DNA from: Pseudomonadota bacterium
GTDB lineage: Bacteria > Pseudomonadota > Gammaproteobacteria > Arenicellales > Poriferihabitantaceae
Length of the DNA stretch: 64,000 nucleotides
Direction: 5' to 3'
Assembly: GCA_039029455.1 (NCBI GenBank)
Contig: JBCCGE010000003.1
Coordinates: forward strand, 20,542 to 84,541
The number at the start of each line of letters is the position of its first letter. The stretch's first letter is position 1. Below, piece by piece: positions 1 through 64,000 of this stretch. The notes below the pieces were generated by a model. That model worked only from the letters and a program-made list of their open reading frames with translations, searched no databases and was not told the DNA's origin. A program made the translations under genes and the position numbers.

Positions 1-1000
1 CGTCGTCGACACCCATCTTGTCGAGTGCATTGATGCCGACAACCGATACAACTCCACCAACAGCGCCGGTGACTGCCGCGAAGGCCGGTGTCATCGTGGC
101 TGCCCCCGCTGTTACGGCTACCAGTCCTCCAATACTGGCGACTACCGTGCTGGTTAGCAGAATGTGTTGTCGGCCAATCCACATCGTCACCACGCCGGCG
201 ACGCCGCCAGCTGCGCCGGCCATTGTGGTGTTAAAAAGTACTCTGGGGGTTGACTCATCAACAGTGCCGGAACTGCCCAGGTTAAAGCCGTACCAGCCAA
301 ACCAGAGGATGAAACCGGCGAGTGCCACCATAGTGAGGTTGTGTCCGAGTATCGGTCGCTTGGAGCCATCGTTGGCAAAGCGGCCCAGCCGCGGGCCCAA
401 AATTATTGCGGCGGCAAATGCACACCATCCGCCCGTCGAATGCACAACCGTGGCTCCGGCAAAATCGATGAACCCCGCTTCTTTGAGCCAGCCACCCTCG
501 GCCCAGGCCCAGCTTCCGAAGACCGGATAGATAATTGCGGACATTAAAACCGAGATTAATATATAGGATCCAAAATTTATCCGCTCCGCTAACGCACCGC
601 TGACAATGGTCGCGGCAGTCGCCGCGAACATAGTTTGATACGTAAGGAAAAGAAGCTCGCCCGGATCGTCGGGGTTGAGCAGAAACTTGGATGTCCCGTA
701 CAAACCGCTGGGATTGTCGCCCCACATCAGTCCGTATCCGAAAAGCCAGAATACAAGCATGACAACGCATAAATCGACGTAATTCTTCATCATGACGTTG
801 ATTGTGTTTTTAGCCCGGACCATGCCGCTTTCCAGCAGCGCAAACCCGGCCTGCATGAAGAAAACAAGAATTGCCGACAGGGCAATAAAGACAATGTCTA
901 TCTTGTCTGCGACCGACAGAACAGACTGGGCATGGGAGACTTGTGGCGCGATCCCCAGCAAAAGGACCAGACACAGCGAACGGATATGAGGCAATGTCAT
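1..1000 (-). CDS. amt: Ammonium transporter (Amt family), first ~333 codons; 3' end lies beyond the left edge
   Basis: Absent from the ORF track because the frame meets no stop inside the window. Own minus-strand translation from ATG at 1000..998 gives MTLPHIRSLCLVLLLGIAPQVSHA (signal peptide), then FMQAGFALLESGMVRAKN, TIVSGALAERI, DFAGATVVHSTGGW and WFGWYGFN, which are classic Amt signatures. Track ORFs 18..530(+) and 282..770(-) are its shadows. Confidence 0.9.
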   Translation of the reverse strand, partial: MTLPHIRSLCLVLLLGIAPQVSHAQSVLSVADKIDIVFIALSAILVFFMQAGFALLESGMVRAKNTINVMMKNYVDLCVVMLVFWLFGYGLMWGDNPSGLYGTSKFLLNPDDPGELLFLTYQTMFAATAATIVSGALAERINFGSYILISVLMSAIIYPVFGSWAWAEGGWLKEAGFIDFAGATVVHSTGGWCAFAAAIILGPRLGRFANDGSKRPILGHNLTMVALAGFILWFGWYGFNLGSSGTVDESTPRVLFNTTMAGAAGGVAGVVTMWIGRQHILLTSTVVASIGGLVAVTAGAATMTPAFAAVTGAVGGVVSVVGINALDKMGVDD

Positions 1001-1079
1001 CTTGGAAATCTTGGAAACGAGTTAAATAGAGGTGTCGATGGGGTGTCAAAAAGTGTCCACATCGACCGCGTGATTGAGT

Positions 1080-1107
1080 CGAAACCAATGGTTGGCGGTT
1101 GGTTTCG
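1080..1107. other. Perfect 9-bp inverted repeat (cgaaaccaa N10 ttggtttcg) 80-107 nt upstream of the amt start
   Basis: Read directly from the sequence. Function unknown; it could be an operator or a 5'-UTR hairpin. Confidence 0.25.
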
Positions 1108-1258
1108 CCCATACGTTCTTTGCTTATTTGTTGAATTATAGTACGTTATTGTTAATAGAAACTTAATAATGACGGTCCGTGTCTATAGGAACGTAAATCC
1201 GCATCCTGCTATTGGGGACATTGAGTAGCAAAATCTGACTGAAAATGCAGCTGAAATA

Positions 1259-1681
1259 ATGAACAGCCGGGGCAGTGCCGGAATCACGCAAGGTCTGGAT
1301 CATTTGGGTTTAGCCGTGAACGATCTGCAGAAAACGCGGGATTTTTTCGTCGATGTGCTCGGCTGGCGCGAATCAGGCTTTGATCCTGGTTATCCCCGAA
1401 CGGCGGTTACCGATGGTACTGTGCGTTTGACGCTTTGGCAGGTCGATCACTCTCAGCAGGTTGAGGGGTTTGATCGTCGCAGTAATATTGGTCTGCATCA
1501 TCTGGCCCTGTCCGTGGCGACAGAAACAGAGCTGTTGGAAATCTGCGCTAGAATGAAACATAACGATATTGATATCGAGTTTGAACCCGAACCGGTCGGG
1601 GAAGGACCGAGAAAACACATGATGGTCTACGAACCCGGTGGCATTCGGATTGAGTTTATCTGGTCCGGGTACTCGAACTGA
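1259..1681 (+). CDS. VOC (glyoxalase/bleomycin-resistance/dioxygenase) family protein
   Basis: GLDHLGLAVNDLQKTRDFFVDVLGW and HHLALSV, typical paired beta-alpha-beta-beta-beta VOC motifs; 140 aa. Confidence 0.8.
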   Translation: MNSRGSAGITQGLDHLGLAVNDLQKTRDFFVDVLGWRESGFDPGYPRTAVTDGTVRLTLWQVDHSQQVEGFDRRSNIGLHHLALSVATETELLEICARMKHNDIDIEFEPEPVGEGPRKHMMVYEPGGIRIEFIWSGYSN

Positions 1682-1804
1682 AAGCAAGCTCAGCGGATAA
1701 ATCCGATACGGTGTGATCCGTGATTGCAAAATCGCTGTCAGTTACTTCTGGGGGCCTGCTCTGGATTCGTCTCATCCAAACTACCGTATTGATAAAGAGT
1801 AAAT

Positions 1805-2791
1805 ATGAAAGCAATCTGGTTTGAAAAAACAGGTGACGCCCGTGATGTACTTGAATATGGCGAGCGTTCCACGCCGACACCCCGGGCCGGAGAGGTTCTG
1901 GTGCGACTGTCCGCGACGGCGGTAAATCCGTCCGATGTCAAAAAGCGCGCCGGGGCTCAGGACCCGGGGTTTGAAGACGGCTACGTGATTCCCCACAGCG
2001 ACGGTGCAGGCGTCATCGAAGCGGTCGGAGACGGTGTGGATAGCGCGCGAATCGGGGAGCGTGTATGGGTGTATCAGGCACAATTCCAAAGGCATCTGGG
2101 CACGGCAGCGCAGTACGTAGCTGTGGACAGTTTTCATGCGCCACTGTTGCCGGACAATATTGATTTTCCTGTTGGTGCCTGTATGGGAATCCCGGCAATG
2201 ACGGCACACAGGGCGGTGTTTGCGGATGGTGAAGTTGAAGGCCAAACGCTTTTAGTAACGGGCGCTGCGGGCCGGGTGGGTTATTACGCAGCCCAGTGGG
2301 CAAAAATGGCGGGGGCAAGACTTGTCGTAACGGCGGGGACAGATGCGAATCTGGCGTCGATAGATCATCTTTCTCCGGATCTGGCGATCAACTATCGAAA
2401 CCAGTCCGTTGCGGACAGTGTGCTCGATTTTACTGACGGAAAGGGTGTTGACCGGATTATCGATGTGGAGTTTGGAAAGAACGTCGATGACAGTGTTGCC
2501 ATGTTAAAGACCAACGGTTCAGTGGCAACGTATTCTTCGTCTCAGGATCCCAATCCCAAAATACCCTTCTATCCACTGATGTTCAAAAACATCCTGCTTC
2601 GAAATGTACTGGTCTATAACATGCCGGCTGAGGCAAAACAGCTAGCGATAGAAGATATTTACGACGGATTGGCTACCGATACACTCGTTCATCGAATTGG
2701 CCTGACGGTCTCACTTTCGGACACTGTGCAGGCACACGAGGCGGTGGAAGCCGGTGGACTTAACGGCTGCGCGGTGATGACGATTGAGTGA
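1805..2791 (+). CDS. NADPH:quinone oxidoreductase-like MDR family oxidoreductase
   Basis: 328 aa with GroES-like N-terminus (GEVLVRLSATAVNPSD) and Rossmann motif LLVTGAAGRVGYYAAQWAKMAGA. Confidence 0.85.
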   Translation: MKAIWFEKTGDARDVLEYGERSTPTPRAGEVLVRLSATAVNPSDVKKRAGAQDPGFEDGYVIPHSDGAGVIEAVGDGVDSARIGERVWVYQAQFQRHLGTAAQYVAVDSFHAPLLPDNIDFPVGACMGIPAMTAHRAVFADGEVEGQTLLVTGAAGRVGYYAAQWAKMAGARLVVTAGTDANLASIDHLSPDLAINYRNQSVADSVLDFTDGKGVDRIIDVEFGKNVDDSVAMLKTNGSVATYSSSQDPNPKIPFYPLMFKNILLRNVLVYNMPAEAKQLAIEDIYDGLATDTLVHRIGLTVSLSDTVQAHEAVEAGGLNGCAVMTIE

Positions 2792-2816
2792 CTGCCGAGT
2801 TCGACCAGTCCAGCCT

Positions 2817-3179
2817 TCAGTCCAACTCGATGCCGAGTTGAGCGCGCTTTTTCTTTGACAGACCGCCGGCGACCAGTCGATAGGACTCGGTGAGGTAGTA
2901 TCTGAGGTCATCTTCGTTGCCGCCAACATCGTACATCTGAATCCATTTCATACCCCTTGAGGCCATGTAGGGTGCCGGGCGATAACCGCGCTCTGTCTTG
3001 AGAATTTCGAAGTCCATTTCGTGCGTTTTGAAGGTGAATGCCGGGCCGTCAGTTTTCTCCCAGCCGCCAATAGCGAACACTTTACCACCCACTTTCCAGA
3101 CGTGAGCATCGCCCCACATCACACTGTGCGAGGTTGCGGACATGGTTTCGCAGAACGAATTAAATTGTCGGTAATTCAT
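2817..3179 (-). CDS. MmcQ/YjbR family DNA-binding protein
   Basis: 120 aa. The pattern VWKVGGKVFA..FTFK..PAPYM..KWIQM..SYRLV..LSKKKR matches my memory of the YjbR/MmcQ fold family. Confidence 0.7.
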   Translation of the reverse strand: MNYRQFNSFCETMSATSHSVMWGDAHVWKVGGKVFAIGGWEKTDGPAFTFKTHEMDFEILKTERGYRPAPYMASRGMKWIQMYDVGGNEDDLRYYLTESYRLVAGGLSKKKRAQLGIELD

Positions 3180-3349
3180 ACTGACCCCGGCAAAAGTTTA
3201 GCCCGAATATTTCTTCAAGGTCGGGACTTTAAAGGCAGACCGGCTTTTCCAAAGCAGTCAAATGGGAAATGCACTCTAGATCGAAAAATATGTATGGTCA
3301 CAATCGACCCAACTTTAAAAATATTCGGGCTGGTTTTAGTGGCAAGACA

Positions 3350-3970
3350 CTAACGGGTGAAAGCAGATCGAATCAATCCAAATGCGGCAGCGGAGAACAC
3401 GACTGCCATGGTGTTGTGGATATGTCGATGAAATCTGCGATACGCCTTCATTACGCCGTGAAGTGAGAACAGCATCAAGTACAAGACATAGACGAAATAC
3501 CCGATAACAATGCACAGTGTTGCGGCGATACTGACCGCAGTTAAATTGTCATCTGCATCCAGGCCTATAGATAACGCAGTCATCCATGCCACCAGAGCCT
3601 TTGGGTTGGAAAGGTTCAACAGGAAGCCCCTTGAAAACAAGCGACGATCTGCCGCTATGTTCCGGGTTTCTATGGAACCTCGACGGCCGTCTCGAAACGA
3701 GCTGATCGCCAGCCACAACAGGTACAAGCCACCGGCAATCTTGAGCAGGCCTAACACATAGACTGAACTTTGCAGTACGGCACCCATTCCGCTGACTGCC
3801 AAAACCCCCCAGACAGCCAGACCACAGGTAAGACCAGCACCATAGACCAGTCCGGACTTACGGCCATGATGCATTGCAGTCACCGCAGTGGATAGCGTGG
3901 CTGGACCCGGGGCCGCGGCGACCACAAAAAATGCCAGACCGGTTGAAAGCAATGAAACGACATCCAGCAT
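3350..3970 (-). CDS. LysE/RhtB family amino-acid exporter
   Basis: Start moved to the internal ATG at 3970 (MLDVVSLLSTGLAFFVVAAAPGPA...). The track's 68-aa N-terminal extension is non-membrane and overlaps the upstream gene. Family motif LLNLSNPKALVAW; about 206 aa. Confidence 0.8.
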   Translation of the reverse strand: MLDVVSLLSTGLAFFVVAAAPGPATLSTAVTAMHHGRKSGLVYGAGLTCGLAVWGVLAVSGMGAVLQSSVYVLGLLKIAGGLYLLWLAISSFRDGRRGSIETRNIAADRRLFSRGFLLNLSNPKALVAWMTALSIGLDADDNLTAVSIAATLCIVIGYFVYVLYLMLFSLHGVMKAYRRFHRHIHNTMAVVFSAAAFGLIRSAFTR

Positions 3971-4076
3971 CGTTTTCAGCAACCCCCGGGTCGTGTTTGA
4001 AATTGGTATGCCAGGTTGGCAGGGTCTGCGTTGACACTGCGGCTTACAAATGAGAAAGACAGCTGGTCTGCCATAT

Positions 4077-4694
4077 CTAGTCTCTGGAGGCGAAGGCGAG
4101 TTTTGCACCCATGAGTGCGAAAGCACCGGCGAAGGACTTTTGAATCCAGTTCGCCACAACCGGAGAGCCGACAACGTGATGTCGAATGCGATCAGCCATG
4201 CAACCGTAAACGACGAATATCAAAAAGGTCATGAACATGAAGACGCTACCCAGAGCGATCATCGAAACAGCCGGGTTAACTTCGTCGACGGGAATAAACT
4301 GGGGCAGAAAGGCAAGAAAGAAAATTGTCAGTTTGGGGTTGAGAATATTGATCAGAAAGCCTTTCAATGCAATCGTGGCGGATTTGTCGGGCTTCGGAGA
4401 ATCGCTGAAAGTCAATTCTCCATCTGACCTCAACATCGACCAGGCCAGGTACAACAGATAAGCGACTCCCAGAAACTTGATCGTCTGAAATGCGATTGCA
4501 CTGGTATGGATCAGGATAGCCAGCCCGGTGATGCTCGCCAGCAGCGACGGCACGATGCCAAAAGTACAGCCAATGGCAGCAAACACGCTGGCTCTACGAC
4601 CTGCAATCAGGCCTGTAGCAATTGTATAAAGAACGCCGCTGCCCGGCATCAGAACGACAAGAAATGAAGTAGCGAGAAATTCGAGAGTGATCAT
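4077..4694 (-). CDS. LysE/RhtB family amino-acid exporter
   Basis: MITLEFLATSFLVVLMPGSGVLY and FLINILNPKLTIFFLAFLPQF; 205 aa. ATGA overlap with the upstream gene's stop (4691-4694). Confidence 0.85.
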   Translation of the reverse strand: MITLEFLATSFLVVLMPGSGVLYTIATGLIAGRRASVFAAIGCTFGIVPSLLASITGLAILIHTSAIAFQTIKFLGVAYLLYLAWSMLRSDGELTFSDSPKPDKSATIALKGFLINILNPKLTIFFLAFLPQFIPVDEVNPAVSMIALGSVFMFMTFLIFVVYGCMADRIRHHVVGSPVVANWIQKSFAGAFALMGAKLAFASRD

Positions 4695-5410
4695 TGTTTT
4701 TCGGAGAGTTCAGACTCGGTCGCTTCAGCGGCCGCGGTGACAAAGGCGGATATCAATGGATGCACACAGTCGGTCAGCGCGGAGCGCTCAGGCTGGAAGG
4801 CGGTGCCGATAAAGAATCGATTGTGAGGAATTTCCAGCGTGCGAGGATCACCATCTGTATCAAAGCCGGAAAAACAAAGGTCACTGTGATCAAAAATTCC
4901 GAGATAGTCTCTGTTAACACCAAATCCACAAAAATAGTCCTCTGTGATTTTTTCGGACTGGTAAATGTCGGTGATTCTGGAGCCTTTGGCCAAAAAAATG
5001 TCTGCACTTTGATCATACAGTCTGCATGATAAACCTGATATCAGAGGCATTTTGCAATTCGGATTGATCTCGGCATTGTCTGCCTCAGGATAGTCCAGAG
5101 CATTGCGGGCAAACTCAAGGGCGGCGTGCTGATACCCACCACATGTTCCCAAAAACGGACGATCGTTCACTCGGGCGTAATGAATGGCCAGTAGTACATT
5201 TTCGGTGTTCGTGTAAGGACTGGCCGGGACACACCAGATGCCAGAAAACTGTTCCAGAGACCTTAAATTTACCTCTTGCGAATGAATCCATTGATAGTGA
5301 ATTTCCATGGACATAGCATTGGCTGCATAGTCCAGCGCAAGCGGAATAGCCTGGTGTGCGGTTACGGATTGCTGATAATCCCCGACAAGTGCGATGGATG
5401 ACGCATTCAT
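4691..5410 (-). CDS. Class I glutamine amidotransferase-like protein resembling the C-terminal domain of CTP synthase
   Basis: Nucleophile elbow FLGTCGGYQHAALEFARN. The C-terminal FIGTAFQPERS aligns to the CTP synthase QFHPEF motif, with Gln in place of the triad His. Confidence 0.75.
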   Translation of the reverse strand: MNASSIALVGDYQQSVTAHQAIPLALDYAANAMSMEIHYQWIHSQEVNLRSLEQFSGIWCVPASPYTNTENVLLAIHYARVNDRPFLGTCGGYQHAALEFARNALDYPEADNAEINPNCKMPLISGLSCRLYDQSADIFLAKGSRITDIYQSEKITEDYFCGFGVNRDYLGIFDHSDLCFSGFDTDGDPRTLEIPHNRFFIGTAFQPERSALTDCVHPLISAFVTAAAEATESELSEKQ

Positions 5411-5585
5411 TGGACTTTATTGTTTCTATAGACAGCGCTTCAATTGAACAGATTTCAGACCAGGATCGTCAAAACTTCTCACAAGCACTTCTGTGGTTCG
5501 GCGAAAGAAACAGTTTATACCGGCCAGACAACCCGCATTTGAGAGTGCATTCTGAATTGTGCGCTGACTGTTGACATCAAAACCA

Positions 5586-6074
5586 TCAAAAGTACCGGCT
5601 TGTCAGCCAGCCTGCAAGTACTCCCAGCAACATCGCGATGGGGGCAAAAATCAAAGGACCAATGACGAGCTCAATTCCGTGAGGCCAGCTCAGGAACTGT
5701 TTATCCGGCAAATACGATCGCCAGTGCGTTGTATTAGCCCAAACAATGATCAGGACAATTGCAGTAACTCCACCAAAAAACATTGATCGCCTGTAATGAA
5801 CCGAGCGGACGAATTTTCCGACTACCCACATCACCAGAGTCAACAGCAAAAGGGGCAACAGCCCGAGAGCGCTGGTTATCAACAGATTTCCCTTTTTAAC
5901 AACATACTGGTCAGCAACGGCTTTAGTCAGACTGGTGACATCCATGCCTTCCAGAAAACCACTGAATATCATTGAGGCACCCGGCGCAATCAGAACTACT
6001 GCAGCAGCAACCAACCAATAGGAGCGCAGCGATTCAGTCGCATTCAGTTTGTTCATAGAAGCTAAGGACCACAT
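5586..6074 (-). CDS. Hypothetical integral membrane protein (about 4 TM)
   Basis: 162-aa ORF with several long hydrophobic segments and no recognisable family motif. An alternative start (MNKLN) lies 6 codons in. Confidence 0.6.
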   Translation of the reverse strand: MWSLASMNKLNATESLRSYWLVAAAVVLIAPGASMIFSGFLEGMDVTSLTKAVADQYVVKKGNLLITSALGLLPLLLLTLVMWVVGKFVRSVHYRRSMFFGGVTAIVLIIVWANTTHWRSYLPDKQFLSWPHGIELVIGPLIFAPIAMLLGVLAGWLTSRYF

Positions 6075-6244
6075 TCCGGATTTTCAGCCCATTCTAAAGC
6101 AACGCGATCTGCGCAGCGGTCCGCAGGCGGACCCATAATAATCTAAACCGCTTTACGAAAACCGGAGGGGTAAACGCTGGTACGTTTCGACCGGATCCCC
6201 CGGGTCGGTTTCTGCTGCGGATCAAAAGCCCAGGTGACGAACAC

Positions 6245-7168
6245 TCAGCAGGTTCGGGATGAACTTCGCCAGTCGGCGGCTTCCTGTAGCAGCCAGTGCC
6301 GAAATGCGGACACCTTACTTGTTTCTGCCAAACTGACGGGGCTGAGCAGATAATAAGAAAAAGATAATGATGTATTGAGCGCGGAATCAAAAGGATGCAC
6401 CAGACGACCGGTCGCGATATCGTCGGCAACAAGAATATCGCCGACCAGCGCGATGCCCTGTGCTTCAATGGCCGCCAGTATCGCCATGGATTCCATCGTA
6501 TAGTGCGGCCCGCGGGTTGGGTCGACATCCTTATAACCAGCGGCCAGCAACCACATCCGCCAGCTGGCCTCATCATCTTTCCAGTCGATGTGCAGCAGCG
6601 TATGGTGGCGCAGATTCTTTGGGTTTTTCAAACCGTATTCTCCGGTCATAAGCTCAGGGCTGCAAACCGGAGTGTTGATTGGACTAAACAAATGGTCTGA
6701 GCAGACTCCACCGTAGCCACCCGGTCCAAAGCGAATCGCAAGATCAGCCTCCCCTGCAGCCAGATTGACCCGAGTGTCGGTGCCGTCAATTCGAACTTCG
6801 ATATCAGGATACAGGCTTCTAAATCGTTCCAGACGTGGAACCAGCCACTTTGCACCAAAGGATGGACTGACACTAACGGTAATCGAGCTGAAGTTATTGT
6901 GTTTGCGAATTTCGTCGACACCCTGGGCCAGCTTGTCAAAACCCTGGGCCAGAAGTGGCAGTGCAGACTGGCCCGCTTCCGTTAAACGCAGCGAACGTGT
7001 CAGTCTGAGAAATAGTGGTACACCCAGCTGTTCTTCGAGCACCTTTACATGATGACTGATTGCACCCGGCGTCACATTCAGCTCGGCCGCAGCATTTTTA
7101 AAACTCAGATGACGGGCCGCGGACTCAAAAGCACGCAGTGCGTTCAGAGGAGGAAGTCGGCGATTCAC
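6245..7168 (-). CDS. LysR family transcriptional regulator (GcvA-like)
   Basis: N-terminal wHTH LNALRAFESAARHLSFKNAAAELNVTPGAISHHVKVLE; 307 aa. Confidence 0.9.
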   Translation of the reverse strand: MNRRLPPLNALRAFESAARHLSFKNAAAELNVTPGAISHHVKVLEEQLGVPLFLRLTRSLRLTEAGQSALPLLAQGFDKLAQGVDEIRKHNNFSSITVSVSPSFGAKWLVPRLERFRSLYPDIEVRIDGTDTRVNLAAGEADLAIRFGPGGYGGVCSDHLFSPINTPVCSPELMTGEYGLKNPKNLRHHTLLHIDWKDDEASWRMWLLAAGYKDVDPTRGPHYTMESMAILAAIEAQGIALVGDILVADDIATGRLVHPFDSALNTSLSFSYYLLSPVSLAETSKVSAFRHWLLQEAADWRSSSRTC

Positions 7169-7187
7169 TATCTATAAACTAAATTTT

Positions 7188-7199
7188 CTAATGCATTAG
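7188..7199. promoter_or_regulatory. 12-bp perfect palindrome CTAATGCATTAG in the LysR/DMT divergent intergenic region (candidate operator)
   Basis: Read directly; it lies 20 nt upstream of the LysR start codon. Assigning it to the LysR regulator is inference. Confidence 0.3.
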
Positions 7200-7359
7200 A
7201 CCAAAAATGCTGGTTTGTGCAAATCACATTTTCACGATTATTATCAATTGAAACAGCAAGAGATTTACTGAACACCCGATACCGTATCAAATTACAGATG
7301 AGAGATTCTAATCTATATATGATTCAGTCTGGACGTTCGGACCCAGCCTGGAGCGCGTT

Positions 7360-8229
7360 TTGCGACTAGGCACATACGGACTTGGCGTTGTTCTGGTCAC
7401 AGTATCAGCAGTCGTTTTCAGCACTGCTGGCGTGTTTACAAAAGGAGTCGACGCGGGTGCCTGGGAAATTATCTTCTGGCGCGGGGTGTTTGCAGCTGCG
7501 TTTACCACTGCGTACATCATCTGCCAGCGATCGTTTCGACGGGATTATGTGATGATGGGCAAGAGTGGATGGGCTGTCGCCTTAATTGGTGCATCAGGCA
7601 CTGCGGCGTTTATTCCCGCATTCAAGATGACGACGATGGCGAACGTGATGTTGATTTACGCCTCCGCCCCACTTATCGCGTCGGTACTGGCCTGGATTTG
7701 GATTCGCGAGCGAATATCACTGCGCGTGCTTCTGGGTTGTATCGGCGCTATTGGCGGGGTGCTCATCATTGTTCGGGGTTCTGTGGGTCACGTGGACTTC
7801 AGAGGTGACTTGCTGGCGCTTTGGATGACTTTTGTGATGGCAACGCTGATGGTGATCTATCGGCGATATCCGTCAACGCCGGCTGCCGGTCCTGCAGCGA
7901 TGTCGTCGTTGGTTCTGCTTCCCATAGCGGTTGTGTTCAGCAATCCGTTTGCCGTCTCTTCGGCCGATTTTCTGGTGACTGCGGCATTCGGTCTGACATT
8001 TGCGATAGCGTCTGTTTCTCTTGCCGAGGGCATGAAGCGGTTGCCTGCCGGTGAAACAGCGCTGATAAGTGCTTTGGAAACTCCGCTAGCACCTGTATTT
8101 GGTTGGTTGCTGTTTGCAGAAATTCCTGCAGACAGTACTTTTCTCGGTGGTGCGATTATTCTGATTGCGGTGCTGGCGACTCAGATTTATCCGTTATTCG
8201 CAGCAAGCAAATTCTCAAAACGCGATTGA
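7360..8229 (+). CDS. DMT superfamily (EamA-like) transporter
   Basis: 289 aa with about 10 hydrophobic helices in two EamA-like halves. Probable TTG start. Divergent from the LysR gene. Confidence 0.8.
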   Translation: MRLGTYGLGVVLVTVSAVVFSTAGVFTKGVDAGAWEIIFWRGVFAAAFTTAYIICQRSFRRDYVMMGKSGWAVALIGASGTAAFIPAFKMTTMANVMLIYASAPLIASVLAWIWIRERISLRVLLGCIGAIGGVLIIVRGSVGHVDFRGDLLALWMTFVMATLMVIYRRYPSTPAAGPAAMSSLVLLPIAVVFSNPFAVSSADFLVTAAFGLTFAIASVSLAEGMKRLPAGETALISALETPLAPVFGWLLFAEIPADSTFLGGAIILIAVLATQIYPLFAASKFSKRD

Positions 8230-8368
8230 GTTCATCCGCATAACAACGGAAAAAAGATAGGGTTATACATTGGATAGGCAACTGGAAGTTTGCGGTGTCG
8301 TCTTCAATGATTTAGAGTGAGCCCCGTAAATTCCTGACGGTCTCAACGGGGCGTAATAAAACCAGACT

Positions 8369-9829
8369 TTAAAGTCTCTCCTGAAACCACAGACGAGCCT
8401 GTGTGATCGACTCACTAACTTCGGCGTCCTGATCATAGAAGCTGAATTGGTGGAACGGTGATTCCAGTTCGGTTTCGATCCAGTGCAGCTTTTTGTCGTC
8501 GCTTGCAATGTTCTCATAGTATTTACGTGTGTATTGCGGCAACACCGCGCCGTCAGAGTGAATCATCAGAGTTGGTGTTTTCAGGGCTTTCGCAGACGGC
8601 ATCGGATCGATAGTCAGCCAGTCTTCCCACGTCATTACCGCAAACTTATCGGCATTCCACTCCGGAACCGCTCCGCGATCAGGGTTCAAATAATAATCAT
8701 AAGGACCGAACATTGCCGCTGTTTCATCTGTGGTTGAAATGCTTGGTATGTATTGCATATTGCCGGTACTGGCATAAAGTTTCTTTGCAGACCGTGCAGC
8801 ATCAATTTTCGACTGCACGCCTTCTTCGCCGCCGTAAAACAGTTTTACCGCTTCAGAATCATGGAGCCATGAAGCCGTGGTGACCACCGACCTGATCCGA
8901 TTGTCCTCAGCTGCCGCCATTAATGTGTACATTGACCCGGCACAGATTCCCAATGCGCCAATTCGGTTGCCGTCAACATCGGCCAGACTTTGCAGAAACG
9001 TCACGGCGTTTCTAATATCCTCAATTTTCTGTTGTGGGTTTTCGTAAAAACGGGTGTCTCCGCCGCTTTCACCAAAATTTCGGTGGTCAAATGCAAGAGT
9101 AATAAAGTCTCTGCCGGCCAGTTTGCCGGCGTACAGACCGGACATCTGCTCCTTTACTGTCGTCCAGCTTCCGGAAACCACGATAGCCGGGTATTGTTTC
9201 TCAGGATCATAGTTGGCTGGCAGATAAAGATTTCCCACGATGGAATCTCCCGCGCTGTCAAACTCTACCTTCCGAATTTGTCGACCTGCACCTGTTTCCG
9301 TAGCGTCTGCATTTCGTTCATTCATCTCAATAACCTCGTTTAAAAAATTCAGATTTCCCTTTTGGCCATGCATGATCAGAGTCTTACTCATGATTTTCCA
9401 CTGACCACTCTCAAAGACAAGCTTGTGGTGATAGCGACCGTAAGCGTCCCAGTACTCCAGTCCATCTGCATTATGGCTGGCGTAGACGTGAGAATATGAC
9501 TCAGCCTGGTTGCCTTCCACATGGATTTCAAAATTACTGAGCAGATGGTGAGTGTCGACTTTCTGCAACAACTGCTTCCATCCATCTACAAGTTCCGACG
9601 CCGTGGTGAGTCCGCCCGGCTGACCGGAAAGACTGGAATAGTCTACAAATACATCCTCTTTGAATTGATCGCGAGCGGTATCCCATTGTTTGGTATCAAT
9701 CGCGTTGATCATTCGAACAATGTTTTGTCTGATCTGATCGCTTGCTTTGGAACCTGCACTTGATGACACCGGAGACAGCATTACTGCGGTCGAAAAGAGC
9801 AGGATCGGTACAATTTTGAAAGTAGTCAT
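8369..9829 (-). CDS. Secreted fusion protein: NTF2/SnoaL-like domain plus alpha/beta-hydrolase (dienelactone-hydrolase-like, Cys nucleophile)
   Basis: Signal peptide MTTFKIVPILLFSTAVMLSPVSSSA. N-terminal ~150 aa look SnoaL-like (WDTARDQF..HHLLSNFEIHV). C-terminal hydrolase has LAFDHRNFGESGG and nucleophile elbow RIGALGICAGSMYT. Confidence 0.8.
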   Translation of the reverse strand: MTTFKIVPILLFSTAVMLSPVSSSAGSKASDQIRQNIVRMINAIDTKQWDTARDQFKEDVFVDYSSLSGQPGGLTTASELVDGWKQLLQKVDTHHLLSNFEIHVEGNQAESYSHVYASHNADGLEYWDAYGRYHHKLVFESGQWKIMSKTLIMHGQKGNLNFLNEVIEMNERNADATETGAGRQIRKVEFDSAGDSIVGNLYLPANYDPEKQYPAIVVSGSWTTVKEQMSGLYAGKLAGRDFITLAFDHRNFGESGGDTRFYENPQQKIEDIRNAVTFLQSLADVDGNRIGALGICAGSMYTLMAAAEDNRIRSVVTTASWLHDSEAVKLFYGGEEGVQSKIDAARSAKKLYASTGNMQYIPSISTTDETAAMFGPYDYYLNPDRGAVPEWNADKFAVMTWEDWLTIDPMPSAKALKTPTLMIHSDGAVLPQYTRKYYENIASDDKKLHWIETELESPFHQFSFYDQDAEVSESITQARLWFQERL

Positions 9830-9959
9830 CGTTTATCCCCTGTCTGTATTTAACGGCTGATAAGCCGGGTCCGACCGGTTTTTCAGCAGGAATAAAAATG
9901 TACCAATGGTTGATTAGAATGGATTGAAGATTACTGCTTGATGTTTTGTATTTTCTTGC

Positions 9960-10871
9960 TCAGGACTTTCCCGCAAATTGCTTTTGAAACTGGCCGGGAG
10001 TTATGCCGAAATGGCTTTTGAACGCTCTGGTGAAATGCGACTGGTCTGTAAAGCCGAGGTTCAATGCCACAGACGCAATATCGTTTTGCGGCATTGCCAG
10101 CATCAGTTCAGACTTCTCCAGCCGCTTTTGCAAGAGATACTGATAGGGGGTAATACCTGTCAGCTTTTTGAATTCGCGCAAAAAATAATATTTGCTGCAC
10201 CCAAGTAAATCGGCCAGGTCATCTACCATCACCGGTTCGCTGACATGGGAATCAATATAAGCACTGACCTTATCGACCTGAATCTGGTCGAATTTTGACA
10301 GCGACGACTGCGCGTTCTGAAGATCCGGGTAGTTTGAATAGTTTTGAATGTAATGTGTCGCTAGCAGCGATAACAGATTCCTGAGATAGGTGTATCCATT
10401 TCGACCGGCGGCTTCGGCCTCTACAACGAACAACTCAATAATGCCCTTTATCGTCTGGTCCTGAACGTTGTAGTTGTTCAAAAAGCGCAGCTGGTGTTTT
10501 TTTATGCTGGTTGTGCAGTTCTCCAGAAATGTTTCTTCTTCTATCGCGAGGATGACAAAATAACACGGCTCATCAATAGTATGAGAAAAAGCACTGTTCG
10601 GAGGATTAATCCAGATGTCTCCCGGACTGGTTTTCAGCGCTCTCAGCCCGACGTCGGTTCTGACACTCCAGTGCAGATCCTGTTGGAGCGCCAAAGCAAA
10701 ATAAAAATAAGGAGTGTAGACATCTGTTGGATAAAAGTGTGGTGAGCTCCCCTGTTCCAGAATAACTCCCGACCAGTCCAGACCGTCACTGGAAAAATTA
10801 ATCTCCAGAACTTCGCCACAATTGGAAAGACTGTCGGTTGCGTGATCGAAAAATTTCAGTCTGCTCTTCAT
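9960..10871 (-). CDS. AraC family transcriptional regulator
   Basis: C-terminal double HTH: LADLLGCSKYYFLREFKKLTGITPYQY and ASVALNLGFTDQSHFTRAFKSHFGITPGQF. Confidence 0.85.
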   Translation of the reverse strand: MKSRLKFFDHATDSLSNCGEVLEINFSSDGLDWSGVILEQGSSPHFYPTDVYTPYFYFALALQQDLHWSVRTDVGLRALKTSPGDIWINPPNSAFSHTIDEPCYFVILAIEEETFLENCTTSIKKHQLRFLNNYNVQDQTIKGIIELFVVEAEAAGRNGYTYLRNLLSLLATHYIQNYSNYPDLQNAQSSLSKFDQIQVDKVSAYIDSHVSEPVMVDDLADLLGCSKYYFLREFKKLTGITPYQYLLQKRLEKSELMLAMPQNDIASVALNLGFTDQSHFTRAFKSHFGITPGQFQKQFAGKS

Positions 10872-10964
10872 ACTGACTAAATACTGATTAGCATTAATGA
10901 ACCTGCAGCCCGCGGGATGCTTTAATTTCTCGCAGTTCGCAGCCAGCAGAACCTGTTGTTCTGT

Positions 10965-12071
10965 TTACTCGCATACCGTCGTCGGCTGCTGTAATCTGGA
11001 AGACAGTTCGAGGAAGCGTTCTCCAGCCTCCGCAATCAGTCGCTGCGTTATGCGCACAGCCGATTGTGACTGTCCCAGCCCGGCAGATTGCCCGCTCAGG
11101 TAAGAAGAGAACTCCGTCGAGCCATCGGCTTCTGCCTTCACTTTGAACTGCGAGAGCACACCATAACCCATGGGAAAGGTCATAGGCTGCGCGTGAATCG
11201 GGCCAAGCTCACGGGTTAGTCGGGTGGCGAAGCCACGAGCCGGTCTTCCGGAGAACACGTTGGTCAGAACGGTACCATTGTCGGGCGCCGCGGCCAGCTT
11301 TTGGCGATGAAAGTCGTTGGCCCATGACTCGTCAGCGAAAAGATACGCGGTACCAATCTGCACAGCGGATGCACCCAGTGCGAAAGCCGCCGCTATACCG
11401 CGGCCATCGCCGATACCACCCGCTGCGATCACCGGAACACTGACGGCATCGACAACCTGCGGTACCAGCGCCATTGTGCCCGCCTGCTCCGCAACAGTTT
11501 TGGACAAAAACATCCCGCGATGACCGCCCGCCTCGGTACCCTGCGCAATTACTGCATCACAGCCGTGCTGTTCCAGCCAGATAGCTTCCTCGACGGTATT
11601 GGCTGAGCTGATCACTCGACATCCGGCGGCTTTAACCCGTTCGACCAGTTTTGATTCCGGAAGACCGAAATGAAAGCTGGCGACTGCAGGGCGAATGTCT
11701 TCAATCAGCTGGCAGTGTTCCTCTCCAAAAGGAACCTTGTTTGACGACTCCGCGCCGAGACTCGGAGTGATGTCGAGCTCCTCGCAGTAAGGTTCAAACT
11801 CGTCCAGCCACTGTTTTTCGACCTTCACATCATGTTCCTTAAACGAATGACAGAAAAAGTTGAGGCTGAACGGTTTGCCGGAATTTTTGTGCACGTCGGA
11901 GGCGTGTTTGCGGATGGCTTCAACCGACAGCCCGGCGCAGGGCAGAGAACCCAAACCACCTGAATTACACACTTCTATGGCAAGTTCCGGACCAGCGGAA
12001 CCAGCCATTGGCGCAAGGACAATCGGGTGTTCGATTCCAAACATTTCAGCTATTCGCGTGTCGGGCGACAT
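10965..12071 (-). CDS. Nitronate monooxygenase (NMO/2-nitropropane dioxygenase family)
   Basis: HPIVLAPMAGSAGPELAIEVCNSGGLGSLP and VIAAGGIGDGRGIAAAFALGASAVQIGTAY. Confidence 0.85.
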   Translation of the reverse strand: MSPDTRIAEMFGIEHPIVLAPMAGSAGPELAIEVCNSGGLGSLPCAGLSVEAIRKHASDVHKNSGKPFSLNFFCHSFKEHDVKVEKQWLDEFEPYCEELDITPSLGAESSNKVPFGEEHCQLIEDIRPAVASFHFGLPESKLVERVKAAGCRVISSANTVEEAIWLEQHGCDAVIAQGTEAGGHRGMFLSKTVAEQAGTMALVPQVVDAVSVPVIAAGGIGDGRGIAAAFALGASAVQIGTAYLFADESWANDFHRQKLAAAPDNGTVLTNVFSGRPARGFATRLTRELGPIHAQPMTFPMGYGVLSQFKVKAEADGSTEFSSYLSGQSAGLGQSQSAVRITQRLIAEAGERFLELSSRLQQPTTVCE

Positions 12072-12192
12072 AACTATTTCCCCTTATGTTTCGGTTGAAG
12101 GTGTTCTCGGTTTTTCCGAACCTTACCACTTTCCATGTTGTTTAAACCGGGCACTAATCCCGGGTCGGTTACAGACAGAATGAATACTGATG

Positions 12193-13563
12193 TCAGTCCA
12201 GCGAGAACAGGGTGCTGCGGACACCGTGAAAACTGTTCCAGGCGAACCAGTAGGCTAAACGACCCGGGAGCCGGGGTAAACGATCATCGTCAGTCACCGA
12301 GTCCAGTGAATTTTCTGACAGTTGCCATGCCCGGCCGTCGGTCGAGTAGAAACGACCGCGGGCATCGGGCGTGCCCAGAAAGGTGACATCAGCAGGTTTC
12401 AGATACGCGCGTACAGTTCTCGATTCATACGATCCAATCAGTACGATCGAATTAATGCCGATTTGATCGTTAATGACAGTTTGCTGTGCAAATGCAGACA
12501 GAGGCCAGGCACGCGCGGCGCCCGTTGTCAGAAGCCCAAATACACGATCTTTGCGCTGCAATACAGACTCATCATCAACAAATACGGGAAACATAAGGTC
12601 CGGGCTTGCGAAGTAATCCTTGTATGCCTGACCACTGCCATAGTCACGGTTAAAGCCCGTTTTCAAAGACAGTACTTTGGTGTTCGGGTGTTGTTGTCGC
12701 CACGAATACCAGGTCGTTGTGGTCATAGGACGGACGCTAAGCCTGATTCCGGAGCCTGCGAGTTCCCCGGATACCGGATGACCGGTGAACTGGTTCCACA
12801 GACTTCGCGTTTGCCGGTCATACATCAGCTTGTTTGAACGGTACAGCAGACCCGACGATCCGAATGTGAATGGTTCTTCGTTGGCCAGCGTTTTTCCCTC
12901 ATACAAAATGCCCGCGCCGCAGAGTGTGCAGTAAGCCAATGAAACGGGAACTCCGCCAACAACATCGTTCAGCATTTCGTGCCAACCCAGAATCCGGAGC
13001 GGATAGGCGCGTTGGTCGCCGTTAATTTCAACGCCAAAAACCAGATCGTCATCCAGCAGGTAATCAGCCTCCGCCGCTGTTGACATCGCCGGCGCGTCCA
13101 GCGGCACAATCTCGTCCAGACGAACTCCGCCCCAGTGAACTTCCTCAAGTCGAATCTCAAGTGGTTTGACAGAGCCATCGGGATTGTCAAAAAAATCGAG
13201 AAAGCGACGATCGGTATTTCCCAGGAACCGAAGCTTCAGATCGCGAAAGCTCGGGTCCGGCACAACTTCAGGATGTTGCTCCTGCCAGTCGTAGGCATCA
13301 TGCCAGGTCGCAATTGTTTCGCCGGTTAGTGCGGAGAGCGCTTTAGCAACATGGATATTGTCGCCCGTAAGACGCATCGCCAGAACCAGCGTTGGAATGA
13401 GTGACCGATCGCCCCGTGCAACAAGACTATCGACAATGTGCTTTTTTTCTTCACCCTGAACTGAAAACAACTGTAGTGACAGACTCTCTATGGTGTTCTG
13501 TTCAGCGGCAAACCCTGACTGAGAGATCATTGCGGTAAACAATGCAAATACAAATGCTTTCAA
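12193..13563 (-). CDS. DUF3179 domain-containing secreted protein
   Basis: Signal peptide MKAFVFALFTAMISQSGFA and the core motif VPVSLAYCTLCGAGILYEG, which I associate with DUF3179. Confidence 0.75.
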   Translation of the reverse strand: MKAFVFALFTAMISQSGFAAEQNTIESLSLQLFSVQGEEKKHIVDSLVARGDRSLIPTLVLAMRLTGDNIHVAKALSALTGETIATWHDAYDWQEQHPEVVPDPSFRDLKLRFLGNTDRRFLDFFDNPDGSVKPLEIRLEEVHWGGVRLDEIVPLDAPAMSTAAEADYLLDDDLVFGVEINGDQRAYPLRILGWHEMLNDVVGGVPVSLAYCTLCGAGILYEGKTLANEEPFTFGSSGLLYRSNKLMYDRQTRSLWNQFTGHPVSGELAGSGIRLSVRPMTTTTWYSWRQQHPNTKVLSLKTGFNRDYGSGQAYKDYFASPDLMFPVFVDDESVLQRKDRVFGLLTTGAARAWPLSAFAQQTVINDQIGINSIVLIGSYESRTVRAYLKPADVTFLGTPDARGRFYSTDGRAWQLSENSLDSVTDDDRLPRLPGRLAYWFAWNSFHGVRSTLFSLD

Positions 13564-13682
13564 GACTGGTCGACTCTATGAATCCAAACAATCAGACACT
13601 TAATGCTTAACCTGGGTTCATTATTTTACTGATTCAGCAGCTCTTGAACCCTGACGCGTGGGTCTGCCTCGGAATTTAATTT

Positions 13683-13698
13683 TGTGATCTGTTTAACA
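13683..13698. promoter_or_regulatory. CRP-like box TGTGATCTGTTTAACA (TGTGA-N6-TAACA)
   Basis: One mismatch to the TGTGA-N6-TCACA core. It lies about 80 nt upstream of the ATG at 13777. Confidence 0.35.
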
Positions 13699-13776
13699 GA
13701 ATTAGTTCGGAAGTTGTGATTAGATTTCATCTACGAATCGAATTACAAACTCACACCAGACAAAAGGAGAATCCAC

Positions 13777-14421
13777 ATGACCGTGTTTTTTGATCGAATC
13801 ATCCAAAATCTGGAACGGCAGATAGATCGTTTCCCCGTCACCCGACTCATTGAACAGCATGTCTGTTTGCACAATGTGTCTAAAACCTTTGAAGTCGAAC
13901 TTCTACAGGATGTGCCCAGATTTCAGATTTGTCAGGGTGACCAGTGTTCGAATGTAAAAGACAACTGGGGATTTGGGTCCGCCGCATTGATTTCATACAA
14001 TTGTGACAGTCCGTTGAGCGAAAGGCTGTTATCTACCCTTGAAGGGTCGTATGTGTCAGCCGGAGTGGTTTTTGGCAATGAGTTCAGACGCGGTGTGCAG
14101 GTCGGACGGGTGTATTTCCGCGATCTGAATCAGCATCAGACCGGCCGTGGGATCATGTCAGGCAACTCCAACATTCAGAGCCACCATCAACCGATTTACG
14201 ATGACCCAAAGTGCGACTCATCAGCGTACATGGACGGCGAGTTCAGGGGTGTTCTTGAAGATCCGATATCGAATGAGAAGTGCATTTTGGCCGTGCAGTA
14301 TTCAATGAAATATGAATACAGTGAATCGCGGCACGAGGGCACCATCTCTGGCATCCTGGAAGGGTCTATCGTTTGCGAATGTGCGCCTTCAGACCACCAT
14401 GAAGACAAAACCAAAAAATAG
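13777..14421 (+). CDS. Hypothetical cytoplasmic Cys-rich protein (no family recognised)
   Basis: 214-aa ORF with a strong SD (aaaggaga N7 ATG), 9 Cys and no signal peptide. I recognise no motif. Confidence 0.55.
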   Translation: MTVFFDRIIQNLERQIDRFPVTRLIEQHVCLHNVSKTFEVELLQDVPRFQICQGDQCSNVKDNWGFGSAALISYNCDSPLSERLLSTLEGSYVSAGVVFGNEFRRGVQVGRVYFRDLNQHQTGRGIMSGNSNIQSHHQPIYDDPKCDSSAYMDGEFRGVLEDPISNEKCILAVQYSMKYEYSESRHEGTISGILEGSIVCECAPSDHHEDKTKK

Positions 14422-14507
14422 CCGGAGATGCTGCGACCCCAATCAGCGATCGCGAGGAGAGCCTGTTGGATGGAAGCGGTGGGAATCTGATTAACTCAGC
14501 GAGCGAA

Positions 14508-15122
14508 TCAGTCGGTTACCAGTCCTGCGCGGGCGGCGAACGGATCCCAGTCGGGATCGTCGTGCCATTCGTATTCACTTCCCTCCGCCATATCGACAGC
14601 AACCTCGGGTCCAAACAGATGCGCCAGAACAGCCAGCGCCATATCGATGCCCGCGGATACACCGGATGAGGTGAAAAACTTGCCATCTTCAACCCAGCGG
14701 GCCTTTTTGACCCAGTCTACTTTTGGGCCGAGATGGATGGTGTCACTAAAATCGATCTTGTTGGTTGTTGCTCTGTGGCCATCCAGAACGCCCGTGGTCG
14801 CAAGCAGAATACTGCCGGTGCATACCGTCATTACAAGCTCTGCGCGATCTGTCGTCTGCACAATCCATTGTGCAATATTGCTTTTCTTTGCTGCATCCAG
14901 AGCGCTGTCACCGCCGGGAATAAACAGCAGGTCATAGTCGGTGCCATCGTTCAGAGTTTTATCAACACACAACCTCTGTCCGTGCACACTGGGCACGGCA
15001 TCCAGAGTTTCAGCCACTATAGTGATCTCAATATCGTTGCGCATACTGCCCAGCATTTCCAGGGGTCCAAACAGATCAAGAGTCTGGAAGCCGGGAAAAA
15101 TCAGAACTGCAAGTGATTTCAT
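14508..15122 (-). CDS. DJ-1/PfpI family protein
   Basis: Nucleophile elbow VMTVCTGSILLATTGVLDGHRATT; 204 aa. Confidence 0.85.
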   Translation of the reverse strand: MKSLAVLIFPGFQTLDLFGPLEMLGSMRNDIEITIVAETLDAVPSVHGQRLCVDKTLNDGTDYDLLFIPGGDSALDAAKKSNIAQWIVQTTDRAELVMTVCTGSILLATTGVLDGHRATTNKIDFSDTIHLGPKVDWVKKARWVEDGKFFTSSGVSAGIDMALAVLAHLFGPEVAVDMAEGSEYEWHDDPDWDPFAARAGLVTD

Positions 15123-15379
15123 AGGTGTCTCCTGAATATGAGTATGTCGTTAATTTGAACAGGAATGAACATTCGGGCCGACGCCAGCCCCGGACGTTTT
15201 TAACAAATTGCCATCGTTGAGTTTATCCAGAACCGATTGGTTTATCCCGGATCGATACCCTATTTTTTGCGGGCACTTTAAAGCACAACAGATATGAATT
15301 GAAGACTGGCTTTTCCGCAATTTTGAGGCTTTTGATTATTACAAAACACGACGCTAGAAGGGTTGCCGAATCGAAAAAA

Positions 15380-16444
15380 TCAGCCCGGATTGACGGTTGG
15401 ACCGCGTTTCAGTGTTAGCGCCTTCCGTTCGACAATGTGCCATGAAGCAATGGCCAACAGCACTGTGATCGAAAACGAAATCGCGAAGAAGGCTGGCAGC
15501 GACAGGTTCGGCACGACCTGTTCAAGACCCTGCTGGATTGGGTAACCAAAAATATAGATTCCGTAAGAATAGTCGCCGAGCTTGTTGAAGGCCAGAACAG
15601 GACCGCGAATGCCGTAGGCGAAGTAAAGCACCAGATAACCCAGCGCCCCGTAGAACGCAGCAGTAAACAACAATCTGCTAGTGAGTCCCGCAGCAGCTAT
15701 ACCGATGACAACGATCACGGCGACCCAAATTGAAACCGGGATGTGGCGGTTCAGACCATACATCAATACGCCCAGCATAAACATCGCACCCAGTCTGAAA
15801 GCGTCTTTGCCCAAAATGATTGCGTATTCGTCGGTTCTGCCCGCATAGTTGAACACGAAGGTGCTGAAAAAAACGAAAAACGCAGCGCCGATAAAAATGA
15901 AAAACCATCTCGGACTTATCTTTGCGCGAAACATACAGCCGAACACAGCAAGGAGCGCGTAGCACCAGATCTCATACGGCAGACTCCATAGCGGTGCATT
16001 TACAGTAGGGCTGTGATTCGAATCCAGAAAAACACCGGGAAGTTCTTCGGGGATATCAGGCCAGACCAGGATGGCATTTTTCAACGCATACAGATGCACC
16101 AAAGGGTTGGCCAGAAAATCTATCGGATAAAGTTGGGAAAATGCGGTGCCGACAAAATAAGTGCTGAACAAAACCGCAATTATGAGTGCGGGGTAGACGC
16201 GTAAAACCCGAGCCCGAACATAGTCTCCGATATTTTTGCGATCGAGATAGCTTTTTGTCACCAGAAAGCCGCTGATAACGAAAAAAACGTTCAGTGAAAT
16301 GAATCCGAGAAGGGCGGGCTTACCTGTTGCGCCGAATCCAGCCAGAGAAAAACAATGACTGACAAAAACACCCGTAGCTGCCCCGAACCGAATCAGCTGA
16401 AAATTATTGTCTTTGGTATGCAGATACTCTGAGATTGTTCTCAT
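15380..16444 (-). CDS. Acyltransferase family 3 (OafA/YrhL-like) membrane O-acyltransferase
   Basis: 354 aa, polytopic, with N-terminal FQLIRFGAATGVFVSHCF, typical of acyltransferase_3. Confidence 0.8.
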   Translation of the reverse strand: MRTISEYLHTKDNNFQLIRFGAATGVFVSHCFSLAGFGATGKPALLGFISLNVFFVISGFLVTKSYLDRKNIGDYVRARVLRVYPALIIAVLFSTYFVGTAFSQLYPIDFLANPLVHLYALKNAILVWPDIPEELPGVFLDSNHSPTVNAPLWSLPYEIWCYALLAVFGCMFRAKISPRWFFIFIGAAFFVFFSTFVFNYAGRTDEYAIILGKDAFRLGAMFMLGVLMYGLNRHIPVSIWVAVIVVIGIAAAGLTSRLLFTAAFYGALGYLVLYFAYGIRGPVLAFNKLGDYSYGIYIFGYPIQQGLEQVVPNLSLPAFFAISFSITVLLAIASWHIVERKALTLKRGPTVNPG

Positions 16445-16509
16445 TAGCGAACTTTAGGATTCCGATATGAATGGAATCTCAATAGTGAGACTCCGGGCGT
16501 AATGAATGT

Positions 16510-16523
16510 CGTGAATATTCACG
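16510..16523. promoter_or_regulatory. 14-bp perfect palindrome CGTGAATATTCACG upstream of the acyltransferase gene
   Basis: Read directly; 66-79 nt upstream of the start at 16444. The cognate regulator is unknown. Confidence 0.3.
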
Positions 16524-16627
16524 ATACTTATTCAACACCGCAAAAAATGATAGCCTTCAATACGAGGGCGACGAATTTTCGTACAAAGAAATAATCAGAC
16601 AACAACAGATGTGCCCAGGGAGAAACA

Positions 16628-16816
16628 ATGGCGACATTTTTTGTCGATAGCGGTTCCGGCGATGATACCAATGATGGCTCGGATGTAAATCCGATTGCAA
16701 CAAATGGTCGAGCCATTGAACTCGTTACTGACAGCGATGTGAGAGTGGCAGCATTCGCATCGCTGGTGAATTTTATCGAGGAGCACCTGAGTAGTTTCCG
16801 CTACTGGCGCCACTAA
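16628..16816 (+). pseudogene. 62-codon ORF resembling only the N-terminus of a right-handed beta-helix (DUF1565/pectate-lyase-like) protein; probable gene remnant
   Basis: MATFFVDSGSGDDTNDGSDVNPIAT follows the 'YYVdp.GsD.ndGs...P..t' opening I associate with beta-helix proteins. There is a good SD (gggag), but the frame stops after 62 codons. Confidence 0.3.
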
Positions 16817-17000
16817 ATGATACGTTGATTAGAAGCTTTGTTCATGGTTCGGCCAGTAAGATTTTTGAATCGTAAACAAGTCTTCCGTTTTTTCTGAACG
16901 CGCTTCAGGCAATAAGATTCTTAGTGGCGTCTGCGCGATCCTGCTGAAATAACGGAGCACATTAAACGGGTATACTCGACATCTGTGTCGAGGATAAGTC

Positions 17001-17879
17001 ATGGTCGTAAAAAAAATCCGGGCCTTTGTAAAAGAGAAGCTGGTAAACAGCGTTTTTTTCAGACCGCTGATCAAAATCGGATTGAACAGCGTTGTGTCAC
17101 TGGAATTGTTCTACGAAAGAACTTTGGACTTGCTTCACAAGACTCCCGGTCAGTTGGGCGACGTGAGTCATGCTACTGCTGTAATAAAGACTTTTGAGCG
17201 ACCGAAAAAACTGCAAAGGCTTGTCAGCAGCATACGACGAACGTTTCCGATGCTGAAAATTATTATTGTGGACGACAGCAGAAACCCTATCTCGCTATCA
17301 GATACAGGCATCGAGAGGGTAACCCTTCCGTATGACAGCGGAGTGTCGGCAGGAAGGGCCGCAGGGTTGGAGCGAGTGACTACGCCCTATGTGATCAACC
17401 TGGATGACGACTACATATTCTCACGAAAGACCCGTCTGATACACGCGTTGGCGTATCTGGAGAGAAACAATAACGTTGATCTTGTCGCAGGAGAAGTCAC
17501 TTACTTGCCCTATTACATACGTTTTGACTACACGACGCATAAATTAATGAACTATCAGTCGAATCCTCTTTACGAAAAAGGTACTGAAATTGACGGTCTC
17601 AAGGTGTTTGAAAAATGCGCTAATTTTTTTGTTGCCAGAACTGACAAACTAAAATCTGTTGGTTGGGATCCGAACCTTAAGCGACTTGATCACGCTGATT
17701 TCTATACCCGTGCTCGCGGAAAGATCACCACTGTTTTTGATCCTGATATGGAGCTATTGCACGATCAGACTCATTTCGATCAGAATTATTTGAAAGTACG
17801 GCACGATTACTCTCAGGATTCGAAAGTTCTCAACGACCGTTACTCCGCGAATAAAAAAACAGGTGACAAAAACTCATAA
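17001..17879 (+). CDS. Glycosyltransferase (GT-A fold; motif series resembles animal B4GALNT/GT12-type GalNAc-transferases)
   Basis: [43 protein letters not shown] (DxD) and [28 protein letters not shown]. The region is visibly A/T-rich. Confidence 0.75.
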   Translation: [292 protein letters not shown]

Positions 17880-17994
17880 ATCGTAATCAATTCACCCGGA
17901 TCAGGCATCATCGGATTCGGCACAAACCGTTCTGGATCGACCGTGAAGACAAATCTGACTCAGTGCAGGGTCGGATGCTGTAGGTATCGGGAGT

Positions 17995-18666
17995 TCAAAG
18001 TAAGCCGGAAGTTTTAGAGCTGTTATTTACTGCAGACGATAAAAAGAAGGACCAGAGCACTGGCGGCGCCAAAGGCAGAACAGTACGCTGATCCTTAGAA
18101 CTCTATCCCCGACTGGCCGCGCGCCCTGAAAACGCGCTGCTTCTGGACGCTGAGCATCCGCTGTTACATGCGATGGATGCCATCACAATACCCTGCACAA
18201 AAAACGTGTTCTGGTCGATCTGTCCACTCACCACTACTGTTGTAACAGAGGGACCATCTGACCCGGCAGACACATCGTCAACAACTACTGAAGCATTGAT
18301 TAACCCAGACGCATTGACTACGCCCGGGTTCGTCTACAGTGATTGCCCAAAAACCTCAAGTGTAATGCTGCCATTGTTGTTTACCATAAAATCAGCTGAG
18401 CTCAGTAGACTGATGAAAGCGACATCGCAGTCACCATCATTGCGTCCAGGCTCGGCTATTTCAATTTACTAGCTGTTTATAAACGGTTCAAAGCCTGTGG
18501 ATGGGCTGCTATCCGTTGTCGGAGTTGAGCGAGCGTGAGCGGGCAGCAACACGCTGTCAACAATCGGCGTTGACCAGTGTGTTGGCAGGGTCTCCTTGGA
18601 CGCTATCAGCGCACGGGCCACTCCGCTTGGTCTTAGAAGTGCTTTTCTTCTGTTTTCGTTTTTCAC
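17995..18666 (-). pseudogene. Frame of 224 codons with a leader paralogous to the 25819 gene, interrupted by in-frame TAG-TAA (18469-18464), TAG (18336-18334) and TAG (18105-18103)
   Basis: Own translation. Segment 1 (65 aa, in the track) is MKNENRRKALL..HWSTPIVDSVLLPAHARSTPT. The same frame then continues IEIAEPGRNDGDCDV.., TNPGVVNASGLINASVVVDD.. and SSKDQRTVLPLAPPVLW.. to TGA at 17995. Alternatively, only the 65-aa ORF is real. Confidence 0.4.
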
Positions 18667-18929
18667 GGTGGTTTGGAATAATCAAAGGTAATTGGGCGAA
18701 CCGTCTGGGCCGCAGCCAAACTGAAGCTATCATTCCAATTGAATCTTGCAGTCACCCAAAAGGGTGATTTTTGCGTTCCTGGAGACCATTGATCGGATCA
18801 GAAAAGCACTGAAAGAACAAAACTATATACCCGGCTCGTGCTCTCATTATTCACCTTTGCAACTGTCGGGAAAATGACAATGCACGCCCGTGTTAGCATG
18901 AGCAAACGTCCTCTATTCCAGGGTTAAGC

Positions 18930-19973
18930 ATGAAGGCAGCCATTTACGAATCCTTTTCGACTCGTCCTCTGATGCAGGAGGTTCCTGACCCGGAGCTTGT
19001 GGATGATGGAGTCGTTATTCAAATCATGGGCTCCGGCGTCTGCCGCAGCGACTGGCATGCATGGGGTGGTCATGACCCCGTGGTTAAGCTGCCCCATGTG
19101 CCCGGACATGAACTGGCAGGTATTGTGGAATCGGTTGGCCGAGATGTTCAAAAATGGCGGCTCGGTGACCGGGTAACGGTGCCGTTTGTGGTGGCATGTG
19201 GACGTTGTTCACAATGCGCATCCGGAAACCAGCAGGTTTGCGACCGGCAGTTCCAGCCAGGCTTTACCCATTGGGGCGCATTTGCCCAGTATGTTGCCAT
19301 TCATCATGCCGATGTCAATCTTGTTCGGCTAGCGGAGTCAATGACGTTCGCGACGGCGGCGAGCCTTGGCTGCCGATTCGTAACGGCCTATCGCGCAGTT
19401 GTGGATCAGTCAAACCTCAAACCAGGGCAGTGGATTGCCGTGTTTGGATGTGGTGGTGTGGGGCTGTCTGCGATAATGATTGCCAGAGCCCGTGGAGGTC
19501 GGGTGATTGCTGTTGATATCGATGAGGGAAGCCTTGCGCTGGCGCAAAAACTTGGTGCAGAGTGCACTATAAATGCCAGCAAAGATGTCGATGCGATTAA
19601 AGAGGTTCACGACATTTCTGAAGGCGGCGCCCATGTTTCAATCGATGCGCTCGGTATTACAGACACCTGCGTCAATTCAGTCCGCAGTCTAAGGAAGCGC
19701 GGGCGCCACATACAGATCGGCTGGATGCTGGGCAACCAGAGTACGCCACCGATTCCGATGGACCTGGTGATGGGAAATGAGCTCGAAATTGTTGGCAGCC
19801 ACGGCATGGCGGCGTATAGATATCCGGAAATGATGCAGCTCATCGAATGCGGAGAGCTAAATCCGGAGGCTCTGATTGGTCAAGAAATCTCACTCGATCA
19901 GTCGGCTGACGCACTTGCTGATTTCGAAACGTTCAACAAAACGGGCATCACTGTAATTACGTCTTTCGACTAG
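18930..19973 (+). CDS. Zinc-dependent alcohol dehydrogenase (MDR family)
   Basis: GVCRSDWHAW, GHELAGIVESVG, structural-Zn loop CGRCSQCASGNQQVC and Rossmann motif AVFGCGGVGLSA. Confidence 0.9.
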   Translation: MKAAIYESFSTRPLMQEVPDPELVDDGVVIQIMGSGVCRSDWHAWGGHDPVVKLPHVPGHELAGIVESVGRDVQKWRLGDRVTVPFVVACGRCSQCASGNQQVCDRQFQPGFTHWGAFAQYVAIHHADVNLVRLAESMTFATAASLGCRFVTAYRAVVDQSNLKPGQWIAVFGCGGVGLSAIMIARARGGRVIAVDIDEGSLALAQKLGAECTINASKDVDAIKEVHDISEGGAHVSIDALGITDTCVNSVRSLRKRGRHIQIGWMLGNQSTPPIPMDLVMGNELEIVGSHGMAAYRYPEMMQLIECGELNPEALIGQEISLDQSADALADFETFNKTGITVITSFD

Positions 19974-20045
19974 TCTTCGATCAGCAAGTCCGACGCGGAT
20001 GCGCTTAGAGGGCTATCGACGCCACAGGCGTTGATTCTTGTGTAA

Positions 20046-20414
20046 TTACCAAACTTCTTTTTCCAATAGAAAGCTCAGTAATGCTTGCGCATTGTTGTGA
20101 CTTTCTTCTTTTGATGCGTATAACAACGTAATCGTTTCTGACTGAGACTGCATGAGTTCGATCAGTTTTTGGGTGTGCGTCGAATTTCTGTTCAGCTCTT
20201 CAAAATATCGCTTCTTAAACTCAAACCAAAGGTCTGCATCATGGTTGAACCATTTTCGAAGTTCCTCCGATGGGGCAATTTCAGGGAACCACTGATCAAG
20301 GCGGGCATTTTGTTTGCTGAGCCCTCTCGGCCACAGACGGTCGACAAGTATTCTGTATCCATCTGATTTTGAAGGAGGGTTGTATATCCGTTTTACCTGA
20401 ATACGAGTCATCAC
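20046..20414 (-). CDS. DUF488 family protein
   Basis: IQVKRIYNPPSKSDGYRILVDRLWPRGLSK and WFPEIAPSEELRKWF; about 121 aa. Confidence 0.8.
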   Translation of the reverse strand: MMTRIQVKRIYNPPSKSDGYRILVDRLWPRGLSKQNARLDQWFPEIAPSEELRKWFNHDADLWFEFKKRYFEELNRNSTHTQKLIELMQSQSETITLLYASKEESHNNAQALLSFLLEKEVW

Positions 20415-20759
20415 GCGACGGTAGAGTCTAACCTTTCTTGATGTTCACAACGCTTTCGATCCAGCATAAATTGCCGACCTTGCAAATGTATGAGAACAAA
20501 CAACTGCGCAATGGTCAACGGAAGGGGTCTAATTTCATCCACCTTTCGAGCGTTTAGCCAATATGTTGAAGTATCAACGTGCTATCGAAAGCGACACATA
20601 AGACCTTCAGGTCCAGAACCAGAGGATTACCTATGTGCTAACCCCGATCGTCAATTGAACGACGGAAGTTAATAATCGTTGCGACTTACCAGAGAAGGCT
20701 ATACGGGGTGTTTCCTTTCCTGTTCCGGGCAGAAAAGGAGACGATCCCCTTAATTAGAT

Positions 20760-23072
20760 CTATCTGAACGTGTATTTGAAATTCACAGCGGCGTTGATGC
20801 CGGGCTGGGTCAGTCGATCAAAGTTCGCGGTGGTCGGATCCTGAACGAATTCTTCACTCCACTCGAAGTACTCCTTGTCAAATATATTGAAGATTCCGAA
20901 ATTGAGTCCCATGCTGTCAGAGAAATTGTAATATCCGATCAGATCAACCACTCCGTAACCCGACGTTTCGAACGCTGGTACCGGTGGGCCGCCACGCTCT
21001 GATAACGAGCTGGTGTCAATGTCGGATGCATCTTTACCATCAGACAGTGTCAGAATGGTTTCCACTCCCCATTTCCCACTTGGTGCGTCATAGGCCAAGC
21101 CAAGGACAACCTGCTGAGGATCAACGGAGTTAATCGGAAGATTTGTTTCGTCGTTTTCGCCGGAAGATGAAGCATACGCCAGATTCATAGTGAACCCGTT
21201 CATACCGTAAGAAGACAGATCGGTTTCGGCTCTGAGTTCGAATCCTTTGATCGTTGCTTCCGGAAGGTTTTCTGCCTGAAACTCAAGCAATCCGCTTCTG
21301 GGATTGAACCCCTGGCTTACCAGAGACTCAATGAAGTTTTCGTAACTGTTGTAGTACGCTGCAGCTTCAAAACTCATATTGGCTGTATTGCGCCTCGCCC
21401 CGATCTCAAATCCCTGAACGCTTTCCGGTTCCAGATCCGCGTTCGGTATCGTGCGGTAACCGCCGGCGAAATTGGTAAAGCCGGTGTTAACTGCATCCAT
21501 CGGTGGTGCCCTGAAGCCTTCGGCGTATTGGGAAAACAGGGACCATTCGTCATTCACATCGACCACAATTCCCAGCTTCGCTGATAGCTCGGATTCGTCA
21601 TAACCTTCAGGCGTTGGAGTACCTGTGTTGCCCGCCAGGTAAATTGCATCTGCGGTTGGATCGAGTTCAAAGTTGTCGAATCGAAGGGCCGGAATCAATC
21701 TAACACGTCCCTGGTTCAAGGCAATCTCGTCCTGAAGAAATACTCCCAGACTGGTGTGTTCTGAATTAGGAAAATCTCTGGTAGGAAAATTGGAGAACTC
21801 TCGCAGCACCATCCCGCCAGGAACACTAACCGTGCGGCCCTCACGTAGGGTTGAGGATTCGTTACGGTCGTAGTCCAGTCCATAGGTTATGTAATGATCG
21901 CTGTTGGCCCCGGCAATTTCTTTTTCAAATTGCAGTTGAACACCCAGATTATCCTGCTCGAACAGAGAATCCCGGGTTCGGAAGGACGGCCCTGAATCGA
22001 AGGACAAACGATTTCTCTCTGTTCTTTGTTGTGATTCTGAGCTTTGGGAATACAACAGAACATTAAACGAATCAAAGGCGCTGGTCTCACTGTCTCGGGT
22101 GTATCGAACGCTGATCCTTTGCCTGTCTTTTTCGTCGACGCCAATTTCGTCTGTTGTCAGCACACCACGAGTCACCTCGTTTCTTGCTGATTCTACGTCG
22201 GTATCGACGTCACTATTGAATTGTTCGAATACAAATTCCAGCTCCTGACTATCGTCGGGACTGTAGATAAATTTTCCGAACAAATTCAGATCATTTCCGG
22301 ATTGCGGGTTTTGTGATCTGCGCGCCTGACCGACCGTATCGTCATCAAAAAACGTTTGAGTTTCCGAATAGTCTCTCGCGGTCACGACAACAAGGCCGGA
22401 AGACTCGTCATTGCCAAATGCACCGAGAACCGTTGCATTGGCCTGATCATTGACGCTATCTGCTCCAAGCTTGATCGAAGCGAACGAGTTTTTGTCGCCC
22501 AGGAAATCCAGTGGATCTTTTGTAATGAAATTGACAACACCACCAATTGCATTGCTGCCGTAAACACTTGAGCTCGGCCCGCGCAAAATTTCCAGTGATT
22601 TGATTACATCGACATCAACGAAATCCCGACGGGAGGATAGAAAGGGTCCGAAAGAGAACTCATCTGCAGTAGGAATACCGTCTGTAAGAATCAGAACTCT
22701 GTCGCCCCCTATTCCGCGAATCCTGAAACCGTCCAGACCGAATCGTCCGCCCCCTGAAACGGATACGCCCGGTTCGTATCGAATCAGGTCGTCTATATTC
22801 TTTACGACCTGACGTTCTATTTGTTCGGACCCGATAACGGTAACTGTATTTGCCACATCGGAAACCGGCCGCTCGGTTCGTGTAGCTGTCACCACAATAG
22901 GATCGAGTTGAACTTTAGTTGCATCTTCCTGCGCAGAAACGGCAACCGGAAAAAGAAGCGAACAAACGACACTGGAAACCCCGAGGCTTGCTGTGAGTTT
23001 CTTCAGATTTCGACTACTGAGGATTTCTTTGACGAACGCGATTGATTTGGCAAACGAGCGATCTTCGAACAT
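20760..23072 (-). CDS. TonB-dependent outer-membrane receptor (haem/haemoglobin-type features)
   Basis: 770 aa with a signal peptide and plug region DPIVVTATRTERPVSDV. FRAP motif (YAEGFRAPPMD) is followed by IPNADLEPE (NPNL-like). C-terminal beta-strand is NFKYTFR. Confidence 0.9.
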   Translation of the reverse strand: MFEDRSFAKSIAFVKEILSSRNLKKLTASLGVSSVVCSLLFPVAVSAQEDATKVQLDPIVVTATRTERPVSDVANTVTVIGSEQIERQVVKNIDDLIRYEPGVSVSGGGRFGLDGFRIRGIGGDRVLILTDGIPTADEFSFGPFLSSRRDFVDVDVIKSLEILRGPSSSVYGSNAIGGVVNFITKDPLDFLGDKNSFASIKLGADSVNDQANATVLGAFGNDESSGLVVVTARDYSETQTFFDDDTVGQARRSQNPQSGNDLNLFGKFIYSPDDSQELEFVFEQFNSDVDTDVESARNEVTRGVLTTDEIGVDEKDRQRISVRYTRDSETSAFDSFNVLLYSQSSESQQRTERNRLSFDSGPSFRTRDSLFEQDNLGVQLQFEKEIAGANSDHYITYGLDYDRNESSTLREGRTVSVPGGMVLREFSNFPTRDFPNSEHTSLGVFLQDEIALNQGRVRLIPALRFDNFELDPTADAIYLAGNTGTPTPEGYDESELSAKLGIVVDVNDEWSLFSQYAEGFRAPPMDAVNTGFTNFAGGYRTIPNADLEPESVQGFEIGARRNTANMSFEAAAYYNSYENFIESLVSQGFNPRSGLLEFQAENLPEATIKGFELRAETDLSSYGMNGFTMNLAYASSSGENDETNLPINSVDPQQVVLGLAYDAPSGKWGVETILTLSDGKDASDIDTSSLSERGGPPVPAFETSGYGVVDLIGYYNFSDSMGLNFGIFNIFDKEYFEWSEEFVQDPTTANFDRLTQPGINAAVNFKYTFR

Positions 23073-23175
23073 GGCACTAGTTAAGGATTCAGGTAAAAAA
23101 GACTCTTAGAAAATTCTGCTTGGGGCAGGTTTAAACAGCCGAATTTCACGAATCTGGAATATATCACTTAGTAAT

Positions 23176-23194
23176 CGAAATGCAAATCATTTAC
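23176..23194. promoter_or_regulatory. Weak Fur-box-like sequence cgaaatgcaaatcatttac upstream of the TonB-dependent receptor
   Basis: My hand alignment gives 12 of 19 matches to GATAATGATAATCATTATC. It lies about 105-120 nt upstream of the receptor ATG (23072). Confidence 0.3.
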
Positions 23195-23415
23195 ATTTAG
23201 ATTAATGAAAAAAGCTCTGTTGGATAAAGCGTCTTTACAACATTGTTTTGCCGGGTAAATGCGAGGATCAGACACCGTAGCAAAACAGATATCATCAGAA
23301 AAAAGGGCCTTCACCATATTGACTAACGCTCTTTAACGGTTGTCATTTTGGTCAGAAGGAATAAGGGTTGAGATGTCGTCGTTTGACCTGCACGAAGTGA
23401 GCATGCCAACTCACT

Positions 23416-23652
23416 TCACTTAGGTGATTCACCTCTGAGATAACAAATGACTACCAAAACCATCGTAATCAGGAAGAAGGCTATAAAGTAGACCGTCACG
23501 GAAATGTGTCGGGTCAGTAAACCGAGTAAGCCGAGCGAAACAAAGGCAAAATAAACCCCCAATACGATCCATCCCTCTGTTGCAACAGGTAGTCCCCACC
23601 CCCATCCGAATTTTTTCGATGGAAACCATATTTTTTTGAGATTACTGTTCAT
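23416..23652 (-). CDS. Small membrane protein (2 TM)
   Basis: Start taken at the internal ATG: MNSNLKKIWFPSKKFGWGWGLPVATEGWIVLGVYF, followed by two hydrophobic helices. Confidence 0.5.
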   Translation of the reverse strand: MNSNLKKIWFPSKKFGWGWGLPVATEGWIVLGVYFAFVSLGLLGLLTRHISVTVYFIAFFLITMVLVVICYLRGESPK

Positions 23653-23848
23653 AAACTTTAAATCGCCGCTGACCACCACTATTGAGATATCATTTACTGC
23701 AATCTTGGATCAGCATCTATTTCGATCCTACCGTTAACAGGTTTCGAATGCGGATCCGCGGTTAGATGAAAGTTATTAAGTCGCAGTAGCTGGTGTATCA
23801 ACAATAGTTCTATAACGCCTGTTTAAGATGCGCTCCTACTGAAAAACC

Positions 23849-24700
23849 TCACTCTTCTTCAACCTTCGGTACGACGCCTTCAGCGCAACATACGGTATAC
23901 CAAAGCGCAGAGTTCGGATGAGATTTCCAGTCGTGAAGTCCATCAATGCCGGCTTTAAACGACGCTTCGTCAAACTCTTCATCGATCAGCATAGTGTCTT
24001 TGGCGCCCTCCAGTGCCCTGATCAGGTTGTCTGCGACGGCTTCAAATCTCTCATCGCCAGCACATCCTCCAAAAAACACGCTGGTGTTTCGAACAGAGGT
24101 AAGTCCTGCATCGAATAACAGGGATACGAGCCGACGCCCAACAAAAGGATCGTTTCCAAGTCTTATGAATGATCGAACATAAGCATCCCAGATCGGGCCA
24201 AACTCGCGTGGCTGCGGCCAGGGACGAAAATTGCCATGATCATCATCGGAAATAAAAACCTTCCCGCCAGGCCGAACGCAACGCACCATTTCACCAACAA
24301 CCTGTTCCGGACTGGACACATGCTCCAAAAGAAAACGACTGTGCGCGATTTCGAATGAGCCCCATTCGGTTTCGTCCATTGTCAGATTGAGTGCATCGCC
24401 CTGACGGAACTCAACAAGATCGGATTCTCCGACATGGTTAGCCAGTCCTTCTGCTTTCGATATCTGGTCTCTGTCCCGTTCGATGCCGACCACATGCCCC
24501 TGTTCCCCAACTGTTTTCGCCATAAGACGGGAAAACTGTCCGAGTCCACAGCCGACATCGAGTATTTTATCTCCGGGCTGAATGTTAAGTTCTCTCAGGC
24601 AGGCTTTGTTCAGGAGGTCATTGATCAGAGATAGACGGTGTTGCTCCTGTTGAGAATTGCCGTGAATATAACCGTCCTGTTCGGACGTCTGATTATTCAT
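23849..24700 (-). CDS. Class I SAM-dependent methyltransferase
   Basis: Start moved to ATG 24700 (MNNQTSEQDGY..); the track's 169-aa extension overlaps the upstream gene. Motif I ILDVGCGLGQFS and motif post-II RPGGKVFISD. ATGA overlap with the upstream stop. Confidence 0.85.
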   Translation of the reverse strand: MNNQTSEQDGYIHGNSQQEQHRLSLINDLLNKACLRELNIQPGDKILDVGCGLGQFSRLMAKTVGEQGHVVGIERDRDQISKAEGLANHVGESDLVEFRQGDALNLTMDETEWGSFEIAHSRFLLEHVSSPEQVVGEMVRCVRPGGKVFISDDDHGNFRPWPQPREFGPIWDAYVRSFIRLGNDPFVGRRLVSLLFDAGLTSVRNTSVFFGGCAGDERFEAVADNLIRALEGAKDTMLIDEEFDEASFKAGIDGLHDWKSHPNSALWYTVCCAEGVVPKVEEE

Positions 24701-25530
24701 ATCTGTACATCGCCTGATCGTGCACCGAAGCATTGTGCTGATTCGGGTGTCGAGTCTCCATACCAGTGCAATTGATTCTTTATGAAACCGTTTGAAGAAA
24801 GGTCCAGTATTCGAAAACCCTGCAGGGATCCATCCAGCACGTGCGAGGCCCAGAAATCTTCGTGGTCTGCGGACTCTCCGGTCTGGGCGTGCTTTACATG
24901 TGCAAAGACTGACGGTGTCGTAATCTGAATATGGGAGCCGACGCTTAAGACAGTATCCGTGTGAGTATGGCCGGCAATAACTCCTTTCACGTTGGTGTAG
25001 CGATTCAGCAGGGAAGTGAATTCGTCTGAGTTCCACAGTTGGCATCCGGAGGACGGACAAACTTTCAGCGGTGTATGGTGGAGCGCTATGAGAACGGGGT
25101 GCTGGCGGTATTTTTCCAGATTTCGCTCCAACTCCGTGAAGCCGGCAGGATCTACAAAGCCGTGGGAATGGCCTTCTACCTGTGAGTTGACAAACAAAAA
25201 TGCCCATCTCTGAATTACCGCACTACTCACACAATGGAATACATCAGAATTGAGTTCAGCCTGCATGTTCGAATAATCGTCATGATTGCCTGGCAGGGTG
25301 TACACCGGCACTTCAACATCCGACAGAAGATTTTTAAACCGTTTGTATGTGCGGACCGAACCAACTTCCGCAACATCACCGGTGACAATAATGGCATCCG
25401 GTTTTGGGCGCAGTTTGCCAAGCTCGCCGATTGCATTTGATAGCGAAAGACCCGTGTCTACCCCGTACAAATCCTGGCCCGGGTTCTCCGTAAGATGTAT
25501 ATCGGTCAGATGTGCAATACGGAGTGACAT
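24697..25530 (-). CDS. Metallophosphoesterase, CpdA-like 3',5'-cyclic-nucleotide phosphodiesterase
   Basis: IAHLTDIHL, VTGDVAE, LPGNHDD and IAGHTHTD, the calcineurin-like phosphoesterase motif set in CpdA order. Confidence 0.85.
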   Translation of the reverse strand: MSLRIAHLTDIHLTENPGQDLYGVDTGLSLSNAIGELGKLRPKPDAIIVTGDVAEVGSVRTYKRFKNLLSDVEVPVYTLPGNHDDYSNMQAELNSDVFHCVSSAVIQRWAFLFVNSQVEGHSHGFVDPAGFTELERNLEKYRQHPVLIALHHTPLKVCPSSGCQLWNSDEFTSLLNRYTNVKGVIAGHTHTDTVLSVGSHIQITTPSVFAHVKHAQTGESADHEDFWASHVLDGSLQGFRILDLSSNGFIKNQLHWYGDSTPESAQCFGARSGDVQI

Positions 25531-25743
25531 TTATTCTTTACTAACTTGTCCGGATCGAATACGACATTTAAAAACAAGGACCCATCAGATTCCACTTAAA
25601 TCAAGACCAGACAACACGTATGAAGTGTCTTATCTGGTAAATCACATTATGACTGAGTCTTATGGATCAAAGTTGAAAACGCGGAATTATTTTCAGAGCT
25701 GTTTACTCTTCCGATCAAAGAGATAATCTGCCCTGGCACGGTA

Positions 25744-25749
25744 TATAAT
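25744..25749 (+). promoter_or_regulatory. Perfect TATAAT hexamer about 70 nt upstream of the 25819 gene (candidate -10 element)
   Basis: Read directly. No convincing -35 at 17-nt spacing, so this is tentative. Confidence 0.25.
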
Positions 25750-25818
25750 TGTATCTGAATATCAAAATCTTAAAGAGCAGCTGTCAAATTTTCGGAATCT
25801 ACGATCAGGTAAAATATT

Positions 25819-26481
25819 ATGTCAAAAAAAGTTAAAGTATCTCGACGCAATTTTTCCAAAACCATCGCAGCGGGTACGGCCGTAACAGGAGGTTTACAGC
25901 ATTGGTCAAAGCCTCTGGTGGAGTCTGCAATCTTGCCGGCGCATGCATCGTCCACTCCTACGCCCTCAACTACTGGTGAGCCCACGACAACTCCAATATC
26001 TGTACCTGCGCCCACCTCTACAATATCCCTCTACAATTCTTCAGGCTGGCTGGATGGTGTTGGCGAAAAGGGCGTAGAACCCTCTGACTATGATATGCAC
26101 GCGACATTTGAAGGAATTCCCACAGGCGCTCCACGAAGAATTTCGTTCAATATCCAACTAAGCATCGATGGAAACAATTTCGGGAGCAGTAATGTTGTAA
26201 TAAATGTTCCTGACGCAGGCTGGAGAAATAGTGTAGTCAACGCTGCAAATAGTTTGAGTCCATTCAATGTCCTTTCTGCGCCATGGTCTCTAACCTACAA
26301 TCCCGATTGGGAGATGGTTTTGTCCGTTGTAGAAAGTCTTGATAACCACGCTGGCGGATTTACACAAGCAAGCACAGTCGGCGCATGGGTCATTCAAGTA
26401 ACCGGAGGACAGGTATTTGACGCGATTGGTGCCAGCAACCGAAACGACTCATCAACTGGTGCGCGAATCCAAATCGCGTAG
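25819..26481 (+). CDS. Secreted hypothetical protein with twin-arginine-like signal and conserved HWSKPLVESAILPAHASSTPT module
   Basis: MSKKVKVSRRNFSKTIAAGTAVTGG (SRRxFxK Tat-like n-region), then the module shared with the 18666 frame, then a Thr/Pro linker and a beta-rich ~150-aa domain. 220 aa. Confidence 0.6.
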   Translation: MSKKVKVSRRNFSKTIAAGTAVTGGLQHWSKPLVESAILPAHASSTPTPSTTGEPTTTPISVPAPTSTISLYNSSGWLDGVGEKGVEPSDYDMHATFEGIPTGAPRRISFNIQLSIDGNNFGSSNVVINVPDAGWRNSVVNAANSLSPFNVLSAPWSLTYNPDWEMVLSVVESLDNHAGGFTQASTVGAWVIQVTGGQVFDAIGASNRNDSSTGARIQIA

Positions 26482-26496
26482 CCATTAGTCTGCTGA

Positions 26497-27138
26497 TTGT
26501 CGTCAAAAACCCCAAAACGGGATCGTGTCAGGCGCGCTGAAATAACAGCTGTCTCGCAGCTGGAGCCAGCTCCCGCAAGAATAGTTCAGAGTATCGCCGA
26601 TGAGTTTGGAGTAATTGCGCTACATGGCTCACGAGTTAGCGGAGTGTGGGCTGAGGACAGCGATTACGATATCGCTATCGCAGGATTCACCGCAGATAAG
26701 GAGGGCTATAGCAAAAGACTGAGCACCATTGCGCTACAGCACAATGTAAAAATCGACATTTGGGAAGGCGCGAACTTTAAGTCAAATCGCAAAGGCGTTC
26801 TGGTTGTATGCGGTAGCTCTATTGACCACGGATCAATTCATAAAGATTTTCCACTTACGCCGGAATTTGGACTCGTTGCACAGAACAGTGAGTTCGAAAT
26901 TCATCAAACCGAACCTGATTTTCAATTATTGAAAACGGGCACCAGGTTGCTTATCAAATTCAACAAGTATTCCATGAACATATATCAAAGATGTTTGACA
27001 CCTTGTCGAATTAGTGACCTAATTAATAACATTCAGCTGGACTACTTCTTTGACGGAAGTATTAAAGAAGATGTACTAGATGCGATTAACGTAATGATTG
27101 CGTATGGAGTTCTCAAATACTCTATTCCAAAGCCATAA
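26497..27138 (+). CDS. Nucleotidyltransferase (Pol-beta superfamily) domain protein
   Basis: LHGSRVSGVWAEDSDYDIAI matches the GS-x(9-10)-D-x-D motif, with a further acidic residue in VKIDIWEG. TTG start 15 nt after the upstream stop. 213 aa. Confidence 0.6.
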   Translation: MSSKTPKRDRVRRAEITAVSQLEPAPARIVQSIADEFGVIALHGSRVSGVWAEDSDYDIAIAGFTADKEGYSKRLSTIALQHNVKIDIWEGANFKSNRKGVLVVCGSSIDHGSIHKDFPLTPEFGLVAQNSEFEIHQTEPDFQLLKTGTRLLIKFNKYSMNIYQRCLTPCRISDLINNIQLDYFFDGSIKEDVLDAINVMIAYGVLKYSIPKP

Positions 27139-27198
27139 AATCTGGCAGTGTGACCGCGATGCTGGATTCGAACTCGGAAAAATCCAAGCATGAAAAAT

Positions 27199-27229
27199 AA
27201 TTGACGTTACAAATTTGTCAGTCAATTTT
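27199..27229. terminator. Imperfect hairpin (aattgac..gtcaatt) flanked by T/A runs between convergent genes; possible bidirectional terminator
   Basis: 7-bp outer stem plus an inner aca/tgt stem. TTTT follows on the + strand and ATTTTT on the - strand. Confidence 0.35.
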
Positions 27230-27268
27230 GAGTTCGTTAGTTGAAGTAAAGCTCTCTTTTTCACATGC

Positions 27269-28123
27269 CTATGGATAAACCTCAGGTACAAATGTCTGAT
27301 CGGTCATTGGAGGACGGACGTAGCCACCTTTATTCTTGCGAGGTTTAAGCTTGGGCACTTTCGCATTTGTTTCTTTATAAGGAATGCTGCTTAGAAGGTG
27401 ACTTATGCAGTTGAGCCTGGCGTGCTTTTTTACATCAGCATCAACCACATACCAGGGTGCCTGTTTGATGTCGGTATGCGCAAAATTGTCGTCTTTGGCC
27501 TTTGAATATTCAACCCATCGATCCCGGGATTCGAGGTCCATAGGGCTCAGTTTCCACTGTTTGGTAGGATCAAGGCGCCTGCCCTGAAAACGTTTTTCCT
27601 GCTCCTTATCGCTGACCGAGAACCAGTATTTTATAAGCTGTATTCCGCTTCGAACCAACATTCTTTCGAACTCCGGACACGACCGCATAAACTCACGATA
27701 CTCTTCGTTGGTGCAAAACCCCATGACCCGCTCCACGCCGGCTCGGTTGTACCAGCTTCGATCAAAGATCACCATTTCTCCGGCAGCCGGCAGATGCTCG
27801 GCGTAGCGCTGAAAATACCATTGGGTTTTTTCCCGTTCGGTCGGTGCTGGCAACGCCACTACGCGACAGACTCGCGGATTCAATACCTGAGTGATGCGTT
27901 TTATGACCCCGCCTTTGCCGGCGGCATCCCGTCCTTCGAATATCACCACTACTTTTAAACCTTCGTTTTTGATCCATTCCTGAAGTTTGATCAGTTCGAT
28001 CTGTAATCGAGCCAGTTCAGCCTCGTAAAACTTGGTGGTGATGCGACCGTCTTTTTTGGCCCGTTTGATATCCTGCTTCTTATCTTTGGCTTTCTTGCCT
28101 GTGTCAGCTTTCTTTTTACTCAT
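27269..28123 (-). CDS. ppk2: Polyphosphate kinase 2 (single-domain PPK2)
   Basis: Walker A IFEGRDAAGKGG, then NPRVCRVVALPAPTEREKTQWYFQRY and FDRSWYNRAGVERV. 284 aa with a Lys-rich N-terminal tail. Confidence 0.9.
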   Translation of the reverse strand: MSKKKADTGKKAKDKKQDIKRAKKDGRITTKFYEAELARLQIELIKLQEWIKNEGLKVVVIFEGRDAAGKGGVIKRITQVLNPRVCRVVALPAPTEREKTQWYFQRYAEHLPAAGEMVIFDRSWYNRAGVERVMGFCTNEEYREFMRSCPEFERMLVRSGIQLIKYWFSVSDKEQEKRFQGRRLDPTKQWKLSPMDLESRDRWVEYSKAKDDNFAHTDIKQAPWYVVDADVKKHARLNCISHLLSSIPYKETNAKVPKLKPRKNKGGYVRPPMTDQTFVPEVYP

Positions 28124-28165
28124 ATTAATGTTCCTCTTTGCTTGGATACTCGTTCTGTATCGAAA

Positions 28166-29593
28166 TTAAATCGAGTGACTCAGTCCGGAGTTTTGTTCTA
28201 GCTTTTCCGCCGCATCGATGCAGCGTTTCGCGATACTGTCGACATCGCCTTCTCCGTCGATCTCCTCAAGCACACCCATGTCGTGATAGTGATTGATAAT
28301 CGGTGCGGTTTGCATATGAAATGTTTTTAGTCGCGCCTGAACGGTGGTCTCATTGTCGTCATCGCGCTGGTATAGTGAACCGCCACACGCGTCACAATGG
28401 CCTGATTTTTTCGGTGGCTTGAAGTCAATATGGAAAGGTGACTGGCAATCGCTGCAGATCAGTCGCCCGGAAATTCGCTTGACAATTTCAGCGTCAGATA
28501 CACGGATGTATATGGCACCACTTATGGAGCGTCCAAGTGAACTCATTATTTCGCCGAGAGCAAGAGTCTGCGGCAGACTCCTAGGGAATCCATCCAGGAT
28601 AAATCCAGGTGTCACATCTTTTTCAGACAATCGGTCTTCGACCATGGCTTCAGTAACATCATCTGGTACAAGCTCACCGCGTTCCATGAAGCTCTTGGCG
28701 AGCGTTCCGAGTTCGGTATGATTGTTCAGGTTTTCACGAAACAAACTGCCCGTGGAAATATGGGGAAGATGCAGGTGACCCTGCAGATTTTCGGCCTGCG
28801 TGCCCTTTCCGGATCCAGGGCCGCCAATCAGTACAAGGTTAAAGTCTTCGGCGACGGTGTTTTTATCTGAACGGCTGAGGTCATTTTTTGTCGGTGTGTT
28901 GCGGATATCTTCGTTCTCTCCGGACTCATAACGAAAGCTTCCATTGTTGATGCTGTCCACAGCCGCTAATAACTCGCTTGAGATGGATTCAATGGGCTTA
29001 TTCGCATCGACGGTAAGCAAACGCCCGCTGCTCTTGTAGAAGTCAAGTACGGGTTGCAGCTCCCTTCTGAATGCACGCAGGCGAACCCGGATCAGGCTGC
29101 GAATATCGTCATTTCGAATCGTCAGCGCAGTGTCGCAGCGGTCGCAAAGCATTGAACGCTTTGGTTGATGGAATTCCACATGATAGCGCGCTCCGCAATT
29201 TGGACAGGTCTGACGACCAAGCAACCTCTCCATGACGACGGCGTCTGAAAGTTCGAGAAAGAGAACCGCGTCCAGCGTACGTTTGTGCTTGCCCAGTTCT
29301 GTGTCCAGAAAGCGAGCCTGATCCAGAGTCCTTGGATAACCGTCAACCAGAATATTCTGTGCAGCCGGTGCGTGGTGCAGCCACTCTGCCGCAATCGCGT
29401 TGACCACGTTGTCGGGAACCAGCTCACCACGTTCAACATAGTAGTTCGCTAGGAATCCAATGGCGTTGTGTTTTTCAACACTTGAACGCAGGAGTTCGCC
29501 CGTATTGAGTTGAATGAAATTAAATTTCTTCAACAGACGAGCTGAGTGCGTCCCTTTGCCAGCACCGGAAGGGCCAATCAGGCAAATATTCAT
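28166..29593 (-). CDS. adk: Tandem (double) adenylate kinase fusion protein
   Basis: Two complete Adk modules. Module 1 spans aa 1-~215: GPSGAGKGT, DGYPRT, Zn-lid CPNC..CDRC, IRNDD. Module 2 spans aa ~251-475: GGPGSGKGTQ, DGFPRS, Zn-lid CSDC..CDAC, QRDDD. A ~35-aa polar linker joins them. Confidence 0.9.
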   Translation of the reverse strand: MNICLIGPSGAGKGTHSARLLKKFNFIQLNTGELLRSSVEKHNAIGFLANYYVERGELVPDNVVNAIAAEWLHHAPAAQNILVDGYPRTLDQARFLDTELGKHKRTLDAVLFLELSDAVVMERLLGRQTCPNCGARYHVEFHQPKRSMLCDRCDTALTIRNDDIRSLIRVRLRAFRRELQPVLDFYKSSGRLLTVDANKPIESISSELLAAVDSINNGSFRYESGENEDIRNTPTKNDLSRSDKNTVAEDFNLVLIGGPGSGKGTQAENLQGHLHLPHISTGSLFRENLNNHTELGTLAKSFMERGELVPDDVTEAMVEDRLSEKDVTPGFILDGFPRSLPQTLALGEIMSSLGRSISGAIYIRVSDAEIVKRISGRLICSDCQSPFHIDFKPPKKSGHCDACGGSLYQRDDDNETTVQARLKTFHMQTAPIINHYHDMGVLEEIDGEGDVDSIAKRCIDAAEKLEQNSGLSHSI

Positions 29594-29915
29594 CGGATCA
29601 TTATAGGATTACCTTTTGAATGAATCCAGTGTAGCGCCGTTCGTGCCGCAAAACGCGATAATCGGAGGTCAACAGCGATCAAAATATGCCCCACATTGCT
29701 GAGTCACGAATGGTTTATAGGTTAAGTCGCGCCTTAATCCTTTCGGGCCGTTACGCTCACTTCGGGCGGCGCATATTCATCATACTGGGGCAAATCGTCA
29801 CAAATAGTTTCAATCTCAGATCTGGAGGCGACAAATATGTGCTTTTCGCTCGCAGTCGCGTGTTGCGGGTGCATCCCATCGTCGAGAGTTGCGGGCACGT
29901 ACCATCAAAAAAAGT

Positions 29916-30692
29916 CTATTCGCGGACATATCGTGGATAAGTGTGTTTGCTCATCTTCGAAAACTCCAGATCAATTTCTACAGTTTTAAACGGTTCTTCG
30001 GTATCCGTTGTTGCAAGAACATTGCCTTCCGGATCGATAATCCAGGCAAGACCACCACAGTCCGCCTTGGAACCGTGTGGACACCAGAGATTTGACGACA
30101 GGCTGTACGCACCGGAGCAGACGGCAGCCGCCTGACCGCCTGCAAGCCATTTTTCGGTAGAATCGTGAGGAGTGGCTCGCGGCGTGCACAGAATATCTAC
30201 GCCTGATGATGCGTAATGCCTGGCCCATTCGAAGAACCACATTTCGGTGCAGATTTGTGTGGCGATAATGGCGTTTGAAAAAATGGTGGTTTCAAACTCT
30301 TTTTCACCCCTTTCATACCAGGACGATTCCCAATAGCCCTCTTCGTTGGGCAAATAGTATTTTTCATGAATCCCGAATGCAGACAGGCTATCCTGATACC
30401 AGATATACGCCTGGTTGCGACGACTTCCGCATGCTTTAACAATGGGGCGAGTGCCAACGACAGCCCGGGCTCCGATGTCTTTCAGATTGTCAATACGACT
30501 ATTATGAGATTCGACCGCTTCAAGCCAGCGACTGTGGCTGGGAGTTTTGTCGGCAGCAAGCCACTCGAAAAAAGGCATTTCGGGTAGTAGAACAAGTTCG
30601 CTTGCATTTGATTTAACGTGTTCAGCAAGATCTGAAATATATCGATCAAGTTCAGACGCTCTGGAGTCTATCTGACATACAGTAACTTTCAT
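29916..30692 (-). CDS. Carbon-nitrogen hydrolase (nitrilase superfamily) protein
   Basis: MKVTVCQID.., Glu in LVLLPEMPF and Cys in ATQICTEMWF. ATG at 30692 preferred over TTG at 30704. Confidence 0.8.
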   Translation of the reverse strand: MKVTVCQIDSRASELDRYISDLAEHVKSNASELVLLPEMPFFEWLAADKTPSHSRWLEAVESHNSRIDNLKDIGARAVVGTRPIVKACGSRRNQAYIWYQDSLSAFGIHEKYYLPNEEGYWESSWYERGEKEFETTIFSNAIIATQICTEMWFFEWARHYASSGVDILCTPRATPHDSTEKWLAGGQAAAVCSGAYSLSSNLWCPHGSKADCGGLAWIIDPEGNVLATTDTEEPFKTVEIDLEFSKMSKHTYPRYVRE

Positions 30693-31209
30693 TGTCGTGA
30701 TCAAATCTGGTCAGGTTTTGTGTCATTTTCCTTACATCGGCTCAGCCATGCAACTGACACCCGGCGGCGCCACTCACGATCCTATGAACGATAAATGCCG
30801 AACTCAGAACCAGTGGTACTGTCAGGGAAAACAATTTCGCTTGCGGCGCAAACCCCGACTGACCACAAAACTAACGAGCACCCAAAAGTAGCAATAGGAT
30901 CAGTTATAAAGGGTTTTAGAATAAACGCGGCAATTCTGGGATTGCATATGGCGACACCGCAGACAAGCCCATCTGAACCAATATCGAAACCGCGTTGTTC
31001 AGTCTATAGCCCAAACAAAACAAATTGGCGACGGCCCTGGCGAGTCGCGGACATACGGCAGACTTGTCTATTGATTTCCGGAAAGTCCGATGCAATGGAA
31101 AAATGGATTGCGTTGCCGACAGCATCCGCATAGCCGGACAAACACAGCAATACCTTTTATTGAAATTCGCGTACAAGCAGTGGATAACCAGTGTTCCAGT
31201 CGGAACTCA

Positions 31210-31830
31210 TCAATCCATTCCCGGTAATTGCTCAAGTCTCCCGTACTCTCCTGACTTAAAATCAACATTTCCGTGCGCAAATTCCAGCGCCATCTCTGTC
31301 ATATCAAATCCCCAGAACAGCCGATTTCCAACTTGAAGGGTTGGCACACCAAACACGCCAACTTCAATCGCTTTCTGGGTGCTGTCGACCAGAGCGGCTT
31401 TGACTTCCGGGTTACCGCAGCGGTCTTCAATATCTATGTCACCAAATGTTTGCCGGACCAGAGTTCTCATGCCGTCAGATGCGGGGTCTAATCCCATTTC
31501 CCAGATTCCCCTGAACAGAAAATCAATCAAATCAGGGTCGCAATCCATCGAGAGCGTAAGGCGAAGCGGCATCAAAGGATGGAATGGATGATAGGGTGGT
31601 GTTTTGAACGGTATGCCGTGTTTTTCTGCGAGCCAATGACAATGCTGATAGGTCATCGCGCGCTTGGCGGGGATTTCTACCGGTCCTTTGTGCCCCCAGT
31701 GTTTGAGCAGCCCGGCGAACAGCACGGGTCGAGCATTGATCTCCCTGATAAGCCCCTGTTCTCGCAGAGTTACGTACTGCAGGTAAGCGAAGGGCGAAAT
31801 AAAATCGAAATACCAGTTCAGAGACTTCAT
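31210..31830 (-). CDS. 2-hydroxychromene-2-carboxylate isomerase-like DsbA-family protein
   Basis: WYFDFISPFAYL N-terminus and GVFGVPTLQVGNRLFWG; 206 aa. 4-nt overlap with the upstream gene. Confidence 0.8.
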   Translation of the reverse strand: MKSLNWYFDFISPFAYLQYVTLREQGLIREINARPVLFAGLLKHWGHKGPVEIPAKRAMTYQHCHWLAEKHGIPFKTPPYHPFHPLMPLRLTLSMDCDPDLIDFLFRGIWEMGLDPASDGMRTLVRQTFGDIDIEDRCGNPEVKAALVDSTQKAIEVGVFGVPTLQVGNRLFWGFDMTEMALEFAHGNVDFKSGEYGRLEQLPGMD

Positions 31831-33146
31831 AAAGAATCGGACGTCTGCGAGTTCTTGTCATCGTACTGTCGCCCGAGCCAGAGTGCGATAAACATCCAGA
31901 CGGCGGCGAGAGCGGCGGAGATCAGGGCAATTGCATGCGCATTCATGCCGAGCGTCTTCATGCCCGTAAAGATCCAGGCACTGATGGTATCGCCTGATCT
32001 GTGAATAGTGGTGTCAACAAAGTTTTTGGCCTTATATTTTTCTTCTCGTCCGAGCACCACAAACAGCATTTCCCGGGCGGGTTTTGCCAACGCATAGTTG
32101 CCGGCGCGACGCACAACCTGAACCACAACCATGACGGCAAGAGATGGAACAATCGCAATGGCCAGGAAACCAAAGATCAGCAGAGTCGGAAGAATCGCCA
32201 GAGTTTTTCCAAGACCGAGCGAGTTGACGATTCTGCTGGTGAGAAACAGCTGAAGCAACAAAGTCAGAAAGTTGGCGGCGAAATCCACTGCGGCAAAAAG
32301 TTGCGTTCGTTCGGCAGAGTCAGTCAGCAACGTTTCCACCAGCTTGGCCTGCTGGATCGCGAGAAAGGTGGACAACAGAGTGTACATCAGAATGAGCAGG
32401 CAAATTCCAAGCAGATATCTTGAGCGAAGAACCAGGCGAATTCCGTCCCAGATGCTGCCTGCAAGTTTGGTCTCGTCAAGTACGGACTGCTTATCAAACT
32501 GCTCATTAGTTTTTGAGCGCGCCCACTGTGACAGCGATCGCGTGCAAAAGATTGCGCATATCAGGACACCGGCTGAGACCAGCATAAGATTGGCCAGTCC
32601 AACCTTATCGACCAGCAAGCCGGTAACCAAAGGGCCGGTGAGCGCACCCGCCGTGCCACCGGCCGCAATAAACGCGAACAGTCGTCTCGACTGATCCTCG
32701 TCGAAGATGTCCGACATAAAACTCCAGAACACGGAGACAACAAACAGGTTGAATACATTAACCCAGACGAAGAACACCCCGGACAACTGCCAGGTTTCGC
32801 TAAAGCGATTGAAAGCGAAATAAAACGTGATCAGACAGGCTGAAAAAAACAGATAGGTCGCAGGCAAAAGTTTTGCCCGCACAACACGATTGGTGAGCCA
32901 GCCAAACAGCGGCACCACGGCGAGCATGGCCAGGAAGGTTGCAAGTAAAAGCCATTGCAAATTGTCGACACCGATTCGAATCACCATTTCGCCGCGAATC
33001 GGTCGAATAATGTAATACGAGCACAGCAGCAGATAAAAGTAAGCAAATGACCACAACAACGCTCGGGTTTCGCCGCGTTTGACGGCGATCAGCCGTGACA
33101 GCCAGGGCAAAAGAACATGCGTGTTTATCGGCGTAACGGTTTTCAA
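31827..33146 (-). CDS. MFS-type transporter resembling the TLC (ATP:ADP antiporter-like) family
   Basis: 439 aa, about 12 TM. N-terminal RALLWSFAYFYLLLCSYYIIRPIRGEM resembles the Y-x-I-L-R-P-x-R-D/E signature I associate with Npt/TLC-like transporters. Subfamily call is tentative. Confidence 0.7.
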   Translation of the reverse strand: MKTVTPINTHVLLPWLSRLIAVKRGETRALLWSFAYFYLLLCSYYIIRPIRGEMVIRIGVDNLQWLLLATFLAMLAVVPLFGWLTNRVVRAKLLPATYLFFSACLITFYFAFNRFSETWQLSGVFFVWVNVFNLFVVSVFWSFMSDIFDEDQSRRLFAFIAAGGTAGALTGPLVTGLLVDKVGLANLMLVSAGVLICAIFCTRSLSQWARSKTNEQFDKQSVLDETKLAGSIWDGIRLVLRSRYLLGICLLILMYTLLSTFLAIQQAKLVETLLTDSAERTQLFAAVDFAANFLTLLLQLFLTSRIVNSLGLGKTLAILPTLLIFGFLAIAIVPSLAVMVVVQVVRRAGNYALAKPAREMLFVVLGREEKYKAKNFVDTTIHRSGDTISAWIFTGMKTLGMNAHAIALISAALAAVWMFIALWLGRQYDDKNSQTSDSL

Positions 33147-33170
33147 AGTGATGTTACGCGAACCGCGCGA

Positions 33171-33929
33171 TCAACCGCAGGGAATATCCGGATATCCGGC
33201 AGAACGGGTGCCTGCAATCGGCTGGTTGTCAGCCGCATGATAAGTAAACACAACAGAGGTTTTTACTGATTCCGCGCTGTTGCGTCCGGCGGCATGCAGC
33301 GTACCGCAATGGAAAAACAGCACGTCGCCAGCCTTCATTTCCGCCGGGATGGCGCTGTCGATAAGAGCCTGATTTTCCTCGATATCGGTTCGCAGAAAAT
33401 ACGCGGCATCGTATCGACCGCGATCCAGTTTTGTGGTGTGCGTCCCCGGAATCAGCAGCATGCCCCCGTTTTCAATATATTCATCACCCAGCGCAAGCCA
33501 CACGCTGACCAGATCCGGCCGATCGAAAAGCCAATAGCGAATATCCTGATGCCATAGAGTAGCGCTGCTAAAACCCGGATGTTTTGTCATGACGCAGTTG
33601 TGATGATTCTGCGATAGCTCGATATGGTCATTGCCAAGAAGTTGCTTGACCCGACCTACCACATCGTCGGATGTCGACCATTCCCGGAATACCGCATCAC
33701 GGGTGTAGGCGTGCAGCAGTCTGCGCGGTGTATCGCCGCCGGGTGACAGCCGATCTGCCGGTGCGCCGGGGTACTGCACATCAGTCTCAAATTCGAGAGG
33801 AGCTAATGGTGGATTCAGCGATGCGGTGATCGCGTTTCGCATCGCGGTGCACCCGTCGGTGTCCAGCAGCGAACGAGCAACAATAAATCCGTTCTGTTTA
33901 AATTCATCTATTTCTCTATTAGAAAACAT
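33171..33929 (-). CDS. Phytanoyl-CoA dioxygenase (PhyH) family Fe(II)/2-oxoglutarate dioxygenase
   Basis: FKQNGFIVARSLLD, HxD in LWHQDIRYW and distal His in FFHCGTLHAAGRN. Confidence 0.8.
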   Translation of the reverse strand: MFSNREIDEFKQNGFIVARSLLDTDGCTAMRNAITASLNPPLAPLEFETDVQYPGAPADRLSPGGDTPRRLLHAYTRDAVFREWSTSDDVVGRVKQLLGNDHIELSQNHHNCVMTKHPGFSSATLWHQDIRYWLFDRPDLVSVWLALGDEYIENGGMLLIPGTHTTKLDRGRYDAAYFLRTDIEENQALIDSAIPAEMKAGDVLFFHCGTLHAAGRNSAESVKTSVVFTYHAADNQPIAGTRSAGYPDIPCG

Positions 33930-33947
33930 TCGCCCTACCCTTCCGGA

Positions 33948-34409
33948 TTAACGATCCAGTAAATTCCCTTTGACCGAGAAAGGAATGCTTTTTAATGCGC
34001 TGAGAAACCGGATATCGCCTTTCATTTCATAGTCAAAGTTCAGTCCTCCTCCTGAGAGAATGTCCTTAAATGCATCTTTTGTCTGCAGCAGATTGGTTGT
34101 CACCTGAATGGGTAATTCTGTGATGGTATTGGCTGCCAGCGTGGTCGATTGGTCTGTGCGACCTTCTCCTACGGAAATGCCGCTGAATGTCAGTACGAAA
34201 TCAAGTCCACTCATCGGCAGTGGGATGGCGTTGGGGTTAAACGCATTCAGGTTAAAACGGAATACCTGCTCATCGAGACCGAGTTCAATGATCTCGACAT
34301 TCCTAATGGAAATTTCAGGTTTAGTGGGGACCAGAGTACCGCCACTGCAGGCGGTTAAAAGCAGCGCACATAAGGTCACTACAAAACATTTAAGGGAGGT
34401 GCGTGGCAC
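33948..34409 (-). CDS. LEA type-2 (NDR1/HIN1-like, water-stress) family lipoprotein
   Basis: Lipobox LLLTAC|SG. The beta-sandwich pattern FRFNLNAFNPNAIPLPMSGLDFVLTFSG is typical of LEA_2. Confidence 0.7.
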   Translation of the reverse strand: MPRTSLKCFVVTLCALLLTACSGGTLVPTKPEISIRNVEIIELGLDEQVFRFNLNAFNPNAIPLPMSGLDFVLTFSGISVGEGRTDQSTTLAANTITELPIQVTTNLLQTKDAFKDILSGGGLNFDYEMKGDIRFLSALKSIPFSVKGNLLDR

Positions 34410-34500
34410 GAATTCACCTGTTGTTTAAGCAGTGAGTAGTATAGGATTATTTTCGTACCGAAAGCCAATATCTGTCGGAATTCGAAGAGGAGAAACCCAC

Positions 34501-35331
34501 ATGAAAATTACGCCTTTGAACGCCCCCTTCGGTGTGGAGTTTTCCGACTTTGATGTGCGCGAAATGACGGATGAGGATATGGCGATAGTGCAGACGGAGC
34601 AGAACAAGCACGGGGTGATTTTTTTTCGCGATCAAAATCTGACTCCGGACGAGCACATTCGGTTTGCAAAACGATGGGGCGAAATTGTTATCAACCGATT
34701 CTTTGAGCGAGTCCCGGGCTATGAGGAAATTGCGCAGGTTCGAAAAGAGCCGCAGCATGAAAGGGTGGTTGGCGAAGACTGGCACACTGATCACTCCTAC
34801 GATGAGGCACCTGCCCGCGGCTCTATACTTTATGCACGCGAAGTACCGTCGAGCGGAGGAGATACGTTGTTCGCCAATATGTACCTGGCTTACGAAGCCT
34901 TATCGGACGGCCTGAAAGACACCCTCGCAGGACTGAAAGCGTGGCATTCCAGTCGACACGTCTTCAGCAAGGAAGCCATCGACGCGACCCGATCCAACGA
35001 GGATCGATTTCAAAACCATGGACAGGCGGTGCAGGACAGTCTGCACCCGGTGGTCATAACCCACCCGCTGAGCGGTCGAAAATCTCTGTACGTCAATCCG
35101 GATTTTACCCGTCAATTTGACGGCTGGACGCTGGAGGAATCCCGACCGTTACTGGAATATCTGTACAACCATGTGCAGCAGGATCAGTTCATTGCACGGT
35201 TTAAATGGCGCACTGACTCGATCGCCTTTTGGGACAATCGTGCCACCTGGCATCAGGCACAAAACGATTATCCCAACCAGCGACGGCTCATGCACCGAAT
35301 CACGCTTGAAGGCGTTCGACTCACCGCGTAA
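34501..35331 (+). CDS. TauD/TfdA family Fe(II)/2-oxoglutarate dioxygenase
   Basis: Start at ATG 34501 after the SD agaggaga. GEDWHTDHSYDEAPARGSILYA (HxD) and WDNRATWHQA. Confidence 0.85.
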   Translation: MKITPLNAPFGVEFSDFDVREMTDEDMAIVQTEQNKHGVIFFRDQNLTPDEHIRFAKRWGEIVINRFFERVPGYEEIAQVRKEPQHERVVGEDWHTDHSYDEAPARGSILYAREVPSSGGDTLFANMYLAYEALSDGLKDTLAGLKAWHSSRHVFSKEAIDATRSNEDRFQNHGQAVQDSLHPVVITHPLSGRKSLYVNPDFTRQFDGWTLEESRPLLEYLYNHVQQDQFIARFKWRTDSIAFWDNRATWHQAQNDYPNQRRLMHRITLEGVRLTA

Positions 35332-35406
35332 TACGGTTCGATCCGGGCCGAACTGTTTTCACACGCCGACTGCTACTATTTCCTTCCGACTCCAATTGTG
35401 TAAAGC

Positions 35407-36294
35407 GTGAGCCCGCTGCGACAACCGACTCCGTACGATATCGCGCGACTGTTTTTTGTCGGAGCGGTCTGGGGCGGCTCGTTCATTTTTATTGCACTGG
35501 CGCTGAAAGGCTTTGGTCCGATCAGCATAGCGGCGTGGCGGATCGCGACAGCGGCGGCGGTATTGGTGGTTGCCGGGGTGTTGATGAAACAGAGCTTCTC
35601 GGCATCACCCGGTGAGTGGAGCATCATTTCGGCGGTAGGCCTGCTGAACAGCGCTGTGCCATTTTTTCTGATCAATTGGGGTCAGCAGTTCATCAGCTCG
35701 GCCGAGGCGGCCCTGCTGCTGGCGACCGCGACATTCGTCGCGCTGCTGATTTCCCACTTTACAAGTCAGGATGAGCGCATTACCTGGGCTCGCGGTATAG
35801 GCGTTACCGTAGGTTTCAGTGGCGTCGCGGTGTTGGTTTTGAGCGAGCTGATTTCGACCGGCATAGGCGGATTCAAGGGTCAGCTGGCGGTTATTCTGGC
35901 CGGTTGCAGTTACGCAACCTCATCCGTGCTGGCCAGACGAATTACTCATCTGCCTTCGATTTCTACTTCGGCCAGCACGATGATTACCGCCAGCGCTTAC
36001 ATGGTGCCGCTGGCTTTTCTGTTTGAGCAGCCCTTGTCCGCAATCGACCAGTGGGTACCCGTGATGTCAGTCGTGTATCTGGGCGTAATCGGGACAGCTT
36101 TGGCTTTCGTCATTCGCTTTAACATTATTCGCACCAATGGTGCTGTTTTTATGGCTCAGGTCGGTTATCTGGTTCCGTTTTTCGGTGTGATCTGGAGCTG
36201 GCTGTTCCTCGCCGAGGCCATCTCCTGGCAGACCGCCGTATCGCTCAAGCTGATTCTTATCGGAATCGCCATTACACGCCGCGCACGGCACTAA
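35407..36294 (+). CDS. DMT superfamily (EamA-like) transporter
   Basis: 295 aa, 10 hydrophobic helices, GTG start. Confidence 0.8.
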   Translation: MSPLRQPTPYDIARLFFVGAVWGGSFIFIALALKGFGPISIAAWRIATAAAVLVVAGVLMKQSFSASPGEWSIISAVGLLNSAVPFFLINWGQQFISSAEAALLLATATFVALLISHFTSQDERITWARGIGVTVGFSGVAVLVLSELISTGIGGFKGQLAVILAGCSYATSSVLARRITHLPSISTSASTMITASAYMVPLAFLFEQPLSAIDQWVPVMSVVYLGVIGTALAFVIRFNIIRTNGAVFMAQVGYLVPFFGVIWSWLFLAEAISWQTAVSLKLILIGIAITRRARH

Positions 36295-36295
36295 T

Positions 36296-37195
36296 ATGCT
36301 GTCGGCCTTTTCCAGTGCCCACTTCGTTCTGCCGTTGCCCGCAGGACATCGATTCCCGATGGCGAAGTATGCCCGGCTCCACCAGCGAATTGCAGAAAGC
36401 AAGACCATACGAATAAAGACGCCGCCGCGCGCAACAGATGAGCAACTCGCTCTGGTTCACAGTAGCGAATATATAGAGTCAGTCACGACGGGCTCTTTGT
36501 CCGCCGAAGCTCAGCGTCGAATCGGATTTCCATGGTCAGAAGCAATGGTGGAGCGTTCCCGCCGTTCAGTTGGTGCTACCTTGCAGGCACTGCGCACGGC
36601 CATGGTCTCCGGGGTCAGCGTTAATCTTGCAGGTGGCACCCACCACGCCCATCACAGTTTTGGCAGTGGGTTCTGCGTATTTAATGATGCCGCCGTCACT
36701 GCACGGATGTTGCAGCAGGAAGGCATGATAGACCGCGCTTTGATTATTGATCTCGATGTGCATCAGGGTGACGGTACTGCAACCATATTTGCAAATGACG
36801 ATTCCGTGTTTACATTTTCAATGCACGGCGCAAGTAATTTTCCGGTCAGAAAACAGATCTCTGATCTCGATGTCGAGCTGCCTGATGGTATGGGTGATGA
36901 GGGGTACCTTCGGCGTCTGGATGAATCGCTGGAGTTGATTGAAAACTGCTTCCATCCTGACTGCGTGATTTATCTGGCGGGCGCCGATCCATTTGAAGGT
37001 GATCGGCTGGGAAAGCTGGCCCTGAGCAAGAACGGTCTGCGGCAACGTGATCACCGTGTTCTGGAATTTGTACGCAGACATCATCTTCCAGTCGCGATTA
37101 CCATGGCAGGCGGCTATGCCAACGACATCGATGACATTGTCGATATTCACTACGCCACTATTGATCTGGCGCGGTTGCACAATCTGTCGAATTAA
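36296..37195 (+). CDS. Histone deacetylase-family (acetoin utilisation/deacetylase) protein
   Basis: LAGGTHHAHHSFGSGFCVFND and IIDLDVHQGDGT. The start is 1 nt after the upstream stop. Confidence 0.85.
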   Translation: MLSAFSSAHFVLPLPAGHRFPMAKYARLHQRIAESKTIRIKTPPRATDEQLALVHSSEYIESVTTGSLSAEAQRRIGFPWSEAMVERSRRSVGATLQALRTAMVSGVSVNLAGGTHHAHHSFGSGFCVFNDAAVTARMLQQEGMIDRALIIDLDVHQGDGTATIFANDDSVFTFSMHGASNFPVRKQISDLDVELPDGMGDEGYLRRLDESLELIENCFHPDCVIYLAGADPFEGDRLGKLALSKNGLRQRDHRVLEFVRRHHLPVAITMAGGYANDIDDIVDIHYATIDLARLHNLSN

Positions 37196-37247
37196 TCGTC
37201 TGTGATAAGGTCAAATTCACAAAGCCACCGCAAGAAGCTGAAATCTG

Positions 37248-38453
37248 ATGTTCCGTACCTCTTTGCTGCTGATTTTCGGAATCACCGTGGGTGCTGTTCT
37301 CGGCTGGTGGACGCGTGGGGAGCTGGAAACAGCCGGGCGTCCGCAAGCAGCAGTTGCAAAAGCTGCCGTAAACCCAGAGACGACAAAGGGTCCGGACAAT
37401 GTCGCGGTCTCTCCGCAAATTATCGAAGAAATATCGGAGAGCCCGGTTTTCGCCATCGAGTCTGTACCGATTGATGAATTCCCGGGCGTGGACTCCAAGC
37501 GGTCGGTTGCCATTGAGCTCACAGCGGCAAACATCGATGACTTTATGACACTGTGCTCGGGTCAGAGTGACAGCACCATGGACCATTGCCGGCAACAGAT
37601 TATGGAGTCCAATCGTCGTGAAGATCTGGACATGGGTCAGGCAATTTATCTGCATCAACAGTGGCTGGCCGAAAATCCCTCCGATATTGGTATTGGCATT
37701 CAGTATGCTCAGCTTCTGATCGACGGTGGCCGCTACACTGAGGCACTGGATTATCTGGATCAACTTCAGAGTCAAACCAGCGGCGAGTCTGATCTGGTTC
37801 GGGTGCAGCAGTGGCAGTTTCGACTCGGGCAACAGGCTTTGAAACAGCTCTCTCTCGAAGACGACAAGTTGCTGATGTTGCCGCTTCTGGACCGACTCAT
37901 TGTTATGGTCCCTGACCACGCGCCGTGGCGATTTGCGCTGGCGCAGCTGCAGTATGATGCCGGCAAGCTGAGTGAATCTCTAGACAGTCTGGGCTACCTG
38001 CTGTACGACAATGTATTCGGAGAGCGCGCACAGGCGCTCTACGATTCCATCATCGACCGGATGAGTTTGTCCAATTACACTGAAGTGCCGCTGCTAAGAA
38101 AGGGAAACCACTTTGTGGTGAAGGCGCTGGTGGGTGGTCGCGAACAAATGAACCTGTTGATCGACACCGGCGCATCACTGACAACAATCGATAAACGCAG
38201 CCTCAAACGCAGTGGCCTGCTGCAGGGCGGTCAGCCAATCACCCTGAATACGGCAGGCGGTCGGGTTGCCTCCACACTACAGCCTCTGTCGAGCCTGAGC
38301 CTCGCCAATCAAACACTATACAATCTCAAAATAGCGACTTTGGACCACAGCCAGAATCAGGTTGACGGTCTTCTGGGTATGGACTATCTGGGTCAGTTTG
38401 ACTTTGTTCTTGATCAGGATCAGGCCATTCTGTTTCTGACCCCAAAACAATAG
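37248..38453 (+). CDS. TPR-containing retropepsin-like (clan AA) aspartic protease
   Basis: N-terminal TM anchor, central TPR-like repeats, and C-terminal GNHFVVKALVGGREQMNLLIDTGASLTTID plus LLGMDYLGQF. Confidence 0.75.
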   Translation: MFRTSLLLIFGITVGAVLGWWTRGELETAGRPQAAVAKAAVNPETTKGPDNVAVSPQIIEEISESPVFAIESVPIDEFPGVDSKRSVAIELTAANIDDFMTLCSGQSDSTMDHCRQQIMESNRREDLDMGQAIYLHQQWLAENPSDIGIGIQYAQLLIDGGRYTEALDYLDQLQSQTSGESDLVRVQQWQFRLGQQALKQLSLEDDKLLMLPLLDRLIVMVPDHAPWRFALAQLQYDAGKLSESLDSLGYLLYDNVFGERAQALYDSIIDRMSLSNYTEVPLLRKGNHFVVKALVGGREQMNLLIDTGASLTTIDKRSLKRSGLLQGGQPITLNTAGGRVASTLQPLSSLSLANQTLYNLKIATLDHSQNQVDGLLGMDYLGQFDFVLDQDQAILFLTPKQ

Positions 38454-38561
38454 ATATCAAGTACTTATGACGACACAAGCCGTCTGCAAGTGAGCGTGTT
38501 CATGATCGATTCACAACATTATGTTAAGTAAAAGAATCCAATTCAACGAAAAAATGATTTC

Positions 38562-38999
38562 ATGAATCCTGACAAAAGAAAAACACTGAAAACACTGGCG
38601 GCCGGTAGTGCCATGGCCGCGATCCCGAGTCTTTCACTGACCAAGCCAGCGTCTCCCCTTAATGTGGTGGTCGAACACGGGCTTTCCCGAGATCACGATC
38701 GCGTCGTCATATCGAATTCGGGTACAGACAGCGTAAACATCTCGCACATTACACCAAAGGTCATCCACACTCCGGATGGCAGCATAGAGATGGATATCCT
38801 GGCGGCTGAAGGTCCATTGATGCTGCCGCCAGGCAGTCAGCTGGTGTTTCCGATTAAAACAACGGCTCCCAGTCGGCGCGGCCAGATGCAGACTCCGTTT
38901 GTACCCGAACTGGTCGCGCACAAGCTGAAGATTCACGTTCCGGGTGTGAATGTGACGAACTCAACGGTATTGACCCGTTTTAATCCGGAACTGGTCTGA
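38562..38999 (+). CDS. Hypothetical secreted protein
   Basis: MNPDKRKTLKTLAAGSAMAAIPSLSL (Tat-like but KRK instead of RR), followed by a beta-rich ~115-aa domain. No family recognised. Confidence 0.5.
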   Translation: MNPDKRKTLKTLAAGSAMAAIPSLSLTKPASPLNVVVEHGLSRDHDRVVISNSGTDSVNISHITPKVIHTPDGSIEMDILAAEGPLMLPPGSQLVFPIKTTAPSRRGQMQTPFVPELVAHKLKIHVPGVNVTNSTVLTRFNPELV

Positions 39000-39092
39000 C
39001 AGTATCGATCCCGGTTTGCTAAAATAATTGCACTCCGGGATCATCGAATGGATCGGGAATGCCGGAGGTTAACCGGCAGAAAATAATTAACC

Positions 39093-39797
39093 ATGAACGA
39101 TACCTCTGGATCGTCCAGTAGTACTCCGTCTGATGAACAGACTAAAAAGCAGGCTGCGTTCGCAGCCTGCGACCTGTTTACGGACCTCACCCCTGATGAA
39201 CTGGCATCACTGGCGCGGCACGCTCGTTTACAGAACTACAGTCGCGGCGCCATCATTATGGGTTCAGGTGAACAGACGGATTCGATCTACCTGCTGACTT
39301 CAGGACGGGTCAGAGCATTTCGCGACAGTGAAGAAGGCCGTCAAATCACTCTAAATATCATCAATCCTGGAGAGATTTTTGGCGAACTTGCGGCGATTTC
39401 GAATGAGCCCAGAGTCGCCACTATTGAAACTCTCGAAGAGTGCACCACGCTGGTGATCACTCCACAGTATTTCGTGGACTTAATTTCATCGAACCCGCAG
39501 GTGGCGCTGACCCTCATTCGTATAATGGTCGAACGAGTGCAGGCCATGTCAATCGATCTCTCTGATATTGCACTGCTGGAGATGTATGGTCGGGTGGCGC
39601 GGGTGCTGGTGAAAAAAGCTGAACAGATCGACGGCGGTTGGGCCATTGAAAACATCACCCATCAGGATATTGCCAACCTGACCGGATCTTCGAGAGAAAC
39701 GGTCAGCCGGATCATTAAGATGCTGCGACAAAAAGAACTGATCGAGACGGAGGGTCGACAGATCAGGTTGTCTGAAGAATTGATGGAGACGATGTAG
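39093..39797 (+). CDS. Crp/Fnr family transcriptional regulator
   Basis: cNMP-binding domain (GEIFGELA) and C-terminal HTH TGSSRETVSRIIKMLRQ. Confidence 0.9.
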   Translation: MNDTSGSSSSTPSDEQTKKQAAFAACDLFTDLTPDELASLARHARLQNYSRGAIIMGSGEQTDSIYLLTSGRVRAFRDSEEGRQITLNIINPGEIFGELAAISNEPRVATIETLEECTTLVITPQYFVDLISSNPQVALTLIRIMVERVQAMSIDLSDIALLEMYGRVARVLVKKAEQIDGGWAIENITHQDIANLTGSSRETVSRIIKMLRQKELIETEGRQIRLSEELMETM

Positions 39798-39834
39798 TCA
39801 TCCATCGTTAAGCGGTGTTGCGTCGCCGGGGATA

Positions 39835-41889
39835 TTAGTCCGGTTTTCGAATGATCAAAGCATCGACGGCTGTGGCCCCCGAATGGGTCACCATGACCGG
39901 ATTAACGTCCATTTCTGAAATCTGGTCTGCAAGCGCCGCGCAGGCTACCGAAAAAGCACTAAGGGCAGTGGCTGCTGACGTCATGTCGCGCGGAGACTCC
40001 CCGCGGACACCGTCGATAAGTTGCGCGACCCGAAGTTTACGAATCAGTGATAACGCGACATCGTCACTAAATGGTGCGCGTGCAAAACATCGTTCGTCAA
40101 ACAATTCAACAAGCCTGCCGCCGGGAGACACCATCACCAGTGGACCAAACTCGGGATCCACAACACAGCCGAACGCGAGTTCAATCCCGCTTTCAATTTG
40201 TCGCTGGAGTGTGACTCGGGGTCCGAGCTGTGTCGTCAGATTTTTGTAGCGCTGCAAGAGGTTCTTTTCGTCGTTAATGTCCAGAAAAACCCCGTCGACA
40301 TCACTCTTGTGTTCGACGCCTGGTTCGGCCGTTTTCAGCACGAGTGGAAAGCCGAGCTCCTCTGCCATTGCCCTTACTTCACTATCCAGATTGCATACAC
40401 CATTTTTGGCGACGTCGAGGCCAAAATATTCAAGTATTCCGAGGCTTACGGATTCATCGAGCACTCCATGCGGCAGCGTGAACTTCGGGACTTTCGGGCG
40501 ATCCGGTACAGCCATGCCACGTGCGTCAGCCCAGTCCTGAAAATGCTGAATGGCTTGTAGCATGGTTTCTGCGCCGTTTAGATACGGCACGCCGAGGTCC
40601 GCCAGTTCGTCGCCCAATCTGCGGTTGTGTGCACGACCAAAACTGGCGTAGGCAAATACCGGCTTGTCGGTTCGCTGGGTGAGCGTGCGCATCAGTGACC
40701 ACAGCTTTTCATCGTAGACATAGTCGTCACGAAGATCGATTTCAAAACCCAGCATTGAAACTTCGTCAGCGCGGGCGAAATGATCCAGCCCATGCTCAAA
40801 CGGCACATAGAACTCGTCGGTGAAATCCGCGGCACAATCGAGCGGGTTTGATGGCTCAAGTTCGGGTGGCAGAACCGCGCGCAGAGAATCCCGGGTAGAA
40901 GATGACAGCTCCGCGAGACGAGTGCCGTTTTCTTCTGCAAGGTCGAGTGTCATCTCTCGCAATCCCCCGCTGTCGGTGATTAGCCCCGGCCGGCCGGCAT
41001 CGGGGACTCTGCCCATCGAACACAGCAAAGCGGTGTTCATCAGTGCATCTACTGAATTGACCGATATCGCGCCGCACTCGCGAAACACGGCAGCATAGGC
41101 CTCATGGCTGCCTGCCAGTGCGCCGGTATGTGATCGTGCCAGTCTTGCACTCTCCTCAGTGCGGCCAACCTTGCAGATGACAACCGGTTTTCCGGCATCG
41201 CGTGCCTGCAACAGACATTTGATCAGCCCTTCCGGGTTGCGCGCGCTTTCCATAAATACCGCGATGGTATGAGTAGTTTCCCGTTCAGTCGCGAATGAAA
41301 TATATTCATCGACTGTTGCACCAATTTCCTGACCTGGGGATGACAGCAGGTCAAATCGAAATCGCGGGTCGTTCATGCCCAACACGGTGAATACGCTTCC
41401 CGAATGCGCAATCAGACTGATACCCCCGGCTTTCATCTGATCGACCGGATAGAAGCTGCCAACGAGTCCATTCTGCATGTTGATAAGCCCCATCCCGGAA
41501 CCCCCGCATATCGGAATATTGGCTTCCCGAGCGATCGATTTTAGCCGTGATAACAGTGTCTCACCGTCGGCAGACTGCCCCTGACAGGTGTCAAAAATAA
41601 CCGCAGATTTTGCACCGGCATCGATAGCATCGATTAGCGCCCCCTCCAGATTACGACGCCCAACTCCAAGAATCGCCATATCGGGGGCATGGTCAAGCTC
41701 TCGAACTGACGTCAGTACTTCACGGTCGAGAATGGTGCCGCCCCGCGGATTGATAAAACTGAGATCCCCGGAGTATCCCCGGGAAAGCGCAGCCTTTGCC
41801 ATTCGTTCACCGAAGGAGTCCGGCTTTGCCGACGCCCCGACCACGGCGACTGACTGCGCATTAAACAGCGGCGACAAACGATGAGGCAT
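39835..41889 (-). CDS. ADP-forming acyl-CoA synthetase (acetate--CoA ligase family; CoA-binding plus ATP-grasp)
   Basis: 684 aa. QSVAVVGASAKPDSFG (CoA-binding Rossmann), succinyl-CoA-ligase-like middle region and a C-terminal ATP-grasp region. Confidence 0.85.
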   Translation of the reverse strand: MPHRLSPLFNAQSVAVVGASAKPDSFGERMAKAALSRGYSGDLSFINPRGGTILDREVLTSVRELDHAPDMAILGVGRRNLEGALIDAIDAGAKSAVIFDTCQGQSADGETLLSRLKSIAREANIPICGGSGMGLINMQNGLVGSFYPVDQMKAGGISLIAHSGSVFTVLGMNDPRFRFDLLSSPGQEIGATVDEYISFATERETTHTIAVFMESARNPEGLIKCLLQARDAGKPVVICKVGRTEESARLARSHTGALAGSHEAYAAVFRECGAISVNSVDALMNTALLCSMGRVPDAGRPGLITDSGGLREMTLDLAEENGTRLAELSSSTRDSLRAVLPPELEPSNPLDCAADFTDEFYVPFEHGLDHFARADEVSMLGFEIDLRDDYVYDEKLWSLMRTLTQRTDKPVFAYASFGRAHNRRLGDELADLGVPYLNGAETMLQAIQHFQDWADARGMAVPDRPKVPKFTLPHGVLDESVSLGILEYFGLDVAKNGVCNLDSEVRAMAEELGFPLVLKTAEPGVEHKSDVDGVFLDINDEKNLLQRYKNLTTQLGPRVTLQRQIESGIELAFGCVVDPEFGPLVMVSPGGRLVELFDERCFARAPFSDDVALSLIRKLRVAQLIDGVRGESPRDMTSAATALSAFSVACAALADQISEMDVNPVMVTHSGATAVDALIIRKPD

Positions 41890-41893
41890 AGTC

Positions 41894-42721
41894 TCAGCCT
41901 TTGAATTCAGGGTCTCGTTTTTCAGTGAACGCTACCGAACCTTCAGTAAAGTCGTCCGACTGGATCATACGGTGATAGTTGGGCATTTCGCTTTTTCCGA
42001 CCCAGGCACGTCGAACAGCGAGGTGACTGTCTTCAACTGAGCGGTGACCGTAATGACGCATGTATTCCTTGAGCGCCGTGGCGACCAGAGGTGCCCCGTC
42101 AGAAATGGTGTTGGCGATACCGCGGGCGTGCTCAATAAGTTCGCCTGAGGGAACTACATCGCGAACGAGACCATAGTGTCTGGCCTCGTCAGCATACATC
42201 CTACGCCCGGTCAAAATCATATCCATAGCCACTCCCCAAGGGATTCGATGATGCAGTTTCTGGATGGCTCCGCCGTCCGGAAGAAAACCACGCTGCATTT
42301 CCGGGAGCCAAAAGTATGCGTCGTCCGAGCAGACGATAATGTCCCCACCAAGCGCGAGTTCGAAACCGCCACCAATGGCGCCGCCTGCTACCGCAACGAT
42401 TACCGGCTTATAAAGATCGAAGAATTCCGGCAGTCCACCAAGACCTCCGGGACCGAGATCAAATCCGTTTTCGGTCTCATCGCTGCCCCCGGCCGCAAAC
42501 TCTTTTAAATCCCATCCAGCGGAAAATATATTCTTGTCGTTTCCCGCGCTGTAGAGCAGTCCCACACGCAGATTATCGTCGTCATTCAGGCGACTGAATG
42601 CGGAATACATGCTCTGACTTAATGCGAGGTTGATCGCATTCACTGGTGGGCGTGCCATCACCACTTCCAGAACGTGGCCTTGTGAGGTTACCTGCAGCTG
42701 ATCGGACATTTCACGGAACAC
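41894..42721 (-). CDS. Enoyl-CoA hydratase/isomerase (crotonase) family protein
   Basis: FSAGWDLKEF and AVAGGAIGGGFELALGGD; 275 aa. Its stop is 4 nt from the downstream start. Confidence 0.9.
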   Translation of the reverse strand: MFREMSDQLQVTSQGHVLEVVMARPPVNAINLALSQSMYSAFSRLNDDDNLRVGLLYSAGNDKNIFSAGWDLKEFAAGGSDETENGFDLGPGGLGGLPEFFDLYKPVIVAVAGGAIGGGFELALGGDIIVCSDDAYFWLPEMQRGFLPDGGAIQKLHHRIPWGVAMDMILTGRRMYADEARHYGLVRDVVPSGELIEHARGIANTISDGAPLVATALKEYMRHYGHRSVEDSHLAVRRAWVGKSEMPNYHRMIQSDDFTEGSVAFTEKRDPEFKG

Positions 42722-42845
42722 ATGAGATGGTTTAAACCGGGAAAACGGATGCGTCGAAAGCCGTTTACAGTCGAATTTGGGCGAATGCTATCATGATTTT
42801 GAGGCCTGGCAACGTGGCTCCGTCAGGTCTGACCCGGGTCCTGAA

Positions 42846-45281
42846 TCAGCGATCGAGCAGCTCGTCGATGGATTTACTAACGTGCGGGAAGTCCCCATTC
42901 CAGTAGCGGGTATGGCCGCCGTATCCAAGGCACATCTCACGGGTTCGGTCATCACGCCCAATGCTCCAGTCCCGCGACCATCGATCCGGGTCATAGTCGT
43001 CTCGCCACAAATACCGGCCGATGTAGTCTCCACTGCAATACAGATTCCACCAGTGTTGCAGACCAAACTCTGTCGGATCGGGGCCGTTCTCATTTTGATC
43101 CCGAACCCAGTGGTAATGATACGGAAACCGCTTTCGATACAGCTGCCTCAGGGGGCTGCCAAAGGTGAGAAGCTTAAGCGGTGGCAGGTGCTGATACAGA
43201 GACGTTTCCGAATCTTCATCACTTAGTGTATTTTCTCTGAATCGAAAGCGCAGGCAGTCGGCGGTAATCACTGTACCCTGACTGTGAGTGACAAACACAA
43301 CCTGATCATAACCGCGCCCGTTTTCACTGTCCCTCCAGCGGCCAATGTAGTCCAGCAAAGAGTAGAAACGGCGGGAGATTGCGGCTCTCGGGTTTTTATT
43401 AACCGGACGCATGCGCAACCAGTTGGTCACATCCAATCCGACATCCAGTCCTGCTCGGAATCCAAGTGAGAGTCCGCGAAGTGGTCCCTTGCTGCCAAAG
43501 AAAAAAACCAATGCACCGAGTCCAATCGCCAGTGCGACCGAGCGCTGCACGCTGCCTGTAGGTGGCTGCGAAATAACGAGATAAAGCCAGTCAAGCGGAA
43601 CGGCGATGATCAATAACCATCGGTAGAATTCACCGCTGACACGGAGCCCCCTGAATGCGTGGTCGATCAACTCTCCGAGTCGTTGGGTGTCACCGTCTCG
43701 ACGAAGAATCAGGTCACTGACGGGGCCGGGACTCAAAACCCACACTGCGAATGCCAGTGCCAGAATCAGGCCGAAGACAATTTCCGGCAGATGCGGAAAC
43801 AGATTCAGGTCAAGCATAGCCCGCAGTAAATCCGCATGATTGGAGTGGATTAGTTTGGTGGCGCCAAAATACAGAACTTCCCACATGGAATACGACACCA
43901 GCATGACGACAAGCCCCGGAATCACCAGACTGAGCACCCCGGTCCAGATTGCATTTCCCGCTTCTGTGCCCTCGCGATTTTTTAGTGTAAACGAAAGAAT
44001 CAGACCGCATAGACTATTGAGCAGTGTGCCGACAACAAAGATCAGCCAGGCGGCTACATTGACAAGGCCGAAAACCAAAAACCCACCGATTCCCGCGACC
44101 AGAATTCCACCGGCCTCCTCATCTGAGACTTTCCAAAGCAAATTCATTATGTCATCGGAAAAAAGATCAAGTACACCGATCAGTTTCAGACCCTGATCCG
44201 GGTACATCAGCATGGCCAGAAAAATAACACCGGTCAGTGGTACCAGACACCAGGATACAGATAGGGCACCAGGTCTTCGCTGCTCATAGCTCTTACAGAT
44301 GGCAATGACCCCAACGGCTACACCAATCCAGAGTAGTGAAACGAGAATCCGATAGCTGCCGTAGTCAAAAGACACGTTTCGATAAACGGCCCAGATAATG
44401 AGCAGGGAAAGCGGAAACAGCGCAGCCCGAAAAACAGGAGACACCGATCGGCCGGCAGAGCAGGTCACCAGAAAAACAAACAGCGAGATCAGTGCGGCGT
44501 TAAAAACCGGCACCCAGACCTCAAGTGATAGCGCCTCGACCAAAACGGGTACTCCGCTGACCAGCAGCGTCAAAAGACAAAGGTAGCTGATCGGTACCAG
44601 GATTGTCAGAGAAAACTCAGCGGTCAAATGCGTACGCAAAAGTGTTGACCAGACCCCGGTGTGTTTTGAATAACGTGAGGCGCGTTCGATGCTGCGACCA
44701 CCAATTCGCGGAAACAGGAACATGAACAGGTAGAACTCGAAGAATGCTGTAAACAAACCGTTGCCGAGTCGCGACAGATCGGCCCAGTACATCTCGAACA
44801 AATCGACATGATCGCATTGACCGTCCGCATTCACGCGTCGACAGGAAACCACCTGCGTGGAGTGCAGTTGATCGTCTGCGGAAGCATCAAAGTCCTGTAA
44901 CTGGGAACGGACTGACTCATGCTCAAACTCAACCGGATTGAATTCTCCTGATTGCATTCGGGTTCCGTTTTCAAAATCGATTGACTCGCTGTACTCCATG
45001 CTGCGATCGATTTCACTGGTCTGGTTCAAGCGGTCAATGAATGCATCAGAGTCCTTGGTTTTGATTCGTTTGCCCAGAGGAATATCCCGCAGTGGAATTT
45101 GAATGTCGCGTTCTTCAAATTCATCGTACCGACTGCCGTTTTCGACAGACGACAACAATGCTGCAGTGGCATTTAGTGTCGCAAACTGTGGTTGATCGGC
45201 CACCCCGTGAACGGCGATCACGGCGGTTCTCAGTCTGCGTCCTGAATTGTTCTTATTCGAGTCCATATTCTTGAGTGACAA
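42846..45281 (-). CDS. Large polytopic membrane protein with lipase-like alpha/beta-hydrolase motifs divided between the N- and C-terminal soluble regions
   Basis: 811 aa. N-terminus has [13 protein letters not shown] and [13 protein letters not shown]. About a dozen hydrophobic helices span aa ~175-600. C-terminus has [10 protein letters not shown] (Ser667), [19 protein letters not shown] (Asp752) and [10 protein letters not shown] (His790). Confidence 0.8.
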
Positions 45282-45356
45282 GAAATCGGCATCAATGTAA
45301 CAGAATTCGGTATTTCAATTTACTATAATCCGGTCCCCCAATCGCTTTCAATTTCA

Positions 45357-46325
45357 ATGCCAACCCGATCACAAGACGTGCTGGTTTGCGCGCTGTACAA
45401 GTTTGTGGCTTTGCCGGACTACCGAAATTTACAGCCACAACTGCTTTCGGTGATGCTGGATAATCAGGTGCGCGGCACGCTTCTTCTGGCGAGCGAGGGC
45501 CTGAATGGAACAGTAGCCGGATCCCCCGAACCGGTGGGGAAGCTTATCGATTGGATTCGGCGACAACCGTCACTGCAGGATATCGAAGTCAAGGAATCGT
45601 ATGCGAACGCCCTGCCCTTCAAACGAAGCAAGGTAAAGCTGAAAAAGGAAATAGTGACAATGGGTATCGACGGTATCGATCCGGAACAAAGTGCCGGAAC
45701 ATATGTTAATCCTTCTGATTGGAATGCTCTGATAGATGATCCTGAGGTGAAAGTGATTGACACCCGCAACGAATATGAAATCCGGGTGGGGACATTCTCC
45801 AATGCAATCAATCCTCATACTACCAATTTTCGTGAGTTTCCCGATTTTGCAGACGAGCATCTGGATCCGGAGCGAGACAAAAAAATCGCCATGTTCTGTA
45901 CGGGTGGAATACGATGCGAAAAATCGACGGCGTACCTGAAACAGCAGGGGTTTGACGAGGTGTATCACTTAAAAGGCGGTATTCTCAAATACCTCGAAGA
46001 CACGGATGAGCGGGACAGTCGCTGGCAGGGCGAGTGCTTCGTTTTCGATCAACGGGTTACTGTGGACCACAATCTGGATCCGGGTAAATATGACCAGTGT
46101 CACGCCTGTCGTTTACCGATCAGTGATGACGATAAACGCCATGAAAATTACGTAGCCGGTGTAAGCTGCCCCTACTGCTGGGATCGTCGCAGTGATGCGG
46201 ATCGTAAGCGTTATGCCGAGAGGGAAAAACAGATGGAACTGGCATCAATTCGTGGAGAAGATCATTTTGGGCGTCGATATGATGTAGGGGCTCAGCGGAT
46301 TAAAAATAAAGAGAAGACAAGATGA
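45357..46325 (+). CDS. trhO: Rhodanese-domain tRNA uridine(34) hydroxylase TrhO (YceA/UPF0176)
   Basis: [26 protein letters not shown] and rhodanese active site [16 protein letters not shown]. Confidence 0.85.
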
Positions 46326-47014
46326 AGCCATTTTTTTCTACGCTTGACTGGGTGGCACTGGGTTGGTTTTTTGTAATCTGGGTTGGATACTCGCTGTTGG
46401 CGGACCACAGCAAAATTACGGATCGCAGTATCACTACTGCCGTGAACAAAAAAAGAAAACAGTGGATGGAGCAAATGCTGTTGAGAGATTTGCGCATGGT
46501 GGATACGCAGATTATGGGAAATCTCGGCAACGGTATCGCTTTTTTTGCCTCGACGTCGATACTTATTGTGGGTGGTTTGAGTGCAGCTCTGGCATCAGGT
46601 ACTCAGGCAGTTTCCATATTGAAAGATCTTCCGTTTGCATCGAACTCTTCAGTACTGGGGTTCGAGGCCAAAGTGCTGTTGCTGATCGCTATATTTATTT
46701 ATGCATTCATTAAGTTCTCATGGTCCTTTCGGCTTTCAAATTACTGCTCAATACTGATCGGTGCTGCACCGACGTTGCCCGACGGCAGCAGTATGGAACA
46801 GGTGTCCAGCCAGGCCGAGCTTCCGGCCAGAATTTCCGGGTTGCTCGGTGCACACTTTAATCGCGGTCTGCGGTCGTATTTTTTTGCTCTGGCCGTTTTG
46901 CCCTGGTTTATCCATCCGCTGGGATTCATCGCGTCGACCACTCTGGTGGCTGTCATGCAGTATCGACGTGAGTTTGCCTCCAGGTCCCTAAGATTTATGC
47001 AGACCTATTCGTAA
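46322..47014 (+). CDS. DUF599-like integral membrane protein
   Basis: 230 aa, about 4 TM. ATGA overlap with the trhO stop. The family call is from memory of the DUF599 N-terminus and length. Confidence 0.65.
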
Positions 47015-47025
47015 CCGGTTTGGCT

Positions 47026-47922
47026 TCATCGGTTTTTGGTGTGAGCACTTTGCCGCGCCTGGTTATAGAGAATCAGGCTGACACCAACGAGCACCACGAC
47101 ACCACCAATGACGGTTTCATTCGTCGGCCACTCCTGTAGCCAGAACCATGCCATCACTGTGACGAATACAGGCTGCAGAAAGAGAAAGCTGGACACGATT
47201 CCGGCCGGTAGTCGCGAAAGTGCATAGAACCAGAGCAAGAATCCAATTCCGCTGGAAAACACGCCCATAACGATGATTGAAATCCACGCAGATACGGGCG
47301 CGTCCATCGCCGGTTGAATGATTCCGGGAATCCAGTAAAGCAGCGGCATAGTCCCCAGTATGCTGGTGTAGGAGGTCATTGACAACGGGCTGTAGTGTTT
47401 GAAATACGGCTTTTGAAACACGAAGAAAATGGCAATGGACACTACCGCGACCAGTAATGCGCCGTAACCGATCAGCGCACCATCAGCACCCTTTGCCAGC
47501 GAAATGACTGCTACACCACCGAAACTCAATAAAATGCCAACCCAGCTTAGCCATCCCAGTGACTCCTTTAGAAAAGCGCGTGCAAGCAGACTGACTACAA
47601 CCGGATTCGCTGTGATGATCATCGAGGCTGCCGCCGCCGTAACCCGACCCAGGCCGAACACAAAAAGCAGTTGATAGACAGTGACGCCGAGAATTGCGAG
47701 TGCGGAGATAACCGGCAGATCTTTCTTTTTTGGCAGCGGAAACATTCCCATTGCAAACAGCGCTATATAGAACGCACTGGCGATGATGTATCGCAGAAGC
47801 ACGATCTGCTCGACAGTAAAAAATGGCAGTGCTGCTTTGCTCGCGGGGAACGCAAAAGCCCACAAAAGTACGGTGGTAAAAGCGGCCAGATATGGCATGT
47901 GGTTTAACGGTTCCTGAAACAA
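47026..47922 (-). CDS. DMT superfamily (EamA-like) transporter
   Basis: 298 aa, 10 hydrophobic helices in two repeats. Confidence 0.85.
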   Translation of the reverse strand: MFQEPLNHMPYLAAFTTVLLWAFAFPASKAALPFFTVEQIVLLRYIIASAFYIALFAMGMFPLPKKKDLPVISALAILGVTVYQLLFVFGLGRVTAAAASMIITANPVVVSLLARAFLKESLGWLSWVGILLSFGGVAVISLAKGADGALIGYGALLVAVVSIAIFFVFQKPYFKHYSPLSMTSYTSILGTMPLLYWIPGIIQPAMDAPVSAWISIIVMGVFSSGIGFLLWFYALSRLPAGIVSSFLFLQPVFVTVMAWFWLQEWPTNETVIGGVVVLVGVSLILYNQARQSAHTKNR

Positions 47923-48097
47923 ACAAAATTAGTGAGCTGCTGCCGATAGTAACTAAAACTGCAGTTCACGGGTGGCATTAATCGGCTGTCGATGTAATTG
48001 ACTTGTTTTCGATTCAGCGAGCTGATGATTTGAGTTTTGGTGTCTGAGCACATACATTCCGTGCTCTGCGTGAACTTTGATTGCGACGAGGTGTTTA

Positions 48098-48724
48098 GTG
48101 CTTTTTGAAACCTGGTTGGCCTATGCTGTTGCGGCCACCGTTATTATCGTTATTCCCGGTCCGACCGTTTTGCTCATTGTAAGTCAGGCGATGCGTCATG
48201 GTTATGCAGCAGCTCTGCCTCTGGTCGCCGGGGTGGCTATGGGAGACCTGATTGCGATGGCGGTCTCACTGGCAGGGATCGGGTTTATCCTGACCACATC
48301 GGCAGCGGTCTTTACCATCGTAAAGTACACCGGAGCGGTGTACCTGATCTATCTTGGCATCCGCATGTGGCGATCCCCGTCGGTGGCGGCGACATCAGTC
48401 GACGAGCCACAGAACAATGACTGGCGTCGTCATTTTGTCGATGCGTTTCTGGTTACGCTGCTGAACCCCAAGGGTATGGTCTTCTTTCTGGCCTTCATAC
48501 CGCAATTCATTAACCCGGAATCTGCCGTGTTGCCACAACTCACAGTATTTGGGGTGACTTTCTTAGTTATCGCTACAGCAAGTGCCGGGTGTTATGCTGT
48601 TTTTTCCGCGCAGGCGGGCAAGCTTTTCCGGGGTGAGACCGGGCAACGCTGGATTACCAAAATTGGCGGTAGTATGCTGGTTGCTGCGGGTGCGGCAACG
48701 GCAGCACTTCGTCAGGAATCCTGA
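48098..48724 (+). CDS. LysE/RhtB family amino-acid exporter
   Basis: GTG at 48098 gives (M)LFETWLAYAVAATVIIVIPGPTVLL, the usual family N-terminus; the track starts at TTG 48077. Motif LLNPKGMVFFLAFIPQF. Confidence 0.8.
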   Translation: MLFETWLAYAVAATVIIVIPGPTVLLIVSQAMRHGYAAALPLVAGVAMGDLIAMAVSLAGIGFILTTSAAVFTIVKYTGAVYLIYLGIRMWRSPSVAATSVDEPQNNDWRRHFVDAFLVTLLNPKGMVFFLAFIPQFINPESAVLPQLTVFGVTFLVIATASAGCYAVFSAQAGKLFRGETGQRWITKIGGSMLVAAGAATAALRQES

Positions 48725-48733
48725 CCTGTTCCG

Positions 48734-49750
48734 TTAGGGGAGTAAATTCTGCAACGCCTGTGTTCGTGCATCCTTGTCGAGCCTGGCCAGGTCTTCGACT
48801 GCGGTGTAGAAATCCTCAATGGTGTTGTGCTGGCGGTAGAGTGTTTCGAGTGCCGGCACCAGTCGGTGATACGTACTTAACAAGTTCAGATGCGCATTGT
48901 TCAGCGGTTGCGCAAAGAACCAGGGAAAGAATCCCGATTGATCAGCGTGACCAAACCGCTGAACATACTCCGATTTCATTTGCGCGAATAACTGTGACTT
49001 TTTGTTTCGCAACAGCGTTTCGCCATCTGCCCCCTTATACAGTGTGTCGAATTCTTCACGATACGAAAGTGCCATTTCAAGAATCTCATCATCGACCACA
49101 TCTGGCTGAATCCACTCAGCCCCCCGCATTTGTTTCCACCGCATCGATCCAATTCGCTCGACCGTTGTTGCAAACGCCTCGTTGAAGTCCGAGTCGTTGG
49201 GCACGTATATGCGACTGTGAGCAAGCTCATGCACAATCAGCTCCACCAGGATCTGCTCGGGATAGTGGATAAATGTGTTGAGCAGAGGATCCGAAAACCA
49301 TCCAAGAGTGGAATAAGCCGGCACGCCATATCGGATTACGTCATAGCCCTTTTTCTGCAACCTGTCGTATTCACTAATTGCCATCGTGGATTTGAAAAAG
49401 CCCTTGTAGGGCACGCATCCCGCAATGGGAAAGCACCACGTAACCGGCTGCAGTGAAAACTCAGGAGTTGCCATCACGTTCGTCACCACATACTGTCGAC
49501 CCGTGTCCACATAGGTTGTAAAGCTTTTGGTGCCGCCAAGTCCAAGTTCTTCTACGGCAAATTGTCGGATTGACTGCGAGAGTTCAAGCTGCCGCTTTAG
49601 CTGTTCGTCCGTTGCTTCGGATTTCAGTAAGGCGTCGACATCTTCACGAGCCGTCAGTATTCGGAATTGACCGTTTACGGCCTGACCCAGATAGCCGAGC
49701 TGGGCACAGCCCGAAAGGAACACCCAACAGAAAAGGAATACAATGCGCAT
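48734..49750 (-). CDS. Putative zinc aminopeptidase lipoprotein (HExxH)
   Basis: Start moved to ATG 49750: MRIVFLFCWVFLSGC (lipobox). Motif LIVHELAHSRIY. The track's 89-aa N-terminal extension is Arg/Pro-rich and runs into the cca gene's 5' end on the opposite strand. Confidence 0.75.
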   Translation of the reverse strand: MRIVFLFCWVFLSGCAQLGYLGQAVNGQFRILTAREDVDALLKSEATDEQLKRQLELSQSIRQFAVEELGLGGTKSFTTYVDTGRQYVVTNVMATPEFSLQPVTWCFPIAGCVPYKGFFKSTMAISEYDRLQKKGYDVIRYGVPAYSTLGWFSDPLLNTFIHYPEQILVELIVHELAHSRIYVPNDSDFNEAFATTVERIGSMRWKQMRGAEWIQPDVVDDEILEMALSYREEFDTLYKGADGETLLRNKKSQLFAQMKSEYVQRFGHADQSGFFPWFFAQPLNNAHLNLLSTYHRLVPALETLYRQHNTIEDFYTAVEDLARLDKDARTQALQNLLP

Positions 49751-49779
49751 ACGCCTAAGGTACCTGAAAACCAACCCCG

Positions 49780-51099
49780 GTGATGAATATACAACGCACT
49801 GATACCGAGTCTGAAAATCGGGCCGAGTCCGGTCTGCAGTGCTATGTTGTCGGCGGCGCGGTAAGAGATCGATTGCTCGGCTTGAAGGTTTCGGATCGAG
49901 ACTGGGTCGTGGTCGGCTCGACAACAGAGGATATGGTGCGCCGCGGTTTTCGGCCCGTTGGCAAATCATTCCCCGTGTTTTTACATCCGGAGACTGGAGA
50001 GGAATACGCGCTCGCACGAACGGAAAGAAAAATCAGCAAAGGGTATACGGGTTTCGAGACGCACAGCGATCCAACAGTCACATTAGACCAGGATCTGCTG
50101 CGAAGGGATTTGACCATCAATGCGATTGCCGAAGACAAAAACGGTGAATTAATCGATCCCTGCAAGGGAAGCGTGGATCTGAAGAACAAAGTGATTCGTC
50201 ATGTCTCAGATGCTTTCGAGGAAGACCCCCTCCGTGTCCTTCGTGTTGCGCGCTTTGCTGCTCGCTTTAATTCTCTGGGATTCGCCGTTCACCAAGACAC
50301 CTGCAGACTGATGAGCCGCATCGCAGATTCCGGTGAACTGGAAACGTTGACCGCTGAGCGTTGCTGGCTGGAAATCAGCAAGGCGCTGCAGACGGACAGT
50401 TTCTTCCGCTTTATTGAAGTCTTGCGGGAAAGTTCAGCGCTCGAAATAATCCTGCCGGAGGTCAATGCTCTATTCGGGGTTCCGCAGACCAAAACCTATC
50501 ACCCTGAAGTCGACACCGGCACGCATTTACTAATGGCGCTTCGTGCGGTCCAGCAGGAAACCCGCGACCCACGCATCGTCTTCGCCGTGCTGCTTCATGA
50601 CCTCGGTAAGGCCCTGACGCCTGAAGAACAGTGGCCCAAACACCGAGGCCATGAACAAGCGGGAATAGAACCCGTGAATCGGCTCTGCGATCGCCTGAAA
50701 GTTCCTGAAACCTATCGTCGGCTGGCACTCCGGGTATGCGAACTGCACCTGTTGCACCATCGCTTCGCAGAGCTGAAACCCGCGACCATGCTAAAGATGT
50801 TTGAAAAGCTCGACTATTTTCGAAACCCGACCCATGTTGAAGATTTCGCAATTGCGTGTCGTGCCGATCTGCGCGGACGCAAAGGGTTGCAGAACAGGCC
50901 GGTCCCGCAGACCCGTCTCATTAAACAAGCCGCTCAATGCCTCGACTCGGTGGATGCATCTTCGATTGCGAAGCAGATCACGCGTGACCATGACGACGGC
51001 TCGAGTGTCGGTGAAAAAATTGCAGAGGGGATCCGGCGGCAAAGGCTTGCAGCACTGAAAAACCTGAAAAAGACCTGGGCCGTCGAAAGCTCAGAATAA
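49780..51099 (+). CDS. cca: Multifunctional CCA-adding tRNA nucleotidyltransferase with HD domain
   Basis: YVVGGAVRDRLLG, DLTINA and HD-domain LLHDLGK. The start is uncertain (GTG 49780, ATG 49783 or later). Confidence 0.9.
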   Translation: MMNIQRTDTESENRAESGLQCYVVGGAVRDRLLGLKVSDRDWVVVGSTTEDMVRRGFRPVGKSFPVFLHPETGEEYALARTERKISKGYTGFETHSDPTVTLDQDLLRRDLTINAIAEDKNGELIDPCKGSVDLKNKVIRHVSDAFEEDPLRVLRVARFAARFNSLGFAVHQDTCRLMSRIADSGELETLTAERCWLEISKALQTDSFFRFIEVLRESSALEIILPEVNALFGVPQTKTYHPEVDTGTHLLMALRAVQQETRDPRIVFAVLLHDLGKALTPEEQWPKHRGHEQAGIEPVNRLCDRLKVPETYRRLALRVCELHLLHHRFAELKPATMLKMFEKLDYFRNPTHVEDFAIACRADLRGRKGLQNRPVPQTRLIKQAAQCLDSVDASSIAKQITRDHDDGSSVGEKIAEGIRRQRLAALKNLKKTWAVESSE

Positions 51100-51140
51100 A
51101 CCGTCCGGATATCGGATTTTGATGGCCTGCGTACGTTCTT

Positions 51141-52415
51141 ATGCATATCACTGAAAAGTCCGGTCTGGGCGGTATTGGCAGAGCGTTCAGTGATGTCAAC
51201 TTCAGATGGTATTCGGTTGGCGCGATTGCGACATGGATTGGTTATTTTGCACAGCTTCTGGCGGTCTCATGGTATGCCTGGGAGCTCACCGAGTCGACAC
51301 GCTGGCTTGCCATAGTCGCCCTTCTCGATATTTTGCCAAATATTGTGTTGATGCCGTTGGCCGGAGCGGTGGCTGATAGATTCGATAAATATCGGATGAT
51401 GGGGCTGGTGAGTCTTCTGGCACTGATTCAGGCGATCGTTTTAACCGTGATGGCCTGGCAGGGAGTGCTGACTATCGTGCCGTTTGCGCTATTGGTCCTG
51501 TTGCACGGTGTAATCATAAGCTTCATGGTGCCGGCGATGTACGGAATACTGCCCAGATTCGTGCATCGATCCGCTCTTACGCCGGCGATAGCCGTAAGCT
51601 CGGCCTATGCACAACTTGCTGTATTTATTGGTCCTATCGTTGCAGGATGGGTGATTGCTGTGTACAGCGTGTCCGTCGCCTTTGCGCTGAATGCGATCGG
51701 TTACGTGATCTATCTGGTTTCATGGGCGTTGATGAAAACGCCCAAAGAATTCGTTGCGCCGGAGAAGGCGCCGCGCTCGATTATGGCCGATGTTGTCGAT
51801 GGCATTCACTATCTGATCAATCACAAAGTGATCTCATCACTTCTGGTGCTGATGCTGTTTGGTGATGCGCTGGGGGCAGCCATCTTCTATATGGCTCCGG
51901 CATTCAGCGAACAGATTCTGTCGATGGGAATATCAGGGGTATCGGTGATGCTGGGTGCAAAAGGTGTCGGCGCAACGCTGGCCGCGATCTGGCTCGCTTA
52001 CGGAGGCGAGCAACTGGTCACAGCACGCAGAATTCTGAACGGATATTTGCTATTCGTTTGTTCGGTATTTGCCGTGTTCGTGTCAGGACACCTGATTGTT
52101 GCGATTGCGTTTTTTGTGGTCATGGGCTGGGCCGCCGAAACGTATGGAACGACTGTAATGTCGCTGGTTCAACTCTCAGTTACGGAGGAGCAACGCGGCC
52201 GGGTGATGGGGACGCTGTTCATGGTGGCCCAGCTGGCATCCGGAGTGGGTACGTACCTGATTGGCTATTTTGCGGTCAGTCACGGTCTGATTGCGCCAAC
52301 ACTGTCGGTGGCTGTGGCGTGTCTTGCGGTGTGGGCGCTTTACTTTTTCAGGCGAAATCAGCTGCAGGACAATCTGGATTCAACCCCGAAACAGTCCCCT
52401 AACTCCGATCAGTAG
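51141..52415 (+). CDS. MFS transporter
   Basis: 424 aa, 12 TM, with loop motif GAVADRFDKYRMM between TM2 and TM3. Confidence 0.85.
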   Translation: MHITEKSGLGGIGRAFSDVNFRWYSVGAIATWIGYFAQLLAVSWYAWELTESTRWLAIVALLDILPNIVLMPLAGAVADRFDKYRMMGLVSLLALIQAIVLTVMAWQGVLTIVPFALLVLLHGVIISFMVPAMYGILPRFVHRSALTPAIAVSSAYAQLAVFIGPIVAGWVIAVYSVSVAFALNAIGYVIYLVSWALMKTPKEFVAPEKAPRSIMADVVDGIHYLINHKVISSLLVLMLFGDALGAAIFYMAPAFSEQILSMGISGVSVMLGAKGVGATLAAIWLAYGGEQLVTARRILNGYLLFVCSVFAVFVSGHLIVAIAFFVVMGWAAETYGTTVMSLVQLSVTEEQRGRVMGTLFMVAQLASGVGTYLIGYFAVSHGLIAPTLSVAVACLAVWALYFFRRNQLQDNLDSTPKQSPNSDQ

Positions 52416-52421
52416 TCAGAA

Positions 52422-54398
52422 TCAACCGGCGAGATGGTGAGACTGCATATCGATGATGTTGGTAACGTCGATGTTGTCTTTGTTTGCCAGCTCTTCCATG
52501 CGCTGCTTGAAATGATTCAGTGCGTTTAGTCGCTGCTGGTGCTTGTTTACTCGAGCATTTAATACATGCAACTCTTCGTCGAGATCTGTGTCCTTGCGAC
52601 GAATCCGTTCGAGACTCAGAAGACGCCGCTTCAACTGGTTTTCGCGCTCTTTTATCTCCAGCTCGAGAGGAACCATAACCGTTCGGCACCACAGCTCGAT
52701 TTCGTCGCGGGTCTGCGCATAGAGTCTGCGGATTTTCACCATTACAGACGCATGGTATCGATCCCTCAGTGCATTTTGTTCAGTCATAACCATCGACAAG
52801 CCGCTGGTATATTCCTGATGTTTCTCCCGAAAGTTCTGCAGTGCATTTAGGTACACCTCCGGGCGGACCCGTCTGGGCTTAAGGCCCTTAACTCCGAGAA
52901 TGTTCTCAACCGAATCAAAAACCTTCTGCAGCTTTTGTTCCAGCCGGGAAATATGGGACAGTGCTTCCTTGAAACGATCAACCGCCACTTCCTGAAAGTC
53001 GTTCATTTCTCGCTGCAGTCCGGGTGTCGTTAGCTGGTTGCTGATTTCCAGACGATAGCGGGCAATCATTTTATCGAGGAAGAAAATATCAAGCTTGTTT
53101 AGGAACTTCTCGTAATCTACTTTCAGGTCAACCCGGAAAAGATTGACTTTCTCCGATACGGATCGGAGTCTCGCGGTCTCTTTTTTTACCTGCTCGATAT
53201 TGTTTTCGGTGATATCCGACTGACTGGTTTTGGATTTATTGATTTCACCGACGTGATGCAACGTGGCTTCAACGCGCTGAGTCAGGACCCGCTCGATTGC
53301 CTGCAGTGGTGCGGCAATTTCGGTGACCGCGCGCGACACGACGCCGCGACGGTTCGAGGAATTGATCGCATCAGCCAGAGCGCGTTCGTATTTGAGAATA
53401 CCGCTGGATGCAATCAGGCGGCTATCGTTTTTCTTCCGGCCAAGCAGCGCTTTCTGCGCCGTTATGGGATAAACCTGTTGCTCGGAGATGTCGAGTATTC
53501 GCGCCACATCGCGAATCTGCTGCTTTATCTGTTTCTGAATCAGCTCTTCCGATTTGATTTCATCCCAGAGCATATCGATTTTGTTGAGCACAACCAGCAC
53601 ATTGTCGACATTCGAATCTTTCACGTGAGCATTCCAGATTTCCATATCGGACCGGGTCACGCCGGTATCTGCGGCGAGTACGAAGACGATCGCGTTTGCA
53701 GTATCCATCGCCTGAAACGTCAGTTCCGGCTCGACGCCGAGCGCGTTGTAACCGGGGGTGTCCAGAATTGACAGGCCCTGTTTCAGTAACGGGTGTGGAA
53801 AATTGATAATAGCGTGGCGCCACTTGGGAATTTCAATGCGGCCGTCAACCATATCGAGTTTGCTGACAACATCATCGTCCAGCTTTTTGATAAATCCCAA
53901 CTGGAACGCCACTTCCGGGGTGACCATTTCGGTTTCGCTTATTTTCTTCAGTGATTCGATGACGCCGTCCGGATCACCCGCAGAAAAAAGCGTCTGGTCC
54001 CAGAGTTCAGAATCGTGCACAAGCAGTGACACCGGCTGACGCTGCACTTCCAGTGAACTGATCGTTGGCAGCAGTCGAATCGACGGCAGCTGATCGTTGT
54101 CGTAGTGAATTTCAGTTGTACATCGCGTGGTTCTTCCGGGTGTAGACGGCAGATACCGTTTGCCCATGGCTCCGAAGATTGTCGCGTTAATCAGTTCTGA
54201 TTTTCCACGTGAATATTCTGCAAGGAAAAGAATACGCCGCTGTTTGTTGTCCAGTCTTTGACGCACGCGGGCAAAGCGCTGCCGAGTCTGTTCACTATGG
54301 AATTCGTGGTTTTCCATCCAGCCATAAATGCTGTCCACGACCTGTTTCAGCTCGTGGATTCTCTCATCAGCAGCCAGTTGATCTTGGAGATAGCTCAT
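52422..54398 (-). CDS. Bacterial dynamin-like protein (dynamin-family GTPase)
   Basis: G1 LAEYSRGKSELINA, G3 ILDTPGYNALG and G4 VLNKIDML, followed by a ~350-aa helical stalk or paddle region. Confidence 0.85.
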   Translation of the reverse strand: MSYLQDQLAADERIHELKQVVDSIYGWMENHEFHSEQTRQRFARVRQRLDNKQRRILFLAEYSRGKSELINATIFGAMGKRYLPSTPGRTTRCTTEIHYDNDQLPSIRLLPTISSLEVQRQPVSLLVHDSELWDQTLFSAGDPDGVIESLKKISETEMVTPEVAFQLGFIKKLDDDVVSKLDMVDGRIEIPKWRHAIINFPHPLLKQGLSILDTPGYNALGVEPELTFQAMDTANAIVFVLAADTGVTRSDMEIWNAHVKDSNVDNVLVVLNKIDMLWDEIKSEELIQKQIKQQIRDVARILDISEQQVYPITAQKALLGRKKNDSRLIASSGILKYERALADAINSSNRRGVVSRAVTEIAAPLQAIERVLTQRVEATLHHVGEINKSKTSQSDITENNIEQVKKETARLRSVSEKVNLFRVDLKVDYEKFLNKLDIFFLDKMIARYRLEISNQLTTPGLQREMNDFQEVAVDRFKEALSHISRLEQKLQKVFDSVENILGVKGLKPRRVRPEVYLNALQNFREKHQEYTSGLSMVMTEQNALRDRYHASVMVKIRRLYAQTRDEIELWCRTVMVPLELEIKERENQLKRRLLSLERIRRKDTDLDEELHVLNARVNKHQQRLNALNHFKQRMEELANKDNIDVTNIIDMQSHHLAG

Positions 54399-54618
54399 CC
54401 GAACACCCTTACACTCTCAAGTTTCGTTGTTATCGTGTTGTTATATTTATAGTTTTAGTCATTATTTGCCGAACCACGGCTCTGTGTCAACGTTGTTTTC
54501 CATGGCATTTAGTATCAGATTGTATCCACCTGGCCGACAGGCGTGCAGAATTGCCCAAACAATCAATTTCTGCGGGCATTAGTCACATCTTAGCTACCAT
54601 TTTTCACCGGAATTCACT

Positions 54619-55058
54619 ATGTCAGACAATCGATCGGATCCAGCAACGATGGAGAGCGATGAAGTCGGACGTGCGTTGCTAAGATTTGGAATCAATTCAC
54701 TGGTCAGGAATATCTCGGTAACACTGCGCTGGCTTGAGTCGGTGCTTCAGTTTCAGGTTGTGCGGGAATTGGACAGCGATGCGATTGCAGAATGTGGTGG
54801 CACATTGTTCCGGTTCTATCAGCACGCGACGTATGCAGAGAATCCGTCGCTCGGCCTGCTGCCGGAAGCCGGTGCTCGTGGCGCAGGGGTGGCGCTCAGG
54901 GTTTATGATATCGATCCAGACGAGTGTGAGCGGCGGGCACTAAACACCGACGCAAGCATCTACAAAGTTACACCGACAAACCACATGGTTTGCGCGAGTG
55001 CTATCTTCTTTATCCTGACGGCTTCTTCTGGATACCGTCGCGACCACTTCAACCATGA
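54619..55058 (+). pseudogene. VOC (glyoxalase-like) family gene with an apparent -1/+2 frameshift near 54964-54983
   Basis: The track frame gives a good VOC N-terminus up to ..DASIYKVTPT, then a non-VOC tail. The adjacent frame reads [27 protein letters not shown], a canonical VOC C-terminus. Its TGA (55056-55058) forms an ATGA overlap with the next gene's ATG (55055). Confidence 0.6.
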
Positions 55059-55777
55059 CTAAAATGATAAGCGGCATACTTTTCGATAAAGACGGTACAT
55101 TGCTTGACTTCAACGCAACCTGGATTCCCCCCTATACCAAAGCGGCAGCGATGATCGAAGATTTTTTTCCCGGAACCGTATCTGCGGATGAGCTCCTCCG
55201 TCAGGGCGGCTACGTGGCAGAAAGCCGCAGCTGGCGAGAGGAGGCACCTCTCGCTTCGGCCAGTAACCGTGAAATATTTGAACTCTGGGAGGGAATTGTC
55301 GGAGCTTCTCTCGATGTTGATCAGAAACGGGCAGTATCATCTGTATTTGCCGATGCATGTGAGTCGTACGTGCCCGCTGTACCTGATCTGGCAGGATTAA
55401 TGGGTTCACTGCAGGCGCAGGGTTGCGTATTGGGAATAGCCACCATGGACGACGAAGCGGCGACGTATCGTATGGTTGATGCGCTCGGGCTTGAAGGTTG
55501 TTTCGAGTTTATGTGCGGAGCTGACAGCGGGCTTGGTGAGAAACCAGACCCGGGGATGGTCAACGCGTTTGTCGAGAGTTGTGGTTTGGTAGCCGAGCAG
55601 GTCGTTATGGTTGGCGACAGTCCGAGAGATCTGTTTATGGGAAAAAACGGTGGCGTTGGATTGACTATTGGTGTTCTGACTGGCGCCCATTCCCGTGAAA
55701 TGCTCGAGCCACACGCCGACTTTGTGTTGGAGAACATCGGTGAAATTCCCGATATTGTGAGCGCAAAAAACCGTTGA
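55055..55777 (+). CDS. HAD-superfamily hydrolase (phosphoglycolate-phosphatase-like)
   Basis: Motif [13 protein letters not shown], motif [21 protein letters not shown]. Confidence 0.85.
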
Positions 55778-55841
55778 ACCTTACCGCAGTAACGACCTCG
55801 AATACCCATCAAGACTCCCGAAAAAGTTCAAGAGGTACAGA

Positions 55842-56309
55842 ATGAATGATTCAAAGTATTCAAAACCAGATGATTTGGAATTGAGAGCACGCCTGACGGC
55901 GATTCAATACGATGTTACCCAAAACGATGCTACTGAGCGCCCATTTCAAAACGAGTTTAATGACAATAAATGTGACGGTATCTACGTCGATGTTGTCAGT
56001 GGCGAACCCCTTTTTAGTTCGCGGGATAAATTTGACTCCGGAACCGGATGGCCCAGTTTTACGCGACCTCTGGTTGACGAAAACGTCAAAGAAAAAACGG
56101 ACTTCAAGCTGGTCTGGCCTCGCACTGAGGTTAGAAGCGTCCACGCCGACTCTCATTTAGGCCATGTCTTCAAAGACGGTCCGGCGCCGACCGGCTTAAG
56201 GTACTGCATGAATTCGGCCGCGATGCGGTTTGTTCCACTCGAGAGACTGGTCGAAGAGGGATATGCGGAGTTTTCGAATCTGTTCGAGTCTGCGGAGGTG
56301 GAGGTATGA
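55842..56309 (+). CDS. msrB: Peptide-methionine (R)-S-oxide reductase MsrB (non-zinc form)
   Basis: [18 protein letters not shown] and catalytic [11 protein letters not shown]. Both CxxC zinc motifs are absent (DVVS and SVHAD in their places). Confidence 0.9.
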
Positions 56310-57091
56310 AGTACAGATTTGGAACCATTTTCTTCGCGGTCACTTTGTTAGTCGCGCAAAACGCATATGCTGCAAAGACCAAAACCGTCACCAGTGCTGA
56401 GACTGTGACCCCGGTGGTTGAACTCTTTACCTCTGAGGGATGCAGCAGTTGTCCGCCAGCAGACCAATGGCTGAGTAAACTGGGTGAAACTGTCGACGAG
56501 CAATTTCGCGCAGTACCATTGGCGTTTCATGTGGACTACTGGAACTACCTGGGCTGGACAGACCCGTATTCCAGCGAGCAATACACCGACTGGCAACGCA
56601 AAGTAGCGAAGAACAACCGGCAACGTTCCATGTATACACCTGAATTTACAGTGGCCGGTATGGAGTCGCGAGGCGCCCACGAAATACTTGATAACATCCG
56701 CAAAGCAAACAATAAGCCCGCCGATGTGTTTGTCACTATGCGCATGATGCCGGACGGGGTCGACAAACTGAACCTGGAGGTCGCGGTTGACAATCAGCAC
56801 CACGATCTTGGGGTACAGATTTTCGTCGCACTGTACGAAAACAATATCGTCCGTAAAATTGGTGCAGGAGAGAATACCGGCCGCACTCTGGAACACGATC
56901 ACGTTGTTCGGTTCTGGTCGCATCCGAAATCCCTGTTGAACGGCAGCCAGACGGAGACCTATACCCTGTTTCTACCGCAGGACGCAGTAGCCGAAAACGT
57001 TGGTGTTGCTACTGTAATTATAGACAGCAAAACAGGAAAAACACTTCAATCGCTCAGTGCGGGTGTGGCGGAGCTTTTCGCGGATTCCTAA
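56306..57091 (+). CDS. DUF1223 domain-containing secreted thioredoxin-fold protein
   Basis: Signal peptide [22 protein letters not shown] and [21 protein letters not shown] overlap with the msrB stop. Confidence 0.8.
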
Positions 57092-57107
57092 GCAGATTAA
57101 TAAAGAT

Positions 57108-57126
57108 ATATGGGGGCATATTTTTT
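57108..57126 (+). terminator. Weak intrinsic terminator (atatg-gggg-catat plus T6)
   Basis: 5-bp A/T-rich stem followed by TTTTTT, 17 nt after the DUF1223 stop. Confidence 0.3.
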
Positions 57127-57155
57127 AATCGCAAGAGCTTTTTCATAACAAGAAA

Positions 57156-57188
57156 ATCTCTTGAATTGACGAGGCTTAACCCCATTTT
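57156..57188 (+). promoter_or_regulatory. Sigma32 (RpoH) heat-shock promoter of the Hsp20 gene
   Basis: tctCTTGAAt, 14-nt spacer, CCCCATTT closely matches the CTTGAA-N13-15-CCCCATnT consensus. It lies about 42 nt upstream of the ATG, which has a GAGGAG SD. Confidence 0.6.
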
Positions 57189-57228
57189 TGAGTTAACCTA
57201 AATTTAGCTCATTAATGAGGAGCCCATC

Positions 57229-57672
57229 ATGAATTCAATTGTAAGATCGCCTGTAAATGGCTTTGATTTGTTTGGTGACTTCGATCGCCTTGTTAACGGT
57301 TTTTTCAGTCCGGCCAGAACCGATTCGAATAGCGTTTCCGCGCGAACTCCTGCGATCGACGTTGTGGAGACAGAAACCGGTTTCGAGGTGCATGCCGAAA
57401 TCCCTGGAGTCAGTAAGGAGTCCCTTGAAGTGTCGGTGAAGGAAAACGTGCTCAAAATCGCGGCTGGCACGGATTCGGTCAAGGAAGCGAAAGAAGGAGA
57501 GAAAGTGATTCGTACCGAACGTCGCAGCGGCAGGTTTGTCCGAGCGCTTCGCCTGGGCGACGCGATTGATGTGGAGAACATCTCGGCGGACTATGTTGAT
57601 GGTGTTCTAAAAGTGGTTCTTCCAAAAGCGGAGAAAGCGGAGGTCAAGACGATCGCCGTGAACGTCCACTAG
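57229..57672 (+). CDS. Hsp20/alpha-crystallin family small heat-shock protein
   Basis: PAIDVVETETGFEVHAEIPGVSKESLEVSV and GVLKVVLPK; 147 aa. Confidence 0.9.
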   Translation: MNSIVRSPVNGFDLFGDFDRLVNGFFSPARTDSNSVSARTPAIDVVETETGFEVHAEIPGVSKESLEVSVKENVLKIAAGTDSVKEAKEGEKVIRTERRSGRFVRALRLGDAIDVENISADYVDGVLKVVLPKAEKAEVKTIAVNVH

Positions 57673-57687
57673 GAAAAACTGCTGAAT

Positions 57688-57717
57688 AAAAGGGCTGCTA
57701 CGGCAGCCCTTTTTTTA
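57688..57717 (+). terminator. Rho-independent terminator of the Hsp20 gene
   Basis: agggctgc-tacg-gcagccct (8-bp GC-rich stem, 4-nt loop) followed by T7. Confidence 0.8.
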
Positions 57718-57736
57718 TGCAAGTTTTTTATGCAAG
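57711..57736 (+). repeat. Perfect 13-bp tandem duplication (ttttttatgcaag x2) directly after the terminator stem
   Basis: Read directly: 57711-57723 and 57724-57736 are identical. Confidence 0.9.
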
Positions 57737-57758
57737 TCACAATCTGTTGTGCGCTTTT

Positions 57759-57998
57759 CTATCGAAAAAGTGAATCAATTTCATAGCGCTCAATTCCAAT
57801 ATCTCTGAGGGTCTCGACGCTCAATCGATAAAGCGCTCGTCTCGCAAACTGTCGCTCCACGCTGTTTTTGAATGCATCGTACAGGTGCTGAAATCCGGAA
57901 AAAGACCGAATCGGCGGGACGCTCGCACGCAACCCGAGTTCGACGACGACCTTTTCCTTATTGACCGGATCAAACCGATTGATCTCTGCCATTCTCAC
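57759..57998 (-). CDS. DUF1127 domain-containing small protein
   Basis: C-terminal LYRLSVETLRDIGIERYEIDSL matches the 'L..L.D..L.DIG..R.di' DUF1127 pattern. 79 aa. Confidence 0.6.
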   Translation of the reverse strand: MRMAEINRFDPVNKEKVVVELGLRASVPPIRSFSGFQHLYDAFKNSVERQFARRALYRLSVETLRDIGIERYEIDSLFR

Positions 57999-58165
57999 TG
58001 TTCACACCGAATTGTAGTTGTGTTGATGCGCTGACTTTCGCAGTCTCAAGGTTTGATTCCCGTGATTCCTGTCACAACAACGGTAGGAAATCCGTTAAAA
58101 ATTCGTCAAAATCACTGATCGATAACCATAAAATATCAATTAATAGTCGGTTACTCTGGCGCGGC

Positions 58166-60112
58166 ATGGCGATTTTTAAACTGCTTGGAGGATTTGAACT
58201 TGTCGACCCACCGGTCGAAGGGTTCCGTATGCCCAGCAAAAAGTCCGAAGCAATGATGAGTTACTTGCTATTACAGAAGGGAAAGTCACAGCTGCGATCT
58301 GAAATTGCTTCCTTGCTTTGGAGCCGCAGCGCACAGGAACAGGCTTTCGGGTCTCTCAGACAGGAATGCCTGAAACTCAAGAAACATCTCGCCATTCTGG
58401 ATTTGTCGCTGGAGATTGATAATCGCCAGATCTGTCTGTCGTTGGACGGAGTTGAGGTCGATGTCATTCGATTCGAGACCCTCCTTGCCGACGGTGATAT
58501 GGTATCTGCGGCTGAAGCTTTCGCGTTGTACAGGGGTGAGTTCCTCAAGGGTCGACCCACGCCCGATCCGGTATACACAGAGTGGTTTAATCGTCAGAGA
58601 GAGCGGATTGACCAACTGGCGATTGCCGGATTTCAACCCTATGCGGAGCATCTGGTTGATAGCAGTGAGCCGATAAAAGCCGAGCAGGTCGCGCGAGTGA
58701 TGGCTGCGATTGATCCGTTCAGTGAACGTCCGGTCTACTGGTTAATGCGGGCTCTGGCCGATCAGTCGAATTCGGGATCGGCTGCTGACCACTATCGAAA
58801 GTATGTCGATCGCATGCAATCGGATTTTGGTCTGTCTCCGGGGCGGGAGCTGACTGATCTTTACGAAGCAATCAGCGGAAAAAAATCAGCAGGGTCACGT
58901 TCCGACTCGTCTGTGTCCGGGAATCAGCACCTGCCCAAAATAGCCGTAATGCCATTTGGATTCAGCGGGGATGGTTCCGCAGGCGATGTGCTCGCCGATG
59001 GCCTGTCAAGGGACCTGACCACTGCACTGGGTCGTTTCAGGAACTTTGTAGTCATGGCGGCAAACTCCAGTCAGCAATTTAAGATGAGACAGGCGTCACG
59101 AGAGTCTTTGTGGGAGGATTTTGGAATTCGGTACATCGTCGAAGGCAATATTCAGGCTGCCGGCAACCGAATCCGAGTGACCGTTGAGTTGATCGATGCA
59201 CGAGAAGGCGTGCAGTTGTGGAGCGAACAGTATGATCGCGACGGAAAGGAAATTTTCGGACTTCAGGATGCTATTGCGTATACCGTTGTAAACAGTATTG
59301 ATCGACGTATTCTGCAGCTTGCCCACTACATTATTTCCCGAAATCCGACCCGGGCAATGGGTGCATACGAAATGATGGTCGAAGCCAGGCTGCGTCTTGA
59401 AGCAACCAGTCAGGCCGACATCAAGAAGTCAATAGAGCTGTGTAAGGCGGCGATTGAACTGGATGATCAATACAGTCAGGTTTACGCGCTGTTATCGTTC
59501 GCCCAGATTGCTTTCGCGCAAAATGGCTGGACCTCCGATCCGGTAGGGATGTTTAAAGATGCGCAGCAGAACAGCATTCGTGCGGTAAACCTTGATGCAC
59601 GCAACCATATTGCACACATTGCGCTTGGAATGACCAGCCTGTTTCTACACGATCATGCCCGGGCCAGAAGCAGTCTACAAAGAGCGGTGGATCTGAATCC
59701 GGGAAGTGCCGATGGAAAGGCGTTCTATGCGCTGATTCTCTGCTATTGCGGAAAATCTGAGCAGGCACTGGAGGTGATGGAGGATGCGATGAATGCAAAC
59801 CCTTTGCACCCAAACTGGTACAAACAGTTTGCGGCAAGGATCCACTATGTGAATGAGGATTACAACGGGACTCTGGCCCAGCTGGAAGCGCTTGATGCCC
59901 TCTCGCCGGACTACACCACCGGATTATCTTTAAAGGCAGTGGCGCTGGCTGCGCTCGGTCGAAAGCCGGAAGCCGCCGAGCAGGTTCGGCTGATTCAGAA
60001 AAGCAGTCCGGGTTTTAATCTGAAAACTGCGGCTGTCTCGGCCCCCTATCAGTCGACCTCGGACCTTGAGCGTTACCTGAATCAGTTACGAAGCGCCGGT
60101 CTGCCCGCGTAG
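58166..60112 (+). CDS. BTAD/SARP-type transcriptional regulator with TolB-N-like middle domain and C-terminal TPR repeats
   Basis: FKLLGGFELV plus wHTH and BTAD region (YRGEFLKG). PKIAVMPFGFSG..YIVEGNIQAAGNRIRVTVELIDA is a TolB-N-like module. TPR repeats run to the end. Confidence 0.8.
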   Translation: MAIFKLLGGFELVDPPVEGFRMPSKKSEAMMSYLLLQKGKSQLRSEIASLLWSRSAQEQAFGSLRQECLKLKKHLAILDLSLEIDNRQICLSLDGVEVDVIRFETLLADGDMVSAAEAFALYRGEFLKGRPTPDPVYTEWFNRQRERIDQLAIAGFQPYAEHLVDSSEPIKAEQVARVMAAIDPFSERPVYWLMRALADQSNSGSAADHYRKYVDRMQSDFGLSPGRELTDLYEAISGKKSAGSRSDSSVSGNQHLPKIAVMPFGFSGDGSAGDVLADGLSRDLTTALGRFRNFVVMAANSSQQFKMRQASRESLWEDFGIRYIVEGNIQAAGNRIRVTVELIDAREGVQLWSEQYDRDGKEIFGLQDAIAYTVVNSIDRRILQLAHYIISRNPTRAMGAYEMMVEARLRLEATSQADIKKSIELCKAAIELDDQYSQVYALLSFAQIAFAQNGWTSDPVGMFKDAQQNSIRAVNLDARNHIAHIALGMTSLFLHDHARARSSLQRAVDLNPGSADGKAFYALILCYCGKSEQALEVMEDAMNANPLHPNWYKQFAARIHYVNEDYNGTLAQLEALDALSPDYTTGLSLKAVALAALGRKPEAAEQVRLIQKSSPGFNLKTAAVSAPYQSTSDLERYLNQLRSAGLPA

Positions 60113-60165
60113 GCAGTTTCGTTGAAGTGTCAGCGGCGATGAATCCGCAAAGGAGTGTGATTGGT

Positions 60166-61350
60166 CTAATCCCGACGCAGAGATTCGTCAACTGCAATGG
60201 GCGTCGGGTACTTCATTACAATCCAGTAGGTGGAGATCACGAAACTGAGGATGGTCGCGAATTGAACAAGGTACACGGCATCAGTACTTGCGAACTGATT
60301 TTGCACGGCAACAAAAACAATCAGCAAAGAAAACTCACTCATTTGTCCCAGTCTCACCCCGGTCTCCCAACCCAGCTTGTTGCTCTCTGATTGCCTGACC
60401 AGCAGGAACCGGAACACGACCGGCTTGATAGCCAGTAAACCAACGCCAATAAGCAGGGCGGGCAGCCATATCTGACTCAGGGCTGAAGGATCGATTCCTG
60501 CGCCAAGTGCGAAGAAAAACAATACCAGAAAGAAATCTCGCAATGGTTTAAGGCTTTCGGCGATGTGCAGTGAGATCGGGCTACTGGCCAGAACGATGCC
60601 TGCGATAAATGCACCCGATTCGTGAGACAGTCCGACGGTATGGGCCAGCTGAGCAATGCCAAGACACCAGCCGATGGCCAAAAGAAAAACATATTCCTGG
60701 ATACGATCAAACCGAACTAACAGTGGCAACAGGATATAACGTTGACCCGCCCAGGCCAGTGCAATGACAACCGGAAGCGCAAGAATTTTCAGGCCGGCAT
60801 CGATCAGGGGCAGCTCTCCGCCGCCCTGTATCAGTAGCATGGCCAATATTGCAAGCAGGTCCTGAAGTAGCAGGACAGAGATAATGACTTCGCCGGTATG
60901 ACGGTGATGCAGTACTGTGGTTGGCAGAAGTTTCAGCCCGATTATTGTGCTCGAAAACGCCGCGCAGATTCCGATCAGTGTGAGATCATTGCCGCGAAAC
61001 CCGAATGCAGACGCTACGCCAATCGCAAAACCGGCGAATATGAGCGTCGAAAACAATGTCACCAGCGTTGTTGCTTTCAGCAGCTGCAGCAGCTTTGCCG
61101 GTATCAGATTGAGGCCCAGCAGAAAAAGCAGAAAAATTATTCCAATGCGAGCCATTTCCTGAATCAGTTCGGCATCGCTGACCAACCCGGTAACCCACGG
61201 TCCCAGCACTACACCCAGTGCAAGATAAGCGACCAGCATGGCCTGCCGAAGATACAGTGCAACGGTCGCAAATACGGCCGCACCGGCAAAAATCAGAACG
61301 ATTGAAAAAACGATAGATTGGTCATGCATAAGGGTGCAATCGCCTGTCAA
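60166..61350 (-). CDS. Cation:proton antiporter (CPA2/Kef-type membrane domain only)
   Basis: 394 aa, about 12 TM, with LALGVVLGPWVTGLVSD and IIFLLFLLGLNLIP. No C-terminal KTN/RCK domain. Confidence 0.85.
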   Translation of the reverse strand: MTGDCTLMHDQSIVFSIVLIFAGAAVFATVALYLRQAMLVAYLALGVVLGPWVTGLVSDAELIQEMARIGIIFLLFLLGLNLIPAKLLQLLKATTLVTLFSTLIFAGFAIGVASAFGFRGNDLTLIGICAAFSSTIIGLKLLPTTVLHHRHTGEVIISVLLLQDLLAILAMLLIQGGGELPLIDAGLKILALPVVIALAWAGQRYILLPLLVRFDRIQEYVFLLAIGWCLGIAQLAHTVGLSHESGAFIAGIVLASSPISLHIAESLKPLRDFFLVLFFFALGAGIDPSALSQIWLPALLIGVGLLAIKPVVFRFLLVRQSESNKLGWETGVRLGQMSEFSLLIVFVAVQNQFASTDAVYLVQFATILSFVISTYWIVMKYPTPIAVDESLRRD

Positions 61351-61409
61351 ACAGAGAGAGGTCGCAATACAATATCAGCTTACCCCATCGGTTGCAGAAC
61401 TGATCACGA

Positions 61410-61901
61410 ATGAATAAAAAAACAACACTGACTCACTTTAATGAGCACGGCGAGGCGCATATGGTGGACGTTAGCGGCAAGCCGATCTCGCAGCGTTCGG
61501 CGGTTGCCGAAGGCACTATTGTTATGAATGCCGATACCCTGTTGATGGTTCGACAAGGTGGGCACAAGAAAGGAGATGTGTTAGCGATTGCGCGAGTTGC
61601 GGCCATTATGGCGGCGAAGAAAACAGCCGAAATTGTGCCGCTTTGCCATCCTCTGATGCTTACTAAAATAACTGTGGATTTTGAAGTCATCGAAACCGAG
61701 ACCTCGATTCGCTGCCGAGCGTTGGCTGCAACTTTGGAAAGAACGGGCGTGGAAATGGAAGCACTGTTTGCGGTTCAGACCGCATTGCTGACGATCTACG
61801 ATATGTGCAAAGCTGTTGACCGTGGCATGGAGATTACAGGGGTTCGATTGCTTCACAAAAGTGGCGGCCAATCGGGCGAATGGAACCGAGAGGATACCTG
61901 A
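61410..61901 (+). CDS. moaC: Cyclic pyranopterin monophosphate synthase MoaC
   Basis: [17 protein letters not shown] and TGVEMEAL. Confidence 0.9.
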
Positions 61902-61909
61902 CAGAACCG

Positions 61910-63166
61910 ATGAAAAACTCAGTACCCCCAGAGCTATGCGACGTGGATCCTCTGCAGATTCATGCAGAAACAGCGCTGCAGAAAATCAGGCAGTCCGTGG
62001 AGCCGATAGTACAGGTCGAATCCGTTGCGATTCGGGATTGTCTGGGTCGGGTGCTGGCGTCACCGGTGACTTCCGCTGTCGATGTGCCCAACCATACCAA
62101 TTCGGCGATGGATGGCTATGCGTTTAAGGGTGCTGGCGGTGATCAAGTTGGCAAACCAATGATGCGCGTCGTCGGTGAATCACTGGCTGGTGCGCCCTAT
62201 CGCGGCTCTGTTGGCGGTAATGAATGCGTACGCATAATGACAGGTGCTGTAATGCCGGTCGGGACCGACACCGTTGTTCCACAGGAGCAGACTGAGCGCG
62301 ACGGAGACCGGGTCTCGATCAATGCGGCGCTTCGGGTGGGAGAGAACGTCAGGTATGCCGGCGAAGATATGAAGGCAGGGGATACAGTCATACGCGCCGG
62401 AACGCGCCTGGGCTCAGCACATATTGGCGTGGCGGCTTCTCTCGGACTCACGGAGTTGTCAGTGTTTCGCAAACCGAGAGTCGCATTTTTCTCAAACGGT
62501 GACGAACTTAGATCGATCGGAGAGTCGCTCGAGGAAGGTGATGTCTATGATTCCAACCGATATACCCTTTACAGCATGCTTAAGGAAGCCGATGCAGACA
62601 TTATTGATCTTGGAATTGTTCGTGATGATCCCGCAGCTATCGGCGAAGCACTGGTTCGGGCATCAGATTGTGCGGACATGATCATTACATCTGCCGGTGC
62701 ATCGGTTGGCGACGCTGATTATGTGAGACAACTTCTTGGCGAGCTTGGAGACGTAAGCTTCTGGAAAGTGGCGATAAAGCCGGGTCGTCCCCTGTCCTTT
62801 GGAAAAATCAGAAACAGACTTTTTTTTGGTTTGCCAGGAAATCCGGTATCGGTCATGGTGACGTTTCAATTGTTCGTCAAATCTGCCCTGAAAATACTTT
62901 CCGGTGAGTCCGATTCGTTTCAGCTTAAACTGTCTGTCAGGTGTATGAGTACACTGCGCAAGCGACCCGGAAGAGCGGAATACCAGCGGGGCATTCTCTC
63001 AGTGGACGAAAATGGCGAAACGGTTGTGCATTCAACCGGTCAGCAGGGATCGGGAATACTGAGTTCAATGGCCGTAGCCAACTGCTACATTATGCTGGAT
63101 ACGGACGCACAGGGCGCCGAGCCCGGTGACATGGTATTTGTTCAGCCGTTTAAAGAAATCCTGTAA
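61910..63166 (+). CDS. moeA: Molybdopterin molybdenumtransferase MoeA
   Basis: Start taken at ATG 61910 (MKNSVPPE..), 8 nt after the moaC stop. Motifs NSAMDGYAF, GEDMKAGD and GLPGNPVS. Confidence 0.9.
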   Translation: MKNSVPPELCDVDPLQIHAETALQKIRQSVEPIVQVESVAIRDCLGRVLASPVTSAVDVPNHTNSAMDGYAFKGAGGDQVGKPMMRVVGESLAGAPYRGSVGGNECVRIMTGAVMPVGTDTVVPQEQTERDGDRVSINAALRVGENVRYAGEDMKAGDTVIRAGTRLGSAHIGVAASLGLTELSVFRKPRVAFFSNGDELRSIGESLEEGDVYDSNRYTLYSMLKEADADIIDLGIVRDDPAAIGEALVRASDCADMIITSAGASVGDADYVRQLLGELGDVSFWKVAIKPGRPLSFGKIRNRLFFGLPGNPVSVMVTFQLFVKSALKILSGESDSFQLKLSVRCMSTLRKRPGRAEYQRGILSVDENGETVVHSTGQQGSGILSSMAVANCYIMLDTDAQGAEPGDMVFVQPFKEIL

Positions 63167-63267
63167 TACCTCAAGCTAAACCGGAGTGGACCCGAAACCG
63201 CTTTTCGGTCCCCGGTTCGAGGTGGCGTGCCTGATCGGGTACACGGTCGGGGTGTCACGCCAATTAC

Positions 63268-63750
63268 TTATTCCGTTATGACACGCTCTTCGACCTGAGC
63301 TTCGCCGCCTTCGCTGTCTCCCAGCTTGTCTGCGGCGAAGTCGACCGCATTTTTAGTGACTTCTTTTGTTTTTTCCCAGGCTTTGGATGCCGCAGATCCG
63401 GTCGCTTCAGCGGCTTTGGAAGCGCCTTGCTTGGTTGCGTCCCAGGCTTTTGACGATTTTTCGCTCACATAATCCGCACCTTTGGCGACACCTACCTTAC
63501 TGGCATCAAGAATTTCAGCACCTTTTTGATTTGCAGCCTGTCCGGTTTTTACAACGGTTTTCTTTGTGCTGTCCCAGGCCTGAGATGCGTCTTCTTTGAT
63601 CGAGGTTTCGGGTTGCCCGGTTTCAATTTCCTCGACCACAACTTCGCTGCCGTTTTCACTGTGACTTTCAGCGAAGGCCATGGCCGATATCGAAAGACTC
63701 ATCAAACAAACGCAGGCGATGAGGAGTGGGCGATGTAACAGATTAGTCAT
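63268..63750 (-). CDS. Secreted repeat protein (three KAW[DE]xTK repeats)
   Basis: Start at ATG 63750: MTNLLHRPLLIACVCLMSLSISAMAFA (signal peptide). Repeats are SQAWDSTKK, SKAWDATKQ and SKAWEKTKE within a Lys/Ala/Glu-rich sequence. Confidence 0.6.
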   Translation of the reverse strand: MTNLLHRPLLIACVCLMSLSISAMAFAESHSENGSEVVVEEIETGQPETSIKEDASQAWDSTKKTVVKTGQAANQKGAEILDASKVGVAKGADYVSEKSSKAWDATKQGASKAAEATGSAASKAWEKTKEVTKNAVDFAADKLGDSEGGEAQVEERVITE

Positions 63751-63848
63751 GTTGAAATATTTGTCTGAAAATACGGTGGCTTTACGGGACGAATGCAAAG
63801 TAACATGAAGCGGTGAACGTCTAATGAATATTTGCTGAATTTTTAGTC

Positions 63849-64000
63849 ATGTCGAACGAATTAAAACCGGTGGCTATCGTGACAGGTGCCAGCCGGGGTA
63901 TTGGTGCTGCAACCGCGATGCGACTCGCAGCAGAAGGGTACGCGGTTCTCGTAAACTATGTTCGGCGGTCCGATCAGGCAGAGGATGTGTGTCGACAGAT
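63849..64000 (+). CDS. Short-chain dehydrogenase/reductase (SDR), N-terminal fragment; continues beyond the right edge
   Basis: Own translation from ATG 63849: MSNELKPVAIVTGASRGIGAATAMRLAAEGYAVLVNY, carrying the classical TGxxxGIG motif. Not in the track because the frame is open at the edge. Confidence 0.85.
   Translation, partial: MSNELKPVAIVTGASRGIGAATAMRLAAEGYAVLVNYVRRSDQAEDVCRQ

Follow-up and report, generated by a model that had tools for sequence, protein, structure and literature searches.

The locus described here lies on the minus strand of a stretch of DNA of 64,000 nucleotides (the window), and combines a gene for a tandem adenylate kinase (Adk) with a downstream gene for a PPK2 polyphosphate kinase. 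Its features are as follows:

27269–28123, minus strand: single-domain PPK2 of 284 aa, assigned to class I, with Walker A GRDAAGKGG and Walker B FDRSWY, the latter followed by the class I signature Asn126.

28124–28165, minus strand: spacer of 42 nt, with a Shine-Dalgarno sequence (AGAGGA) some 8 nt before the PPK2 ATG.

28166–29593, minus strand: tandem adenylate kinase gene, encoding 475 aa (NCBI protein MEM7193634.1, 'MAG: adenylate kinase [Pseudomonadota bacterium]').

28946–29593, minus strand: module 1 (aa 1–216), a long-form Adk with a four-Cys lid, P-loop GPSGAGKGTH, 12 intact catalytic sites and the residues S9/H16/F95.

28844–28945, minus strand: inter-module linker (aa 217–250), variable in sequence, constrained in length and predicted to be disordered.

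28166–28843, minus strand: module 2 (aa 251–475 plus the stop codon), a canonical-like Adk with P-loop GGPGSGKGTQ and a four-Cys lid, the invariant catalytic half of the family.

29594–29915, minus strand: upstream intergenic region of 322 nt, presumed to hold the promoter.

A scan for consensus promoters and terminators yielded sites that were no more frequent than in shuffled sequence, and the search for Rfam families in the interval 26900–30200 detected none, sub-threshold snoRNA noise aside. The 42 nt between the Adk and PPK2 genes gave no terminator-like call, and the two genes are probably co-transcribed.

Two ADK and two ADK_lid stretches are detected by Pfam in the 475-aa protein, and the NCBIfam adk model NF001380 matches it at 482 bits (cut-off 251) in two stretches, the better of which covers residues 252–462. 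As judged by PF00406, TIGR01351 and NF001380, module 2 is an adenylate kinase, with a full-length match and 12/12 catalytic sites. The same holds for module 1, which supplies the second ADK and ADK_lid stretch, has 12/12 sites as well, and matches the Aquifex Adk at 147 bits when examined alone. Both modules carry a P-loop (GPSGAGKGT in module 1, GGPGSGKGTQ in module 2), the DG[YF]PR motif, a pair of cysteine motifs in the lid (CPNC..CDRC and CSDC..CDAC, respectively) and the R-x-DD motif. The lid cysteines (C130/C133/C150/C153 in module 1 and C380/C383/C400/C403 in module 2) identify the long-form zinc-lid subtype; across 117 sequences, their conservation is complete or no lower than 90%. All these observations agree with the description in the earlier note of two complete Adk modules in one chain.

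Each module is a full-length match to the canonical long-form zinc-lid Adk of Bacillus and Geobacillus (PDB 1ZIN, 1P3J; NF001380/TIGR01351), with P-loop, AMP-binding site, four-Cys lid and R-x-DD common to both modules; in comparisons with structures of Bacillus-type Adks, module 2 reaches 44–48% identity and a TM-score, normalised to the target, of about 0.8. Unlike canonical Adk, however, the window protein has two modules per chain joined by a linker of constrained length, is encoded outside the secY-adk-map operon, and bears in module 1 a signature (P9S, Q16H and A95F) whose combination is found in none of 159 stand-alone Adks. The linker is polar and about 34 aa long, very close to the ~35 aa of the earlier description, and an AlphaFold2 model predicts disorder there, with pLDDT values under 50 for residues 224–247. 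Across the family, its length ranges from 26 to 36 aa, and is 31–33 aa in 83% of cases. Despite the disordered linker, the model of the tandem protein reaches a pLDDT of 89 and a pTM of 0.83, and the latter value suggests that the modules pack together in a defined, fixed way.

Tandem Adks had been thought to be unusual in bacteria. The databases indicate otherwise: at least 120 clusters at 90% identity have this architecture (the best 120 matches all have it), their source labels include Pseudomonadota, Omnitrophota, Verrucomicrobiota, Anaerolineae and Alphaproteobacteria, and the protein name is always plain 'adenylate kinase'. On these sequences, the tandem Adk is read as a bacterial family that is widespread, goes back to an ancient fusion, is so far uncharacterised and spans several phylum-level taxa. 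The literature searched, which lay mostly outside subscription journals, yielded no paper on tandem Adks of bacteria or on linkage of PPK2 and adk genes.

The origin of the family was examined in a tree of 60 first modules (M1), 60 second modules (M2) and 82 canonical Adks, with eukaryotic sequences left out. M1 and M2 are each monophyletic (60/60 in both cases), and together they make up a single clade, with all 82 canonical Adks outside it. Identity between M1 and M2 is 46%, compared with 38% and 42% to canonical Adks. Since the two groups are monophyletic and sisters to each other, the family is best traced to a single ancient duplication of a long-form zinc-lid Adk, followed by fusion.

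The genomic position of the tandem gene is also distinctive. Among the canonical adk loci sampled, secY is found in 50 of 82 and map in 39 of 82, while neither gene lies near the tandem gene, be it in the window or at the other tandem loci examined. The window gene is thus located away from the position of the housekeeping adk in the spc ribosomal-protein operon, between secY and map/infA. As none of the tandem genes occupies the secY-adk-map position, the protein is probably an accessory Adk. A metagenome search with an alignment of module 1 only had returned 80 canonical adk loci, which were reused as a negative control; a search of genome contigs with a single protein gave three loci, two of them with single-domain Adks detected by tblastn (L001 and L002) and one without a scorable Adk match (L003).

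Twelve catalytic sites were scored per module, including the P-loop Lys, R36, R88, Q92, R119, R123, R156, D158, D159 and R167; the twelfth site is R171 in module 1 and R421 in module 2. In the window protein, neither module has lost any of the 12 sites or the AMP-base contacts, and both look catalytically complete; module 1 keeps its four lid cysteines plus the AMP and ATP base contacts. Module 1 is nonetheless the more divergent half, as previously noted: the window module 1 is 46% identical to other first modules, whereas module 2 is 63% identical to other second modules. Within-group identity is likewise lower in M1 (0.55) than in M2 (0.68), and M1 evolves faster.

The difference extends to the catalytic residues. 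Substitutions at catalytic sites are found in module 1 of 26/120 core family members listed, but in module 2 of only 1/120 (p = 1e-7). Among distant representatives of 50% clusters, module 1 is substituted in 9/9 and has no lid in 5/9, while module 2 is intact in 8/9. Module 1 thus appears as the eroding half of the family and module 2 as its strictly conserved catalytic half. Because of the substitutions and the loss of the lid in distant lineages, module 1 catalysis seems to be dispensable in part of the family, and it may be weak in the window protein. The possibility that module 1 is a decayed, unconserved duplicate does not apply to the window protein, whose module 1 is intact, but is partly borne out for the family.

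These observations might be explained if module 1 were mainly non-catalytic. According to this interpretation, it would be a nucleotide-sensing or structural half of a pseudo-dimer that tunes module 2, and the protein would amount to a single Adk with a regulatory twin. Besides the bias in substitutions and the faster evolution, the S9/H16/F95 signature foreign to stand-alone Adks speaks in its favor, as does the fixed packing hinted at by the pTM. A precedent is found in PA3455, a two-domain class II PPK2 in which tandem P-loop kinase domains are present and the N-terminal copy is inactive (PMC8776046). However, the 12 sites of module 1 are intact not only in the window protein but also in 94/120 of the relatives listed, and the conservation of lid cysteines and base contacts in the window protein is hard to explain without catalysis. 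We thus regard a non-catalytic module 1 as possible though rather unlikely. As module 1 of the window protein keeps every catalytic and ligand-contact residue, it would most likely provide a second functional site for AMP and ATP, whose kinetics may be altered.

The PPK2 gene begins 42 nt downstream of the tandem gene on the same strand and encodes a single-domain enzyme with a lysine-rich N-terminal tail. Both points had been made in part before (position, strand and single domain), and the profile searches concur: the protein matches PF03976 at 367 bits and TIGR03707 at 386 bits (cut-off 301.8), while TIGR03708 and TIGR03709 remain below cut-off. In PPK2 enzymes, an Asn residue after Walker B is the signature of class I (PMC8776046). 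The two PPK2 domains and the Gly after Walker B that typify a class II polyP:AMP phosphotransferase (PAP) are both missing from the window protein. Hence, its sequence assigns it to class I, the NDP-phosphorylating type, and not to the polyP:AMP phosphotransferases.

A PPK2 gene is found downstream of the tandem Adk gene, on the same strand, in 3/9 independent tandem lineages, compared with 0/82 canonical adk loci (Fisher p = 0.0007–0.003, about 0.001). In the window, the PPK2 is adjacent and of class I. The second lineage (L005/L088/L089) has a class I PPK2 that is 77% identical to that of the window, with a Na/Pi symporter gene and an 81-aa ORF between the tandem Adk and PPK2 genes. In the third (L092/L096), L096 encodes a class II polyP:AMP phosphotransferase (TIGR03708, 657 bits; cut-off 547.65), and L092 has a PPK2 match of 31.7 bits (cut-off 22.3). 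The remaining six lineages (L006, L087, L090, L091, L093/94 and L095) show no PPK2 in the available flanks, which indicates that the linkage is restricted to certain clades. The closest relative (P0002), whose contigs are short, is among these six. As a side observation, the 81-aa ORF of the second lineage is lysine-rich, and an 81-aa ORF in L095 is unrelated to it.

PPK2 genes of two classes are therefore found beside the tandem Adk gene more often than expected by chance. One might still propose that the tandem Adk is an alternative general-purpose adenylate kinase, and that its adjacency to PPK2 in the window is incidental. The diversity of the tandem Adk neighborhoods, which include two-component systems, acs-actP, GST and transporter genes, is compatible with this idea, and so is the lack of a nearby PPK2 in most lineages. 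Such a proposal is, however, unlikely given the contrast with canonical loci and the absence of the tandem gene from the spc operon. Furthermore, the linkage recurs with PPK2s of two classes and with a Na/Pi symporter, a pattern more in keeping with selection than with one arrangement inherited from a common ancestor. The co-occurrence of tandem Adk and PPK2 that the earlier note proposed to look for is thus real in a third of the lineages and missing from the available flanks of the others. The idea of a functional couple also gains support from the linkage, although the window partner turns out to be a class I enzyme rather than PAP.

Altogether, the interpretation that we favor, with a probability of roughly 60%, is that the window protein belongs to an ancient tandem Adk family and may act as an accessory Adk coupled to polyphosphate-nucleotide phosphotransfer via PPK2. 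One long-form zinc-lid Adk would have been duplicated and the copies fused, with a linker of some 32 aa between them. Module 2 would run the reaction ATP + AMP ↔ 2 ADP. PPK2 would interconvert polyP + ADP and ATP, while the tandem Adk would turn AMP + ATP into 2 ADP, so that polyP would be linked to the whole adenylate pool and AMP could be raised to ATP at the expense of polyP. In the reverse direction, removal of ADP by Adk would pull polyP synthesis.

A variant with a different role for module 1 can also be conceived: subfunctionalisation to another NMP (GMP, CMP or UMP), as suggested earlier, or to another phosphate donor. The P-loop region of module 1 is distinct (P9S, Q16H) and accompanied by A95F. 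In addition, GDP is often the preferred substrate of class I PPK2 enzymes (PMC8776046), and a GTP-linked module 1 would be a logical partner. Nevertheless, both modules retain Q92, V59 and T31, the determinants for the AMP base, as well as the phosphate arginines R36 and R88, and they resemble each other at the ATP-base residue R119 and in the C-terminal loop. Position 16 is known for its influence on the stability of Bacillus Adk (Q16L variants are present in the PDB) and not for an effect on specificity. With catalytic sites and AMP-base contacts intact in both modules, a different NMP specificity is unsupported, and we deem this variant very unlikely. An error of assembly (raised in the earlier note) or of gene calling, by which two neighbouring adk genes would have been merged, can be dismissed: an independent assembly (Logan contig L004) is colinear with window positions 26979–38085 at 99.99% identity, through the fusion junction, uninterrupted tandem ORFs of 466–474 aa are found at 11 independent loci, the 120 or more database clusters have an uninterrupted tandem ORF too, and linker length is conserved.

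Returning to the accessory Adk coupled to PPK2, a more elaborate and rather speculative proposal, to which we give limited credence, can be made. Tandem Adks would be obligate asymmetric pseudo-dimers in which M2 performs the chemistry and M1, with an S9/H16/F95 signature not seen in stand-alone Adks, has come to influence kinetics or allostery and, in many lineages, is turning into a pseudo-enzyme; at the same time, the tandem Adk, a PPK2 of either class, the Na/Pi symporter and the lysine-rich 81-aa protein would make up a dedicated and hitherto undescribed polyphosphate-adenylate buffering module in several clades.

In the study of enzyme dynamics and energy homeostasis, adenylate kinase is a textbook case. 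The tandem family offers a natural, ancient and covalent Adk pair with a confidently predicted inter-module arrangement, in which one half is found at varied stages of decay depending on the lineage; it is thus a ready system for studying how a duplicated enzyme becomes a regulatory or pseudo-enzyme partner. Pairing with two classes of polyP kinase and a phosphate importer provides genetic support for the idea of a polyP-Adk energy buffer, which has so far rested mainly on biochemistry and biotechnology, and natural Adk-PPK2 pairs might serve for polyP-driven ATP regeneration. The degree of surprise is moderate, since each component is familiar by itself and databases already contain the family in abundance.

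Couples of Adk with a polyP:nucleotide phosphotransferase that produce ATP from AMP and polyP have been described, namely PAP plus Adk and E. coli PPK1 plus Adk (background on polyP-driven ATP regeneration in PMC8776046 and PMC3163519), and overproduction of PPK1 in E. coli enhances Adk and PAP activity (PMC3163519). The window pair resembles them in its components. However, the combination of class II PAP and Adk is found at the L096 locus only, and the class I partner in the window (ADP/GDP to NTP) implies a different order of reactions: Adk would make ADP from AMP + ATP, and PPK2 would then recharge ADP. Known couples, moreover, involve an ordinary single-domain Adk and were defined biochemically, not as gene clusters. 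The likeness to PA3455 lies in the duplication of a P-loop phosphotransferase in tandem, with an N-terminal copy that tends to lose catalysis and a C-terminal copy that stays active; PA3455 belongs, however, to a different protein family, and the N-terminal module of the window protein is intact at every catalytic site.

The domains of the eukaryotic kinases AK5 and AK8 are short-lid and AK1-like, and AK8 is axonemal. AK7 and AK9 had been put forward as eukaryotic analogues of the window protein, but AK5 and AK8 fit better, as they have two AK domains that are both active and, like the window protein, consist of one polypeptide of ~475–560 aa with two complete AK domains (PMC10056885). The position of M1 and M2 as sisters within bacterial long-form Adks, in the tree without eukaryotic sequences, suggests that the bacterial tandem has arisen independently of AK5/AK8. 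In a Foldseek search, the predicted structure aligned over 463 columns with a chain of 475 residues (9fqr_G8) from the axoneme of bovine sperm, which is presumably a two-domain AK. Identity was 23%, with a TM-score of 0.38 and an rmsd of 25 Å, values that do not speak for common descent with AK5/AK8 or for a similar geometry; in the model, the arrangement of the two domains differs.

The 475-aa ORF described in the earlier note as a fused double adenylate kinase (tandem Adk) does encode two complete modules (M1, N-terminal; M2, C-terminal), with every motif quoted there. Pfam detects two ADK and two ADK_lid stretches, and the NCBIfam adk models likewise give two matches in the ORF (482 bits for NF001380, whose cut-off is 251). 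The placement of a single-domain polyphosphate kinase gene 42 nt downstream on the same strand was also borne out, both by the ORF list and by a single PF03976 match of 367 bits:

28166-29593, minus strand: tandem Adk, 475 aa (ORF list, Pfam, NCBIfam)
27269-28123, minus strand: PPK2, 284 aa, single-domain, class I (ORF list, Pfam, NCBIfam, Walker B signature)

The PPK2 passes TIGR03707, the equivalog of class I (386 bits, cut-off 301.8), and scores below the cut-offs of the models for classes II and III. In addition, an Asn follows Walker B directly (FDRSWY-N126), which is a class I signature (PMC8776046). No further Adk or PPK2 copies were found within the 64-kb window. Co-transcription of the two genes is plausible, as the 42-nt gap holds a Shine-Dalgarno sequence (AGAGGA) 5' of the PPK2 start and yielded no call of a terminator-like site. 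All class I PPK2s linked to a tandem Adk (the window and loci L005, L088 and L089) have an N-terminal extension, rich in lysine and 25-50 aa long, that falls outside the PPK2 profile match; in the window PPK2 it comprises aa 1-26, MSKKKADTGKKAKDKKQDIKRAKKDG.

An assembly artefact, a possibility raised in the earlier note, is ruled out as the source of the fusion: L004, an independent Logan assembly of SRR22824298, matches window 26979-38085 at 99.99% identity and stays colinear with it across the module junction, and uninterrupted tandem ORFs of 466-474 aa are found in 11 loci from other samples. The fusion is thus genuine. NCBI lists an identical protein as MEM7193634.1 ('MAG: adenylate kinase [Pseudomonadota bacterium]'), encoded on a contig of 102 kb.

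Nor is the architecture rare in bacteria, as had been supposed. When 5.8 billion clustered proteins were searched, the best 120 matches were all 461-530 aa long, with 96-100% query coverage, 46-59% identity and two ADK domains each, so that at least 120 clustered-protein matches share the two-ADK architecture. Their source labels are Pseudomonadota, Omnitrophota, Verrucomicrobiota, Anaerolineae or Alphaproteobacteria, and they are named merely 'adenylate kinase' or 'hypothetical protein'. Upon 50% clustering, the bacterial double Adks reduce to about 10 representatives of 437-479 aa. No bacterial tandem Adk was found among PDB chains, and no paper describing one was found in a literature search of incomplete coverage; as far as could be determined, the architecture is widespread yet uncharacterized. 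The representative library also contains many proteins of 900-2,700 aa (P0121-P0175), in which as many as 14 Adk stretches were matched and 4-6 P-loops occur. Presumably of the ciliary or flagellar types of eukaryotes, they are a separate matter from the bacterial doubles.

In a neighbor-joining tree of 60 M1 modules, 60 M2 modules and the 82 canonical Adks from fetched loci, M1 and M2 are each monophyletic and together form one clade that includes none of the canonical Adks. Mean identity is higher between M1 and M2 (46%) than between either module and canonical Adks (38% for M1, 42% for M2). Altogether, these observations point to one ancient duplication and fusion, and hence to a new, large bacterial tandem-Adk family of single origin. 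The linker between the modules is variable in sequence and predicted to be disordered (AlphaFold2 pLDDT < 50 at residues 224-247), yet it is tightly constrained in length (26-36 aa, with 31-33 aa in 83% of members).

The greater divergence of module 1 noted earlier extends to the whole family. M1 is the faster-evolving module, with a within-group identity of 0.55 compared with 0.68 for M2. The window M1 is among the most divergent, and its 32% identity to the window M2 is the family minimum. Divergence had been taken as a hint of a different NMP specificity, a proposal that finds no sequence support: the AMP-base determinants T31, V59 and Q92 and the ATP-side residues are equally conserved in M1, M2 and canonical Adks (E. 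coli Adk numbering, from a reference sequence used for numbering only). M1 is marked instead by P9S, Q16H and A95F. This 'SHF' combination is a new M1-specific signature, found in 41/60 M1 and 0/60 M2 modules and absent from all stand-alone Adks compared (0/159). In engineered Bacillus Adks, position 16 serves to tune stability (Q16L entries appear among the Foldseek matches), and substitutions of P9 in E. coli Adk presumably change Km, not specificity.

The main alternative to an active M1 in the window protein is that this module is a pseudo-enzyme, and its relatives lend weight to the idea. Among 120 core members, at least one substitution at 12 catalytic sites is present in 26 M1 modules and in a single M2 (p = 1e-7); those of M1 include R36H, R88S/Q/H, R156W/Q, D84H/E/T and D158E/T/N/G. 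In distant 50%-cluster representatives, M1 substitutions are found in 9/9 (K13N in P0124, R88M/S/C/G in four others), the M1 lid insert is lost in 5/9, and M2 is intact in 8/9. M1 lacks either the whole lid insert, K13 or R88 in P0124, P0130, P0132, P0133, P0134 and P0136. P0124 is degenerate in both modules; the other distant lineages combine a decayed M1 with a pristine M2, and represent natural intermediates of pseudo-enzyme formation. Catalytic erosion of M1 thus progresses across the family, a new observation. The concentration of substitutions in M1, with nearly none in M2, suggests that M2 is the indispensable catalytic half, and retention of M1 even where catalysis appears lost implies a structural or regulatory contribution. 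A parallel is found in two-domain class II PPK2s, whose N-terminal domain is retained despite lost catalysis (PMC8776046). In the window protein, however, K13, R36, D84, G85, R88, Q92, R119, R123, R156, D158, D159 and R167 are kept in both modules, along with four lid cysteines in each. Being fully intact, the window M1 is most likely active as an enzyme.

An AlphaFold2 model of the tandem Adk, built from a 117-sequence alignment, had a mean pLDDT of 89.2 and a pTM of 0.83. For two 215-aa modules on a disordered linker, such a pTM suggests a confidently predicted mutual arrangement. Each module matches Bacillus-type Adk structures (Foldseek, target-normalized TM about 0.8). The whole chain aligns with 9fqr_G8, a 475-residue bovine sperm axoneme chain, presumably a two-domain AK, with 23% identity, TM 0.38 and an rmsd of 25 A, values that indicate a different inter-domain geometry in the model. 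The architectural analogues in eukaryotes are AK5 and AK8, in which both AK domains are active (PMC10056885), rather than AK7 and AK9, the counterparts named earlier.

The genomic context of the tandem gene was compared with that of 82 canonical adk loci (80 single-domain metagenome loci and two genome loci; 664 kb of flank in total). Pfam-confirmed secY and map are found in 50 and 39 sampled loci, respectively, and at no tandem locus; hence, the tandem gene is distinct from the spc-operon adk, and we take it to be an accessory paralogue. PPK2 lies downstream on the same strand in 3/9 independent tandem lineages and in the flank of none of the 82 controls (Fisher's exact test, p = 0.0007). The difference holds for controls with at least 1.2 kb (0/63, p = 0.0014) or at least 3.5 kb (0/49, p = 0.0027) of downstream flank. 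In the window lineage, the adjoining PPK2 is of class I. In L005/L088/L089, the genes after the tandem Adk are, in order, a 604-aa Na/Pi symporter, a lysine-rich 81-aa ORF and a PPK2 of class I with 77% identity to that of the window. In the third lineage, L096 has the tandem Adk followed by a 494-aa polyP:AMP phosphotransferase (PAP; TIGR03708, 657 bits, cut-off 547.65), and in L092 a PPK2 truncated by the contig end starts 72 nt past the Adk stop codon. No PPK2 was found in the available flank, in some cases only 1.5-2 kb, of six lineages (L006, L087, L090, L091, L093/94 and L095). This new, statistically supported linkage is real but confined to certain clades, and its occurrence with PPK2s of two classes speaks for functional selection and against one inherited arrangement.

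The linkage supports the polyP-Adk couple proposed earlier, with the correction that the window PPK2 is of class I and not of the PAP class that had been named. All components are of known kinds. The class I PPK2 would catalyze polyP(n) + ADP (or GDP) <-> polyP(n-1) + ATP (or GTP), and the tandem Adk, AMP + ATP <-> 2 ADP; together they would tie AMP to the polyP store, with AMP + 2 polyP-phosphates -> ATP as the net reaction. In the reverse direction, Adk would draw off ADP, otherwise limiting for PPK2-driven polyP synthesis; PA2428 is efficient in such synthesis only with an ATP-regeneration system (PMC8776046). Phosphate cycling, whichever way it runs, is compatible with the Na/Pi symporter of L005/L088/L089. 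In the L096 clade, PAP would provide the classical couple (AMP + polyP -> ADP, then 2 ADP -> ATP + AMP), comparable to the effect of PPK1 overproduction in E. coli, which is reported to enhance Adk activity and to yield PAP activity (PMC3163519).

Further neighbors are as follows:

31827-33146, minus strand: 439-aa MFS transporter, on the strand of the tandem Adk and 2.2 kb upstream of it
26497-27138, plus strand: 213-aa ORF, convergent with PPK2
25819-26481: 220-aa ORF with a signal-like N-terminus, before the 213-aa ORF
24697-25530, minus strand: CpdA-like metallophosphoesterase, 1.7 kb downstream of PPK2, same strand
L088:11549-11794, L089:11576-11821, L005:11635-11880: lysine-rich 81-aa ORF, between Na/Pi symporter and PPK2
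L096:11181-13379: SulP/STAS anion transporter, the next gene after PAP downstream of the tandem Adk; a cNMP-binding domain forms its C-terminal part

The MFS protein may be a nucleotide transporter relative: with 50 bits it exceeds the gathering score of Pfam TLC (ATP/ADP transporter), but it reaches only 33 bits against the NCBIfam NTP/NDP exchange transporter model (cut-off 387). Among NCBIfam models, the CpdA-like protein, a putative AMP producer, is matched best by that of 3',5'-cyclic-AMP phosphodiesterase, at 122 bits where the cut-off is 225. The 452-aa ORF that overlaps its gene (23849-25207) was called too long; the methyltransferase encoded there has about 283 aa. The 213-aa ORF has weak Polbeta/NTP_transf_2 nucleotidyltransferase matches just under gathering scores, and the 220-aa ORF has no family match.

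The 81-aa ORFs are extremely lysine-rich and conserved (about 72-75% identity between loci), have no Pfam family and are absent from the window; a product so strongly basic would suit polyphosphate binding. In the same lineage, sequences of the NAD kinase family (PF01513) are located upstream of the tandem Adk, in divergent orientation, at L005:6611-7633, L089:6525-7547 and L088:1-285, with the divergent gene counted in two of the three loci. Some NAD kinases take polyP as donor, and this one may be part of the same polyP-linked neighborhood. In an Anaerolineae MAG (L091:3606-9422), the tandem Adk comes directly after acs-DUF4212-actP on the same strand and is followed by a cNMP-binding/CBS/DUF294 protein; because acetyl-CoA synthetase (Acs) is AMP-forming, this arrangement points to another AMP-recycling context.
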